A stretch of DNA of 32,000 nucleotides from Sinorhizobium meliloti. Lineage in GTDB: Bacteria; Pseudomonadota; Alphaproteobacteria; Rhizobiales; Rhizobiaceae. The stretch lies in contig NZ_JAGIOS010000002.1 in NCBI RefSeq assembly GCF_017876815.1, forward strand, positions 600,001 through 632,000, read 5' to 3'. The first letter of the stretch is position 1. Each line of letters begins with the position of its first letter. The notes beneath the pieces are model-generated. The model was given only the letters and a program-made list of their open reading frames with translations. It was not told the DNA's origin and searched no databases. Made by a program: the position numbers and the translations under genes. Below, one piece after another: positions 1-32,000 of the stretch.

Positions 1-165
1 CAACGAAATAGCGCAGGTGACGTAGCTCCATGGCATAGCCCTATCGATACATTGTTACTCTGGATCGAGTTGAACAATATATTGGACGTATCGCGGAGCA
101 AGCCGGTAAAGTCGTTGCAGAGAGGCGGAGGCACCGTCTCCGCCACGCATCTCGATGGGACACAC

Positions 166-1002
166 ATGCAGAAGAACTACTATTTTCCGGTAGGCGGCCA
201 TCCTCCTCAGACCAACCTGCTTTCCGACCGCGCCATCTTCACCGAGGCCTATGCGATCATTCCAAAGGGCGTCATGCGCGACATCGTGACGAGCTACCTG
301 CCCTTCTGGACGAATACACGGCTCTGGGTACTGTCGCGCCCGCTTTCCGGCTTCGCCGAGACCTTCTCGCAATATATCATGGAGGTCGGCCCTTCCGGCG
401 GCAGCAACCGGCCGGAGACGGATCCCCGCGCCGAAGCCGTGCTGTTCGTGGTGGACGGCGAGTTCCATCTGACGCTCGGCGATGAGACGCATCTGATGCA
501 GTCCGGCGGCTATGCCTTCATCCCGCCCGGCACCGAATGGAGCCTCAGAAACGAATCCGGTGCGCCGACGCGATTCCACTGGATCCGCAAGGCTTATGAG
601 AAGGTCGACGGGGTTCCCCTTCCCGAACCGATCGTTACCAACGAACGCGACATCCCCCCCTCGCCCATGCCGGAAACGGATGGGCGCTGGGCCACCACCC
701 GCTTCGTCGATCCTTCCGACATGCGCCACGACATGCATGTCACGATCGTGACCTTCGAGCCCGGCGGCGTCATCCCGTTCATGGAAACCCATGTGATGGA
801 ACACGGACTCTATGTGCTCGAAGGCAAGGCCGTTTACCGACTCAACAACGACTGGGTGGAGGTGGAAGCCGGAGACTATATGTGGCTCAGGGCCTTCTGC
901 CCGCAGGCCTGCTATGCCGGCGGACCGGGCAAATTCCGCTACCTGCTCTACAAGGACGTGAACCGCCATATGACGCTCGGCAATCCGGGCAGACTCGCCT
1001 GA
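166..1002 (+). CDS. allE: (S)-ureidoglycine aminohydrolase-like bicupin (AllE/YlbA family)
   Basis: ORF 52..1002 starts at a TTG. I trimmed it to the first ATG (166). It has two cupin halves. The C-terminal half (ETHVMEHGLYVLEGKAVYRLNNDWVEVEAGDYMWL...YKDVNRH) closely parallels the C-terminus of E. coli AllE/YlbA as I recall it. Confidence 0.75.
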   Translation: MQKNYYFPVGGHPPQTNLLSDRAIFTEAYAIIPKGVMRDIVTSYLPFWTNTRLWVLSRPLSGFAETFSQYIMEVGPSGGSNRPETDPRAEAVLFVVDGEFHLTLGDETHLMQSGGYAFIPPGTEWSLRNESGAPTRFHWIRKAYEKVDGVPLPEPIVTNERDIPPSPMPETDGRWATTRFVDPSDMRHDMHVTIVTFEPGGVIPFMETHVMEHGLYVLEGKAVYRLNNDWVEVEAGDYMWLRAFCPQACYAGGPGKFRYLLYKDVNRHMTLGNPGRLA

Positions 1003-1039
1003 TATTGCAGCCTGCCGTGATCCGCCATAGCTTGGGCGC

Positions 1040-3496
1040 ATGGCGACGCCTAAGCTGGAGGCCTACCGCAAGAAGCGGGATTTTTCGAAGACGCCGGAGC
1101 CGGTCGGAAATCTGACCGCCGGCGGCAACCGCTTCGTCGTGCACAAACACCATGCGACCGCCGACCACTACGATTTGCGGCTTGAGGTCGACGGCGTGCT
1201 GAAAAGCTGGGCGGTGCCGAAAGGTCCGTCGCTCAATCCGGCCGACAAGCGGCTGGCGGTGGAGACGGAGGACCATCCCCTCGACTATATCGACTTCGAG
1301 GGCGTGATCCCCGAAGGCGAATATGGCGGCGGTCCGATGATCGTCTGGGACAAGGGCGTCTGGGCGCCGATGGGCGATGTCGACGACGACCTGCGCAAGG
1401 GCGCCTTCAAGTTCCGCCTGGCAGGGGAGAAACTCAACGGCGGATGGATGCTGGCCCGTCTGAAGCGTCGCCCGGGAGAGGAGGACCAGCGCAACTGGCT
1501 CCTTTTCAAGGAGCGCGATCCGGCCGCCGACACATCGATCGATATCCTTGCCGCCCGGCCGGAAAGCGTCAAATCCGGCCGGCGGATCGAGGAACTGGTG
1601 GAGAAGCCGATGGCCCCGCCAAAGCCGGTCAAGCTCAATCCCGGCGCGCTTGCCGGTGCGGTCAAGGCCGCACAACCCGAACGCATCGAACCTCAACTCG
1701 CAACACAGACGATTCTCCCCCCGGAAGCCGAAAAGGACTCGAAAAAGCCCGAGCGCTGGCTGCACGAGATCAAGTTCGACGGCTATCGCACCATGGCCCA
1801 CGTGGCGGACGGAAAGGTGCGCCTCGTCACCCGCGGCGGGCTCGACTGGACGAAGCGCTACGGAGACCTGCCGGAGGCTTTCCGGCGGCTGCCGTGCCGC
1901 GATGTGATCATCGACGGCGAGATCGTCGTGCTGGACGAGACGGGGGTCAGCCGCTTCGCGCTGCTGCAGGATGCGCTTTCCACCGGCGCCGGCAACAGCC
2001 TCGTCTTCTACGCCTTCGACCTCCTGCATCTCAACGGCTGGAACCTTTTCGACGTCCCGCTCGAAAAGCGCAAGGCACTGTTGAAGCAATTGCTTGCAGG
2101 GCAGGTCTCAAGCCGCTCGGCGATCCAGTTCAGCGATCATGTGCTGGGTGAAGGGCGCGCGCTTTACGACCGGGCCTCCGAGATGGGCCTGGAAGGGATC
2201 GTCTCCAAACGCATCTCGGCACCCTACCGAAGCGGCCGGTCGAAGACCTGGACCAAGACGAAGGCTTTGAAGGCGGAGGATTTCGTGATCGTCGGCTACA
2301 CCGTTTCGGAGGCGGCCGAGGGCATTGCGTCGCTTGCACTCGGAGAGTGGGCCGACGGCGAGCTGGAATATCGCGGCAAGGTTGGAACCGGCTTCGACGC
2401 GCAGATGCTCAAGGAGTTGCTCGCAAGGCTCGAACCCTTGCGCGCCGGCGCCGCAAAGCTCGAGGGAGCGCCGAGGGAGATCATCTGGGTGCGGCCCTTG
2501 CTCCGGGCGCATATCCACTACGGCAACCGGACGACCGATAACGTCCTGCGTCACGCCGTCTTCAAGGGGCTCCGCGACGTCGAGCTGTCGACGCCGGTTT
2601 CCATGTCGAGAAAGCGCCTGATCTCGGACGCGGACCTCGCCGGCATATCGATTACCAACCCGACCCGGCGGCTCTTCGGCAAATCCGGCCCGACCAAGCT
2701 CGACCTTGCCGTCTATTACGCGATGATCGGCGACTTCATGCTGCCGCATATTCTCGGCCGTCCCGTTTCGCTGGTACGCTGCCCGACCGGCCGGACGCAG
2801 GATTGCTTCTTCCAGCGCCACCCTTTTACCGGCATGCCGCCTTCGGTCGCGACGTTCCAGGCAACCAACTCGGAGGGCGAGGCGAAAACCTACCTGTCGG
2901 TCGAGGACGCGAGAGGATACCTGGCGCTGGCGCAGTTCGGCGTCGTCGAATTCCACAATTGGGGGACGACGCGCAAGCTGCTCGGCAAGCCGGATCGCGT
3001 CGTCTTCGATCTCGATCCCGGCGAGGGCATCGCCTGGCGCGAGGTGGTCGAGGCCGCGATCCACATCAAGGCCGAACTCGAGGCGCTCGCGCTGGTACCC
3101 TTCGTAAAGACATCTGGCGGCAGGGGAGTGCACGTCGTCGTACCGGTCGTGCCGAAGCTCGACTGGAAGAAATTCCATCAGGCGACGAGCGCGCTCGCGA
3201 CCCGTCTCGCGGCCACCGCTCCCGCCACCTTCACCACCACCATGGGCAAGGACAACCGCATAAGGCGCATTTTCATCGACTTCCATCGCAACGCCCGCAG
3301 CCATACCTGGGCGGCCCCCTATTCGCTGCGCGCCCGCACCAATCTGCCAGCCTCCACCCCGCTCAGCTGGGCGGATCTGGAGACTATCGACGCTCCGGCG
3401 GATTTGAACTATTCTTCGCTGCCGGGCCTTCTGGCCACGTCCGGCGATCCCTGGGCCGATATCGACGACTCCGCGAGGGATCTGCCTATACTGTAG
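1040..3496 (+). CDS. ligD: Multidomain ATP-dependent DNA ligase LigD (phosphoesterase - ligase - primase/polymerase)
   Basis: 818-aa ORF. The N-terminus has the LigD phosphoesterase signature (KLEAYRKKRDFSKTPEP, FVVHKHHATADHYDLRLE). The centre is an ATP-ligase adenylation domain (WLHEIKFDGYR motif I lysine, EGIVSKR). The C-terminus is a Pol/primase domain (VVFDLDPGEG, KTSGGRGVHVVVP). Stop is TAG at 3494-3496. Confidence 0.95.
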   Translation: MATPKLEAYRKKRDFSKTPEPVGNLTAGGNRFVVHKHHATADHYDLRLEVDGVLKSWAVPKGPSLNPADKRLAVETEDHPLDYIDFEGVIPEGEYGGGPMIVWDKGVWAPMGDVDDDLRKGAFKFRLAGEKLNGGWMLARLKRRPGEEDQRNWLLFKERDPAADTSIDILAARPESVKSGRRIEELVEKPMAPPKPVKLNPGALAGAVKAAQPERIEPQLATQTILPPEAEKDSKKPERWLHEIKFDGYRTMAHVADGKVRLVTRGGLDWTKRYGDLPEAFRRLPCRDVIIDGEIVVLDETGVSRFALLQDALSTGAGNSLVFYAFDLLHLNGWNLFDVPLEKRKALLKQLLAGQVSSRSAIQFSDHVLGEGRALYDRASEMGLEGIVSKRISAPYRSGRSKTWTKTKALKAEDFVIVGYTVSEAAEGIASLALGEWADGELEYRGKVGTGFDAQMLKELLARLEPLRAGAAKLEGAPREIIWVRPLLRAHIHYGNRTTDNVLRHAVFKGLRDVELSTPVSMSRKRLISDADLAGISITNPTRRLFGKSGPTKLDLAVYYAMIGDFMLPHILGRPVSLVRCPTGRTQDCFFQRHPFTGMPPSVATFQATNSEGEAKTYLSVEDARGYLALAQFGVVEFHNWGTTRKLLGKPDRVVFDLDPGEGIAWREVVEAAIHIKAELEALALVPFVKTSGGRGVHVVVPVVPKLDWKKFHQATSALATRLAATAPATFTTTMGKDNRIRRIFIDFHRNARSHTWAAPYSLRARTNLPASTPLSWADLETIDAPADLNYSSLPGLLATSGDPWADIDDSARDLPIL

Positions 3497-3588
3497 TCGT
3501 TGAGGCGCGGGATGCAGGCGGAAACCGCATGCACTTTCCTCATCCCGCTCTGGCAGATGTGATCGTAGTGCCGCGTAGGGAGAAAACC

Positions 3589-4473
3589 ATGGCACCCAGG
3601 GCAAGTTGGAAGGGCTATATCAGACTGAGTCTCGTGAGCTGTCCGGTGAGGCTTTACCCCGCCACCAGCGCAAGCGAGCGCATTTCCTTCAATCAGCTTC
3701 ACAAGGACACCCATAACCGGATCAACATGAAGCCCGTCGATCCGGAGCTCGGCCTCGTCGAGCGTTCGGACCTCGTGAAGGGCTACGAATACGAAGACAA
3801 GAAATACATCATCATCGAGGATTCGGATCTGGAAAGCGTCCGGATCGAATCCAATCACACGATGAACATCGAGGCTTTCGTCGACGCCGGTTCCGTTGAC
3901 GTCATCTATCAGGACGCCCCTTATTACCTGGCGCCCGACGGGGCCATGGCCGAGGAAACCTTCGTCGTCCTGCGTGAAGCTCTGCGCCGAAGCGGGAAAC
4001 TCGCGATCGCCCGTCTCGTGCTGTCCAGCCGCGAACGGGTGGTGACCATCGGTCCGCGCGAGACCGGAATGTTCGTCTGCACCTTGCGCAATCCCAACGA
4101 GGTGCGCTTCGCGGCGGATTATTTCGGCAACATTCCGGTCGGCAAACCGGATCCCGAGATGCTGCAGCTTGCCGAAGCGCTCATCGAGCAGAAGACGACC
4201 ACCTTCGATCCGAAGCAGTACGAGGACCGCTACGAGGTCGCGCTGATGCAGATGATCCGCGAGAAGCTCAAGGGTCACAAGCCGATCATTGCGCAGGCGC
4301 CCGAACGCGGCAACGTCGTCAATCTCATGGATGCCCTGAAGGCGAGCCTTTCCCAGGCCAAGCCGCCCGCTCGGAGCAAGCCCAAGGCGGAGCCCGCAGC
4401 AAAGGAGCCCGCTGCCAAAGCCGCGGCGGCGAAACGCGTAACTGCTAAACCCGCGGCCAAGAAGAAAGCCTGA
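3589..4473 (+). CDS. ku: Ku DNA end-binding protein (bacterial NHEJ)
   Basis: ATG at 3589 follows a gggagaaaacc ribosome-binding site. The N-terminus MAPRASWKGYIRLSLVSCPVRLYPATS is a canonical bacterial Ku start. It has the Ku core and a Lys/Ala/Pro-rich basic C-terminal tail. The longer in-frame ORF from 2803 overlaps ligD and has Arg-rich shadow composition. Confidence 0.95.
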   Translation: MAPRASWKGYIRLSLVSCPVRLYPATSASERISFNQLHKDTHNRINMKPVDPELGLVERSDLVKGYEYEDKKYIIIEDSDLESVRIESNHTMNIEAFVDAGSVDVIYQDAPYYLAPDGAMAEETFVVLREALRRSGKLAIARLVLSSRERVVTIGPRETGMFVCTLRNPNEVRFAADYFGNIPVGKPDPEMLQLAEALIEQKTTTFDPKQYEDRYEVALMQMIREKLKGHKPIIAQAPERGNVVNLMDALKASLSQAKPPARSKPKAEPAAKEPAAKAAAAKRVTAKPAAKKKA

Positions 4474-5558
4474 TGGCGCTTGCCGGTCGGACATTCGGTA
4501 TCGTGGGCGCGCTCGCCGCCTTTCCGCGGCGGCTGGCGGCTCGCGAGGTCGAGCGCCAGGGCGGGCACCTCAGGCGCGGTGTCAACAGGCAGACGAAGTT
4601 CGTGGTCTTCGGGCGCGGGCTGCTCGCAAAGGCGTCCGAAGCAGAGATCGAGGCTCGCTTCGACAGCGAAAGCGGGCAGCGTCGGCGCGTGCTCAGCGAA
4701 AACGGCTTCCTCCGCCTGCTCGGACTGGCGAGCGCCCCGGAAACATCGGCGCTTACGCGGCAATCGCTCGTCGACCAGTCCGGGCTCTCCCCTCGCCACC
4801 TCGATCTTCTGTCGTTGTTCGACGCTTTCGAGCATGACGGCGAGCCCTATTCTTTCCGCGATCTGATCCTCGCCAGAAAATATGCGGGACTGATGGCCAG
4901 CGGCGCCGGCTGGGGCGCGATCGCGCGCTCGGTCCACCGCTCCGGAAACGTCGCCTCCCTCACCGCGCTCTCGCTGCACCACGAAGGCAAGGATACGATC
5001 TATGCGCGACGCGCCGAGGGCTTGAGCGAGCTCGACGGTCAATTGCTGCTCGACGTCGGCTCTCCCGACGAGGAGGCGCTCGAAGATCTCTTCGCTCAGG
5101 CCGAAGCGGCCGAAGAGGCGGGGGAATACGACCAGGCGGCCGCGTTCTACCAGCGCTATCTCGCCATCGACCGCACCGACGAGGTTGCAGCGTTCAACCG
5201 GGCCAACTGCCTCAGAGCCGCCGGGCGGGAGGCCGAAGCGGCGCATGACTATGCCCGCGCCATAAAGCTCGATCCTTGCTTCGTCGAAGCCTGGTTCAAT
5301 CTTGCCGGGCTGATGGGCGAACGTGGGCGCACGGACACGGCCAGGCGGCATCTGAGGAGAGCGATCGAAATCGATGGCGATTACGCCGATGCCATCTTCA
5401 ACCTGGCGAAGCTGGAGTTCGATGCCGGCAATCTCGCCGAAGCCCGCCGCTGGTGGATGCGTTACCTCGCGCTCGATCAGCATTCCGAATGGGCACGCGC
5501 CGCCGAGCGCGGCGTGCAGTTCGTGAACCTTCATCTCCTCTCCAGAACGGCTGGCTGA
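4473..5558 (+). CDS. BRCT domain / TPR repeat protein, possibly with a central MerR-like HTH segment; function unknown
   Basis: Its ATG overlaps the ku stop (TGATG at 4471-4475). Residues 1-85 (GRTFGIVGALAAFPRRLAAREVERQGGHLRRGVNRQTKFVVFGRG...RVLSENGFLRLLGL) match the BRCT pattern seen at the C-terminus of NAD-dependent ligases. Residues ~210-340 carry 3-4 TPR-like repeats (AAFYQRYLAIDRTD, AHDYARAIKLDPCFVEAWFNLAGL, RRHLRRAIEIDGDYADAIFNLAKL, ARRWWMRYLALD). GC3-rich codon usage. Confidence 0.75.
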   Translation: MALAGRTFGIVGALAAFPRRLAAREVERQGGHLRRGVNRQTKFVVFGRGLLAKASEAEIEARFDSESGQRRRVLSENGFLRLLGLASAPETSALTRQSLVDQSGLSPRHLDLLSLFDAFEHDGEPYSFRDLILARKYAGLMASGAGWGAIARSVHRSGNVASLTALSLHHEGKDTIYARRAEGLSELDGQLLLDVGSPDEEALEDLFAQAEAAEEAGEYDQAAAFYQRYLAIDRTDEVAAFNRANCLRAAGREAEAAHDYARAIKLDPCFVEAWFNLAGLMGERGRTDTARRHLRRAIEIDGDYADAIFNLAKLEFDAGNLAEARRWWMRYLALDQHSEWARAAERGVQFVNLHLLSRTAG

Positions 5559-5559
5559 C

Positions 5560-6201
5560 ATGAGCGGAAAATTCCTGTTCGACGGGCCGGGCGATGCGCC
5601 CGTCACCATTCTCCTCGCGCATGGAGCCGGCGCGCCGATGGATTCGACTTCGATGACGGCGGCCGCCATGGCGCTTGCAGGGGTGGGTTTTCGCGTCGCC
5701 CGCTTCGAGTTCGGCTATATGGCAGCCCGGCGCACTGCCGACGGGCGCAAGCCCCCGCCCCGCGCGGAAACGCTCAATCCGGAGTATCGGGCGGCCATTG
5801 CCGAGCTCGGCGCCCAAGGCACCCTCGTGATCGGCGGCAAGTCCATGGGCGGTCGCGTCGCCAGCATGGTCGCCGACGACCTTCATGCCGAGGGCAAGAT
5901 CGCCGGGCTCCTTTGCCTCGGCTATCCCTTCCATCCCCCCGGAAAACCGGACCAGTTGCGCACCCGACATCTTACCGATCTCAAGACGCCTGCACTGATC
6001 TGTCAGGGGACCCGCGACGAATTCGGCACCCGCGACGAGGTTTCGCGATACGCCTTGTCCGACAGGATCGAACTTCTCTGGCTGGAGGACGGCGACCACG
6101 ACCTCAAGCCGCGCAAGACAGTCTCGGGCTTCTCGACCGCAGATCACCTGAAGACGCTGGCCGAGGCGGTTGCGCGATGGGCGGATCGCCTCGCGCCTTG
6201 A
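5560..6201 (+). CDS. Alpha/beta-fold hydrolase (COG3571 / KANL3-Tex30-like family)
   Basis: ATG lies 1 nt after the preceding stop. 213 aa. A nucleophile elbow GGKSMGG, an acidic residue in QGTRDEFG and a His in EDGDHDLK give a visible Ser-Asp-His triad in the canonical order. Confidence 0.8.
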   Translation: MSGKFLFDGPGDAPVTILLAHGAGAPMDSTSMTAAAMALAGVGFRVARFEFGYMAARRTADGRKPPPRAETLNPEYRAAIAELGAQGTLVIGGKSMGGRVASMVADDLHAEGKIAGLLCLGYPFHPPGKPDQLRTRHLTDLKTPALICQGTRDEFGTRDEVSRYALSDRIELLWLEDGDHDLKPRKTVSGFSTADHLKTLAEAVARWADRLAP

Positions 6202-6208
6202 GCTCCTC

Positions 6209-6982
6209 ATGAAGATCGCGACCTTCAACATCAACGGCGTGAACAAGCGGCTCGACATCCTCTTGACCTGGCTCGGTACGGCCGAGCCGGACGTGGTCTG
6301 CCTGCAGGAGCTCAAGGCGACTGACGGACAGTTTCCGAGAGCCGCGATCGAGGCGGCGGGTTACGGTGCCGTCTGGCGGGGCCAGGCCGCCTGGAACGGC
6401 GTTGCCATTCTCGCCCGCGATCGTGAGCCGGTGCTCACGCGAACCGGGTTGCCCGGCGATTCCTCGGATACGCAGAGCCGCTACATCGAAGCTGCGGTGA
6501 ACGGCATCCTGATTGCGTCGCTCTATGCGCCCAACGGCAATCCGCAGCCCGGGCCGAAATTCGACTACAAGCTCGCCTGGCACCTGCGCTTCAACCAGCA
6601 TGCCGCCGCGCTGCTCGAGACGGGTGTGCCGGTGGTGCTCGCCGGCGACTACAACGTCGTTCCGGAACCGCGCGACATCTATCCGACCCGCTCCTACGAC
6701 GACAACGCCCTCGTCCAGCCGGAAAGCCGCGCAGCCTTCCGGAGCCTTGTCGATCAGGGCTGGCTCGACGCACTGCGCAAGATCCACCCGAAAGAGCAGC
6801 TCTTCACTTTCTGGGACTACCGCCGCAACCGCTGGCAGCGCGACGCCGGCCTTCGCCTCGACCACATTCTCCTGAGCCGCAAGCTCCGGCGCCGCCTGAC
6901 CGGCGCCGGCATCGACCGGGAGATCCGTGCGCTTGAAGGGTCGAGCGACCATGCGCCGGTATGGGTGTCGATGCGGGATTAG
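6209..6982 (+). CDS. xthA: Exodeoxyribonuclease III (AP endonuclease / 3'-5' exonuclease)
   Basis: ATG at 6209 is 7 nt after the hydrolase stop. MKIATFNINGVNKRLD...VVCLQELK, LAGDYNVVPEPRD and the C-terminal SSDHAPVWV are classic ExoIII/EEP nuclease motifs. 257 aa. Confidence 0.92.
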   Translation: MKIATFNINGVNKRLDILLTWLGTAEPDVVCLQELKATDGQFPRAAIEAAGYGAVWRGQAAWNGVAILARDREPVLTRTGLPGDSSDTQSRYIEAAVNGILIASLYAPNGNPQPGPKFDYKLAWHLRFNQHAAALLETGVPVVLAGDYNVVPEPRDIYPTRSYDDNALVQPESRAAFRSLVDQGWLDALRKIHPKEQLFTFWDYRRNRWQRDAGLRLDHILLSRKLRRRLTGAGIDREIRALEGSSDHAPVWVSMRD

Positions 6983-7709
6983 TTCCTGCACGTTTTGCAG
7001 CTTTCGCTGGCAGGCGACCGGACGGCCAGCTTCCTCCACCGGCGTGCCTTGCGTTTCTTCCACCAGATGATGACGCCGGTGGCGGATAGCATGGCGACCA
7101 GCGCGCCCATCAAGGTCATGGAGACCTTGAACGGAAGACCCCACACGGCTGCCATGTGCAGGGCAGTCAGCCAAGTCGTGACGGTATCGCCGGCCGCTTG
7201 CCCGGTGGGCAGGTAGATTCCGAGAAATGCGCCGCTGTCGCCATGGAAAGCGAGACGCGTATTCCCGCCTTCACGGAACTCACCCGCGTCACAACTCGAT
7301 GTCACGATGTCACGATGTAGGTGTAAACCGCGCCGAGGGTCGTACCCCGCCCAGTCTTCCCTTTCTACGGCAGATCCGCGTGCCTTGCGTGCTCGGCGAC
7401 AAGTCGCCGCGCCACGGCGAGCGCCTCCTTGCGATCGATCAGCGGCTCGTAGCGCGGCTCGGCGAGCCTGGGAACATGTTCCCGGAAGCGAGTGGCCGCC
7501 TGCGTCGGCAGGGGCGCCTTCGTCACCGGATTATAGACTTCTTTCAGATTGAGAGAGACCGAAGACCAGGCCAGCACGAACAGCATAGCCCAAACCCAAA
7601 GCCCGCCTGCGCGGTGGAGATCGAAGCTGGACTTGTGCGGCCCGCCATAAATCCGCAGCCGCCACGCCTTGCCCCATTGCCGCCGGAAGTTCTTGGCCCG
7701 CGGTGTCAT
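6979..7709 (-). pseudogene. PepSY-associated TM-helix (PiuB-like) membrane protein remnant: 5'-truncated, in-frame TAG, and frameshift
   Basis: ORFs 7365..7709 and 6979..7305 are consecutive parts of one PepSY_TM-type protein (FDLHRAGGLWVWAMLFVLAWSSVSLNLKEVYNPV ... LAFHGDSGAFLGIYLPTGQAAGDTVTTWLTALHMAAVWGLPFKV...GVIIWWKKRKAR). They are separated by a TAG at 7365-7367 and a frame change at an 8-bp tandem duplication (7297-7318). There is no N-terminal ~150 aa; a stop lies just upstream of 7709. Confidence 0.6.
7297..7318. repeat. 8-bp unit cgatgtca repeated 2.75 times (tandem duplication inside the PepSY remnant)
   Basis: Read directly: cgatgtca cgatgtca cgatgt. Removing one 8-bp unit joins the upstream reading frame (..GAVYTYIVT) to the downstream ORF (SSCDAGEF...). 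Confidence 0.9.
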
Positions 7710-7896
7710 GTTTAGTGACTGAAATTGCTCGCCTTAGCGTCCGAACGACTAGTCAAGGCGTGCGGGACTCCCCAAATCTGCATTCGCACTTTCTTGGCAA
7801 GACGTTGCTATTTTACCACAAACCAGGCGATCAACCACTAGCGGAAGCTCTCGCCGCAACAGCCTTCGCTGGATTCAGCTGCAGGAAATGTTCGCC

Positions 7897-8703
7897 TCAA
7901 AGGCAGCTGGTGATGCCACCGTCGACATAGAGTATGTGACCGGTGACGAAGCTCGATGCGGCCGATGCCAGGAACACGGCGGCCCCTGCCAGCTCGCCGG
8001 TATCGCCCCAGCGGCCAAGCGGCGTTCTCTGCTCGAGCCATGTCGAGAACTTCTCGTCCGAAACCAGCGCACTGTTCAGTTCCGTCTTGAAGTAGCCTGG
8101 CGCAAGCCCGTTGACGCGGATGCCGTATCGGCCCCAGTCGAGCGCCATGCCTTTGGTCAGCATTTTGAGCCCGCCTTTAGACGCGGCGTAGGGCGCAATC
8201 GACGGACGTGCGAGTTCGCTCTGGACCGAACAGATATTGATTATCGTCCCCTCGCGGCGTTCGATCATCCCCTGAACGACCGCCTGGCCGACAAGGAAAG
8301 CACTCGTCAAATTGGTTTCGATGACGCGCCTGAAGGCGTCTTCCGGGAATTCGTGAAGCGGCGTGCGGTGCTGTATTCCCGCATTGTTGACCAGAATGTC
8401 GATACGGCCTCGCTCGGTGAGAATATCGGCCACCGCTCGGCCGATCTCGGCCGACTTGGTGACGTCGAAGGCCGAGGTTCCCACGGTGAAGCCGTGCTCT
8501 TCGAGTTCCGCACGCGCACCGGCAAGGCGCGCCTCGTCGCGACCGTTGAGGATAACTGACGCCCCCGCCTCGCAAAGAGCGTGCGCCATGGTGAGGCCGA
8601 GCCCGCCGCTCGATCCGGTAATCAGGGCGACCCGGCCGCTCAGATCGAAAAGCGCGGGAAGACCGCTTGTCCGCGGCGCGGGGTTTGAGGCGCCATCCAT
8701 CAT
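7897..8703 (-). CDS. Short-chain dehydrogenase/reductase, gluconate 5-dehydrogenase (IdnO/Gno)-like
   Basis: The 3' 268 codons of the 411-aa ORF 7897..9132, starting at MMDG (ATG at 8703 or 8700). TGSSGGLG Rossmann motif, NNAG, catalytic S...YAASK, and an IdnO-like tail RTPLGRWGDTGELAGAAVFLASAASSFVTGHILYVDGG. Confidence 0.85.
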   Translation of the reverse strand: MMDGASNPAPRTSGLPALFDLSGRVALITGSSGGLGLTMAHALCEAGASVILNGRDEARLAGARAELEEHGFTVGTSAFDVTKSAEIGRAVADILTERGRIDILVNNAGIQHRTPLHEFPEDAFRRVIETNLTSAFLVGQAVVQGMIERREGTIINICSVQSELARPSIAPYAASKGGLKMLTKGMALDWGRYGIRVNGLAPGYFKTELNSALVSDEKFSTWLEQRTPLGRWGDTGELAGAAVFLASAASSFVTGHILYVDGGITSCL

Positions 8704-8833
8704 GTCTCGGGCTCCTTGGACCGGCGTGCCACTCGGCACGGCGGGCATGGCGGAGCTTTGGCTTCGCCACCCACCCGGAACATAAGAGAAAACAGGGCTG
8801 TGGTACAGTTCCTGACCGGCGGTCGAGGTGGGA

Positions 8834-9268
8834 TCAGCGTCCCATCCAGCCGCCGTCCACGGTGAGGATCGTGCCCGAGACGTAATCGGATGCCGCCGAG
8901 GCCAGAAAGACCGCCGGGCCGGCAAAGTCCTCGGGCCGGCCCCAGCGGCCCGCGGGATGCGCGCGAGAATGGATTCGGCGCGGCTCGGATCGTTGCGCAA
9001 GGCCTCGGTATTGTCGGTGGCGATGTAGCCCGGGGGCAATGGCATTGATCTGAATGTTCCGGGCTGCCCATTCGTGGCGAAAGCCTTGGCGAGCTGGCCG
9101 ACCCCGCCCTTCGAGGCCGCGTAGTCCGGCACGGTGATGTTCCCTGGAAGGTCAGGAGCGAGGCGGTGAAGATCACCTTCCCGCCCTTCCCGCGGGCGAT
9201 CATGCCGCGGCCCACTGCCTGGGTCAGCAGAACTGCGCCGTAAGATTGGTTTCGATCACCTCGTCCCA
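8834..9268 (-). pseudogene. KduD-like SDR (2-dehydro-3-deoxy-D-gluconate 5-dehydrogenase-like) pseudogene: N-terminally truncated with at least 4 frameshifts
   Basis: The SDR sequence can only be read by hopping frames: WDEVIETNLTA / VLLTQAVGRGMIARGKGGKVIFTASLLTFQG / NITVPDYAASKGGVGQLAKAFA / EWAARNIQINAIAP / GYIATDNTEALRNDPSRAESILARIP / RWGRPEDFAGPAVFLASAASDYVSGTILTVDGGWMGR*. The TGA is at 8834-8836. Single-nt indels sit near 9141-9146, 9068-9078, 9032-9036 and 8952-8956. The Rossmann N-terminus is absent. Confidence 0.8.
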
Positions 9269-9455
9269 CCAGGCCCGCATGGGTGCCGACGGCGACCCGA
9301 TGGCGGCGCTCGATGCGCGCATGCGCGTGCGGGTGATAGAGGGCTTGCGCGTGGCCGACATGTCGGCCGTCCCCGACATCAATGCCGGCAACACCAATGC
9401 TCCCGCCACGATGCTGGGCAACCGCTGCGCCGGTTTCATTCTGGGAACGGCGTAA
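9267..9455 (+). pseudogene. 3' fragment (~62 codons) of a GMC-family (choline dehydrogenase-like) oxidoreductase
   Basis: HQARMGADGDPMAALDARMRVRVIEGLRVADMSAVPDINAGNTNAPATMLGNRCAGFIL matches the conserved GMC C-terminal block (H..GT..MG ... LRV.D.S..P ... GNTNAP..M..E). Nothing corresponds to the ~480 upstream residues. It abuts the truncated SDR remnant. Confidence 0.75.
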
Positions 9456-9535
9456 GAACGCAGCGCCTCGTCACGCCTCTGAGCCGTTTTCAGGAGCGTC
9501 TCGAGCATTACGACAGGGTCGGCCAATGAGGGCGT

Positions 9536-10041
9536 TCATGTTCCCGGTGGATGCAATCGCGTGTCCAGCGCAAATGACTCTTGGAATTTGAGGGCATAGG
9601 CGGCCGGCGCGGCGCCCCCGAGAAAGACCAGGTTCCAGCTATGCGGCGAGACCGCGCTCGGGATTGCGACGAACCGATGGCGTCGAAGCAGATCATCCCC
9701 ATAGGCTTGCTGTCCCGCGCCGGGAATGCCCGGCCGTGCCCAGTTGGGATTAGGCACGCTTTTCGGATCGACGACATAGACATCGCCGGCGTCCGCGATG
9801 GCTGCGGCCGTCATTGTATGCGCCACCATGTCCAGCGCCCGAAAACCCTTATGAACCGCGACCTCAAGGATCGCCGTCGCAGGGTCGAGTGAGCAGTAGA
9901 CCGCACGACCCCCTTACTGTTCCAGCGGCCGCCCACTCGGTAGGCGCCTTCTCCGCTATCCCATGTCGGTGCGTGGACGGCTTGGTCGAGCCGCCAAGCC
10001 ACCAACTCGGTCCCGCCGAGCGCAACCGGCAGAAGGGTCAT
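9536..10041 (-). pseudogene. RES-domain toxin (RES/Xre type II TA family), disrupted by a -1 frameshift in a G5 run
   Basis: ORFs 9811..10041 (MTLLPVALGGTELVAWRLDQ...YRVGGRWNSKG) and 9536..9829 are two frames of one RES protein. Shifting frame at the C5 run 9889-9893 (G5 on the coding strand) restores ...RWNSKGGRAVYCSLDPATAILEVAVHKGFRALDMVAHTMTAAAIADAG.... The ATG overlaps the antitoxin stop (ATGA at 10038-10041). Confidence 0.75.
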
Positions 10042-10523
10042 GCATAGATGCCGTATTCGAGGCGGTCGAGATGATCCTCGACCAGCTCGACGCCGGGCGG
10101 CGTCCCGAGAAGATCAATCGGGCGGCGTTGGTCTAGTCCGACCGCCGGACGCTCCAGCCATTGTTCGGCTTCCGCCTGCGATCCAAAAATATCCGTCGCC
10201 TTTGCGAGTATTTCCGCAAACTTCCACGCGCGACCACTCTGCTCCTGGCTAAGCGGCTTGTTGGGTGTCTCCTTGCGCCGCTGCCACGTGCGCAAACTCA
10301 TACCTACTGCCTTTTCGAGCGACTCGGTCTTGCCGATGAAGACGAGATTCCCGACAAGGTGATCCAGTGCCGATGCCGGCAGACCACGCAAGAGAAGCTC
10401 GTGCGCGTCGAGCGCATTGGTCAGGTGATGCGCCAGAACACGCGAACCGCCGAGTAAGGTCTCGATTTTTTGCAGCTCACCACCGCCTGCCGCTGGTGTC
10501 GGTGCTTTTGCCGCGAGAGCCAT
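10038..10523 (-). CDS. Xre-like antitoxin with DUF2384 C-terminal domain (partner of RES toxins; MbcA/ParS-like)
   Basis: 161 aa. RBS aggagaaaaatt precedes the ATG. The C-terminus AEQWLERPAVGLDQRRPIDLLGTPPGVELVEDHLDRLEYGIYA is the typical DUF2384 signature. It sits immediately upstream of, and overlaps, the RES gene. Confidence 0.85.
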   Translation of the reverse strand: MALAAKAPTPAAGGGELQKIETLLGGSRVLAHHLTNALDAHELLLRGLPASALDHLVGNLVFIGKTESLEKAVGMSLRTWQRRKETPNKPLSQEQSGRAWKFAEILAKATDIFGSQAEAEQWLERPAVGLDQRRPIDLLGTPPGVELVEDHLDRLEYGIYA

Positions 10524-10625
10524 AATTTTTCTCCTACGTCATCTGTCGCTCAAAATATGCACACCTGTCGCGACCGGTTTCAAGGGTTTCGGAGGACAGG
10601 CGGCTTTTTTGCCTATCTGCGAGCC

Positions 10626-12320
10626 TCAGTCCCTGTGTCTGTCGTCGCCGAGGAAGGTCCTGGCGATTTCGGAAACGAGCTCCGGGAGGACCCTGAACGC
10701 GTAGGGTTCATGGACGCGCTCGAACTTCTGGTGGAACTCCCGTCCCCAAGGTCCGAGATTGACGGTCGGAAAACGCAGCGCGTTTTCGGATGGCCGATCG
10801 ACCAGACGTGAGATCGGGGTGTTGTCCGAAACGACCTGGCTGCCGCTGGCGGCAAGCCCGAGGAAACTCATGTCGGAGATTCCGTAAAAATGCGGCTTCC
10901 AGATGAGGCTTCGCGCGGGATCGTTGCCAAGACCGGCACGCGCCTTCTCGATCGCCTGATGAAGGGAGCGGTCGTTTCCTTCCGCCAGGCGCAGATGGCT
11001 GGGCGGATAATGCAATCCCGAGAAGCCGATGACGATGGCGGGGCCGGAAAGGCGCGCGATACCGACGAGCCACTCAGTAAGTTGCCGCGTAGCGACGAGC
11101 GGGTTGTCGCTCTGGGCGAATTCCCTTTCCTTCTCGGCATAGAATGCGTCGAAGCCGTGCCCGAAAACGCGTGCAGCCGCCGCCCGCAATTCCTGGAACG
11201 ACAGAAGGCGCGGCTTGGCTGGTAGGCCGCCCGCACTTCTGCCGACGAGCTTGCCGTATTCCGCCGACTGTGCCGCAAACGTCTCGATGGCCTCGTTCGC
11301 GCCGGTCAGCACCTCCTCTCGGAAGCGCTCAAAGAGTGCGTCCGCCGTCATCGAATGGTAGAGCCAGTTGAAAGCTATCCAGAAGCGCTCCGGCGTCGTC
11401 ACTTCGTAACCGTCGCGCAGATCCTTCGCCTCGAGGCAGATCGGCGGCGGCGAGATGTCGTTGTCGTCGCGATCCGCCAGGGAAGCATTCCCTTCCAGGC
11501 GTGCCAGGATCCCGGCCGCCATGGCCTGTGCGCTCACCCCTTCGAAGGGGTAGCTCGCATGAGAGCTGCAGCCGATCACCAGGGCAAAGGGTAGGAGCTT
11601 GCCGATCGTGCCGGCGTAAACGGCCCGCCCTTCGCTGCCGTCGCCCTGATCCGAGGTCACGTCGAGGTTGATGCCCCCGGCTATTTCGATGTCGAAATCC
11701 CTGACCAAGCCGGGCAACGCGTCCCGGAGCGATCGCATTCCCCGGCTTTCCCGTTCCTCGTCGGGGGTGGCGACCAGCATGAGATTGCCCTGTCGGTCCG
11801 TGTCGGCCGCGAATTGTTCGAGACAGGCTATGGCCACGGCGAGTCCGCTCTTCATGTCGAGCAGGCCGCGGCCGGGGAGGAAGTCGCCACTCGCCAGGTC
11901 CTGCAGGGCCCGCTCTTCCTGTTCGGATCGGCCGGTTCGCGCCGACAGGCTTTCGATGAGTGCATCCTTGAGCGCCAGGCTGTCGCATGCCAGCGCCTTG
12001 AGCTCGTGATAGTTGTCGGTCGACACGGTGTCGAAGTGGCCGGCCATGACCAGTGTTCGCTTGCCCGTGCCGCGAACGAGCGCAACGACATTGCGGGTCA
12101 GCGGTTCGCCGTGACTTGCAAGGAGGCCCAGGTCCTGCGGATGCTCCCGAAAATAGGGGAGTTCGCCGAGAAGCCCATGGAGGCGATCCGCGAAGGATGC
12201 TTCGCCCGGCGTGCCGGTTTCACTGGGCCAGGACGTCATGCGCAGAGCGAATTGCCGGACGCGCTCGCTGTCGATCCGGCTTCCAGCGCGAGAGACAGTC
12301 TCTTCTTGTGCATTCGTCAT
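10626..12320 (-). CDS. M20-family metallohydrolase, RocB (arginine utilisation protein)-like
   Basis: 564 aa, the size typical of RocB. M20 metal/catalytic motifs: VMAGHFDTV, GRGLLDMKSGLAV, LVATPDEERESRG. Confidence 0.75.
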   Translation of the reverse strand: MTNAQEETVSRAGSRIDSERVRQFALRMTSWPSETGTPGEASFADRLHGLLGELPYFREHPQDLGLLASHGEPLTRNVVALVRGTGKRTLVMAGHFDTVSTDNYHELKALACDSLALKDALIESLSARTGRSEQEERALQDLASGDFLPGRGLLDMKSGLAVAIACLEQFAADTDRQGNLMLVATPDEERESRGMRSLRDALPGLVRDFDIEIAGGINLDVTSDQGDGSEGRAVYAGTIGKLLPFALVIGCSSHASYPFEGVSAQAMAAGILARLEGNASLADRDDNDISPPPICLEAKDLRDGYEVTTPERFWIAFNWLYHSMTADALFERFREEVLTGANEAIETFAAQSAEYGKLVGRSAGGLPAKPRLLSFQELRAAAARVFGHGFDAFYAEKEREFAQSDNPLVATRQLTEWLVGIARLSGPAIVIGFSGLHYPPSHLRLAEGNDRSLHQAIEKARAGLGNDPARSLIWKPHFYGISDMSFLGLAASGSQVVSDNTPISRLVDRPSENALRFPTVNLGPWGREFHQKFERVHEPYAFRVLPELVSEIARTFLGDDRHRD

Positions 12321-12470
12321 CGCAATTCTCCGTCTTCAGTTCGACAGGTGCTTTCGAAGGAACCCACGCGTTCGTCTTCACCAACGGTGTGTGGGCCATG
12401 ATTGCGTCGGAACTGAACGAGCTGATCTCGACGATACGGGTAACTGACGGTGTCTCGAAAAGCGAGACGT

Positions 12471-14123
12471 TTATGATGCGGGGACGCGCTTGATCGGAAG
12501 GGTGTGGTCACCCGACGGCTTGGCCGCCACGCCGGCGCGGCCTTTTTCAGCACGCGCTTTTGCATATCGCGAGAGGCCGATCTTGATGCCGACCAGCACG
12601 GGGGCGGCGATGACGAAGAGGAGGCCGATCGCGTTGAATGCGGTGTCGAAGGCGATCACGGTGGACTGACCTGCCACGGCCCGGCCGAGAAGACTGGCCG
12701 CCCCGCGGCTCGCGGCAGCCGCGTCCATCCCTTTTGCCGTTAGCAGGGCAGCGGTGGTCGTCAGCCGATCGGCGACGGCGGGAGCTCCTGCGGTGACGTT
12801 GGCGCCGAGGACCGCGAGATTGTCGGAGACGTTGTGCTCGATCAGGGTCTGGAGTGCGCTGACCCCTATGAGACCGCCGAGCTGGCGGCCCGTATTGAAG
12901 AGACCGATACCGGAGGCGAGATTTCGGCTGTTGAGATTGCTGAAGGCGATCAGGGTGATCGACAGGAACAGGAAGCCAAGGCCGGCGCCGCGCAAAAGGA
13001 TCGCTGCCATCATGTCGCCCGCACCGCTTTCGCTGGTCGACCCGGACAGCATCCACATCGCCGCCATGATCATCAGGATGCCGAAGGGCACGGTGGCGAC
13101 CGGAGGAACACGGCGGAGCTGCATGAGAAAGGCGGCGATGAGGAGCGCGCCGATGAAAAGTGCCCCGCTCGGCAGCAGGAGCTGCCCGGCGTCTGTCGGC
13201 GTGAAGGCAAGGACGGACACGGCAAAGGACGGGATCAGGAACGCGCTCCCGAACAATGCGGCGCCGGCGACGAAACTGACGATGAAGGCGAAGCAGAAAT
13301 CCTCCGTTTCGAACAGGGTGAAGTCGAACAGGCCCTGTCCTTTGGCGAGCACCTGCTGACCGAGAAAGGCCAGAAGCGTGGCTGTACCGATCACTGCCAG
13401 CCACAGGATTCGCGGCTCCTCGAACCAGTCCCACCGGCTGCCCTGGCTGAAGACGTAGGTGAAGCAGAAAAGCGCAATGGAAATCAGGGAGAAGCCGATC
13501 CAGTCAAACGGCCGCCGCGCGGCTCGTGCGGGCATCGGGGCATCCGCGATCAGCAGAAGCCCGGCAGCCACCAGCGCCAGCGGAACGATGCTGAAGAAGA
13601 TCCATGTCCAGGACTGGCTATCGAGCAACCAGCCCTGAAGCGCCGGGGCAATCGTCGCGGGAGCGACGACGGACCCCATCGCGAACAGGGCCTGGAGGAT
13701 CGGCTGACGGGACCGCGGAAAGGCGAGAAAGATGATCGCCTGGCCGCCGACGAGCAGGGTGCCGCCGCAAAAGCCCTGAATCATTCGAAGAGCGACGAGG
13801 AGGTCCAGCCGGGCCGTTATGGCGGCAATGCCGCATGCCATGCCCATGGTCAGGGTCGAGCCGACGATCAGGCTGCGCGGATCGAAGCGGCTCATCAGCC
13901 AGGAGGCGGCCATGAACCCGATAAGCTTGAAAGCGGTGTAGCCGACATCCAACCAGGCGAACTCGTCGGGCGTCGCATATGTGTCGCCGATGATATCGCC
14001 GCGCCCGAGCGAGAGCACGGTGCTGGCGATCGCCTCGGTCAGCGTCGCAAGCACTATGCCGGCGACGAGAAGGCCCCCTGCCATGGATATGTCGCGGCCC
14101 GGCGTGACGGTGGGGATGGTCAT
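12471..14123 (-). CDS. MFS transporter, DHA2 (14-TMS, EmrB/FarB-like) efflux permease
   Basis: 550 aa, highly hydrophobic with ~14 predicted helices. MFS motif region LVALRMIQGFCGG. Its ATG overlaps the stop of the upstream HlyD gene (ATGA at 14120-14123). Confidence 0.85.
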   Translation of the reverse strand: MTIPTVTPGRDISMAGGLLVAGIVLATLTEAIASTVLSLGRGDIIGDTYATPDEFAWLDVGYTAFKLIGFMAASWLMSRFDPRSLIVGSTLTMGMACGIAAITARLDLLVALRMIQGFCGGTLLVGGQAIIFLAFPRSRQPILQALFAMGSVVAPATIAPALQGWLLDSQSWTWIFFSIVPLALVAAGLLLIADAPMPARAARRPFDWIGFSLISIALFCFTYVFSQGSRWDWFEEPRILWLAVIGTATLLAFLGQQVLAKGQGLFDFTLFETEDFCFAFIVSFVAGAALFGSAFLIPSFAVSVLAFTPTDAGQLLLPSGALFIGALLIAAFLMQLRRVPPVATVPFGILMIMAAMWMLSGSTSESGAGDMMAAILLRGAGLGFLFLSITLIAFSNLNSRNLASGIGLFNTGRQLGGLIGVSALQTLIEHNVSDNLAVLGANVTAGAPAVADRLTTTAALLTAKGMDAAAASRGAASLLGRAVAGQSTVIAFDTAFNAIGLLFVIAAPVLVGIKIGLSRYAKARAEKGRAGVAAKPSGDHTLPIKRVPAS

Positions 14124-15217
14124 GAACCGCTCTCCAGATCGATCTCGACACGCGCTGACAGGCCCGGCAGGAGGCGGCCCGACAGCGGATTGCCGGCGAA
14201 CCGGATCTTCACCGGAACGCGCTGGACGACGCGGACGAAGTTGCCCGTGGCGTTGTCTGCGGGCAGCAGGCTGAAGGCAGAGCCGCTGCCGGGTGAAAAA
14301 CTGTCCACCACGCCTTCAAGCGCTCCCCTCGGGTAACCATCGATGGTGATGCTGGCGCGCTGACCGGGCCGGATATGTTCGAGCTGGGTTTCCTTGAAAT
14401 TCGCGACGATCCATACATTGTCGAGCGGAACGATATCGAGCAGGGAAGCGCCCGGCGCAACGAGCCGGCCGACGCGCACCTGCCGGTTGCCGATGACGCC
14501 GCCGACGGGGGCGCGCACCACGGTGCTCTCCAGATCAATCCCGGCGAGGTCGCGCGCGGCCTCCGCCTGTGCCACCGCAGCGACGGCGGCTTCGCGCTGC
14601 GCGGCAAGCACGGCGATGCGCTGCTGCTGCGCCTCCACCGTTGCGGAAGCCGCCAACACGTTCGCCTCGGCCCTCGATTTCGCCGCGTCGCTTTCGTCGA
14701 CATGGGCCTGGCTGATCGTGTTGCTGCGGATAAGCTCGCGGCGGCGGTCAGAGGCCTTGGCCGCCAGGTTCAACTCGGCCACGACCGAACGTCGCTGCGC
14801 TTCGGCCTGGCGGATCAGGGCATGCTGAAGCGCCATCTCCGCATCGACGTTGGTCAGCCGTGCCTCTGCCGCTTCGACATTGGCCACCGCTTGCGCAAGC
14901 TTTGCGCGGTAGTCCCGATCGTCGATCCGGAAGAGCACGTCGCCCGCCCGTACCGCTTGGTTGTCCTCGACTTCGATAGCCGTGACGTAGCCTGCGACCT
15001 TTGGGGCAAGCGAGGTAACATCCCCGCGGACATAGGCGTTGTCGGTCGACGCCGCTCCGCTCTCGCGGGCCCAGGTCCACCCGGCAACGACGACGACGAC
15101 CGCCCCCAGGCACAGCGCCAGGCCGATCATCTTTTTCCTGTTGGGTCGCGCCACGGCGACACCGTTCCCGGACCTTGCGCCGGTGATGATGGCGACCTTC
15201 TCCTCCAGCGATTCCAT
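14120..15217 (-). CDS. HlyD-family membrane fusion/secretion protein, EmrA-like
   Basis: I chose the ATG at 15217 (RBS aggaattgagaag). It is followed by a single N-terminal TM (KKMIGLALCLGAVVVVVAGW), DNAYVRGDVTSLAPKVAGYV, a long coiled coil and a beta-barrel C-terminus. The longer GTG start at 15307 adds an Arg-rich, rare-codon segment and was rejected. Confidence 0.85.
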   Translation of the reverse strand: MESLEEKVAIITGARSGNGVAVARPNRKKMIGLALCLGAVVVVVAGWTWARESGAASTDNAYVRGDVTSLAPKVAGYVTAIEVEDNQAVRAGDVLFRIDDRDYRAKLAQAVANVEAAEARLTNVDAEMALQHALIRQAEAQRRSVVAELNLAAKASDRRRELIRSNTISQAHVDESDAAKSRAEANVLAASATVEAQQQRIAVLAAQREAAVAAVAQAEAARDLAGIDLESTVVRAPVGGVIGNRQVRVGRLVAPGASLLDIVPLDNVWIVANFKETQLEHIRPGQRASITIDGYPRGALEGVVDSFSPGSGSAFSLLPADNATGNFVRVVQRVPVKIRFAGNPLSGRLLPGLSARVEIDLESGS

Positions 15218-15303
15218 CTTCTCAATTCCTGTTGGGCGTCGATTGCCGCAGCCCTGCCGCAGGGATCTGCGCCAGGGCTGCCGCGCTGATGAGCGTCTAG
15301 CCG

Positions 15304-15717
15304 TCACTCCCCGACCGGCGTGGTCAGTTCCGTTTCGTCAGTGTCCAGAACGAACACCGCCAGCAGCCGTGCAGGTTCCGTGTCGCTGGCGTTCGCACTT
15401 ACTTCATGTTGCGAGCCTGGATCTTCGTAGAAGTTTTCGCCGACCTGATAGACCTTTTCCGGGGAGCCGTTGACGCTGCTGCGGATCGCGCCTTCGAGCA
15501 CCGTCGCATAAATGAAGGCAGACTTCGGATGCGTGTGGGCGGGCGAACCGCCGCCGGGTCCGTATTCGACAAGGACGCCCCTCATGCTTTTGCCGGGCAC
15601 GTTCGGAAGGGCGTGGTCGAATACGACGGTCACCTTGCCGGCAGGCCGGTCGCCGGCCGAGGCTGCAGTGAACGAGAGTGCTGCAAGAGCAACGGCCGAG
15701 AGGAATCGCGTGAACAT
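15304..15717 (-). CDS. Secreted cupin-domain protein
   Basis: 137 aa. RBS aaggagaactgaa. Signal peptide MFTRFLSAVALAALSFTAASA. Cupin motif GGGSPAHTHPKSAFIYATVLEGAI. Confidence 0.75.
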   Translation of the reverse strand: MFTRFLSAVALAALSFTAASAGDRPAGKVTVVFDHALPNVPGKSMRGVLVEYGPGGGSPAHTHPKSAFIYATVLEGAIRSSVNGSPEKVYQVGENFYEDPGSQHEVSANASDTEPARLLAVFVLDTDETELTTPVGE

Positions 15718-15793
15718 TTCAGTTCTCCTTTGAGAGTGCTTTGGTGTGGCGCGGCCCGGTGCCGGGTCGCCTTTTCGATTGTTCGCGGGAGCC

Positions 15794-16546
15794 TCAGCCC
15801 GCGGCTTGCCGGCCGAGCCAGTCCTCGAAGCGGATCGCGCCGAGGCGCGGGTTCTTGCCGGGGGTCAGCGATTGATCGTCAAGCACGGCGCCGAAGTAGC
15901 GCGCGTGGACATCGGGCAGGACCTTGCGCGGGTCCTCAGTCGACCGCAGGAAGCGCCTGACCAGTTCATCGAGCGGTATCGCCTCGGGACCGGCGACCTC
16001 GAGCGTGCCGTTGACCGGCGGTGCGACCGCGACCTCGGCGAGCGCCGCCGCCACGTCGTCGGAGGCGATCGGCTGGATCAGCGCCGGCGACAGGCGGATC
16101 TCGTCGCCGACGGCCGCCGCCTGGGCAATGCCGCCGACGAACTCGAAGAATTGCGTGGCACGCAGGATGGTGTAGGGAATGCCGGATGCCTTGATGAGGT
16201 TTTCCTGCGCGACCTTCGCACGGAAATACCCGTTGCCGGGAAGACGTTCGCTGCCGACGATCGACAGGGCCACGTGGTGGCGGACGCCGGCGGCAGCTTC
16301 AGCAGCCAGCAGGTTGCGGCCCGACGTCTCGAAGAAATCGAGAACGGCCTTGTCCTCCCACACCGGCGCGTTCGCCACGTCGACGACGACATCCGCGCCG
16401 TCCAGCGCCCCCGCGAGGCCCTCGCGGGTGATGGTGTTCACGCCCGTATTGGGGGCGGCTGCGAGCACATCGTGGCCGCGCTCGCGAAGGTTCTGCACAA
16501 GTTTCGATCCGATGAGGCCGGTGCCTCCGATAACGACGATCTTCAT
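15794..16546 (-). CDS. NAD(P)H-binding NmrA-like / atypical SDR oxidoreductase
   Basis: MKIVVIGGTGLIGSKLVQNLRERGHDV Rossmann N-terminus. 250 aa. No classical SDR YxxxK motif, as in the NmrA/atypical SDR group. Confidence 0.8.
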   Translation of the reverse strand: MKIVVIGGTGLIGSKLVQNLRERGHDVLAAAPNTGVNTITREGLAGALDGADVVVDVANAPVWEDKAVLDFFETSGRNLLAAEAAAGVRHHVALSIVGSERLPGNGYFRAKVAQENLIKASGIPYTILRATQFFEFVGGIAQAAAVGDEIRLSPALIQPIASDDVAAALAEVAVAPPVNGTLEVAGPEAIPLDELVRRFLRSTEDPRKVLPDVHARYFGAVLDDQSLTPGKNPRLGAIRFEDWLGRQAAG

Positions 16547-16806
16547 CGCTTGTCTCCGCTTCTCTCGACTGCAACCATTGCCGTCGGTCTGAACGGAGAG
16601 TGCCTGCGCGCGTCAGGGAAGTCCCTGTGGCGGGCTTGAATTGCCCTTCAAGGAAGCTTGGAATTCCGTCCAAAGGAGCGGTTGTTCGACCGGCATGCCT
16701 TGCTGCCGGCGGTGCAGCCAGTTACGCGATGCCGTGCTATCAGATATTATTCGCCAGTTGCCCGGATAGCGAGCGCGGCCGGCCAGGGGATGCCGAAGTG
16801 CGATTC

Positions 16807-18393
16807 ATGTTTGGAGACTACGTGCTCGACCAGGAGCGCCGGGAACTCACCCGGCGCGGACAGGTCGTGTCCGTCGGACCGCAGGTCTTCGACCTCCTGC
16901 TGCATCTGGTCGGCACCCGCGACCGTGTCGTCAGCAAGGACGAGTTGCTCCAGGCGGTGTGGGGCGGCCGCATCGTCTCGGAATCGACGATCACCAGCCA
17001 CATCAATGCGGTTCGCAAAGCCATCGGCGACACCGGCGGGGAGCAGCGCCTGATCCGGACGGTCGCCCGCAAGGGCTTCCGCTTCGTCGGCGACATCAGG
17101 ATCGGCGGGATCGGAGAAGTCCGACAGCCCGTCGGGCCAGGCGCCGCGTTAACGGCCTCCGGCGGATCGGGAGAAACAGCCTCCGCGCTCGTCCTTCCGG
17201 ACAAACCCTCCATCACCGTCCTGCCTTTTCAGAATCTCAGCGGTGATCCGGAGCAGGAATATTTCGCAGACGGCATCGTGGAGGACATCATCACGGCCCT
17301 CTCGCGCATCCGCTGGCTGTTCGTCATCGCCCGCAATTCGAGTTTTAGGTATAAAGGCCGGGCGGTGGAGGTGAAGGACGTCGGTAGGGAGCTTGGCGTG
17401 CGCTATGTGCTGGAAGGCAGCGTGCGCAAATCCGGAAACAGGGTGCGCATAACCGGGCAGCTCATCGACGCGACGACGGGGACGCATCTCTGGGCGGAGC
17501 GCTTCGAGGGCACCCTGGACGACATTTTCGAGCTGCAGGACCGGATGGCGGAAAGCGTCGTCGGCGCTATCGCACCTCAGGTCGAGCGGGCGGAAATGGA
17601 GCGCGCCAAGCGCAAGCCGACGGAAAGCCTCGACGCCCACGACTATTATCTGCGTGGAATGGCAAAACTGCACAGCGGAACCCATGAAGCAATCGAGGCG
17701 GCACTGCCCTTGTTCTATCGGGCGATCGAGCTCGATCAGGAATTTGCGTCTGCCTATGCCGGGGCCGCCTGGTGTTACTTCTGGCGCAAGTTGAATGGCT
17801 GGATGGTCGATCGGGCCGAGGAGATAGCCGAGGGCGCGCGCCTGGCGCGGCGGGCAGTGGAACTTGGCCGGGACGATGCGGTAGCGCTGACAAGAAGCGG
17901 TCACGCGCTCGGACATCTCGTCGGCGACCTGGACGGCGGCATTGCGCTCATCGACCGGGCACGGCTGCTCAACCCCAACTTCGCCCCCGCCTGGTTCCTC
18001 GGCGGCTTCCTGCGCGTTTTCCGCGGTGAACCGGAGAGTGCGATCGAGCATATCGAGCATGCCGCACGTCTGAGCCCCCTGGACCAGGAAATGTTCCGGA
18101 TGCAGGCCGGAACGGCACTCGCGCATTTCTTCGCCGGTCGCTTCGACTCCGCCCTGGTCTGGGCGGAAAAGGCGCTGGGAAACCTGCCCAGCCTGCTCGT
18201 CGCGGTCGCCCTGGTGGCGGCGAGCCACGCGCTTGCCGGGCGGACGGAGGAAGCGCGAAAGACGATGCAGCGCCTGCGGGCGCTCGACCCGTCATTGCGC
18301 GTGTCCACCCTTCGGGACTGGCTGCCGATTCATCGCCCGGAAGACCTCGCCCGATTTGCGGACGGACTGCGGCTGGCCGGATTGCCCGAGTGA
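16807..18393 (+). CDS. Winged-helix (OmpR/CadC-type) DNA-binding protein with TolB-N-like and TPR domains
   Basis: The N-terminus FGDYVLDQERRELTRRGQVVSVGPQVFDLLLHLV...LIRTVARKGFRFVGDI is a Trans_reg_C domain. It is followed by LPDKPSITVLPFQNLSGDPEQEYFADGIVEDIITALSR...YVLEGSVRKSGNRVRITGQLIDATTGTHLWAERF and C-terminal TPR-like repeats. The start is uncertain: ATG 16807, or GTG 16798, which has better spacing to agggga. Confidence 0.8.
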   Translation: MFGDYVLDQERRELTRRGQVVSVGPQVFDLLLHLVGTRDRVVSKDELLQAVWGGRIVSESTITSHINAVRKAIGDTGGEQRLIRTVARKGFRFVGDIRIGGIGEVRQPVGPGAALTASGGSGETASALVLPDKPSITVLPFQNLSGDPEQEYFADGIVEDIITALSRIRWLFVIARNSSFRYKGRAVEVKDVGRELGVRYVLEGSVRKSGNRVRITGQLIDATTGTHLWAERFEGTLDDIFELQDRMAESVVGAIAPQVERAEMERAKRKPTESLDAHDYYLRGMAKLHSGTHEAIEAALPLFYRAIELDQEFASAYAGAAWCYFWRKLNGWMVDRAEEIAEGARLARRAVELGRDDAVALTRSGHALGHLVGDLDGGIALIDRARLLNPNFAPAWFLGGFLRVFRGEPESAIEHIEHAARLSPLDQEMFRMQAGTALAHFFAGRFDSALVWAEKALGNLPSLLVAVALVAASHALAGRTEEARKTMQRLRALDPSLRVSTLRDWLPIHRPEDLARFADGLRLAGLPE

Positions 18394-18444
18394 TCGGATG
18401 CGGGGGAAAGCCGCTAGACACACCGTTTCTGGAAATGCTTACAT

Positions 18445-18906
18445 CTACCCTTCGTATGTGCCGACGATCTCCGCCTCGCCGATGAGATGCTTGCAGGCCC
18501 TCTCCCAGGCTTCTGCCGCGCCCACGTCGTCGGGGATCGAAAGATTGGCCGCGTCGAGGGCGGCAAGCCTGAACCGGTAACGGTGCACGCCTGTTCCGGA
18601 AGGCGGCTGCGGCCCGTCGTAACGGGCGTTTCCGAAATCGTTTCTGATGAACTTGATCCCACGTTCGGGTCCGGTATCGACCGCTTGCGGAAGCTCGGTC
18701 CAGCTGCCGGGAATGTTGATGATCGAGCAGTGGCGGAACAAACCGCTCACCGCATCGGGATCCTCGACGATCAACGCGAAGCTCTGCGTTGCCTCGGGCG
18801 TCCCCGTCCATTTCAGCGGCGGGAACAGGTTCTCGCCGAAGCGGGTATATTTCTGCGGTATCGGCTGGCCATCGGCGAATACGGGACTGATCAGACTGAA
18901 GGTCAT
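18445..18906 (-). CDS. YbhB/YbcL-family PEBP (Raf kinase inhibitor-like) protein
   Basis: ATG at 18906 follows a strong RBS (ggaaggaggcaactg). MTFSLISPVFADGQPIPQKYT...FALIVEDPDA...GPQPPSGTGVHRYRFRLAALD is the PEBP signature. Confidence 0.85.
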   Translation of the reverse strand: MTFSLISPVFADGQPIPQKYTRFGENLFPPLKWTGTPEATQSFALIVEDPDAVSGLFRHCSIINIPGSWTELPQAVDTGPERGIKFIRNDFGNARYDGPQPPSGTGVHRYRFRLAALDAANLSIPDDVGAAEAWERACKHLIGEAEIVGTYEG

Positions 18907-19230
18907 CAGTTGCCTCCTTCCATGTACGAGCAAATGCCGCAGCGATCTTTGCATGTCCCACGGGACGCACAGGCGCGGCTGCTACGAAAGCGAGAGCGCG
19001 GGGGCATTGCCCCATCGGCGCGTCCTCGCGCGAATAGGAGAACCAAGAGCCGCGACTTGTGTTCCCGAAGGCGGCAGGCGCCGCGAATCCCAGCCGCACG
19101 AACAGCGCGCGATAGGCAGATAAAATATCATCGGATGGCGGGAACTTTGTTGCTCATGATTGTGTTGATGGAGGGCACATCGGCGGCGAGTGGGCCGGTC
19201 GCATTCAAGACGTTTCCCGGAACATGAACG

Positions 19231-20691
19231 ATGCAGATACTGTCTGTCACGGCCGAAATTTTTCCGCTCGTCAAGACCGGGGGCCTGGCAGATGTAGCGG
19301 GATCGCTCCCCAAGGCACTCAGGGCCCACGGCATCCACACGCGCAGCTTCGTTCCGGGTTACCCCGGCGTCATGCGCGCGCTCAGCGACGCGACCCCGGT
19401 CGCCGAGTTTGAAAGCCTGTTCGGCGAACGCGCCACTCTCATCGCGGCGCGGGCTCACGGGCTGGATCTCTTCGTGCTCGATGCGCCGGCCTTCTATGAC
19501 AGGCAAGGGGCCCTCTACGTAGACAGGCATGGCCGGGATTATGCGGACAACTGGAAACGCTTCGCCGCCTTCTCGCTGGTCGCATCGCAAATCGCGCGCG
19601 GGCTCGTTCCCAACTGGCGGCCGCACATCATTCACGCACATGACTGGCACGCGGCGATGAGCCTCCTCTATCTGAAGTACGCCGGCGACGACACCATTCC
19701 TCGCGTCCTAACCGTGCACAACCTTGCGTTCCAGGGGCAATTCCCGGCCCACTACTTCCCCGAGCTCGGCCTCCCGGCGGAAGCATATTCGATCGACGGC
19801 GTCGAATATTACGGCGATATCGGGTTCCTCAAGGGCGGCCTGCAGGCAGCCGATGCGATCACGGTCGTCAGCCCCACCTATGCGCGGGAAATCATGTCCC
19901 CGGCCTTCGGCATGGGGCTGGAAGGCGTGATGAACGAACGGCATGCGGATGTCGTGGGCATCGTCAACGGCATAGACCTGGAAGTATGGGATCCATCCTC
20001 AGATCCCTGCATCGAGCATCACTATTCGGCGCGCGTGCCGCTGCGCCGCCTGCCCAACCGGCAGGTGCTGCTCCGGCATTTCGGCCTGCCGGACACCTGC
20101 GGACCGATCTTCGCCAGCGTCAACCGGCTGACATGGCAGAAGGGCATGGACCTTCTCGCTGCGACCGCCGGCGAGATTGTCAAGAATGGCGGCACCCTGA
20201 TCATCCATGGGCAAGGCGAGGAGAAGCTGGAAGCCGCATTCATGGATCTCATGCGACGGTTCCCGCAAAACATCAGTGTAAGCATCGGTTATGACGAGCA
20301 CCTCGCCCACAGGATTCATGCCGGCGCGGATGCAATGCTCGTTCCGTCCCGGTTCGAGCCCTGCGGCCTCACGCAGCTTTACGCGCTGCGCTACGGCTGC
20401 GTACCGGTCGTCGCCCGCACGGGCGGCCTGTCGGAGACCATCATCGATGCCAACGATGCCGCGCTCCATGCCCATGTCGCGACGGGCATACAGTTTGCGC
20501 CCATCGACGAGGACGGACTACGCCATGCACTACGCCGCACCTTCCGGCTCTACCGGCTGCGACGCGTCTGGGAGGGACTTCGCCGCCAGGGCATGAAAAC
20601 CGACTGCTCGTGGCATCGCAGTGCGGCCCGCTATGCGGACCTTTACAGCGAACTCCTCAATCCCGACATGCGCCTGGTCGGCAGCGCTTGA
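19231..20691 (+). CDS. glgA: Glycogen synthase (ADP-glucose transglucosylase)
   Basis: 486 aa. The N-terminus MQILSVTAEIFPLVKTGGLADVAGSLPKAL contains the KTGGL motif. The C-terminal GT-B region is VPSRFEPCGLTQLYALRYGCVPVVARTGGLSETI. Confidence 0.93.
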   Translation: MQILSVTAEIFPLVKTGGLADVAGSLPKALRAHGIHTRSFVPGYPGVMRALSDATPVAEFESLFGERATLIAARAHGLDLFVLDAPAFYDRQGALYVDRHGRDYADNWKRFAAFSLVASQIARGLVPNWRPHIIHAHDWHAAMSLLYLKYAGDDTIPRVLTVHNLAFQGQFPAHYFPELGLPAEAYSIDGVEYYGDIGFLKGGLQAADAITVVSPTYAREIMSPAFGMGLEGVMNERHADVVGIVNGIDLEVWDPSSDPCIEHHYSARVPLRRLPNRQVLLRHFGLPDTCGPIFASVNRLTWQKGMDLLAATAGEIVKNGGTLIIHGQGEEKLEAAFMDLMRRFPQNISVSIGYDEHLAHRIHAGADAMLVPSRFEPCGLTQLYALRYGCVPVVARTGGLSETIIDANDAALHAHVATGIQFAPIDEDGLRHALRRTFRLYRLRRVWEGLRRQGMKTDCSWHRSAARYADLYSELLNPDMRLVGSA

Positions 20692-20704
20692 CCTGGAAAC
20701 TCCA

Positions 20705-20741
20705 GGAAAAGTGCGCAGCGGTTTTCCGTCCGGAATTTCGG
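20705..20741 (+). repeat. Intergenic repeat, copy A (GGAAAAGTG...GGTTTTCCG..CCG family)
   Basis: ggaaaagtgcgcagcggttttccgtccggaatttcgg, beginning 14 nt after the glgA stop. It shares the GAAAAGTG and GGTTTTCCG blocks with copies at 25860 and 30773. Confidence 0.6.
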
Positions 20742-21005
20742 AAGCAAAAGGGCTGGGCATTCAGGGGAAAGCGGAAATGCTCCAGCATGCGCCGGCGCCG
20801 TCCCTCGCCTTTCCCGGAATTCCGCAATTTCGCAAATTGCTATCATTCGCAAAGGTGATGAATTGATAAGCAGTGCGGCATGGATTGCGCCGCCCGAATA
20901 TGCGAATGGCTGCGCAGGTTGCCGCGCCGGATTCTCTGAAATCCGTGCCTCGCGACCGGAAACGTTCCGCGGGACCGCGGACCCGCTCTGAAGGAATTCG
21001 CATCC

Positions 21006-21917
21006 ATGGCCGTCGACAGCGTCCCCGGCAACCTTTCCCGTGAAAACGGCGCCGCCCGCGCCGGCGTGGTCGTTATGCTCCTCGGCATGTTGATGTTCTC
21101 GGTGAACGACGTCATGGGGAAGTGGCTCGTCGCCACCTACTCGGTCGGCCAGGTGGTGCTTATCCGCAGCATCGCCGCTGCCCTTCTGCTCGCGCCCTTC
21201 CTGTGGGTAAGCGGCCCGAAAAAACTCTTCACTCTCGAGCGGCCCGGCCTTCAGCTTGCCCGCGTCGTCGCCTCGACCGCCGAGGTGGTCGCGTTCTATT
21301 TCGCCGTCGTCTACCTGCCGCTGGCTGACGTCATGACCTATTGGCTGGCGGCGCCGATCTATGTCGCGGCCGTTTCGCCGCTGGTGCTGAAGGAACCTGT
21401 CGGCTGGCGGCGCTGGACGGCGATCGGCATCGGCTTCGTCGGCGTCGTCGTCGCGCTCGAGCCGTCGTCACAGGCCTTCACGCTGCCGGCCGTCATCTCG
21501 ATTCTCGGCAGCATGACCTTCGCCTTCATGATGATTTCCGGGCGTTCGCTGCGCGGCACTCCGGATACGACGCTCGCCTTCTGGCAGATTGTCGGCGCCG
21601 CGGTCGCCGGCCTCGTCTGGGCACCCTTCGACTGGACACCCCTCAAACCACTCGACACGGCGCTCATCTGCCTGCTCGGCGCCGTAGCAATGATCGCCCA
21701 TGTCCTCGTCAACCGGGCGCTGAAGCTCGCCGATGCCGCGACGGTCGCCCCGTTGCAATATACGCTACTCTTCTGGGCAATCTTCTTCGGTTGGCTGATC
21801 TTCGGCGATACGCCGCGGCTGTCGATGGTGATCGGCGCCGCCCTCATCGTCGCCTCCGGTCTCTTCATCTTCTTCCGCGAACAGCAACTGAAAAGGCAGG
21901 GGCGGCTAAAGGGCTAA
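21006..21917 (+). CDS. DMT-superfamily (EamA-like) transporter
   Basis: 303 aa with ~10 hydrophobic helices in two EamA halves (MLLGMLMFSVNDVMGKWL..., ...LIFGDTPRLSMVIGAALIVASGLFIF). Confidence 0.8.
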   Translation: MAVDSVPGNLSRENGAARAGVVVMLLGMLMFSVNDVMGKWLVATYSVGQVVLIRSIAAALLLAPFLWVSGPKKLFTLERPGLQLARVVASTAEVVAFYFAVVYLPLADVMTYWLAAPIYVAAVSPLVLKEPVGWRRWTAIGIGFVGVVVALEPSSQAFTLPAVISILGSMTFAFMMISGRSLRGTPDTTLAFWQIVGAAVAGLVWAPFDWTPLKPLDTALICLLGAVAMIAHVLVNRALKLADAATVAPLQYTLLFWAIFFGWLIFGDTPRLSMVIGAALIVASGLFIFFREQQLKRQGRLKG

Positions 21918-22050
21918 TCCCGGGCACGACTTCCACACTTCATCAACGCTAAGAATATCGATTATCGCGCCTATCGATTTCGCTTATGTAACGTCTGCCC
22001 CTACAGTTCCCTGGAAGCGCCGAACAAAGGCGCAACCGAGGGGAAAGAAC

Positions 22051-22827
22051 ATGCGAAAGCTCATTCTGGCGCTGGCACTCGCCGGCACTGCACTGTCTTC
22101 TTCCGCCGTTGCTGCGGAGAAGCTGAAGATCGGAACCGAGGGTGCCTATCCGCCCTTCAACTTCGTCGATTCCAGCGGCAAGATCGGCGGTTTCGACGTG
22201 GAAATCGGTCTCGCGCTCTGCGAGCGCATGAAGGTCGAGTGCGAAGTCGTCGCCCAGGATTGGGACGGCATCATTCCGGGCCTGCTTGCCAAGAAGTACG
22301 ACATGATTATCGCCTCGATGTTCATTACCGAGGAGCGCAAGAAGCAGGTGGCTTTCACCAATCCCTATTACCTGGCCGCGATGACGCATGCGGCACCGAA
22401 GGGTGCCGGCATCAGCGCCTTCAGCAACGAGGCGCTCCAGGGCAAGGTGATCGGCGCCCAATCCGGCACGACCCAGGCCGACTATATCGCCGCCGTCTAC
22501 CCGGATGCCGAGATCAAGCTCTATCCCACCCAGGACGAAGCCAATCTCGACATGGTCAACGGTAGGCTCGACCTGCAGGTCGGCGACATGCTGCCGCTGC
22601 TCGATTGGGTCACCAAGAATGACGACGGCAAGGGTTGCTGCGAGCTCGTCGGCGAGCCGATCACCGACAAAAAATTCGTCGGCGACGGCGTCGGTATTGC
22701 TGTCCGGCAGGAGGACAACGAAATGCGCGAGAAGCTGAACAAGGCGCTTGATGAGATCCGCGCCGACGGGACCTACAAGAAGATCAACGACAAGTATTTC
22801 ACCATTGACGTCTATACGATGAAGTGA
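22051..22827 (+). CDS. Periplasmic polar amino-acid binding protein (HisJ/ArgT, lysine-arginine-ornithine family), orphan
   Basis: RBS gaggggaaagaac. Signal peptide MRKLILALALAGTALSSSAVA. KLKIGTEGAYPPFNFVDSSGKIGGFDVEIGLALCERM and a conserved Cys pair are typical of the LAO/His-binding family. There is no adjacent permease or ATPase. Confidence 0.85.
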   Translation: MRKLILALALAGTALSSSAVAAEKLKIGTEGAYPPFNFVDSSGKIGGFDVEIGLALCERMKVECEVVAQDWDGIIPGLLAKKYDMIIASMFITEERKKQVAFTNPYYLAAMTHAAPKGAGISAFSNEALQGKVIGAQSGTTQADYIAAVYPDAEIKLYPTQDEANLDMVNGRLDLQVGDMLPLLDWVTKNDDGKGCCELVGEPITDKKFVGDGVGIAVRQEDNEMREKLNKALDEIRADGTYKKINDKYFTIDVYTMK

Positions 22828-22836
22828 CGGCGCATG

Positions 22837-22888
22837 CCTCTCATCCGGCCTGCCGGCAGGCCGGATGAGAGGCAAAATCTATTTTTTT
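22837..22888 (+). terminator. Rho-independent terminator (perfect 16-bp stem) between convergent genes
   Basis: cctctcatccggcctg (22837-22852) / loop ccgg / caggccggatgagagg (22857-22872), followed by caaaatctattttttt. The T run (22882-22888) overlaps the last codons of the minus-strand cyclase gene. Confidence 0.8.
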
Positions 22889-24144
22889 CCCGAGAAGGCA
22901 AAGACGTCGACCGGCTCATCAAGCCCCCGCAAGGCATAGGAACCCAGATTTTCCATCTGCCCTGCACAGCCTGCCTTTTCGACGAAGGCTCTTGAGAGCA
23001 GAACCGGACGCTTCAGCTCCTTCGTAAGGGTTTCGAGACGCGAGGCGATGTTGACCGCCGGTCCGATCACCGTGAAGTCCAGACGCCGGCGCGAACCGAT
23101 ATTGCCATACATCACATCGCCGACATGGACGCCGATGCCGTAGCCGAGCGGATCGTGGCCCTTGCGCAGGTTCTCCTCATTGAGAACGGCAAGAGCGGCC
23201 TGCGCCTCGCCGATGGCTCCGAGAAGCTGACTGCAGGCACAGGGATTGCTGAGCGGAAAGATCGCCAGCAGCCCGTCGCCCATGAATTTCAGGATCTCCC
23301 CGCCGTGCCGCTCGATCGGTTCCGACATGGCGTCGAAATAGCCGTTGAGGAGTTCGATGACGTCGTCCCTGGGCCATAGGTCGGACAGCTTCGTGAAGTC
23401 GCGCAGATCGCAGATGAGGATCGCCGCGCCTACCGTCACGCCGCTGCCGCGTGTGGTCGCTCCGGCCAGGATCTGCTCGCTCGCATGCGGCCCGACATAG
23501 GTCTCGAGAAGCGTGCGGGCGAAGCGGTTCTTCAGCCGGATTTCACTGACAAGCGCCAGGGCCGGCAGAATATCCTTCAGGAAGGCGAGATCATCGGAGC
23601 TGAATCCGCCCGGCCTGTCGCTCGCAAAGGTGACCGCGTGCCGCTTGCCGAGCGTATGGAGCAGGGGCCAGATGATGTACTCGGTCAGTCCCTCCGCGCG
23701 CAGTTCATCATAGAGCGGGTAATCCGGACCCGCCGATGTCGGGTCGTCAAGGCGTCTGCGCACTTCCTCCGCCCCCTCGTTGAAATCGCGCAAGGGGCTG
23801 CTCAGATATTGCGTGGTGTCCTCGACGCCGTAGGCATAGGTATCAAGCTCCGCCTCCGCCAGACCCTTTCGCCATAGAATCCGTGCACCGATCCACTGCG
23901 GGTGGTGAATTCTGAAATGCAGGGTGGCGCGGGCGACGGGCACGCCGGCCTCCACCAGCTTGTCGCACATCTCCACGAAGATGTTGTCGATAAAGCGTTC
24001 GCCGCGCGTCTCGATGACGAGCCAGTCGATGATCCGGCGCCGCCGCGCCGGCCATGTCCCCTCGCTTTCGCCGGGCAAAGGCGGCTGTGGCTGTGTCGGA
24101 GACTGAACTGCGACGTTCGCCTCGCTCGGATTCGTGGTGGCCAT
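22879..24144 (-). CDS. Class III adenylate/guanylate cyclase with N-terminal domain of unknown function
   Basis: 421 aa. The C-terminal CYCc domain reads AAILICDLRDFTKLSD...GGEILKFMGDGLLAIFP...GIGVHVGDVMYGNIGSRRRLDFTVIGPAVNIASRLE. Confidence 0.9.
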   Translation of the reverse strand: MATTNPSEANVAVQSPTQPQPPLPGESEGTWPARRRRIIDWLVIETRGERFIDNIFVEMCDKLVEAGVPVARATLHFRIHHPQWIGARILWRKGLAEAELDTYAYGVEDTTQYLSSPLRDFNEGAEEVRRRLDDPTSAGPDYPLYDELRAEGLTEYIIWPLLHTLGKRHAVTFASDRPGGFSSDDLAFLKDILPALALVSEIRLKNRFARTLLETYVGPHASEQILAGATTRGSGVTVGAAILICDLRDFTKLSDLWPRDDVIELLNGYFDAMSEPIERHGGEILKFMGDGLLAIFPLSNPCACSQLLGAIGEAQAALAVLNEENLRKGHDPLGYGIGVHVGDVMYGNIGSRRRLDFTVIGPAVNIASRLETLTKELKRPVLLSRAFVEKAGCAGQMENLGSYALRGLDEPVDVFAFSGKK

Positions 24145-24145
24145 T

Positions 24146-24697
24146 TCAAAACCCCAGGGATTGCTGCGCGGGCTCCGGCGGAGCGACCTTGACGCCTTCC
24201 ATTTCGAGCATTCCGAGCTTCGTGGAAGAACCGCCCGGCGCCGAGAAACCGCCGATCTTGCCGCCGGCTGCGAGAACCCGATGGCACGGGATGATCAGTG
24301 CCACGGGATTCTTCGCCATCGCTTGGCCGACATCCCGGGCCGCCTCCGGGCCTGCGCCGAGCTCCTTCGCAAGGGCGCCGTAGGTCGTCGTGCTGCCCCA
24401 CGGGATCTTTCGCGCGGCCTGATAGATCTTCTCGAAAAAGGCGCCCTGTCCCTGCAGATCGAGATCGAAGCGGGAAAAATCCGTCTCCCTTCCCTCGAAA
24501 TAGTCCTTCACCGCCGCGACCGCTTCGGCAACCCGCGGCGGCGGCTCGTGCGGCGCTCCGTCCGGCAAACGCCGCAGAAGCAGTCGCTCGGTGGATTCGG
24601 CGCTTCGCGTCGGCAGCTGGAAGCGCGTGATGCCGGCATCGCTCCAGGCGATGCCGCAGAAACCGCGTGCGGTTTCGAAAATATGGTAATGGTGCAT
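24146..24697 (-). CDS. ogt: Methylated-DNA--protein-cysteine S-methyltransferase
   Basis: Active-site IPCHRV motif, with TTYGALAKELG upstream of it. I chose the ATG at 24697 (RBS ggaggagagcgaactc). Its TGA stop is separated by 1 nt from the ATG of the cyclase gene. Confidence 0.88.
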   Translation of the reverse strand: MHHYHIFETARGFCGIAWSDAGITRFQLPTRSAESTERLLLRRLPDGAPHEPPPRVAEAVAAVKDYFEGRETDFSRFDLDLQGQGAFFEKIYQAARKIPWGSTTTYGALAKELGAGPEAARDVGQAMAKNPVALIIPCHRVLAAGGKIGGFSAPGGSSTKLGMLEMEGVKVAPPEPAQQSLGF

Positions 24698-24908
24698 GAG
24701 TTCGCTCTCCTCCAGCACCGCATGCCCGACTGAGGCACGCCGAGTTGCTGTAGCGCTTCGAATTCCTTCATGGAGAATCGTGCGCCCGGGCCTTCAATTC
24801 AACCCGTTTTCCCTAGGGGAGACCTAAAAAAGACGATCTCATTTTCGTCATTCATGCCTTGGCGCTCGCCGGATCTCTTGCGAGGATGCGGATAACTCGA
24901 ACTGACCG

Positions 24909-25466
24909 GTGCATCGCTTGACCTCAGATGTCGATTTCTTCGCGCGTAGCGCCGTCCAGGTGGCGGCTGATCTGATCGGCGCCGATTTCACCGTTTCCGG
25001 TGTCGGCGGCACGATAGTCGAGACGGAGGCCTACCTGCCTGACGACGCGGCGTCGCATAGTTTCGCCGGCACCACGGCGCGCAATCGCGCCATGTTCGGT
25101 CCGCCGGCGCATGCCTACATCTATCTCTCCTACGGCCTGCACTGGTGCCTGAATTTCGTCTGCCTGCCAGGCAGCGCCGTACTGATCCGCGCGATCGAAC
25201 CGCGATGGGGCATAGACACGATGCGGGCGAGACGTGGCGTCCGTGAAGAGAGGCTATTGTGTTCCGGACCGGGACGTGTCGGACAGGCGCTGGCGATCAG
25301 CCGGGAGCTGGACGGATTGCCTCTCGGAGAGGATCCGTTCCGCCTCACCCTGCCCTCCACGAAACCGCCGCTCGCCGCCGGCATCCGCGTCGGCATAACC
25401 AAGGCGGTAGAACAGCCCTGGCGGTTCGGGCTGGCCGGCTCATCCTTTGTGAGCCGCAAGTTCTGA
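24909..25466 (+). CDS. mpg: DNA-3-methyladenine glycosylase (Mpg/AAG family)
   Basis: GTG start. FFARSAVQVAADLIG...GGTIVETEAYLPDDAASHSFAGTTARNRAMFGPPAHAYIYLSYGLHWCLNFV is the AAG/Mpg family signature. 185 aa. Confidence 0.88.
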   Translation: MHRLTSDVDFFARSAVQVAADLIGADFTVSGVGGTIVETEAYLPDDAASHSFAGTTARNRAMFGPPAHAYIYLSYGLHWCLNFVCLPGSAVLIRAIEPRWGIDTMRARRGVREERLLCSGPGRVGQALAISRELDGLPLGEDPFRLTLPSTKPPLAAGIRVGITKAVEQPWRFGLAGSSFVSRKF

Positions 25467-25541
25467 TGCAGCTTCGCCGGTCGGGTGAAGCCGCTCTTCG
25501 GTTCCGTTCAAGTTGACACGGAGACCCGCTTCTGTCCTTAA

Positions 25542-25585
25542 GCTACACCCCGCGCGTCTGATCGGACGCGCAAATATCGCTGTAG
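25542..25585. repeat. Nested palindromic intergenic element (REP/RIME-like)
   Basis: gctacacc-ccgcgcgtc-tgatcg-gacgcgc-aaatatc-gctgtagc. The inner 7-bp stem gcgcgtc/gacgcgc is perfect. The outer arms are gctaca/tgtagc. A related half-site gctgtagcgctt occurs at ~24748-24759. Confidence 0.5.
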
Positions 25586-25859
25586 CACTTTGATCTTCTG
25601 CATGTCGTTGTCCTTCGATCGGGTAGAATTAAAGGACAAATGCATCGATGCTTCGATCAGAGCTGATCGTAAGTGGATGAGTTGATGACATCACGATGGG
25701 CCTGGTTGTTTTCGCAGGTCATGCGGCGAATCTGGTTTCCAGCCACGCTTTTCTCCATTCTTGCGATTATAACTGCACTCATCGCAATTTTCCTTGGCCC
25801 ATTCCGAGAGACCTTCCGAACCGGATAGGAGCGGACGCAGTCGACATAGACGAATTCTC

Positions 25860-25896
25860 GAAAAAGCGCTCGCAGGTTTTCGCCCGCATCCCGCTC
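25860..25896 (+). repeat. Intergenic repeat, copy B
   Basis: gaaaaagcgctcgcaggttttcgcccgcatcccgctc. The 22-23 nt core ggttttc(c)gcccgcat(c/t)ccgctc matches copy C with one indel and one mismatch. Confidence 0.65.
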
Positions 25897-25962
25897 GAAT
25901 TCTCTAGGATCGTGGATACCAGTCGTTCAATGACCATAACATGCATCAGAGGAGGCAATTAG

Positions 25963-26850
25963 ATGACGAAATCGAACATAGGCTTCATCGGGCTCGGATT
26001 GATGGGCCAGGGCATGGCGGCAAATATCCTGAAAAAGGGTTGGCCGCTCCAGGTGATGGCGCATCGCAACCGGGCGCCGGTGGAGATGCTCGTGGCCGAG
26101 GGCGCACGCGAAGCCAAGACGCCGCGTGAGATGGCGGAGCAATGCGACGTCATCGTCCTCTGCGTTACCGGCTCGCCGGAAGTCCTTTCGGTCATCGGCG
26201 GCCCGGATGGCATCGCGAGTGCGGGCAGGCCGGTCACCATCGTCGACTGTTCCACATCCGATCCCTCCGTCACGACGAAGCTTGCAGCCGATCTCGCGGG
26301 AAGCGGCCTTACGCTCATCGATGCGCCGCTCAGCCGTACGCCGGCCGATGCCGCCGCGGGCACGCTCGATGTCATGGTCGGCGGCTCGGAGTCAGACGTG
26401 CAGCGCGTGTGGCCGGTACTCGAATGTTTCGCCGGTCGGATCATCCACACGGGGCCGACCGGCTCCGGTCACACGATGAAACTGCTCAACAACTTCCTAT
26501 CGATGGGCTACGCGGCGCTCTATTCCGAAGCGCTGATGCTCGGACGCAAGGCCGGACTGACGCCCGAGGTCTTCGACAGCGTCATTCGCGGCGGCCGGAT
26601 GGATTGCCCTTTCTATCAGACCTTCTTCCGCTGGGTCTTGGAACGCGACCCGAATGCCCACAAATTCGCGATCCGCAACGGCTTCAAGGACATGAGCTAT
26701 CTTGCCGGCTACGCCATTGCCGCCGGCGTCGCCAATCCCGTCGGGGCAGCCGTCCGGAACTCATTTGCACAGGCGGTCGGCGCGGGCCGCGGCGAGGATT
26801 ACGTGCCTATGCTGTCGGATTTCATCGCCGAGGCGAACGGTCTCGAGTGA
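25963..26850 (+). CDS. NAD(P)-dependent beta-hydroxyacid dehydrogenase (3-hydroxyisobutyrate / tartronate semialdehyde reductase family)
   Basis: Strong RBS agaggaggcaattag. SNIGFIGLGLMGQGMAANILKKG dinucleotide fold. DAPLSRTPADAAAGTLDVMVGG and GSGHTMKLLNN are HIBADH-family motifs. Confidence 0.85.
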   Translation: MTKSNIGFIGLGLMGQGMAANILKKGWPLQVMAHRNRAPVEMLVAEGAREAKTPREMAEQCDVIVLCVTGSPEVLSVIGGPDGIASAGRPVTIVDCSTSDPSVTTKLAADLAGSGLTLIDAPLSRTPADAAAGTLDVMVGGSESDVQRVWPVLECFAGRIIHTGPTGSGHTMKLLNNFLSMGYAALYSEALMLGRKAGLTPEVFDSVIRGGRMDCPFYQTFFRWVLERDPNAHKFAIRNGFKDMSYLAGYAIAAGVANPVGAAVRNSFAQAVGAGRGEDYVPMLSDFIAEANGLE

Positions 26851-26994
26851 ACGCAACGGCGAGCGCCTTTTGCCGGGCGGTCTGACAGAATTCCATCAGC
26901 GGTGAAATGCAATCTTGCAGGGATGCAACATTGCCACTGGTCTGCGGCTTTGACTGAGTCCCGCGGAATGGTGAATGTGACTGCGACCGAAAAT

Positions 26995-27008
26995 GGAACA
27001 AACGTTCC
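26995..27008. promoter_or_regulatory. Candidate IolR-type operator, GGAA-N6-TTCC (ggaacaaacgttcc)
   Basis: Inverted repeat located 45 nt upstream of the TIM-barrel gene ATG. It shares the extended context aaaatggaa...ttccg with the box at 27940. The motif class is as I recall it for the S. meliloti IolR repressor. Confidence 0.45.
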
Positions 27009-27052
27009 GGTGTCGCCGCATCTCAGCACCATTCCCCGAGGAGACATCCGAC

Positions 27053-27865
27053 ATGACCGCCCTCCCCTTCGCCCTCAACCATATGGCCGCGCCCGCCCTC
27101 CCGGTCGACGCGTTCTTCTCGCTTGCGAAATCACTCGGCATCTCCATGGTCGAAATCCGCAACGACCTCGCCGGCAACGCCATTGCCGACGGGACGCCTC
27201 CGGAGGAGGTGAAAGCCCTTGCGGAGAAGCACGGGCTGACGATCGTCTCGATCAACGCCTTGCAGCGCTTCAACGAATGGAACGAGCAACGGGCAGACGA
27301 AGCGCGCGAGCTCATCTCCTATGCACGCGATTGCGGCGCGAAGGCGCTGGTGCTGGTGCCCGTCAATGACGGCAGCGGCAAAGAGGACGGCGTCCGACAA
27401 AGCAATCTTCGGCAGGCGCTCGGCGCGCTGAAGCCGATGCTCGACGCGGCCGGCATCACCGGCCTCGTCGAGCCGCTCGGCTTCGAAGCCTGCTCGCTGT
27501 GCTCGAAGGCGGAGGCCGCCGAAGCGATCCGGGCAGTTTCCGGTGAACGGAGCTTCCGCCTGGTGCACGACACGTTCCACCATCACCTTGCTGGCGAAGA
27601 CCAGTTTTTTCCGGATCTCACCGGCCTCGTGCACATCTCCGGCGTCATCGACGCAAACCTGGCCGTCTCGGACATGCGCGATCCGCATCGGGTTCTCGTC
27701 GACGCCGCCGACAGGCTGGACAATCAAGGCCAGACTCGCCGGCTGCAGGATCAAGGCTATGCTGGGCCCTTCTCATTCGAGCCCTTTGCCCCTTCCGTGC
27801 ACGAACTTGCCGACCCGGCGGACGCCCTGCGCGAGAGCATGGACTACCTCCGGTTACGGAGCTGA
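27053..27865 (+). CDS. Xylose-isomerase-like TIM-barrel protein (sugar phosphate isomerase/epimerase family; IolI/inosose isomerase-like)
   Basis: ATG at 27053 follows the RBS gaggagacatccgac. 270 aa. Motifs (GISMVEIRND, ALVLVP, GLVEPLGF, RLVHDTFHHHLAGE, FSFEPF) fit the AP_endonuc_2/TIM-barrel family. Confidence 0.8.
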   Translation: MTALPFALNHMAAPALPVDAFFSLAKSLGISMVEIRNDLAGNAIADGTPPEEVKALAEKHGLTIVSINALQRFNEWNEQRADEARELISYARDCGAKALVLVPVNDGSGKEDGVRQSNLRQALGALKPMLDAAGITGLVEPLGFEACSLCSKAEAAEAIRAVSGERSFRLVHDTFHHHLAGEDQFFPDLTGLVHISGVIDANLAVSDMRDPHRVLVDAADRLDNQGQTRRLQDQGYAGPFSFEPFAPSVHELADPADALRESMDYLRLRS

Positions 27866-27939
27866 CCGCCACCAGCAGTGGAAAGAGCGGGAATCCAAAC
27901 CGGCGCGCCCACGCGCTCTTGACGGCGCCCAGATAAAAT

Positions 27940-27953
27940 GGAATACATATTCC
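27940..27953. promoter_or_regulatory. Candidate IolR-type operator, GGAA-N6-TTCC (ggaatacatattcc)
   Basis: GGAAT-N4-ATTCC palindrome 152 nt upstream of the binding-protein ATG. It begins 17 nt downstream of a CTTGAC -35-like hexamer (27918-27923), so it would cover the -10 zone. Confidence 0.45.
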
Positions 27954-28104
27954 GTAATATCAAAACTCTGGTTTGTTTGTTCCGTTTTGATTGGAGGTGC
28001 AGCGGGAGTGCCGCTTCCGGTCGAAGACTGGACGCGATTTCGGGAAGAAGATCGCGTTCCCGGCTGAAGAAGGTGTGGCCGGCACCAAGTGGAGGAGAAG
28101 AACA

Positions 28105-29034
28105 ATGAAGAAATTTTTCCTGGGCACTGCGATGGCCGTCTTGATGTCGACGGCCGCGCATGCGGAGACTATCGGCGTGTCGATGGCGCTCTTTGACGAC
28201 AACTTCCTGACGGTGCTGCGCAGCGGGATGCAGGAATATGCAAAGACGCTCGACGGCGTCGAGCTGCAGGTCGAAGACGCGCAGAACGACGTCGCGAAAC
28301 AGCAGAGTCAGATCCAGAACTTCATCGCCGCGGGGGTCGATGCCATCATCGTCAACCCGGTCGACACCGATGCGACTGCCGCCATGTCGAAGATCGCTGC
28401 GGATGCCGGCATTCCGCTGGTCTATGTCAACCGCGAGCCGGTGAACGTCGATACGCTTCCGGACAAGCAGGCCTTCGTGGCGTCGAACGAACAGGAATCC
28501 GGCACGCTGCAGACCAAGGAAATCTGTAAGATGCTGGGCGGCAAGGGCAAGGCCGTGGTCATGATGGGCGAGCTCTCCAACCAGGCTGCCCGCATGCGCA
28601 CCAAGGACATCCACGACGTGATCGCGACCGAGGAATGCAAGGGCATCGAGATCGTCGAGGAGCAGACCGCGAACTGGTCGCGCACCCAGGGCTCGGATCT
28701 CATGACGAACTGGCTTTCCGCCGGCCTCGAATTCGACGCCGTCATCTCCAACAACGACGAAATGGCGATCGGCGCAATCCAGGCGCTGAAAGCGGCCGGG
28801 CGCTCGATGGACTCCGTCGTCATCGGCGGCATCGACGCGACACAGGATGCGCTCGCCGCCATGGCGGCCGGCGATCTCGATGTGACGGTGTTCCAGAATG
28901 CCGCCGGCCAGGGCAAGGGCTCAGTCGATGCCGCCCTTAAGCTCGCCAAGGGCGAGCCGGTTGAAAAGAAGGTCTACATTCCCTTCGAGCTCGTCACGAA
29001 GGATAACCTGGCGCAATATCAGACGAAGAACTGA
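28105..29034 (+). CDS. ibpA: Periplasmic sugar-binding protein of a CUT2 ABC importer (RbsB family; probable inositol-binding protein)
   Basis: RBS ggaggagaagaaca. Signal peptide MKKFFLGTAMAVLMSTAAHA. Peripla_BP_4-type sequence. The inositol assignment rests on the operon order SBP-ATPase-permease, the neighbouring iol-type enzyme and GGAA-N6-TTCC boxes, and my recollection of the S. meliloti ibpA-iatA-iatP locus. Confidence 0.7.
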   Translation: MKKFFLGTAMAVLMSTAAHAETIGVSMALFDDNFLTVLRSGMQEYAKTLDGVELQVEDAQNDVAKQQSQIQNFIAAGVDAIIVNPVDTDATAAMSKIAADAGIPLVYVNREPVNVDTLPDKQAFVASNEQESGTLQTKEICKMLGGKGKAVVMMGELSNQAARMRTKDIHDVIATEECKGIEIVEEQTANWSRTQGSDLMTNWLSAGLEFDAVISNNDEMAIGAIQALKAAGRSMDSVVIGGIDATQDALAAMAAGDLDVTVFQNAAGQGKGSVDAALKLAKGEPVEKKVYIPFELVTKDNLAQYQTKN

Positions 29035-29047
29035 TCGTTCGCTGCAT

Positions 29048-29070
29048 GGGGCGCGGCAAAGCCGCACCCC
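29048..29070 (+). other. Stem-loop just downstream of the binding-protein gene (10 bp, one mismatch), no T tract
   Basis: ggggcgcggc aaa gccgcacccc. This is the position typical for mRNA-stabilising or attenuating hairpins after SBP genes. Confidence 0.4.
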
Positions 29071-29220
29071 CGCTTACAAAGAGTCATGGGGCGCGGTCAT
29101 CCCGCGCTCCCTTTGAGGGCCGCGCATCTTATCGGCCGAGCCTGCAAGGCCGAAAGGGGAGGCATGTTCCGCACGCCGCGTGGACATTCCGGTTGAACCG
29201 GAACATGGGAGGCTACCAGA

Positions 29221-30762
29221 ATGACACTCAGTCCCACGACAATGGCAGCCGTGCGCGCCAGCGGCGCCGTTCCGAAATCCGAATACCTTCTGACTGCCGA
29301 GGGCGTTCGCAAGGAGTTTCCGGGTGTCGTTGCGCTCGACGACGTGGAGTTCAAGCTGAAGCGCGGCACCGTGCATGCGCTCATGGGCGAGAACGGAGCC
29401 GGCAAGTCGACCTTGATGAAGATCCTCGCCGGGATCTATTATCCCGACCAGGGCGAGGTGAAACTCAGGGGCGCCGGCATCCGGCTGAAGTCGCCACTCG
29501 ACGCACTCGAGAACGGCATCGCCATGATCCATCAGGAACTGAACCTGATGCCTTTCATGACCGTCGCCGAGAACATCTGGATCCGCCGGGAACCCAAGAA
29601 CCGTTTCGGTTTCGTCGATCATGGCGAAATGCGCCGCATGACGGCAAAGCTCTTCGAGCGGCTCAAGATCGATCTCGATCCGGAGATCGAGGTCCGTCAC
29701 CTCTCGGTCGCCAACCGCCAGATGGTCGAGATCGCCAAGGCGGTCTCCTACGAGTCCGACGTGCTGATCATGGACGAGCCCACCTCGGCGCTCACCGAGC
29801 GCGAGGTCGCGCATTTATTCGAGATCATCCGTGACCTGCGCTCGCAGGGTATCGGCATCGTCTACATCACCCACAAGATGAACGAGCTGTTCGAGATCGC
29901 CGACGAGTTCTCGGTGTTCCGCGACGGCAAATATATCGGCACCCACCTCTCGAACGAGGTCACCCGCGACGACATCATCCGCATGATGGTCGGACGTGAA
30001 ATCACCCAGATGTTCCCGAAGGAGGAGGTGCCGATCGGCGACGTGGTGCTGTCGGTGAAGAACCTGACGCTCAACGGCGTCTTCCGCGACGTCTCCTTCG
30101 ATGTGCGCGCCGGCGAGATCCTCGGCGTTGCCGGCCTCGTCGGATCCGGCCGCTCCAACGTCGCCGAGACGCTCTTCGGGGTCACGCCGGCGAGCTCGGG
30201 CACGATCGCGATCGACGGGAAAGAGGTCGTGATCGACAGCGCCAACAAGGCGATCCGTCACCGGATGGCGTTTCTCACCGAGGATCGCAAGGACACCGGC
30301 TGTCTGCTCATCCTCGACATTCTCGAAAACATGCAGATCGCCGTGCTGCAGGACAAATTCGTCAAGCGCGGCTTCGTCAGCGAGAGGGAAGTCACTGCCG
30401 CCTGCGAGGAGATGAGCCGCAAGCTTCGGGTCAAGACGCCGAACCTGCAGGAGCGCGTCGAGAATCTCTCGGGCGGCAACCAGCAGAAGGTGCTGATCGG
30501 CCGCTGGCTGCTCACCAATCCGCGCATCCTGATCCTCGACGAGCCGACGCGCGGCATCGATGTTGGCGCCAAGGCCGAAATCCACCGCCTGGTGACCGAA
30601 CTTGCCCGCAACGGTGTCGCGGTCATCATGATCTCGTCGGAAATGCCGGAAGTGCTCGGGATGAGCGACCGGATCATGGTGATGCACGAGGGCCGGGTCA
30701 CCGGCATTCTCGACAGGGCGGAAGCCACCCAAATCAAGGTCATGGAGCTTGCGGCGCGATAG
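29221..30762 (+). CDS. iatA: Sugar ABC transporter ATP-binding protein with duplicated NBDs (RbsA/MglA type)
   Basis: 513 aa. RBS gggaggctaccaga. Walker A is GENGAGKST. There are two signature motifs (LSVANRQ degenerate, LSGGNQQK) and Walker B motifs LIMDEPT / LILDEPT. Confidence 0.85.
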
Positions 30763-30772
30763 GGCGGGATGA

Positions 30773-30807
30773 GGAAAAGTGTAAGGTTTTCCGCCCGCAT
30801 TCCGCTC
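30773..30807 (+). repeat. Intergenic repeat, copy C
   Basis: ggaaaagtgtaaggttttccgcccgcattccgctc, beginning 11 nt after the ATPase stop. Confidence 0.65.
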
Positions 30808-30858
30808 TGACCTTTGGAACCGATCAAGGCGAACTGCCGACCGCAGGGAGGAAAGAAG

Positions 30859-31884
30859 ATGAATACCAATGTCGCAGCACAGGGCACGGGCTCGTCCCTC
30901 GCCCGCTCGAGACGGCGCATGCCGCCCGAGCTCAACATCTTTCTGGTGCTGATCGGTATCGCGCTCGTCTACGAGGTTCTCGGCTGGCTCTTCGTCGGCC
31001 AGAGCTTTCTGATGAATTCGCAGCGCCTGACGATCATGATCCTGCAGGTGTCGGTGATCGGCATCATCGCCGTCGGCGTCACGCAGGTCATCATCACGGG
31101 CGGCATCGACCTCTCGTCAGGCTCGGTCGTCGGCATGACCGCGATGATCTCGGCGAGCGTCGCGCAGGCCTCCACCTGGCCGCGGGCGCTCTATCCGTCA
31201 CTGACCGACCTTCCGGCCATCGTACCGATCGGCCTTGGTGTCGGGATCGGTCTGCTCGCCGGCTTCATCAACGGCCAGCTCATCGCCAGGACCAAGATCC
31301 CGCCCTTCATCGCCACGCTCGGCATGATGGTGTCGGCCCGCGGTGTCTCCAAGTGGTACACGAAGGGTCAGCCGGTCTCGGGTCTCACCGAGCAATTCAA
31401 CTTCATCGGCACGGGCATCTGGCCGGTGATCGTCTTCCTCGTCGTGGCGCTGATATTCCACATCGCGCTGCGCTACACCCGCTACGGCAAATTCACCTAC
31501 GCGATCGGCGCCAATGTCCAGGCCGCGCGCGTCTCCGGCATCAATGTCGAAGCCCATCTGGTGAAGGTCTATGCGATCGCCGGCATGCTTGCGGGCCTCG
31601 CAGGCGTGGTCACCGCCGCCCGCGCCCAGACGGCGCAGGCCGGCATGGGCGTCATGTACGAACTCGACGCGATCGCCGCGACCGTCATCGGCGGCACGTC
31701 GCTCACAGGCGGCGTCGGCCGTGTCACCGGTACGGTGATCGGCACGGTGATCCTTGGCGTGATGACGTCAGGCTTCACCTTCCTCCGGGTCGACGCCTAC
31801 TACCAGGAGATCGTAAAGGGCATCATCATCGTCGCTGCTGTCGTTGTCGACGTCTATCGCCAGAAAGGCCGGAAAAAGACGTAA
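30859..31884 (+). CDS. iatP: Sugar ABC transporter permease (RbsC/BPD_transp_2 family)
   Basis: ATG at 30859 follows the RBS gggaggaaagaag. 341 aa, multi-TM. The sequence GGIDLSSGSVVGMTAMI...TKIPPFIATLGMM...GGTSLTGGVGRVTGTVIG is typical of ribose-type permeases. Confidence 0.85.
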   Translation: MNTNVAAQGTGSSLARSRRRMPPELNIFLVLIGIALVYEVLGWLFVGQSFLMNSQRLTIMILQVSVIGIIAVGVTQVIITGGIDLSSGSVVGMTAMISASVAQASTWPRALYPSLTDLPAIVPIGLGVGIGLLAGFINGQLIARTKIPPFIATLGMMVSARGVSKWYTKGQPVSGLTEQFNFIGTGIWPVIVFLVVALIFHIALRYTRYGKFTYAIGANVQAARVSGINVEAHLVKVYAIAGMLAGLAGVVTAARAQTAQAGMGVMYELDAIAATVIGGTSLTGGVGRVTGTVIGTVILGVMTSGFTFLRVDAYYQEIVKGIIIVAAVVVDVYRQKGRKKT

Positions 31885-31913
31885 ACATACTGCTCCTCCA
31901 AGCAAAATTATCG

Positions 31914-31946
31914 GCCGGGATGAAGGAATTCATCCCGGCTTTTTTC
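31914..31946 (+). terminator. Rho-independent terminator of the ABC operon
   Basis: gccgggatgaa (31914-31924) / ggaa / ttcatcccggc (31929-31939), followed by ttttttc. Confidence 0.85.
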
Positions 31947-32000
31947 TTTCCTCGCCAACGCTTTGAGCCGTGATATTCTCGTGAATGACTATGCTCGTCT

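Follow-up and report, generated by a model that had tools for sequence, protein, structure and literature searches.

A BRCT/TPR protein gene co-inherited with ku2 at the LigD2/Ku2 end-joining locus of Sinorhizobium meliloti and its relatives

Canonical bacterial non-homologous end joining (NHEJ) relies on two components, a Ku homodimer and LigD, as in Mycobacterium, Pseudomonas and Bacillus. The Ku2/LigD2 pair of Sinorhizobium meliloti is a described case (Kobayashi 2008; Dupuy 2018). In eukaryotic NHEJ, BRCT domains serve recruitment: those of Pol lambda, Pol mu and TdT act with Ku-XRCC4-Lig4, the tandem BRCT of Lig4 associates with XRCC4, and XRCC1 pairs with Lig3. In the BRCT domain of RFC1, the Thr of a TG dipeptide contacts the 5'-phosphate. 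In S. meliloti, LigD2 is the main NHEJ ligase and Ku2/LigD2 the main end-joining pair (Dupuy et al. 2018, PMC6379672). Links with additional enzymes have been described in other systems. The mycobacterial LigC, which is Ku-independent and BER-associated, binds ExoIII/XthA, EndoIV and FPG (Plocinski 2017, PMC5663958), and gene-neighbourhood analysis revealed non-canonical PolX genes adjoining LigD in Alphaproteobacteria (Prostova 2022, PMC9226535).

The window analyzed here, a stretch of 32,000 nucleotides, belongs to pSymB of S. meliloti SM11, and its ligD2 region is 99.6% identical to that of S. meliloti 1021 pSymB. Five genes, placed on one strand by an earlier note on this DNA and all on the forward strand, compose the locus: ligD2 (1040..3496), ku2 (3589..4473), a gene called BT here (4473..5558; SMb20687, a tag assigned via the coordinates in the supplement of Schluter 2013), an alpha/beta hydrolase gene (ABH; 5560..6201) and xth, an exodeoxyribonuclease III paralogue (6209..6982). 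LigD2 (818 aa) displays 3'-phosphoesterase, ATP-dependent ligase and Prim-Pol domains (Pfam LigD_N, DNA_ligase_A_M, DNA_ligase_A_C and LigD_Prim-Pol; TIGR02776, 737 bits), and Ku2 (294 aa; Pfam Ku, E 2e-44; TIGR02772, 284 bits) has a Lys/Ala/Pro-rich C-terminal tail. Identical to it in domains and adjacency, this pair is the canonical two-component system. The locus differs from it, however, in that BT appears translationally coupled to ku and is co-inherited with the Ku clade, and in that two enzymes are appended in rhizobia.

The junctions agree with what the earlier note had read. The ligD2 stop (TAG, 3494-3496) and the ku2 ATG at 3589, which is preceded by GGGAGAAAACC, are separated by 92 nt (3497..3588, forward strand) containing the ku2 ribosome-binding site and an imperfect hairpin, UGCAgGCGG-AAA-CCGCaUGCA, at about 3512-3534, with no T tract after it; this 92-nt gap folds no better than shuffled sequence (z = -0.74). 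The ku2 stop overlaps the BT start (cTGATGg, 4471-4475), a single base lies between the BT TGA and the hydrolase ATG at 5560, 7 nt separate the hydrolase TGA from the xth ATG at 6209, and the 3' end of xth (6982) overlaps by 4 nt a convergent ORF of the minus strand (6979-7305). A scan of the forward strand from 600 to 7800 returned no terminator, which also holds for the region before 6979-6982. Tight spacing in one genome alone is little proof.

The five genes LigD-Ku-BT-ABH-Xth are colinear and on the same strand in 80/80 species retrieved from Rhizobiaceae and Phyllobacteriaceae (Sinorhizobium/Ensifer, Pararhizobium, Mesorhizobium, Aminobacter and Neomesorhizobium), these 80 genome loci being the closest relatives only (BT identity at least 65%); two loci without ABH and Xth are cut at a contig end. 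Ku2 identity ranges from 83 to 94% across these loci. Since the block is colinear in 80 species while its flanks differ, the commonest flanking gene family being found in 15/80 loci, the three extra genes are no local accident. In 81/81 loci, Ku and BT overlap (-4 or -1 nt) or lie no more than 40 nt apart. In Mesorhizobium, the remaining junctions of the block widen to 170-1570 nt via multi-copy palindromic repeats, which never occur between ku and BT in the 81 loci.

The linkage of BT to Ku extends well beyond these relatives. Defined by its N-terminal 200 aa, the BT family comprises 204 clusters (50% identity) among 1.84 billion representatives, and homologues of 29-43% identity adjoin Ku in 8/9 informative loci. 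The position of LigD is shuffled in these remote loci (LigD-Ku-BT; Ku(-)|BT-LigD; Ku-BT-> <-LigD), and one BT homologue (L180) has neither Ku nor LigD within 7 kb. In the reverse sample, 80 metagenome loci picked by Ku alone, BT was present in 20 loci and missing from none when Ku was at least 52.8% identical to Ku2, and present in 5 and missing from 29 below this value (Fisher p = 1.7e-10, with a threshold set after the data were seen). Whenever present in these Ku-selected loci, BT lay directly downstream of Ku on the same strand (25/25). The co-occurrence of the BRCT/TPR gene with ku, which the earlier note had suggested surveying, is hence strongly positive in both directions. In a simple NJ tree of Ku, 33/33 informative sequences of the Ku2 clade are linked to BT. 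Among plasmid records, 87 carry a Ku of at least 80% identity and 87 carry BT, and BT was absent from all 637 records whose Ku is another paralogue (best match under 60%, and 45% or less in the sampled rows). Ku identity and BT identity drop in step across loci, and the sequences of Ku, BT and LigD have diverged side by side, to identities as low as 29-55%, which fits a long vertical co-inheritance; layouts that are rearranged but still adjacent point to selection on proximity. Ku-BT is the deepest link of the block, and BT is co-inherited with one Ku clade, usually with LigD alongside, across Alphaproteobacteria.

BT (361 aa) comprises an N-terminal domain (aa 1-85; 4473..4727), a middle domain (aa ~96-185; 4758..5027) and a C-terminal TPR domain of about 4-5 repeats (aa ~200-346; 5070..5510), all encoded on the forward strand; the same architecture is found in its full-length orthologues and in its remote homologues (about 360 aa). 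The TPR region matches multiple Pfam TPR families as well as the PDB profiles of consensus TPR and of the OGT TPR region. Concerning the N-terminus, the BT of the window has only a weak match to the LigA C-terminal region (NCBIfam, E about 2e-3), and Pfam BRCT is matched by 14/100 family members (best E 2.3e-6). The AF2 model of aa 1-200 (pLDDT 90.7, pTM 0.86) displays a b1-a1-b2-b3-a2-b4-a3 topology, and its top Foldseek matches in the PDB are the BRCT domains of RFC1 p140 (2ebu, E 7e-5; 2k7f), LigA (9a6z_B) and PARP1, with 2cok also listed; XRCC1/Lig3 and Lig4 BRCT structures are among the matches as well. The N-terminus is confidently modelled as a BRCT fold, with the RFC1 and LigA domains as its nearest predicted relatives. 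No paper describing BT was found in our literature search, and no mention of BT, the PF20408 hydrolase or Xth in the NHEJ literature searched.

Besides providing the top structural matches, the DNA-binding BRCT class (RFC1 p140, LigA, PARP1) shares with BT a G...GxL...R..A...GG...T..V.G pattern. By inspection, however, the canonical phosphate-pocket Ser/Thr is absent from BT, VG or GR replacing TG. The Thr of the RFC1 dipeptide is thus a Val or a Gly in BT, so that binding of 5'-phosphate ends by BT is not assured. A parallel can also be seen with eukaryotic end joining, where a non-catalytic BRCT adaptor element is likewise associated with a Ku-dependent process. Yet there is no sequence-level orthology, the BT fold is nearer to RFC1/LigA than to Pol X or Lig4, and the combination of BRCT and TPR is not used there.

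The earlier note had considered the five genes as a possible single operon and had named independent promoters as evidence against it. In S. meliloti, ligD2 and ku2 have independent promoters and stress induces ku2 only (PMC6379672). Because these promoters are separate, the five genes do not form one transcription unit, the break lying at the ligD-ku junction; the unit is therefore likely ku2-BT-hydrolase-xth, co-transcription 3' of ku2 being inferred. The stress-inducible promoter must lie within the 92-nt gap or the 3' end of ligD2. A sigma-70 consensus was not found in the intergenic region, and in most other Rhizobiaceae about 25 nt separate ligD from ku.

We propose, with moderate confidence, that S. 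meliloti has here its principal NHEJ system together with a conserved accessory module, in which BT acts as a Ku2-specific partner or adaptor. Most likely, ligD2 would be transcribed alone and the ku2 promoter would drive a ku2-BT-hydrolase-xth polycistron, in which the TGATG overlap could couple BT translation to that of Ku2 so that both proteins are made together. The BRCT and middle domains of BT may then contact Ku, or the DNA ends that Ku has bound, and the TPR domain could serve to dock LigD or end-processing enzymes. Our analysis suggests that in this alphaproteobacterial lineage "two-component" end joining has a third partner, BT. From domain content and neighbourhood, we infer an end-cleaning or recruitment role for the module, physical contact of Ku with BT, and the biochemical roles of BT, the hydrolase and Xth. 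Ectopic ku2 alone restored plasmid end-joining to near wild type in a ku2 deletion (PMC6379672), which implies that the deletion was non-polar or that clean restriction-cut ends can be joined without the downstream genes.

A different role for BT, which strikes us as rather improbable, would be to regulate transcription of the ku2 operon instead of taking part in repair. Its middle domain, possibly a MerR-like winged helix, would bind the promoter and its TPR or BRCT domain would sense a signal, a scheme that we judge equally improbable. Such a protein would supply the factor behind the stress induction of ku2, whose regulator was reported as unknown but distinct from RpoE2 by Dupuy et al. (PMC6379672), and tight linkage of a regulator to its target is common. 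The middle domain, made of helices and a beta-hairpin, is the most family-specific part of BT (LFDxxE...FRDL..AR motif); it gives weak MerR_1 matches in 2/20 members (E 1.6e-3) and aligns in register with Tn21 MerR by hhalign. However, this signal is below significance, with an hhalign probability of 8% and no match in a PDB profile search. The overlap or short spacing of Ku and BT suggests BT levels similar to those of Ku, which would be unusual for a regulator. The resemblance of the BRCT domain to DNA-end-binding and repair-scaffold classes also argues against this role, as does one locus (L088) where BT runs in the direction of LigD, with Ku transcribed divergently. The partner role of BT that we favor leaves to be considered whether the two downstream enzymes belong to the same function. 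The hydrolase (213 aa) is a member of PF20408 (Abhydrolase_11, E 5e-71; KANL3/Tex30-like family, COG3571 type) with a candidate catalytic Ser in GKSMG and Asp and His downstream; its sequence relatives in the PDB are weak only (1imj, CIB/ABHD14B, E 4.5e-3). Xth (257 aa) possesses the ExoIII motifs by inspection and scores above cutoff with TIGR00195 (234 bits, cutoff 183) and TIGR00633 (231 bits). Every locus whose Ku shares at least 64% identity with Ku2 contains the hydrolase, and every one with at least 73% contains xth, whereas the deeper BT-Ku loci have neither. From this distribution, they appear to be later additions than BT.

It is thus conceivable, though on balance unlikely, that function is confined to the Ku-BT(-LigD) link and that the hydrolase and ExoIII are general-purpose genes kept by operon inertia. 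That they landed there by chance in an ancestor of Rhizobiaceae/Phyllobacteriaceae, the hydrolase with an unrelated function and ExoIII with one in base-excision repair, is about as doubtful. Their absence from deeper loci fits this idea, and so do the repeat insertions of 170-900 nt that Mesorhizobium tolerates at the hydrolase/Xth junctions. Likewise, the tie of the hydrolase to ku, conserved in the block of 80 species, proved loose elsewhere, orthologues of 63-82% identity standing alone, without Ku2 or BT, on 135 Rhizobium plasmid records, and 3 of the 7 xth paralogues sampled have no NHEJ genes nearby. Nevertheless, no complete locus among the 80 species has lost either gene or changed the order, although the flanks have turned over, and in L120, where the arrangement is another one, a diverged PF20408 member is found upstream of LigD-Ku-BT in divergent orientation. 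Moreover, xth paralogues independently adjoin other ligD or ku genes on 4/7 sampled plasmids, in three layouts (Agrobacterium, where the paralogue of pAt is beside a ku-ku-ligC operon, Sphingobium twice, and Rhizobium rhizoryzae), so that the co-occurrence proposed for ExoIII is moderately positive. Transfer of the whole block as a horizontal cassette, the linkage reflecting co-transfer and not shared function, seems very improbable to us. The block does reside on pSymB-type chromids and plasmids with flanks that differ between genera, but no integrase, transposase or repeat boundary was found at the flanks (window, L002/L083), and both the parallel divergence of Ku, BT and LigD and their rearranged but adjacent layouts speak against it.

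Within our model of a Ku2-linked accessory module, Rhizobiaceae/Phyllobacteriaceae would have gained the PF20408 serine hydrolase first and the ExoIII paralogue second. The latter could remove 3'-blocking groups (3'-phosphoglycolate, 3'-phosphate), incise AP sites and trim 3'-5' at "dirty" breaks arising from desiccation, heat or stationary phase, and may complement the narrower LigD phosphoesterase. The binding of ExoIII by LigC gives an earlier example of a ligase/primase-polymerase repair complex tied to ExoIII-type end cleaning: as in our locus, the LigC/Prim-PolC complex joins an ATP-dependent ligase and an AEP polymerase to 3'-end cleaning, but it is Ku-independent and acts on gaps and not on double-strand breaks, and its tie to ExoIII comes from protein interaction and not from operon structure with Ku (PMC5663958). 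The PolX-LigD loci also show that alphaproteobacterial NHEJ loci can recruit extra nuclease-type accessory genes; these are, however, of the PolX/PHP exonuclease family, and the study reports neither BT nor the PF20408 hydrolase nor Xth (PMC9226535). As a side observation, a Fpg/Nei gene lies directly upstream of LigD in two further loci (L086/L087).

The five genes lie in a 5.9-kb region identical (100%) to pSymB of Sinorhizobium meliloti SM11 and 99.6% identical to pSymB of strain 1021. All are on the same strand: ligD (1040-3496), ku (3589-4473), a gene for a 361-aa TPR protein with a BRCT-like N-terminus, here called BT (4473-5558), a gene for a 213-aa alpha/beta hydrolase of the Abhydrolase_11 family (PF20408), here called ABH (5560-6201), and xth, an exodeoxyribonuclease III gene by profile match (6209-6982). 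The ORF listing and profile searches showed that LigD possesses its ATP-dependent ligase, primase-polymerase and 3'-phosphoesterase domains (TIGR02776, 737 bits), and that Ku possesses the Ku70/80 beta-barrel core of bacterial NHEJ Ku proteins (PF02735, E 2e-44; TIGR02772, 284 bits for a cutoff of 150). The sequence was re-read at the junctions described in the earlier note, and these were confirmed: ligD ends 92 nt upstream of ku, with an imperfect hairpin but no T tract in the gap, the stop codon of ku and the start codon of BT share bases in TGATG, and the two following gaps measure 1 nt and 7 nt. The 3' end of xth reaches 4 nt into a convergent ORF. No terminator was detected on the + strand, and the sole sigma-70-like site found by the same scan is on the opposite strand. 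The picture of five co-oriented genes, closely spaced or overlapping and not separated by any terminator, was thus upheld. We also considered the hairpin of the ligD-ku gap as a terminator and ruled it out; this region does not fold better than shuffled sequence (z = -0.74) and its stability is not unusual. No Rfam family was matched in window 1-8000.

An antisense transcription start assigned to SMb20687 in the supplement of Schluter et al. 2013 maps within BT, and BT is therefore SMb20687. From the order of the locus tags, we infer that ligD2 and ku2 are SMb20685 and SMb20686, and the genes after BT SMb20688 and SMb20689. This start, SMb_TSS3292 (asRNA_2989) of strain 1021, corresponds to window ~5154-5252 on the minus strand and could give rise to an antisense RNA across the BT coding region; in the portion of that supplement examined, it is the only start listed for SMb20687.

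In S. meliloti, nearly all conventional NHEJ is carried out by Ku2 and LigD2, and end-joining in vivo is on record for strain 1021/2011, whose locus is 99.6% identical (PMC6379672). Despite their adjacency, ligD2 and ku2 are driven by independent promoters; heat and stationary phase induce ku2 and not ligD2, and the regulator behind this induction, unknown in that study, is different from RpoE2 (PMC6379672). The single five-gene operon proposed in the earlier note is not borne out by these separate and differently regulated promoters, and we thus reduced it to ligD2 on one side and, probably, a ku2-BT-ABH-xth transcription unit on the other. In such a unit, translation of BT would be coupled to that of ku2, and BT would be expressed from the stress-inducible ku2 promoter. 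The genes downstream of ku2 are not mentioned in Dupuy et al. 2018 (PMC6379672) or in the other NHEJ papers searched, and SMb20685 to SMb20689 are absent from the main text of the searched papers. A ku2 deletion is complemented to near wild-type by ectopic ku2 alone (PMC6379672). Mutants or constructs of ku2 that disturb the downstream genes may carry unrecognised polar effects.

A whole-protein model of BT built from a shallow alignment was mediocre at the N-terminus. Residues 1-200, modeled from a 100-sequence alignment of close and remote homologues, reached a pLDDT of 90.7 and a pTM of 0.86. In this AF2 model, residues 1-85 display the BRCT topology b1-a1-b2-b3-a2-b4-a3, in keeping with the ~90-aa fold. 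The significant Foldseek matches of the model in the PDB are BRCT domains without exception, the best ones for residues 1-85 being those of RFC1 p140 (2ebu, E 7e-5; 2k7f, DNA complex), E. coli LigA, PARP1, Dbf4 and XRCC1/Lig3. At the sequence level, the window protein has no Pfam BRCT match at E<=0.01 and a weak NCBIfam match to the LigA C-terminus (E ~2e-3); Pfam BRCT is matched by 14 of 100 family members (best E 2.3e-6). BRCT domains that bind phosphopeptides or 5'-phosphates contain a phosphate pocket made of a Ser/Thr-Gly pair after b1 and a lysine in a2. By inspection, BT lacks this canonical pocket, with V-G in the window protein and x-G-R in the remote clade, and only the arginine of the next motif is conserved. 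The most distinctive motifs of the family are located in residues ~96-185, which form helices and a beta-hairpin. This middle domain resembles a MerR-type winged helix only weakly: the MerR_1 profile gives weak matches in 2 of 20 members (best E 1.6e-3), hhalign aligns the domain in register with Tn21 MerR at a probability of 8%, and no match was obtained with CueR by hhalign or in a PDB profile search. None of these signals reaches significance. Finally, residues ~200-346 are TPR repeats, seen as tandem helical pairs in the whole-protein model and matched by TPR_2, TPR_1 and TPR_11 over residues 200-345. The older name of BT orthologues, 'O-linked GlcNAc transferase', can be ruled out, as BT resembles OGT in its TPR repeats only; the 361-aa protein terminates in the TPR region and no GT41 or other glycosyltransferase domain was found in it.

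The conservation of the block among rhizobia was analyzed with a one-genome-per-species scan using a BT alignment, which gave 466 relatives. The best 80 of these 466, with a BT identity of 65-89%, were retained and come from Sinorhizobium/Ensifer, Pararhizobium (including 'Rhizobium' herbae and giardinii), Mesorhizobium, Aminobacter, Neomesorhizobium and MAGs. When these best 80 loci were searched by tblastn with the five window proteins, the order LigD-Ku-BT-ABH-Xth and the strand were found to be kept in every locus with enough DNA. The flanks vary, the most widespread flanking gene family being present in 15 of the 80 loci, and on a Pararhizobium plasmid the block is set between quite different genes. 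Ku and BT either overlap (junction of -4 or -1 nt) or lie no more than 40 nt apart, in 81/81 loci. The LigD-Ku junction ranges from 19 to 1572 nt, and junctions longer than 100 nt are observed between BT and ABH in 28/79 loci and between ABH and Xth in 18/79. Locus L058, the one examined in Mesorhizobium, has long gaps (8791-9074, 11105-11314 and 11963-12135) made up of palindromic sequences, and equivalent enlarged LigD-Ku, BT-ABH and ABH-Xth gaps with multi-copy palindromic repeats are found in loci L066, L073, L076, L079 and others. Since the palindromes recur both at further sites within these loci and in the corresponding gaps of other Mesorhizobium loci, they are inserted intergenic repeat elements, of which the ku-BT junction, short as it is in every locus, is free.

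The link between Ku and BT was also traced from Ku. A search of plasmids with Ku2 gave 724 records with a bimodal distribution, 87 at >=80% identity and 637 below 60% (at most 45% among the matches listed). The BT N-terminus was found on exactly 87 plasmid records, all from Sinorhizobium, Ensifer or Pararhizobium; this agreement, in counts and genera, argues that BT accompanies Ku2-type Ku only. Another 80 loci, many of them on short contigs, were picked from metagenomes by Ku alone, through a scan whose query was an alignment of Ku proteins linked to BT. Among loci with a Ku identity to Ku2 of 52.8% or more and sufficient sequence beyond ku, BT lies directly 3' on the same strand in 20 of 20 cases; below this identity, BT is present in 5 and missing in 29 (Fisher p = 1.7e-10, for a threshold set post hoc). 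Across loci, Ku identity and BT identity drop in parallel. In a simple neighbour-joining tree of Ku, a single large clade contains Ku2 and all 33 informative BT-linked relatives, and two further small groups are also BT-linked. ABH is present from a Ku identity to Ku2 of at least 64% (L125) and Xth from at least 73% (L135, L109). These successive thresholds suggest a stepwise accretion, in which a LigD-Ku-BT core would have been joined by ABH and last by Xth.

Conversely, the N-terminal 200 aa of BT retrieved 204 clusters at E<=1e-3 among 1.84 billion cluster representatives. About 77 of them are full-length proteins of ~360 aa that keep the N-terminus-plus-TPR layout, with 25-66% identity; the remote clade bears only the labels 'Alphaproteobacteria bacterium' and 'Geminicoccaceae bacterium'. 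Remote BT homologues are near Ku in 8 of 9 informative loci, where gene order is shuffled and the neighbourhood retained; a further contig, L093, was left out of this count as too short. The arrangement LigD-Ku-BT is found in L084, L085, L086/87, L090 and L181, while in L088 BT and Ku are arranged head to head on opposite strands and LigD comes after BT. L094 displays Ku-BT with a convergent LigD, and L089 Ku-BT on a short contig. In L180, the sole exception found to BT-Ku adjacency, neither Ku nor LigD was found within 7 kb of the BT homologue (P0359, 7001-8128, ~36% identity to the window protein), whose divergent neighbour is a 438-aa coiled-coil protein. ABH or Xth follows BT in none of the remote loci fetched; the genes found there are ChaC, DUF72/IS1595, an unknown gene or a ketoacyl synthase. 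Database proteins resembling Rosetta-stone fusions of Ku with BT (P0163, P0242) or of BT with the hydrolase (P0175, P0130) are artefacts, with frameshifted Arg/Pro/Ala stretches throughout, and show adjacency only, not fusion. Like P0121, P0146 and P0154, they are gene calls riddled with frameshifts and come from error-prone assemblies of metagenomes; domain-fusion analyses could be misled by them.

Xth exceeds the cutoffs of both TIGR00195 (234 bits) and TIGR00633 (231 bits), and its catalytic motifs QE, GDxN, D..H and SDH are present by inspection. Of 7 plasmids sampled, 4 have an Xth paralogue with 56-61% identity next to NHEJ genes; the paralogues of the other 3 are not adjacent to such genes. 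On Agrobacterium fabrum pAt, a ku-ku-ligC operon is divergent from xth, with LigD 4.5 kb off; in Sphingobium yanoikuyae, ligD and xth overlap by 4 nt; in Sphingobium sp. RAC03, a GNAT acetyltransferase gene (L178 1468-2427) lies between Ku and ligD-xth; and in Rhizobium rhizoryzae, the coordinates place xth 1.3 kb from ku. The adjacency of ExoIII and NHEJ genes thus recurs independently, in different layouts. It is consistent with the reported binding of ExoIII/XthA and FPG by mycobacterial LigC (PMC5663958), and with an Fpg/Nei glycosylase gene (L086 3556-4482, L087 3949-4437) that immediately precedes LigD in one of the remote LigD-Ku-BT loci. Found repeatedly, and in several lineages of Alphaproteobacteria, this adjacency suggests that base-excision-type 3'-end cleaning is coupled to end joining in a general way, which is directly testable with existing assays, as is the locus itself in an established model organism. 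On a Shinella zoogloeoides plasmid (L179 1-5786), an xth paralogue is found with a helicase, dinB and an SOS-response-associated peptidase, without NHEJ genes, so this ExoIII subfamily enters several kinds of repair islands.

ABH matches Abhydrolase_11 (KANL3/Tex30-like) with an E-value of 5e-71 over profile positions 3-192 of 193, and inspection reveals a Ser-Asp-His triad made of the GKSMG serine with Asp and His downstream; its relatives in the PDB are marginal by sequence. ABH is present on 239 plasmid records in all, of which 135 are from Rhizobium, with orthologues of 63-82% identity. None of these 135 records holds BT or a Ku2-type Ku, so the tie of ABH to NHEJ is loose, and in the single Rhizobium locus inspected ABH stands alone. 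However, a clear PF20408 member (E 3.7e-45) is located divergently upstream of a remote LigD-Ku-BT in L120. Directly after the lone hydrolase of Rhizobium sp. WSM1274 comes a RES-toxin/Xre-antitoxin pair (L001 8656-9845), and in S. meliloti a similar pair follows xth at a distance of ~2.5 kb (L083 20418-21406, ~window 9457-10445). The Rhizobium locus may thus be a leftover of the same ancestral region, devoid of ligD-ku-BT-xth.

The earlier note had tied all three additional genes to ku and ligD. Judged by sequence comparison, the evidence for co-occurrence beyond chance is strong for BT and moderate for Xth, and this part of the claim holds; for ABH it is weak. Altogether, the locus is a Ku/LigD NHEJ system enlarged by a third gene of BRCT/TPR type, conserved and so far undescribed, and by lineage-specific enzymes. 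The best-supported reading makes BT a partner of Ku2-type Ku that would most plausibly serve as an adaptor or scaffold where Ku is bound to DNA ends, by mechanistic steps that are all inferred; in Rhizobiaceae and Phyllobacteriaceae, ExoIII and the serine hydrolase would have joined the unit as end-processing accessories. One main rival is that BT could be the missing ku2 regulator, for which the faint MerR likeness of the middle domain speaks, and against which stand a repair-scaffold architecture and a gene overlapping ku. ABH and Xth could also be mere passengers, a view favoured by the solitary hydrolases of Rhizobium and opposed by the repeated encounters of ExoIII with NHEJ genes. As for the third main rival, co-transfer of the genes as a cassette, the changing flanks speak for it, and the parallel divergence of Ku and BT and the reshuffled remote loci against it.

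Bacterial NHEJ is taught and modeled as a Ku plus LigD system, and structural and single-molecule work presumes that two proteins suffice. An attractive hypothesis, to which we give slightly less than an even chance, would be that Alphaproteobacteria have a distinct 'Ku2-type' NHEJ machine with BT as its obligate third subunit. As a BRCT/TPR scaffold, BT would bind the Ku ring or the DNA end and recruit LigD, and in rhizobia it would recruit a serine hydrolase and an ExoIII end-cleaner as well. In that case, two components would not be the universal rule of bacterial NHEJ. A parallel can be drawn with the BRCT-mediated assembly of eukaryotic NHEJ, of which BT, if an obligate scaffold, would be the first bacterial counterpart. 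More speculatively, the hydrolase or BT could help take off or modify Ku trapped on repaired DNA. If BT acts together with Ku, it would show a route by which a minimal NHEJ gains recruitment and end-cleaning layers, might help account for the differing behaviors of Ku paralogues in one cell, and would provide a simple bacterial model for BRCT-based assembly at DNA ends. Ku2 and LigD2 account for >99% of plasmid end-joining events in S. meliloti, making this the dominant NHEJ pathway of a genetically tractable model organism; the same locus encodes BT, whose architecture is that of a repair scaffold and whose gene, overlapping ku, has accompanied this Ku clade through Alphaproteobacteria.

Two neighbours of the block deserve mention. 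A gene for a bicupin (two Cupin_2 domains; 52-1002, +) precedes ligD2 on the same strand, at a distance of 37 nt. We rejected it as a sixth member, as it is kept upstream of ligD only within Sinorhizobium (loci of 11 species, with a split in two frames in strain Ak57) and groups with neighbouring ureide/glyoxylate genes; it probably belongs with these ureidoglycolate/glyoxylate neighbours and not with NHEJ. On the other side, two consecutive minus-strand ORFs, 6979-7305 and 7365-7709, match positions 249-295 and 159-231, respectively, of the 295-position PepSY_TM profile. Since they match separate parts of it, the PepSY-associated membrane gene convergent with xth appears to be truncated or frameshifted.

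Follow-up and report, generated by a model that had tools for sequence, protein, structure and literature searches.

In teaching and in models, bacterial end-joining (NHEJ) is a minimal system of two proteins, Ku and LigD. Modulators outside this pair have been proposed for mycobacteria, namely UvrD1 and Sir2 (cited in PMC7719229 and 10.1101/2023.09.29.560180). In eukaryotes, BRCT modules with a genetic link to Ku and a repair ligase occur in the tandem BRCT of Lig4, which partners XRCC4, in Pol lambda/mu and in XRCC1-LigIII. BRCT domains also form the C-terminus of the bacterial ligase LigA and are part of RFC1 (p140), whose BRCT domain binds 5'-phosphorylated double-stranded DNA ends.

We found a gene immediately downstream of ku in Sinorhizobium meliloti whose product combines an N-terminal BRCT domain and a MerR-type winged helix-turn-helix (wHTH) with a C-terminal tetratricopeptide repeat (TPR) domain. 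This family is unrelated to UvrD1 and Sir2 in sequence and fold and, whereas those two are encoded outside the ku operon, it is defined by that very position. Like the eukaryotic factors, it ties a BRCT module genetically to Ku and a repair ligase, but it contains a single BRCT domain without a phosphopeptide pocket, and its MerR-wHTH and TPR partner domains are unknown there; if the role is similar, the likeness arose independently. The gene adjoins ku, usually as part of ligD-ku, in most of the sampled Alphaproteobacteria, which makes it a strong contender, as yet untested, for the place of a third component in bacterial end-joining. A search of the literature on BRCT and TPR proteins in bacterial NHEJ and on the locus tags found no paper describing a BRCT-wHTH-TPR family and no genetic data on a part of it in end-joining, in keeping with the original prediction, in which no characterised bacterial NHEJ component of this architecture was known.

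The ligD-ku locus on pSymB

The window, which is the entire stretch of 32,000 nucleotides that was analysed, belongs to the S. meliloti replicon pSymB and contains ligD, ku, the BRCT-wHTH-TPR gene (X in the gene orders given below), an Abhydrolase_11 gene and xth in this order (Table 1). The ligD product matched the Pfam families LigD_N (1.2e-43), DNA_ligase_A_M (1.4e-27) and LigD_Prim-Pol (1.3e-84), and the ku product matched TIGR02772 Ku_bact (E 1.3e-84) and PF02735 (E 2.6e-44). The gene order of the locus matches that of ligD2-ku2, and ku2 is, as we assume, assigned to this replicon. In log phase, the ligD2-ku2 pair carries >99% of the end-joining of S. meliloti, and the published genetics of Ku2 and LigD2 have been interpreted without the BRCT-wHTH-TPR gene (PMC6379672).

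Table 1. Features of the ligD-ku region, in positions of the window
Feature	Position	Strand	Description
ligD	1040..3496	+	heads the conserved ligD-ku-X block; 3'-phosphoesterase, ATP-ligase and primase-polymerase domains (PE-Lig-Pol)
ku	3589..4473	+	bacterial Ku, 294 aa, Lys/Ala-rich C-terminal tail; ATG at 3589
TGATG junction	4471..4475	+	ku TGA 4471-4473, BRCT-wHTH-TPR ATG 4473-4475, common base A4473
BRCT-wHTH-TPR gene (X)	4473..5558	+	ORF, 361 aa, ATG start
BRCT domain	4485..4727	+	aa ~5-85; LigA/RFC1 class; ~9-residue insertion before helix 2
MerR-type winged HTH	4752..4946	+	aa ~94-158; helix 1, helix 2, wing, helix 3, helix 4
Short helix and three-stranded beta element	4950..5048	+	ends in the family-invariant LDGQ motif
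TPR domain	5070..5552	+	aa ~200-360; ten helices, ~4-5 near-consensus repeats, capping helix
Abhydrolase_11 alpha/beta hydrolase	5560..6201	+	1 nt past the BRCT-wHTH-TPR stop; PF20408 E 5.3e-71
xth (exodeoxyribonuclease III)	6209..6982	+	7 nt past the hydrolase stop; TIGR00195 E 2e-69

The predicted overlap of one nucleotide between ku and the BRCT-wHTH-TPR gene is exact, a single nucleotide being common to stop and start codon in TGATG. No terminator-like sites were found between ku and xth in the S. meliloti window. In Mesorhizobium and Devosia, Abhydrolase_11 likewise lies 3' of the BRCT-wHTH-TPR gene and xth keeps the same position; the hydrolase gene is a lineage-specific operon partner. 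Farther along the window, an AT-skew peak at 13-14 kb corresponds to an MFS transporter gene on the minus strand.

Domains of the BRCT-wHTH-TPR protein

The BRCT domain proposed for the N-terminus cannot be detected by Pfam in the S. meliloti protein as a single sequence (no BRCT match at E<=1), and this protein alone gave only a weak match to the LigA C-terminus (aa 2-58, E 0.002). On the family level, it is solidly supported. The family profile matched LigA (PDB 2owo, E 1.9e-10; 1l7b, 3.2e-10) and RFC1 (2ebu, 6e-8), PF00533 was matched by 30 of 44 family members (best E 2.6e-8), and BRCT domains led the top 50 PDB matches in a Foldseek search with the N-terminal AF2 model, with RFC1 in first place (E 1.6e-4) and LigA, PARP1 and XRCC1 also included. 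The order of elements in this model, beta1-alpha1-beta2-beta3-alpha2-beta4-alpha3, is that of the BRCT fold, with a pLDDT of about 85-94 (strands E7-11, E32-35, E43-46 and E72-75; helices H19-28, H56-68 and H76-82). The motifs of the class are present as well: a Gly in the beta1-alpha1 turn (G12, in 103 of 103 ungapped sequences), GG before beta2 and S/T-K/R-K/R-T before beta3. Among 112 members of less than 70% identity, G30/G31 and T/S38-R39-R/Q/K40-T41 are conserved, the latter aligning to SKKT of LigA ('SVSKKT'); further conserved residues are R19/R20, S75-E76 and R/K62, and position 62 is R or K in 68 of the 112 members.

The C-terminal BRCT domain of LigA (PDB 2owo, 1l7b, 1dgs) is the best match of the family profile. 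It aligns from end to end, has the same fold and shares G-x-x-hydrophobic...G, GG, S/T-K/R-K/R-T-D and the final 'SE..FL..LG' helix. Whereas the LigA domain is the C-terminus of a ligase, the new one is free-standing, N-terminal and fused to wHTH and TPR domains; a 9-residue insertion precedes its helix 2, I, V or L replaces the Thr of the LigA 'TG' turn, and its coding sequence lies beside the ATP-dependent LigD system and not within ligA. For RFC1 (PDB 2ebu, 2k7f), the top match by fold, the equivalents of R423 (R19/R20) and K458 (R/K62) are mostly conserved in the new family. The equivalent of T415, however, is never Ser or Thr, and the N-terminal helix that DNA binding by RFC1 needs is missing, and end binding by the new family is a conjecture. 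The roles of these RFC1 residues are reportedly those described by Kobayashi et al.

Position 11, which corresponds to the Ser/Thr of the phosphate pocket, is I, V, L, A or F and never S or T among the 112 diverse members. This pocket, formed by a Ser/Thr of the beta1-alpha1 turn together with a Lys of alpha2 (position 62 here), is a feature of functional subtypes of BRCT domains and is not required by the fold. Since it lacks the phosphate-pocket Ser/Thr, the domain is unlikely to support phosphopeptide recruitment of the eukaryotic type, and the replacement of this canonical phosphate-binding residue also renders an RFC1-type recognition of 5'-phosphate ends doubtful. The BRCT domains of XRCC1, LigIII and Lig4 appear as fold matches at ranks 31-48, weaker than LigA and RFC1, and no specific sequence relationship to them is evident.

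Residues ~95-165 had been described as loosely resembling a MerR-type HTH with a dimerisation helix, of which the HTH is supported at the level of the family and the helix was not confirmed. The family consensus matched PF13411 MerR_1 above the gathering score (E 6.9e-5; 23.3 bits, gathering score 21.6), with an alignment spanning positions 2-67 of the 69 in the profile. Individually, six of 45 members matched MerR_1 at E<=1 (best 2.6e-4), the S. meliloti copy itself is below detection without a Pfam match to MerR_1, and a PDB profile search with the MerR-like region reached GlnR at E 1.3 only. Four helices (96-103, 107-115, 128-142 and 147-157) and an extended segment (116-127) in the predicted model yield the topology helix1-helix2-wing-helix3-helix4, so that the helix-turn-helix, the wing and two further helices of MerR regulators are all represented. 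Residues F128, R129 and D130 are nearly invariant, and the MerR wing motif 'G-x-R-x-F/Y-x-x-x-D-L' is kept as FRDL. Unlike MerR regulators, the family has neither a C-terminal antiparallel dimerisation coiled coil nor an effector-binding domain; in the models, a helix of six residues and three strands (160-186) follow, and then the TPR domain. AF2 places this intervening element at H160-165, E167-171, E175-180 and E183-185. It has no known family match in Pfam or PDB, and G189 and Q190 of the LDGQ motif are invariant across 45 diverse members.

With its MerR_1-type winged HTH, the protein could be a transcriptional regulator that acts on an operator of the ku operon, for example in the RpoE2-independent induction of ku2, with TPR and BRCT as sensor or oligomerisation modules. 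Stress induction of ku2 indeed follows an unidentified route that does not involve RpoE2 (PMC6379672), and nested inverted repeats are located 40-80 nt 5' of the ku ATG in S. meliloti (3507-3548). These repeats had to be dismissed as a conserved operator, however, as they are not kept in Mesorhizobium, Devosia, L032 and L038, and no conserved operator was found when the regions upstream of ku were compared with those of other genera; in L032 and Devosia, the spacer between ligD and ku comprises just a few tens of nucleotides. The missing MerR dimerisation coiled coil and effector domain also argue against a regulator, as does the placement ku-X-ligD with overlapping codons (L042), which is rare for regulators. 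Moreover, we know of no precedent for a LigA/RFC1-class BRCT domain among bacterial transcription factors. We consider regulation of the ku operon unlikely, though not to be dismissed.

The C-terminal TPR repeats are unambiguous and, as originally predicted, clear in the S. meliloti sequence itself (Pfam TPR_2 5.6e-18, aa ~203-343; TPR_17 5.8e-17; TPR_1 2e-13). The region matches consensus TPR and OGT TPR structures in PDB, with an rmsd of 1.2-2.4 A to CTPR in Foldseek. Single-sequence searches of Pfam and PDB detected TPR only, the other domains requiring family profiles, and a Foldseek search with the full-length model returned only TPR proteins. A 99%-identical protein bears the mere database label 'tetratricopeptide repeat protein'. 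The label 'O-linked GlcNAc transferase' used by some databases was rejected, as the alignment with OGT is confined to its TPR part (aa 214-339) and the protein ends at residue 361 without a GT41 catalytic domain. The PADLOC models of defence systems yielded a single match, a trivial one of TPR to a PrimPol model.

The AF2 model of the full-length protein has a mean pLDDT of 91.6 and a pTM of 0.55, its confidence dropping at aa 190-200, and residues 1-200, modelled separately, form one unit with a pTM of 0.84. As modelled, the N-terminus is a compact unit in which a LigA/RFC1-class BRCT domain packs against the MerR-type winged HTH, and a flexible linker connects this BRCT-wHTH unit to the near-consensus TPR domain.

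Distribution in Alphaproteobacteria and linkage to ku

The family comprises ~200 clusters at 50% identity, and every named member belongs to the Alphaproteobacteria. Among members whose N-terminal identity to the S. meliloti protein is as low as ~26%, the gene still has the orientation of ku and lies immediately 3' of it, usually in a ligD-ku-X block and once in the order ku-X-ligD. A ku-blind scan with the peptide pattern [DE]LDGQ[LFM]RLP and a 12-sequence alignment of the distant clade found 30 species genomes; ligD-ku-X was colinear in 19 of these, with ligD 5' of ku in all 19, while ku was present within 2 kb of the gene in four further genomes and the gene directly followed ligD in one. 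Within the close clade, ku lies immediately 5' of the gene in Mesorhizobium, Devosia and L038, the L038 block consisting of ku-X only, without ligD. Five divergent members that were looked up individually (P0309, P0248, P0324, P0276 and P0351) are each encoded just 3' of ku, and P0351 sits between ku and ligD in a ku-X-ligD operon with overlapping genes. Homologues are thus not distributed independently of ku, an outcome that would have contradicted the original prediction; the profile and fold searches for BRCT, whose failure would likewise have counted against it, also came out in its favour. Seven metagenome gene calls read from the Ku C-terminus into the BRCT-wHTH-TPR protein. Apparent Ku-X and X-hydrolase 'fusions' (P0227, P0240, P0247, P0250, P0323, P0230 and P0263) proved to be frameshifted metagenome calls with out-of-frame stretches and show adjacency only.

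The public labels, 'O-linked GlcNAc transferase' or a generic TPR designation, would be compatible with an unrelated protein that lies beside ku by chance. With few ku genes among the thousands of genes of a genome, we estimate the frequency of a chance adjacency at ~1 in 1000 per genome. The recurrence of the adjacency in the 19 colinear genomes of a scan that ignored ku, its persistence among members of only 26-35% N-terminal identity and its survival of the change in order to ku-X-ligD make this reading hardly credible, and synteny effectively refutes it.

Many ku genes have no such neighbour, including the Rhizobium plasmid ku and other S. meliloti ku genes, and the BRCT-wHTH-TPR protein is therefore not a universal requirement. 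Its gene is present in one copy per pSymB-type replicon and absent from other plasmids. Five Geminicoccaceae genomes carry it without ku or ligD in the available sequence, which extended over 8 kb on each side in L009, L014, L015 and L022 and over only ~1.3 kb upstream in L020; the neighbour genes there (459 aa and 129 aa) gave only weak coiled-coil (SMC-like) matches. Two short metagenome contigs also lack ku upstream of the gene. The search for conserved genes 3' of X in distant-clade genomes yielded only an NHL-repeat beta-propeller; it is restricted to one sub-clade, varies in distance and was judged unrelated.

With few exceptions, the gene starts -4 to +54 nt from the end of ku. A start/stop overlap of -1 or -4 nt is specific to the rhizobial lineage, with -1 also in L032 and -4 in Mesorhizobium and L038, and the distance elsewhere is +4 to +54 or +122 nt. 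The overlap had been taken as a signal of stoichiometric co-production with Ku. Judging from gene arrangement, co-transcription of both genes indeed looks conserved, but strict translational coupling does not, given that the overlap is confined to rhizobia.

The genes that follow X in rhizobia could point to a different partner. Abhydrolase_11 and xth come next to the gene in Sinorhizobium, Mesorhizobium and Devosia, on its 3' side and within 0-7 nt or past a small insert, and the fold matches of the BRCT domain include XRCC1 and LigIII, as might be expected of an XRCC1-like scaffold for the co-encoded ExoIII and hydrolase in base-excision or single-strand-break repair, with the adjacency to ku being secondary. 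The neighbourhood is, however, devoid of hydrolase and xth in 29 of the 30 scanned loci (all but one distant-clade), with ku or ligD retained; the hydrolase of L027 is located 5' of ligD instead, and L038 has ku-X alone. Because hydrolase and xth are mostly missing and L038 contains nothing but ku-X, the conserved core is ku-X and not X-xth, and a primary function in excision repair appears improbable to us.

A possible role in Ku/LigD end-joining

We interpret the BRCT-wHTH-TPR protein as a lineage-specific, alphaproteobacterial accessory factor of Ku/LigD end-joining, a role for which we see about as much to be said for as against; like any physical contact with Ku or LigD, it is inferred. 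Its most likely function, again by inference and without demonstration, is that of a DNA-binding adaptor. The protein would be co-expressed with Ku, and in rhizobia the 1- or 4-nt overlap may couple its translation to that of ku. By analogy with the MerR wing and with LigA and RFC1, whose BRCT domains bind DNA, the basic BRCT-wHTH unit might bind DNA at or near the break, and the TPR domain could hold a peptide of a partner. This partner may be Ku, with its C-terminal tail, or LigD, and in rhizobia also the ExoIII or alpha/beta hydrolase encoded alongside. As a result, activities for end-processing or ligation would be tethered to Ku-bound ends, or the loading and removal of Ku would be controlled.

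An antagonistic variant is conceivable, in which the protein unloads Ku rings that are trapped on repaired DNA or restrains Ku at replication forks. TPR domains often serve as adaptors for chaperones or proteases, and co-expression appears to be tight with Ku rather than with LigD, as the overlap is with ku and L038 has ku-X without ligD. Direct evidence for such a Ku antagonist or recycler is lacking, however, and the gene follows ligD without ku in L028, so that we regard this variant as quite improbable.

Extending the adaptor interpretation, end-joining in many Alphaproteobacteria could be a process of three components, in which a dedicated scaffold, produced along with Ku, binds the break by its BRCT-wHTH unit and recruits LigD, or end-cleaning enzymes such as ExoIII and hydrolase, by its TPR domain. 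Such a scaffold would correspond in bacteria to XRCC1 and XRCC4-Lig4 but have evolved independently, and it would be needed for the efficiency or fidelity of the main Ku2/LigD2 pathway in S. meliloti. We put this extended model forward tentatively, as a possibility that we do not presently favour.

S. meliloti, for which quantitative plasmid and I-SceI repair assays as well as ku and ligD mutants exist (PMC6379672), allows a direct test of the idea of a third component. Deletions of ku2 may be polar on the overlapping BRCT-wHTH-TPR gene, which affects their interpretation. The protein could bear on the cleaning of ends before LigD acts, on Ku loading or removal, and on the RpoE2-independent stress induction of ku2. 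A conserved third gene in the ku operon would alter the two-protein picture of end-joining across a broad set of soil and symbiotic bacteria. This protein carries BRCT, the interaction module that organises eukaryotic break repair, and would represent a case of convergent BRCT scaffolding.

A gene overlapping ku on pSymB

The window is part of the pSymB chromid of Sinorhizobium meliloti (100% identity with NC_017326.1, strain SM11). Directly 3' of ku it carries the BRCT-wHTH-TPR gene (X), which GenBank labels merely 'tetratricopeptide repeat protein'. One base, A4473, is common to the ku stop codon TGA (4471-4473) and the ATG of X (4473-4475), which verifies the originally noted 1-nt start/stop overlap. 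No terminator-like site was found between ku and xth, and the four-gene order ku-X-hydrolase-xth recurs in Devosia and, with a small insert, in Mesorhizobium. The hydrolase and exodeoxyribonuclease III (ExoIII) may work with this Ku system by cleaning DNA ends.

Features of the end-joining locus, its surroundings and homologous loci
Sequence	Feature	Position	Strand	Basis or remark
window	ligD, three-domain	1040-3496	+	domain searches; 5' of ku
window	nested inverted repeats	3507-3548		between ligD stop and ku start
window	ku (bacterial Ku)	3589-4473	+	TIGR02772, E 1.3e-84
window	BRCT-wHTH-TPR gene (X)	4473-5558	+	ORF, 361 aa
window	Abhydrolase_11 alpha/beta hydrolase gene	5560-6201	+	1-nt spacer after X
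window	xth, ExoIII	6209-6982	+	7-nt spacer after hydrolase gene
window	four-gene block, ku to xth	3589-6982	+	spacing -1, +1, +7 nt
window	97-aa ORF	9536-9829	-	neighbour of DUF2384 gene
window	DUF2384 gene	10038-10523	-	Xre-type antitoxin-like
L028 (Stellaceae MAG)	X directly after ligD	5399-9089		no ku within 8 kb
L042 (GCA_035998295.1)	ku-X-ligD	7091-11503		overlaps 17 nt and 4 nt
L023	divergently transcribed pair beside X	6327-8092		Geminicoccaceae-type
L014	divergently transcribed pair beside X	6360-8123		Geminicoccaceae-type

The ku2 gene is presumably located on pSymB. Judged by gene order, with ligD 5' of ku, the window locus matches ligD2-ku2, the pair responsible for >99% of log-phase end-joining (Dupuy et al., PMC6379672); the text of that paper nowhere mentions the gene 3' of ku. 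The inverted repeats (GCGGGATG...CATCCCGC around GGAAACCGCATGC/GCATGCACTTTCC) may form a terminator hairpin for ligD or act as the operator of a separately regulated ku promoter, and showed no conservation in the other genera compared.

Elsewhere in the window, the 97-aa ORF may, in our reading, be a remnant of the toxin partner of the DUF2384 gene, and 9536-10523 could represent a decayed toxin-antitoxin pair.

Domain architecture of the family

Tetratricopeptide repeats in the C-terminal third, as originally predicted, are significant in the S. meliloti protein itself (TPR_2, E 5.6e-18, aa ~203-343), and this region aligns with consensus TPR and OGT TPR structures. The name 'O-linked GlcNAc transferase' of several homologue entries is a TPR-based misnomer: the likeness to OGT is confined to the TPR region, and the protein has no transferase catalytic domain.

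The BRCT domain could not be called from the single sequence, for which a Pfam search gave no BRCT at E<=1 and the sole sign was a weak match to the LigA C-terminus (E 0.002). We therefore collected the family by an exhaustive search with residues 1-195, which gave 197 clusters (50% identity); with few exceptions the proteins have 355-385 aa and match at the N-terminus. For residues 1-92 a profile was built from 44 diverse members. It aligned end to end with the BRCT domains of human RFC1 (2ebu, E 6e-8) and of LigA from E. coli (2owo, E 1.9e-10) and T. thermophilus (1l7b, E 3.2e-10), and 30 of the 44 matched Pfam BRCT individually (best E 2.6e-8). The AlphaFold2 model of residues 1-200 (pLDDT 88, pTM 0.84) has the strand and helix order of a BRCT domain, and RFC1 leads its best 50 Foldseek matches in the PDB, which include BRCT domains of LigA, PARP1, Dbf4, XRCC1, LigIII and Lig4. 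At family level, the predicted N-terminal BRCT domain is supported.

Among 112 members with <70% mutual identity, G12 is universal, S75-E76 nearly invariant, and R19/R20 and T/S38-R39-R/Q/K40-T41, equivalent to SKKT of LigA and RFC1, are mostly conserved; R/K62 occurs in 68. Position 11, the counterpart of Thr in the LigA/RFC1 'TG' turn and of the phosphate-binding Ser in phosphopeptide-binding BRCT domains, is I/V/L and in no member Ser/Thr. From this residue pattern we assign the domain, by sequence, to the DNA-binding LigA/RFC1 class, lacking one canonical phosphate-pocket element.

The MerR_1 profile was weakly matched by 6 of 45 members (residues 93-200), and the family consensus scored 23.3 bits (E 6.9e-5), above the gathering score of 21.6, over profile positions 2-67 of 69. 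Residues 96-157 are modelled as helix-helix-wing-helix-helix. Of the MerR-type helix-turn-helix and dimerisation helix proposed earlier, the former is supported at family level and the latter is not there: where MerR proteins have their coiled coil, the model has one short helix followed by three beta strands. This element matches no known family in profile searches and ends in an LDGQ motif, whose G189 and Q190 are invariant in the family. A rival reading is that the protein regulates the ku operon in the manner of MerR. Stress induces ku2 independently of RpoE2, but the coiled coil is missing from the model and the sequences upstream of ku share no conserved operator. The full-length model (pLDDT 91.6, pTM 0.55, lower confidence at residues 190-200) suggests a compact BRCT-wHTH unit flexibly linked to the TPR region.

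Part by part, the nearest relatives are the BRCT domains of LigA and RFC1, the HTH domains of MerR_1 and consensus TPRs. As a whole the architecture matched no Pfam, NCBIfam or PADLOC family, and we found it in no paper, two comparative studies of bacterial NHEJ included, in agreement with the earlier statement that no characterised bacterial NHEJ component was known to have it. The proteins form a new, well-defined family.

Linkage to ku across genomes

A scan of one genome per species with the family-specific peptide pattern [DE]LDGQ[LFM]RLP, using no ku information, yielded 30 loci: 29 in alphaproteobacterial MAGs of the distant clade (including Geminicoccaceae and Stellaceae) and one in a Rhizobiaceae MAG (L032), whose member is 56% identical to the S. 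meliloti protein. Neighbours were typed by tblastn with the window's own proteins. Nineteen loci are colinear ligD-ku-X with X directly 3' of ku, and in four ku lies ~1.7 kb upstream, beyond two opposite-strand genes. X directly follows ligD without ku in one locus (L028), and another is truncated; five, all Geminicoccaceae-type, show neither ku nor ligD within the sequence that could be inspected (8 kb to either side; L020 just 1.3 kb upstream). A spread of homologues independent of ku, which would have undermined the original prediction, does not fit the 19 and four loci, and this synteny effectively excludes that X is a chance neighbour of ku.

The genes of the close relatives in Mesorhizobium, Devosia and contig L038 lie 3' of ku without exception, as do those of the divergent P0309, P0248, P0324 and P0276 (N-terminal identity to the S. 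meliloti protein 26-35%). In L042, where the divergent member P0351 stands between ku and ligD, the operon is rearranged but even tighter. Two further divergent members, on short contigs (1.4 and 2.7 kb), have an upstream gene on the opposite strand. At the ku stop, X overlaps by 1 nt (-1) in S. meliloti and L032 and by 4 nt (-4) in Mesorhizobium and L038; a gap of 4 to 54 nt separates the two genes in the distant clade, and one of 122 nt in Devosia. As a rule X and ku look co-oriented and co-transcribed, and the start/stop codon overlap is a property of the rhizobial lineage.

Each pSymB-type replicon of Sinorhizobium and Ensifer encodes the protein once. In a plasmid collection, the 2.8-kb DNA from ku to xth matched 51 plasmids of Rhizobium (60-80% identity), none of which encodes the BRCT-wHTH-TPR N-terminus; many ku genes, and relatives of this ku or xth, therefore occur without X. 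Hydrolase and xth follow X only in Sinorhizobium, Mesorhizobium and Devosia, and this lineage restriction speaks against a scaffold for ExoIII-type single-strand-break repair.

In Geminicoccaceae-type genomes X instead has beside it a conserved pair of genes in divergent orientation, one for a coiled-coil protein of ~459 aa (weak SMC-like matches) and one for a 129-aa protein of no family; ku is 1.7 kb off in four of these genomes and missing from the flanking sequence available in five. Apparent Ku-X and X-hydrolase fusions (P0227, P0240, P0247, P0250, P0323, P0230, P0263) carry out-of-frame, Arg-rich stretches and were rejected as frameshifted metagenome read-throughs; the long-read MAG loci L011, L012, L013, L026, L029 and L030 have frameshifts in ligD, ku or X.

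A possible role in end-joining

The mechanism that we favour is inferred, and we give it an even chance: the protein would be made with Ku, its basic BRCT-wHTH unit would touch DNA at or near the break, and its TPR region would grip a peptide of a partner. That partner could be LigD, the tail of Ku or, in the rhizobia, ExoIII and the hydrolase. Recognition of the ends would in this way be linked to their processing and ligation. A rival explanation is that the protein unloads or restrains Ku. With end coupling as its inferred function, the family is functionally similar to the BRCT scaffolds that serve break repair in eukaryotes. It is not orthologous to them and lacks their phosphopeptide pocket. 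Computation confirms the original observation and, within its limits, supports the interpretation. By its genomic signature, the family is an as yet untested candidate for a third component of end-joining in Alphaproteobacteria.
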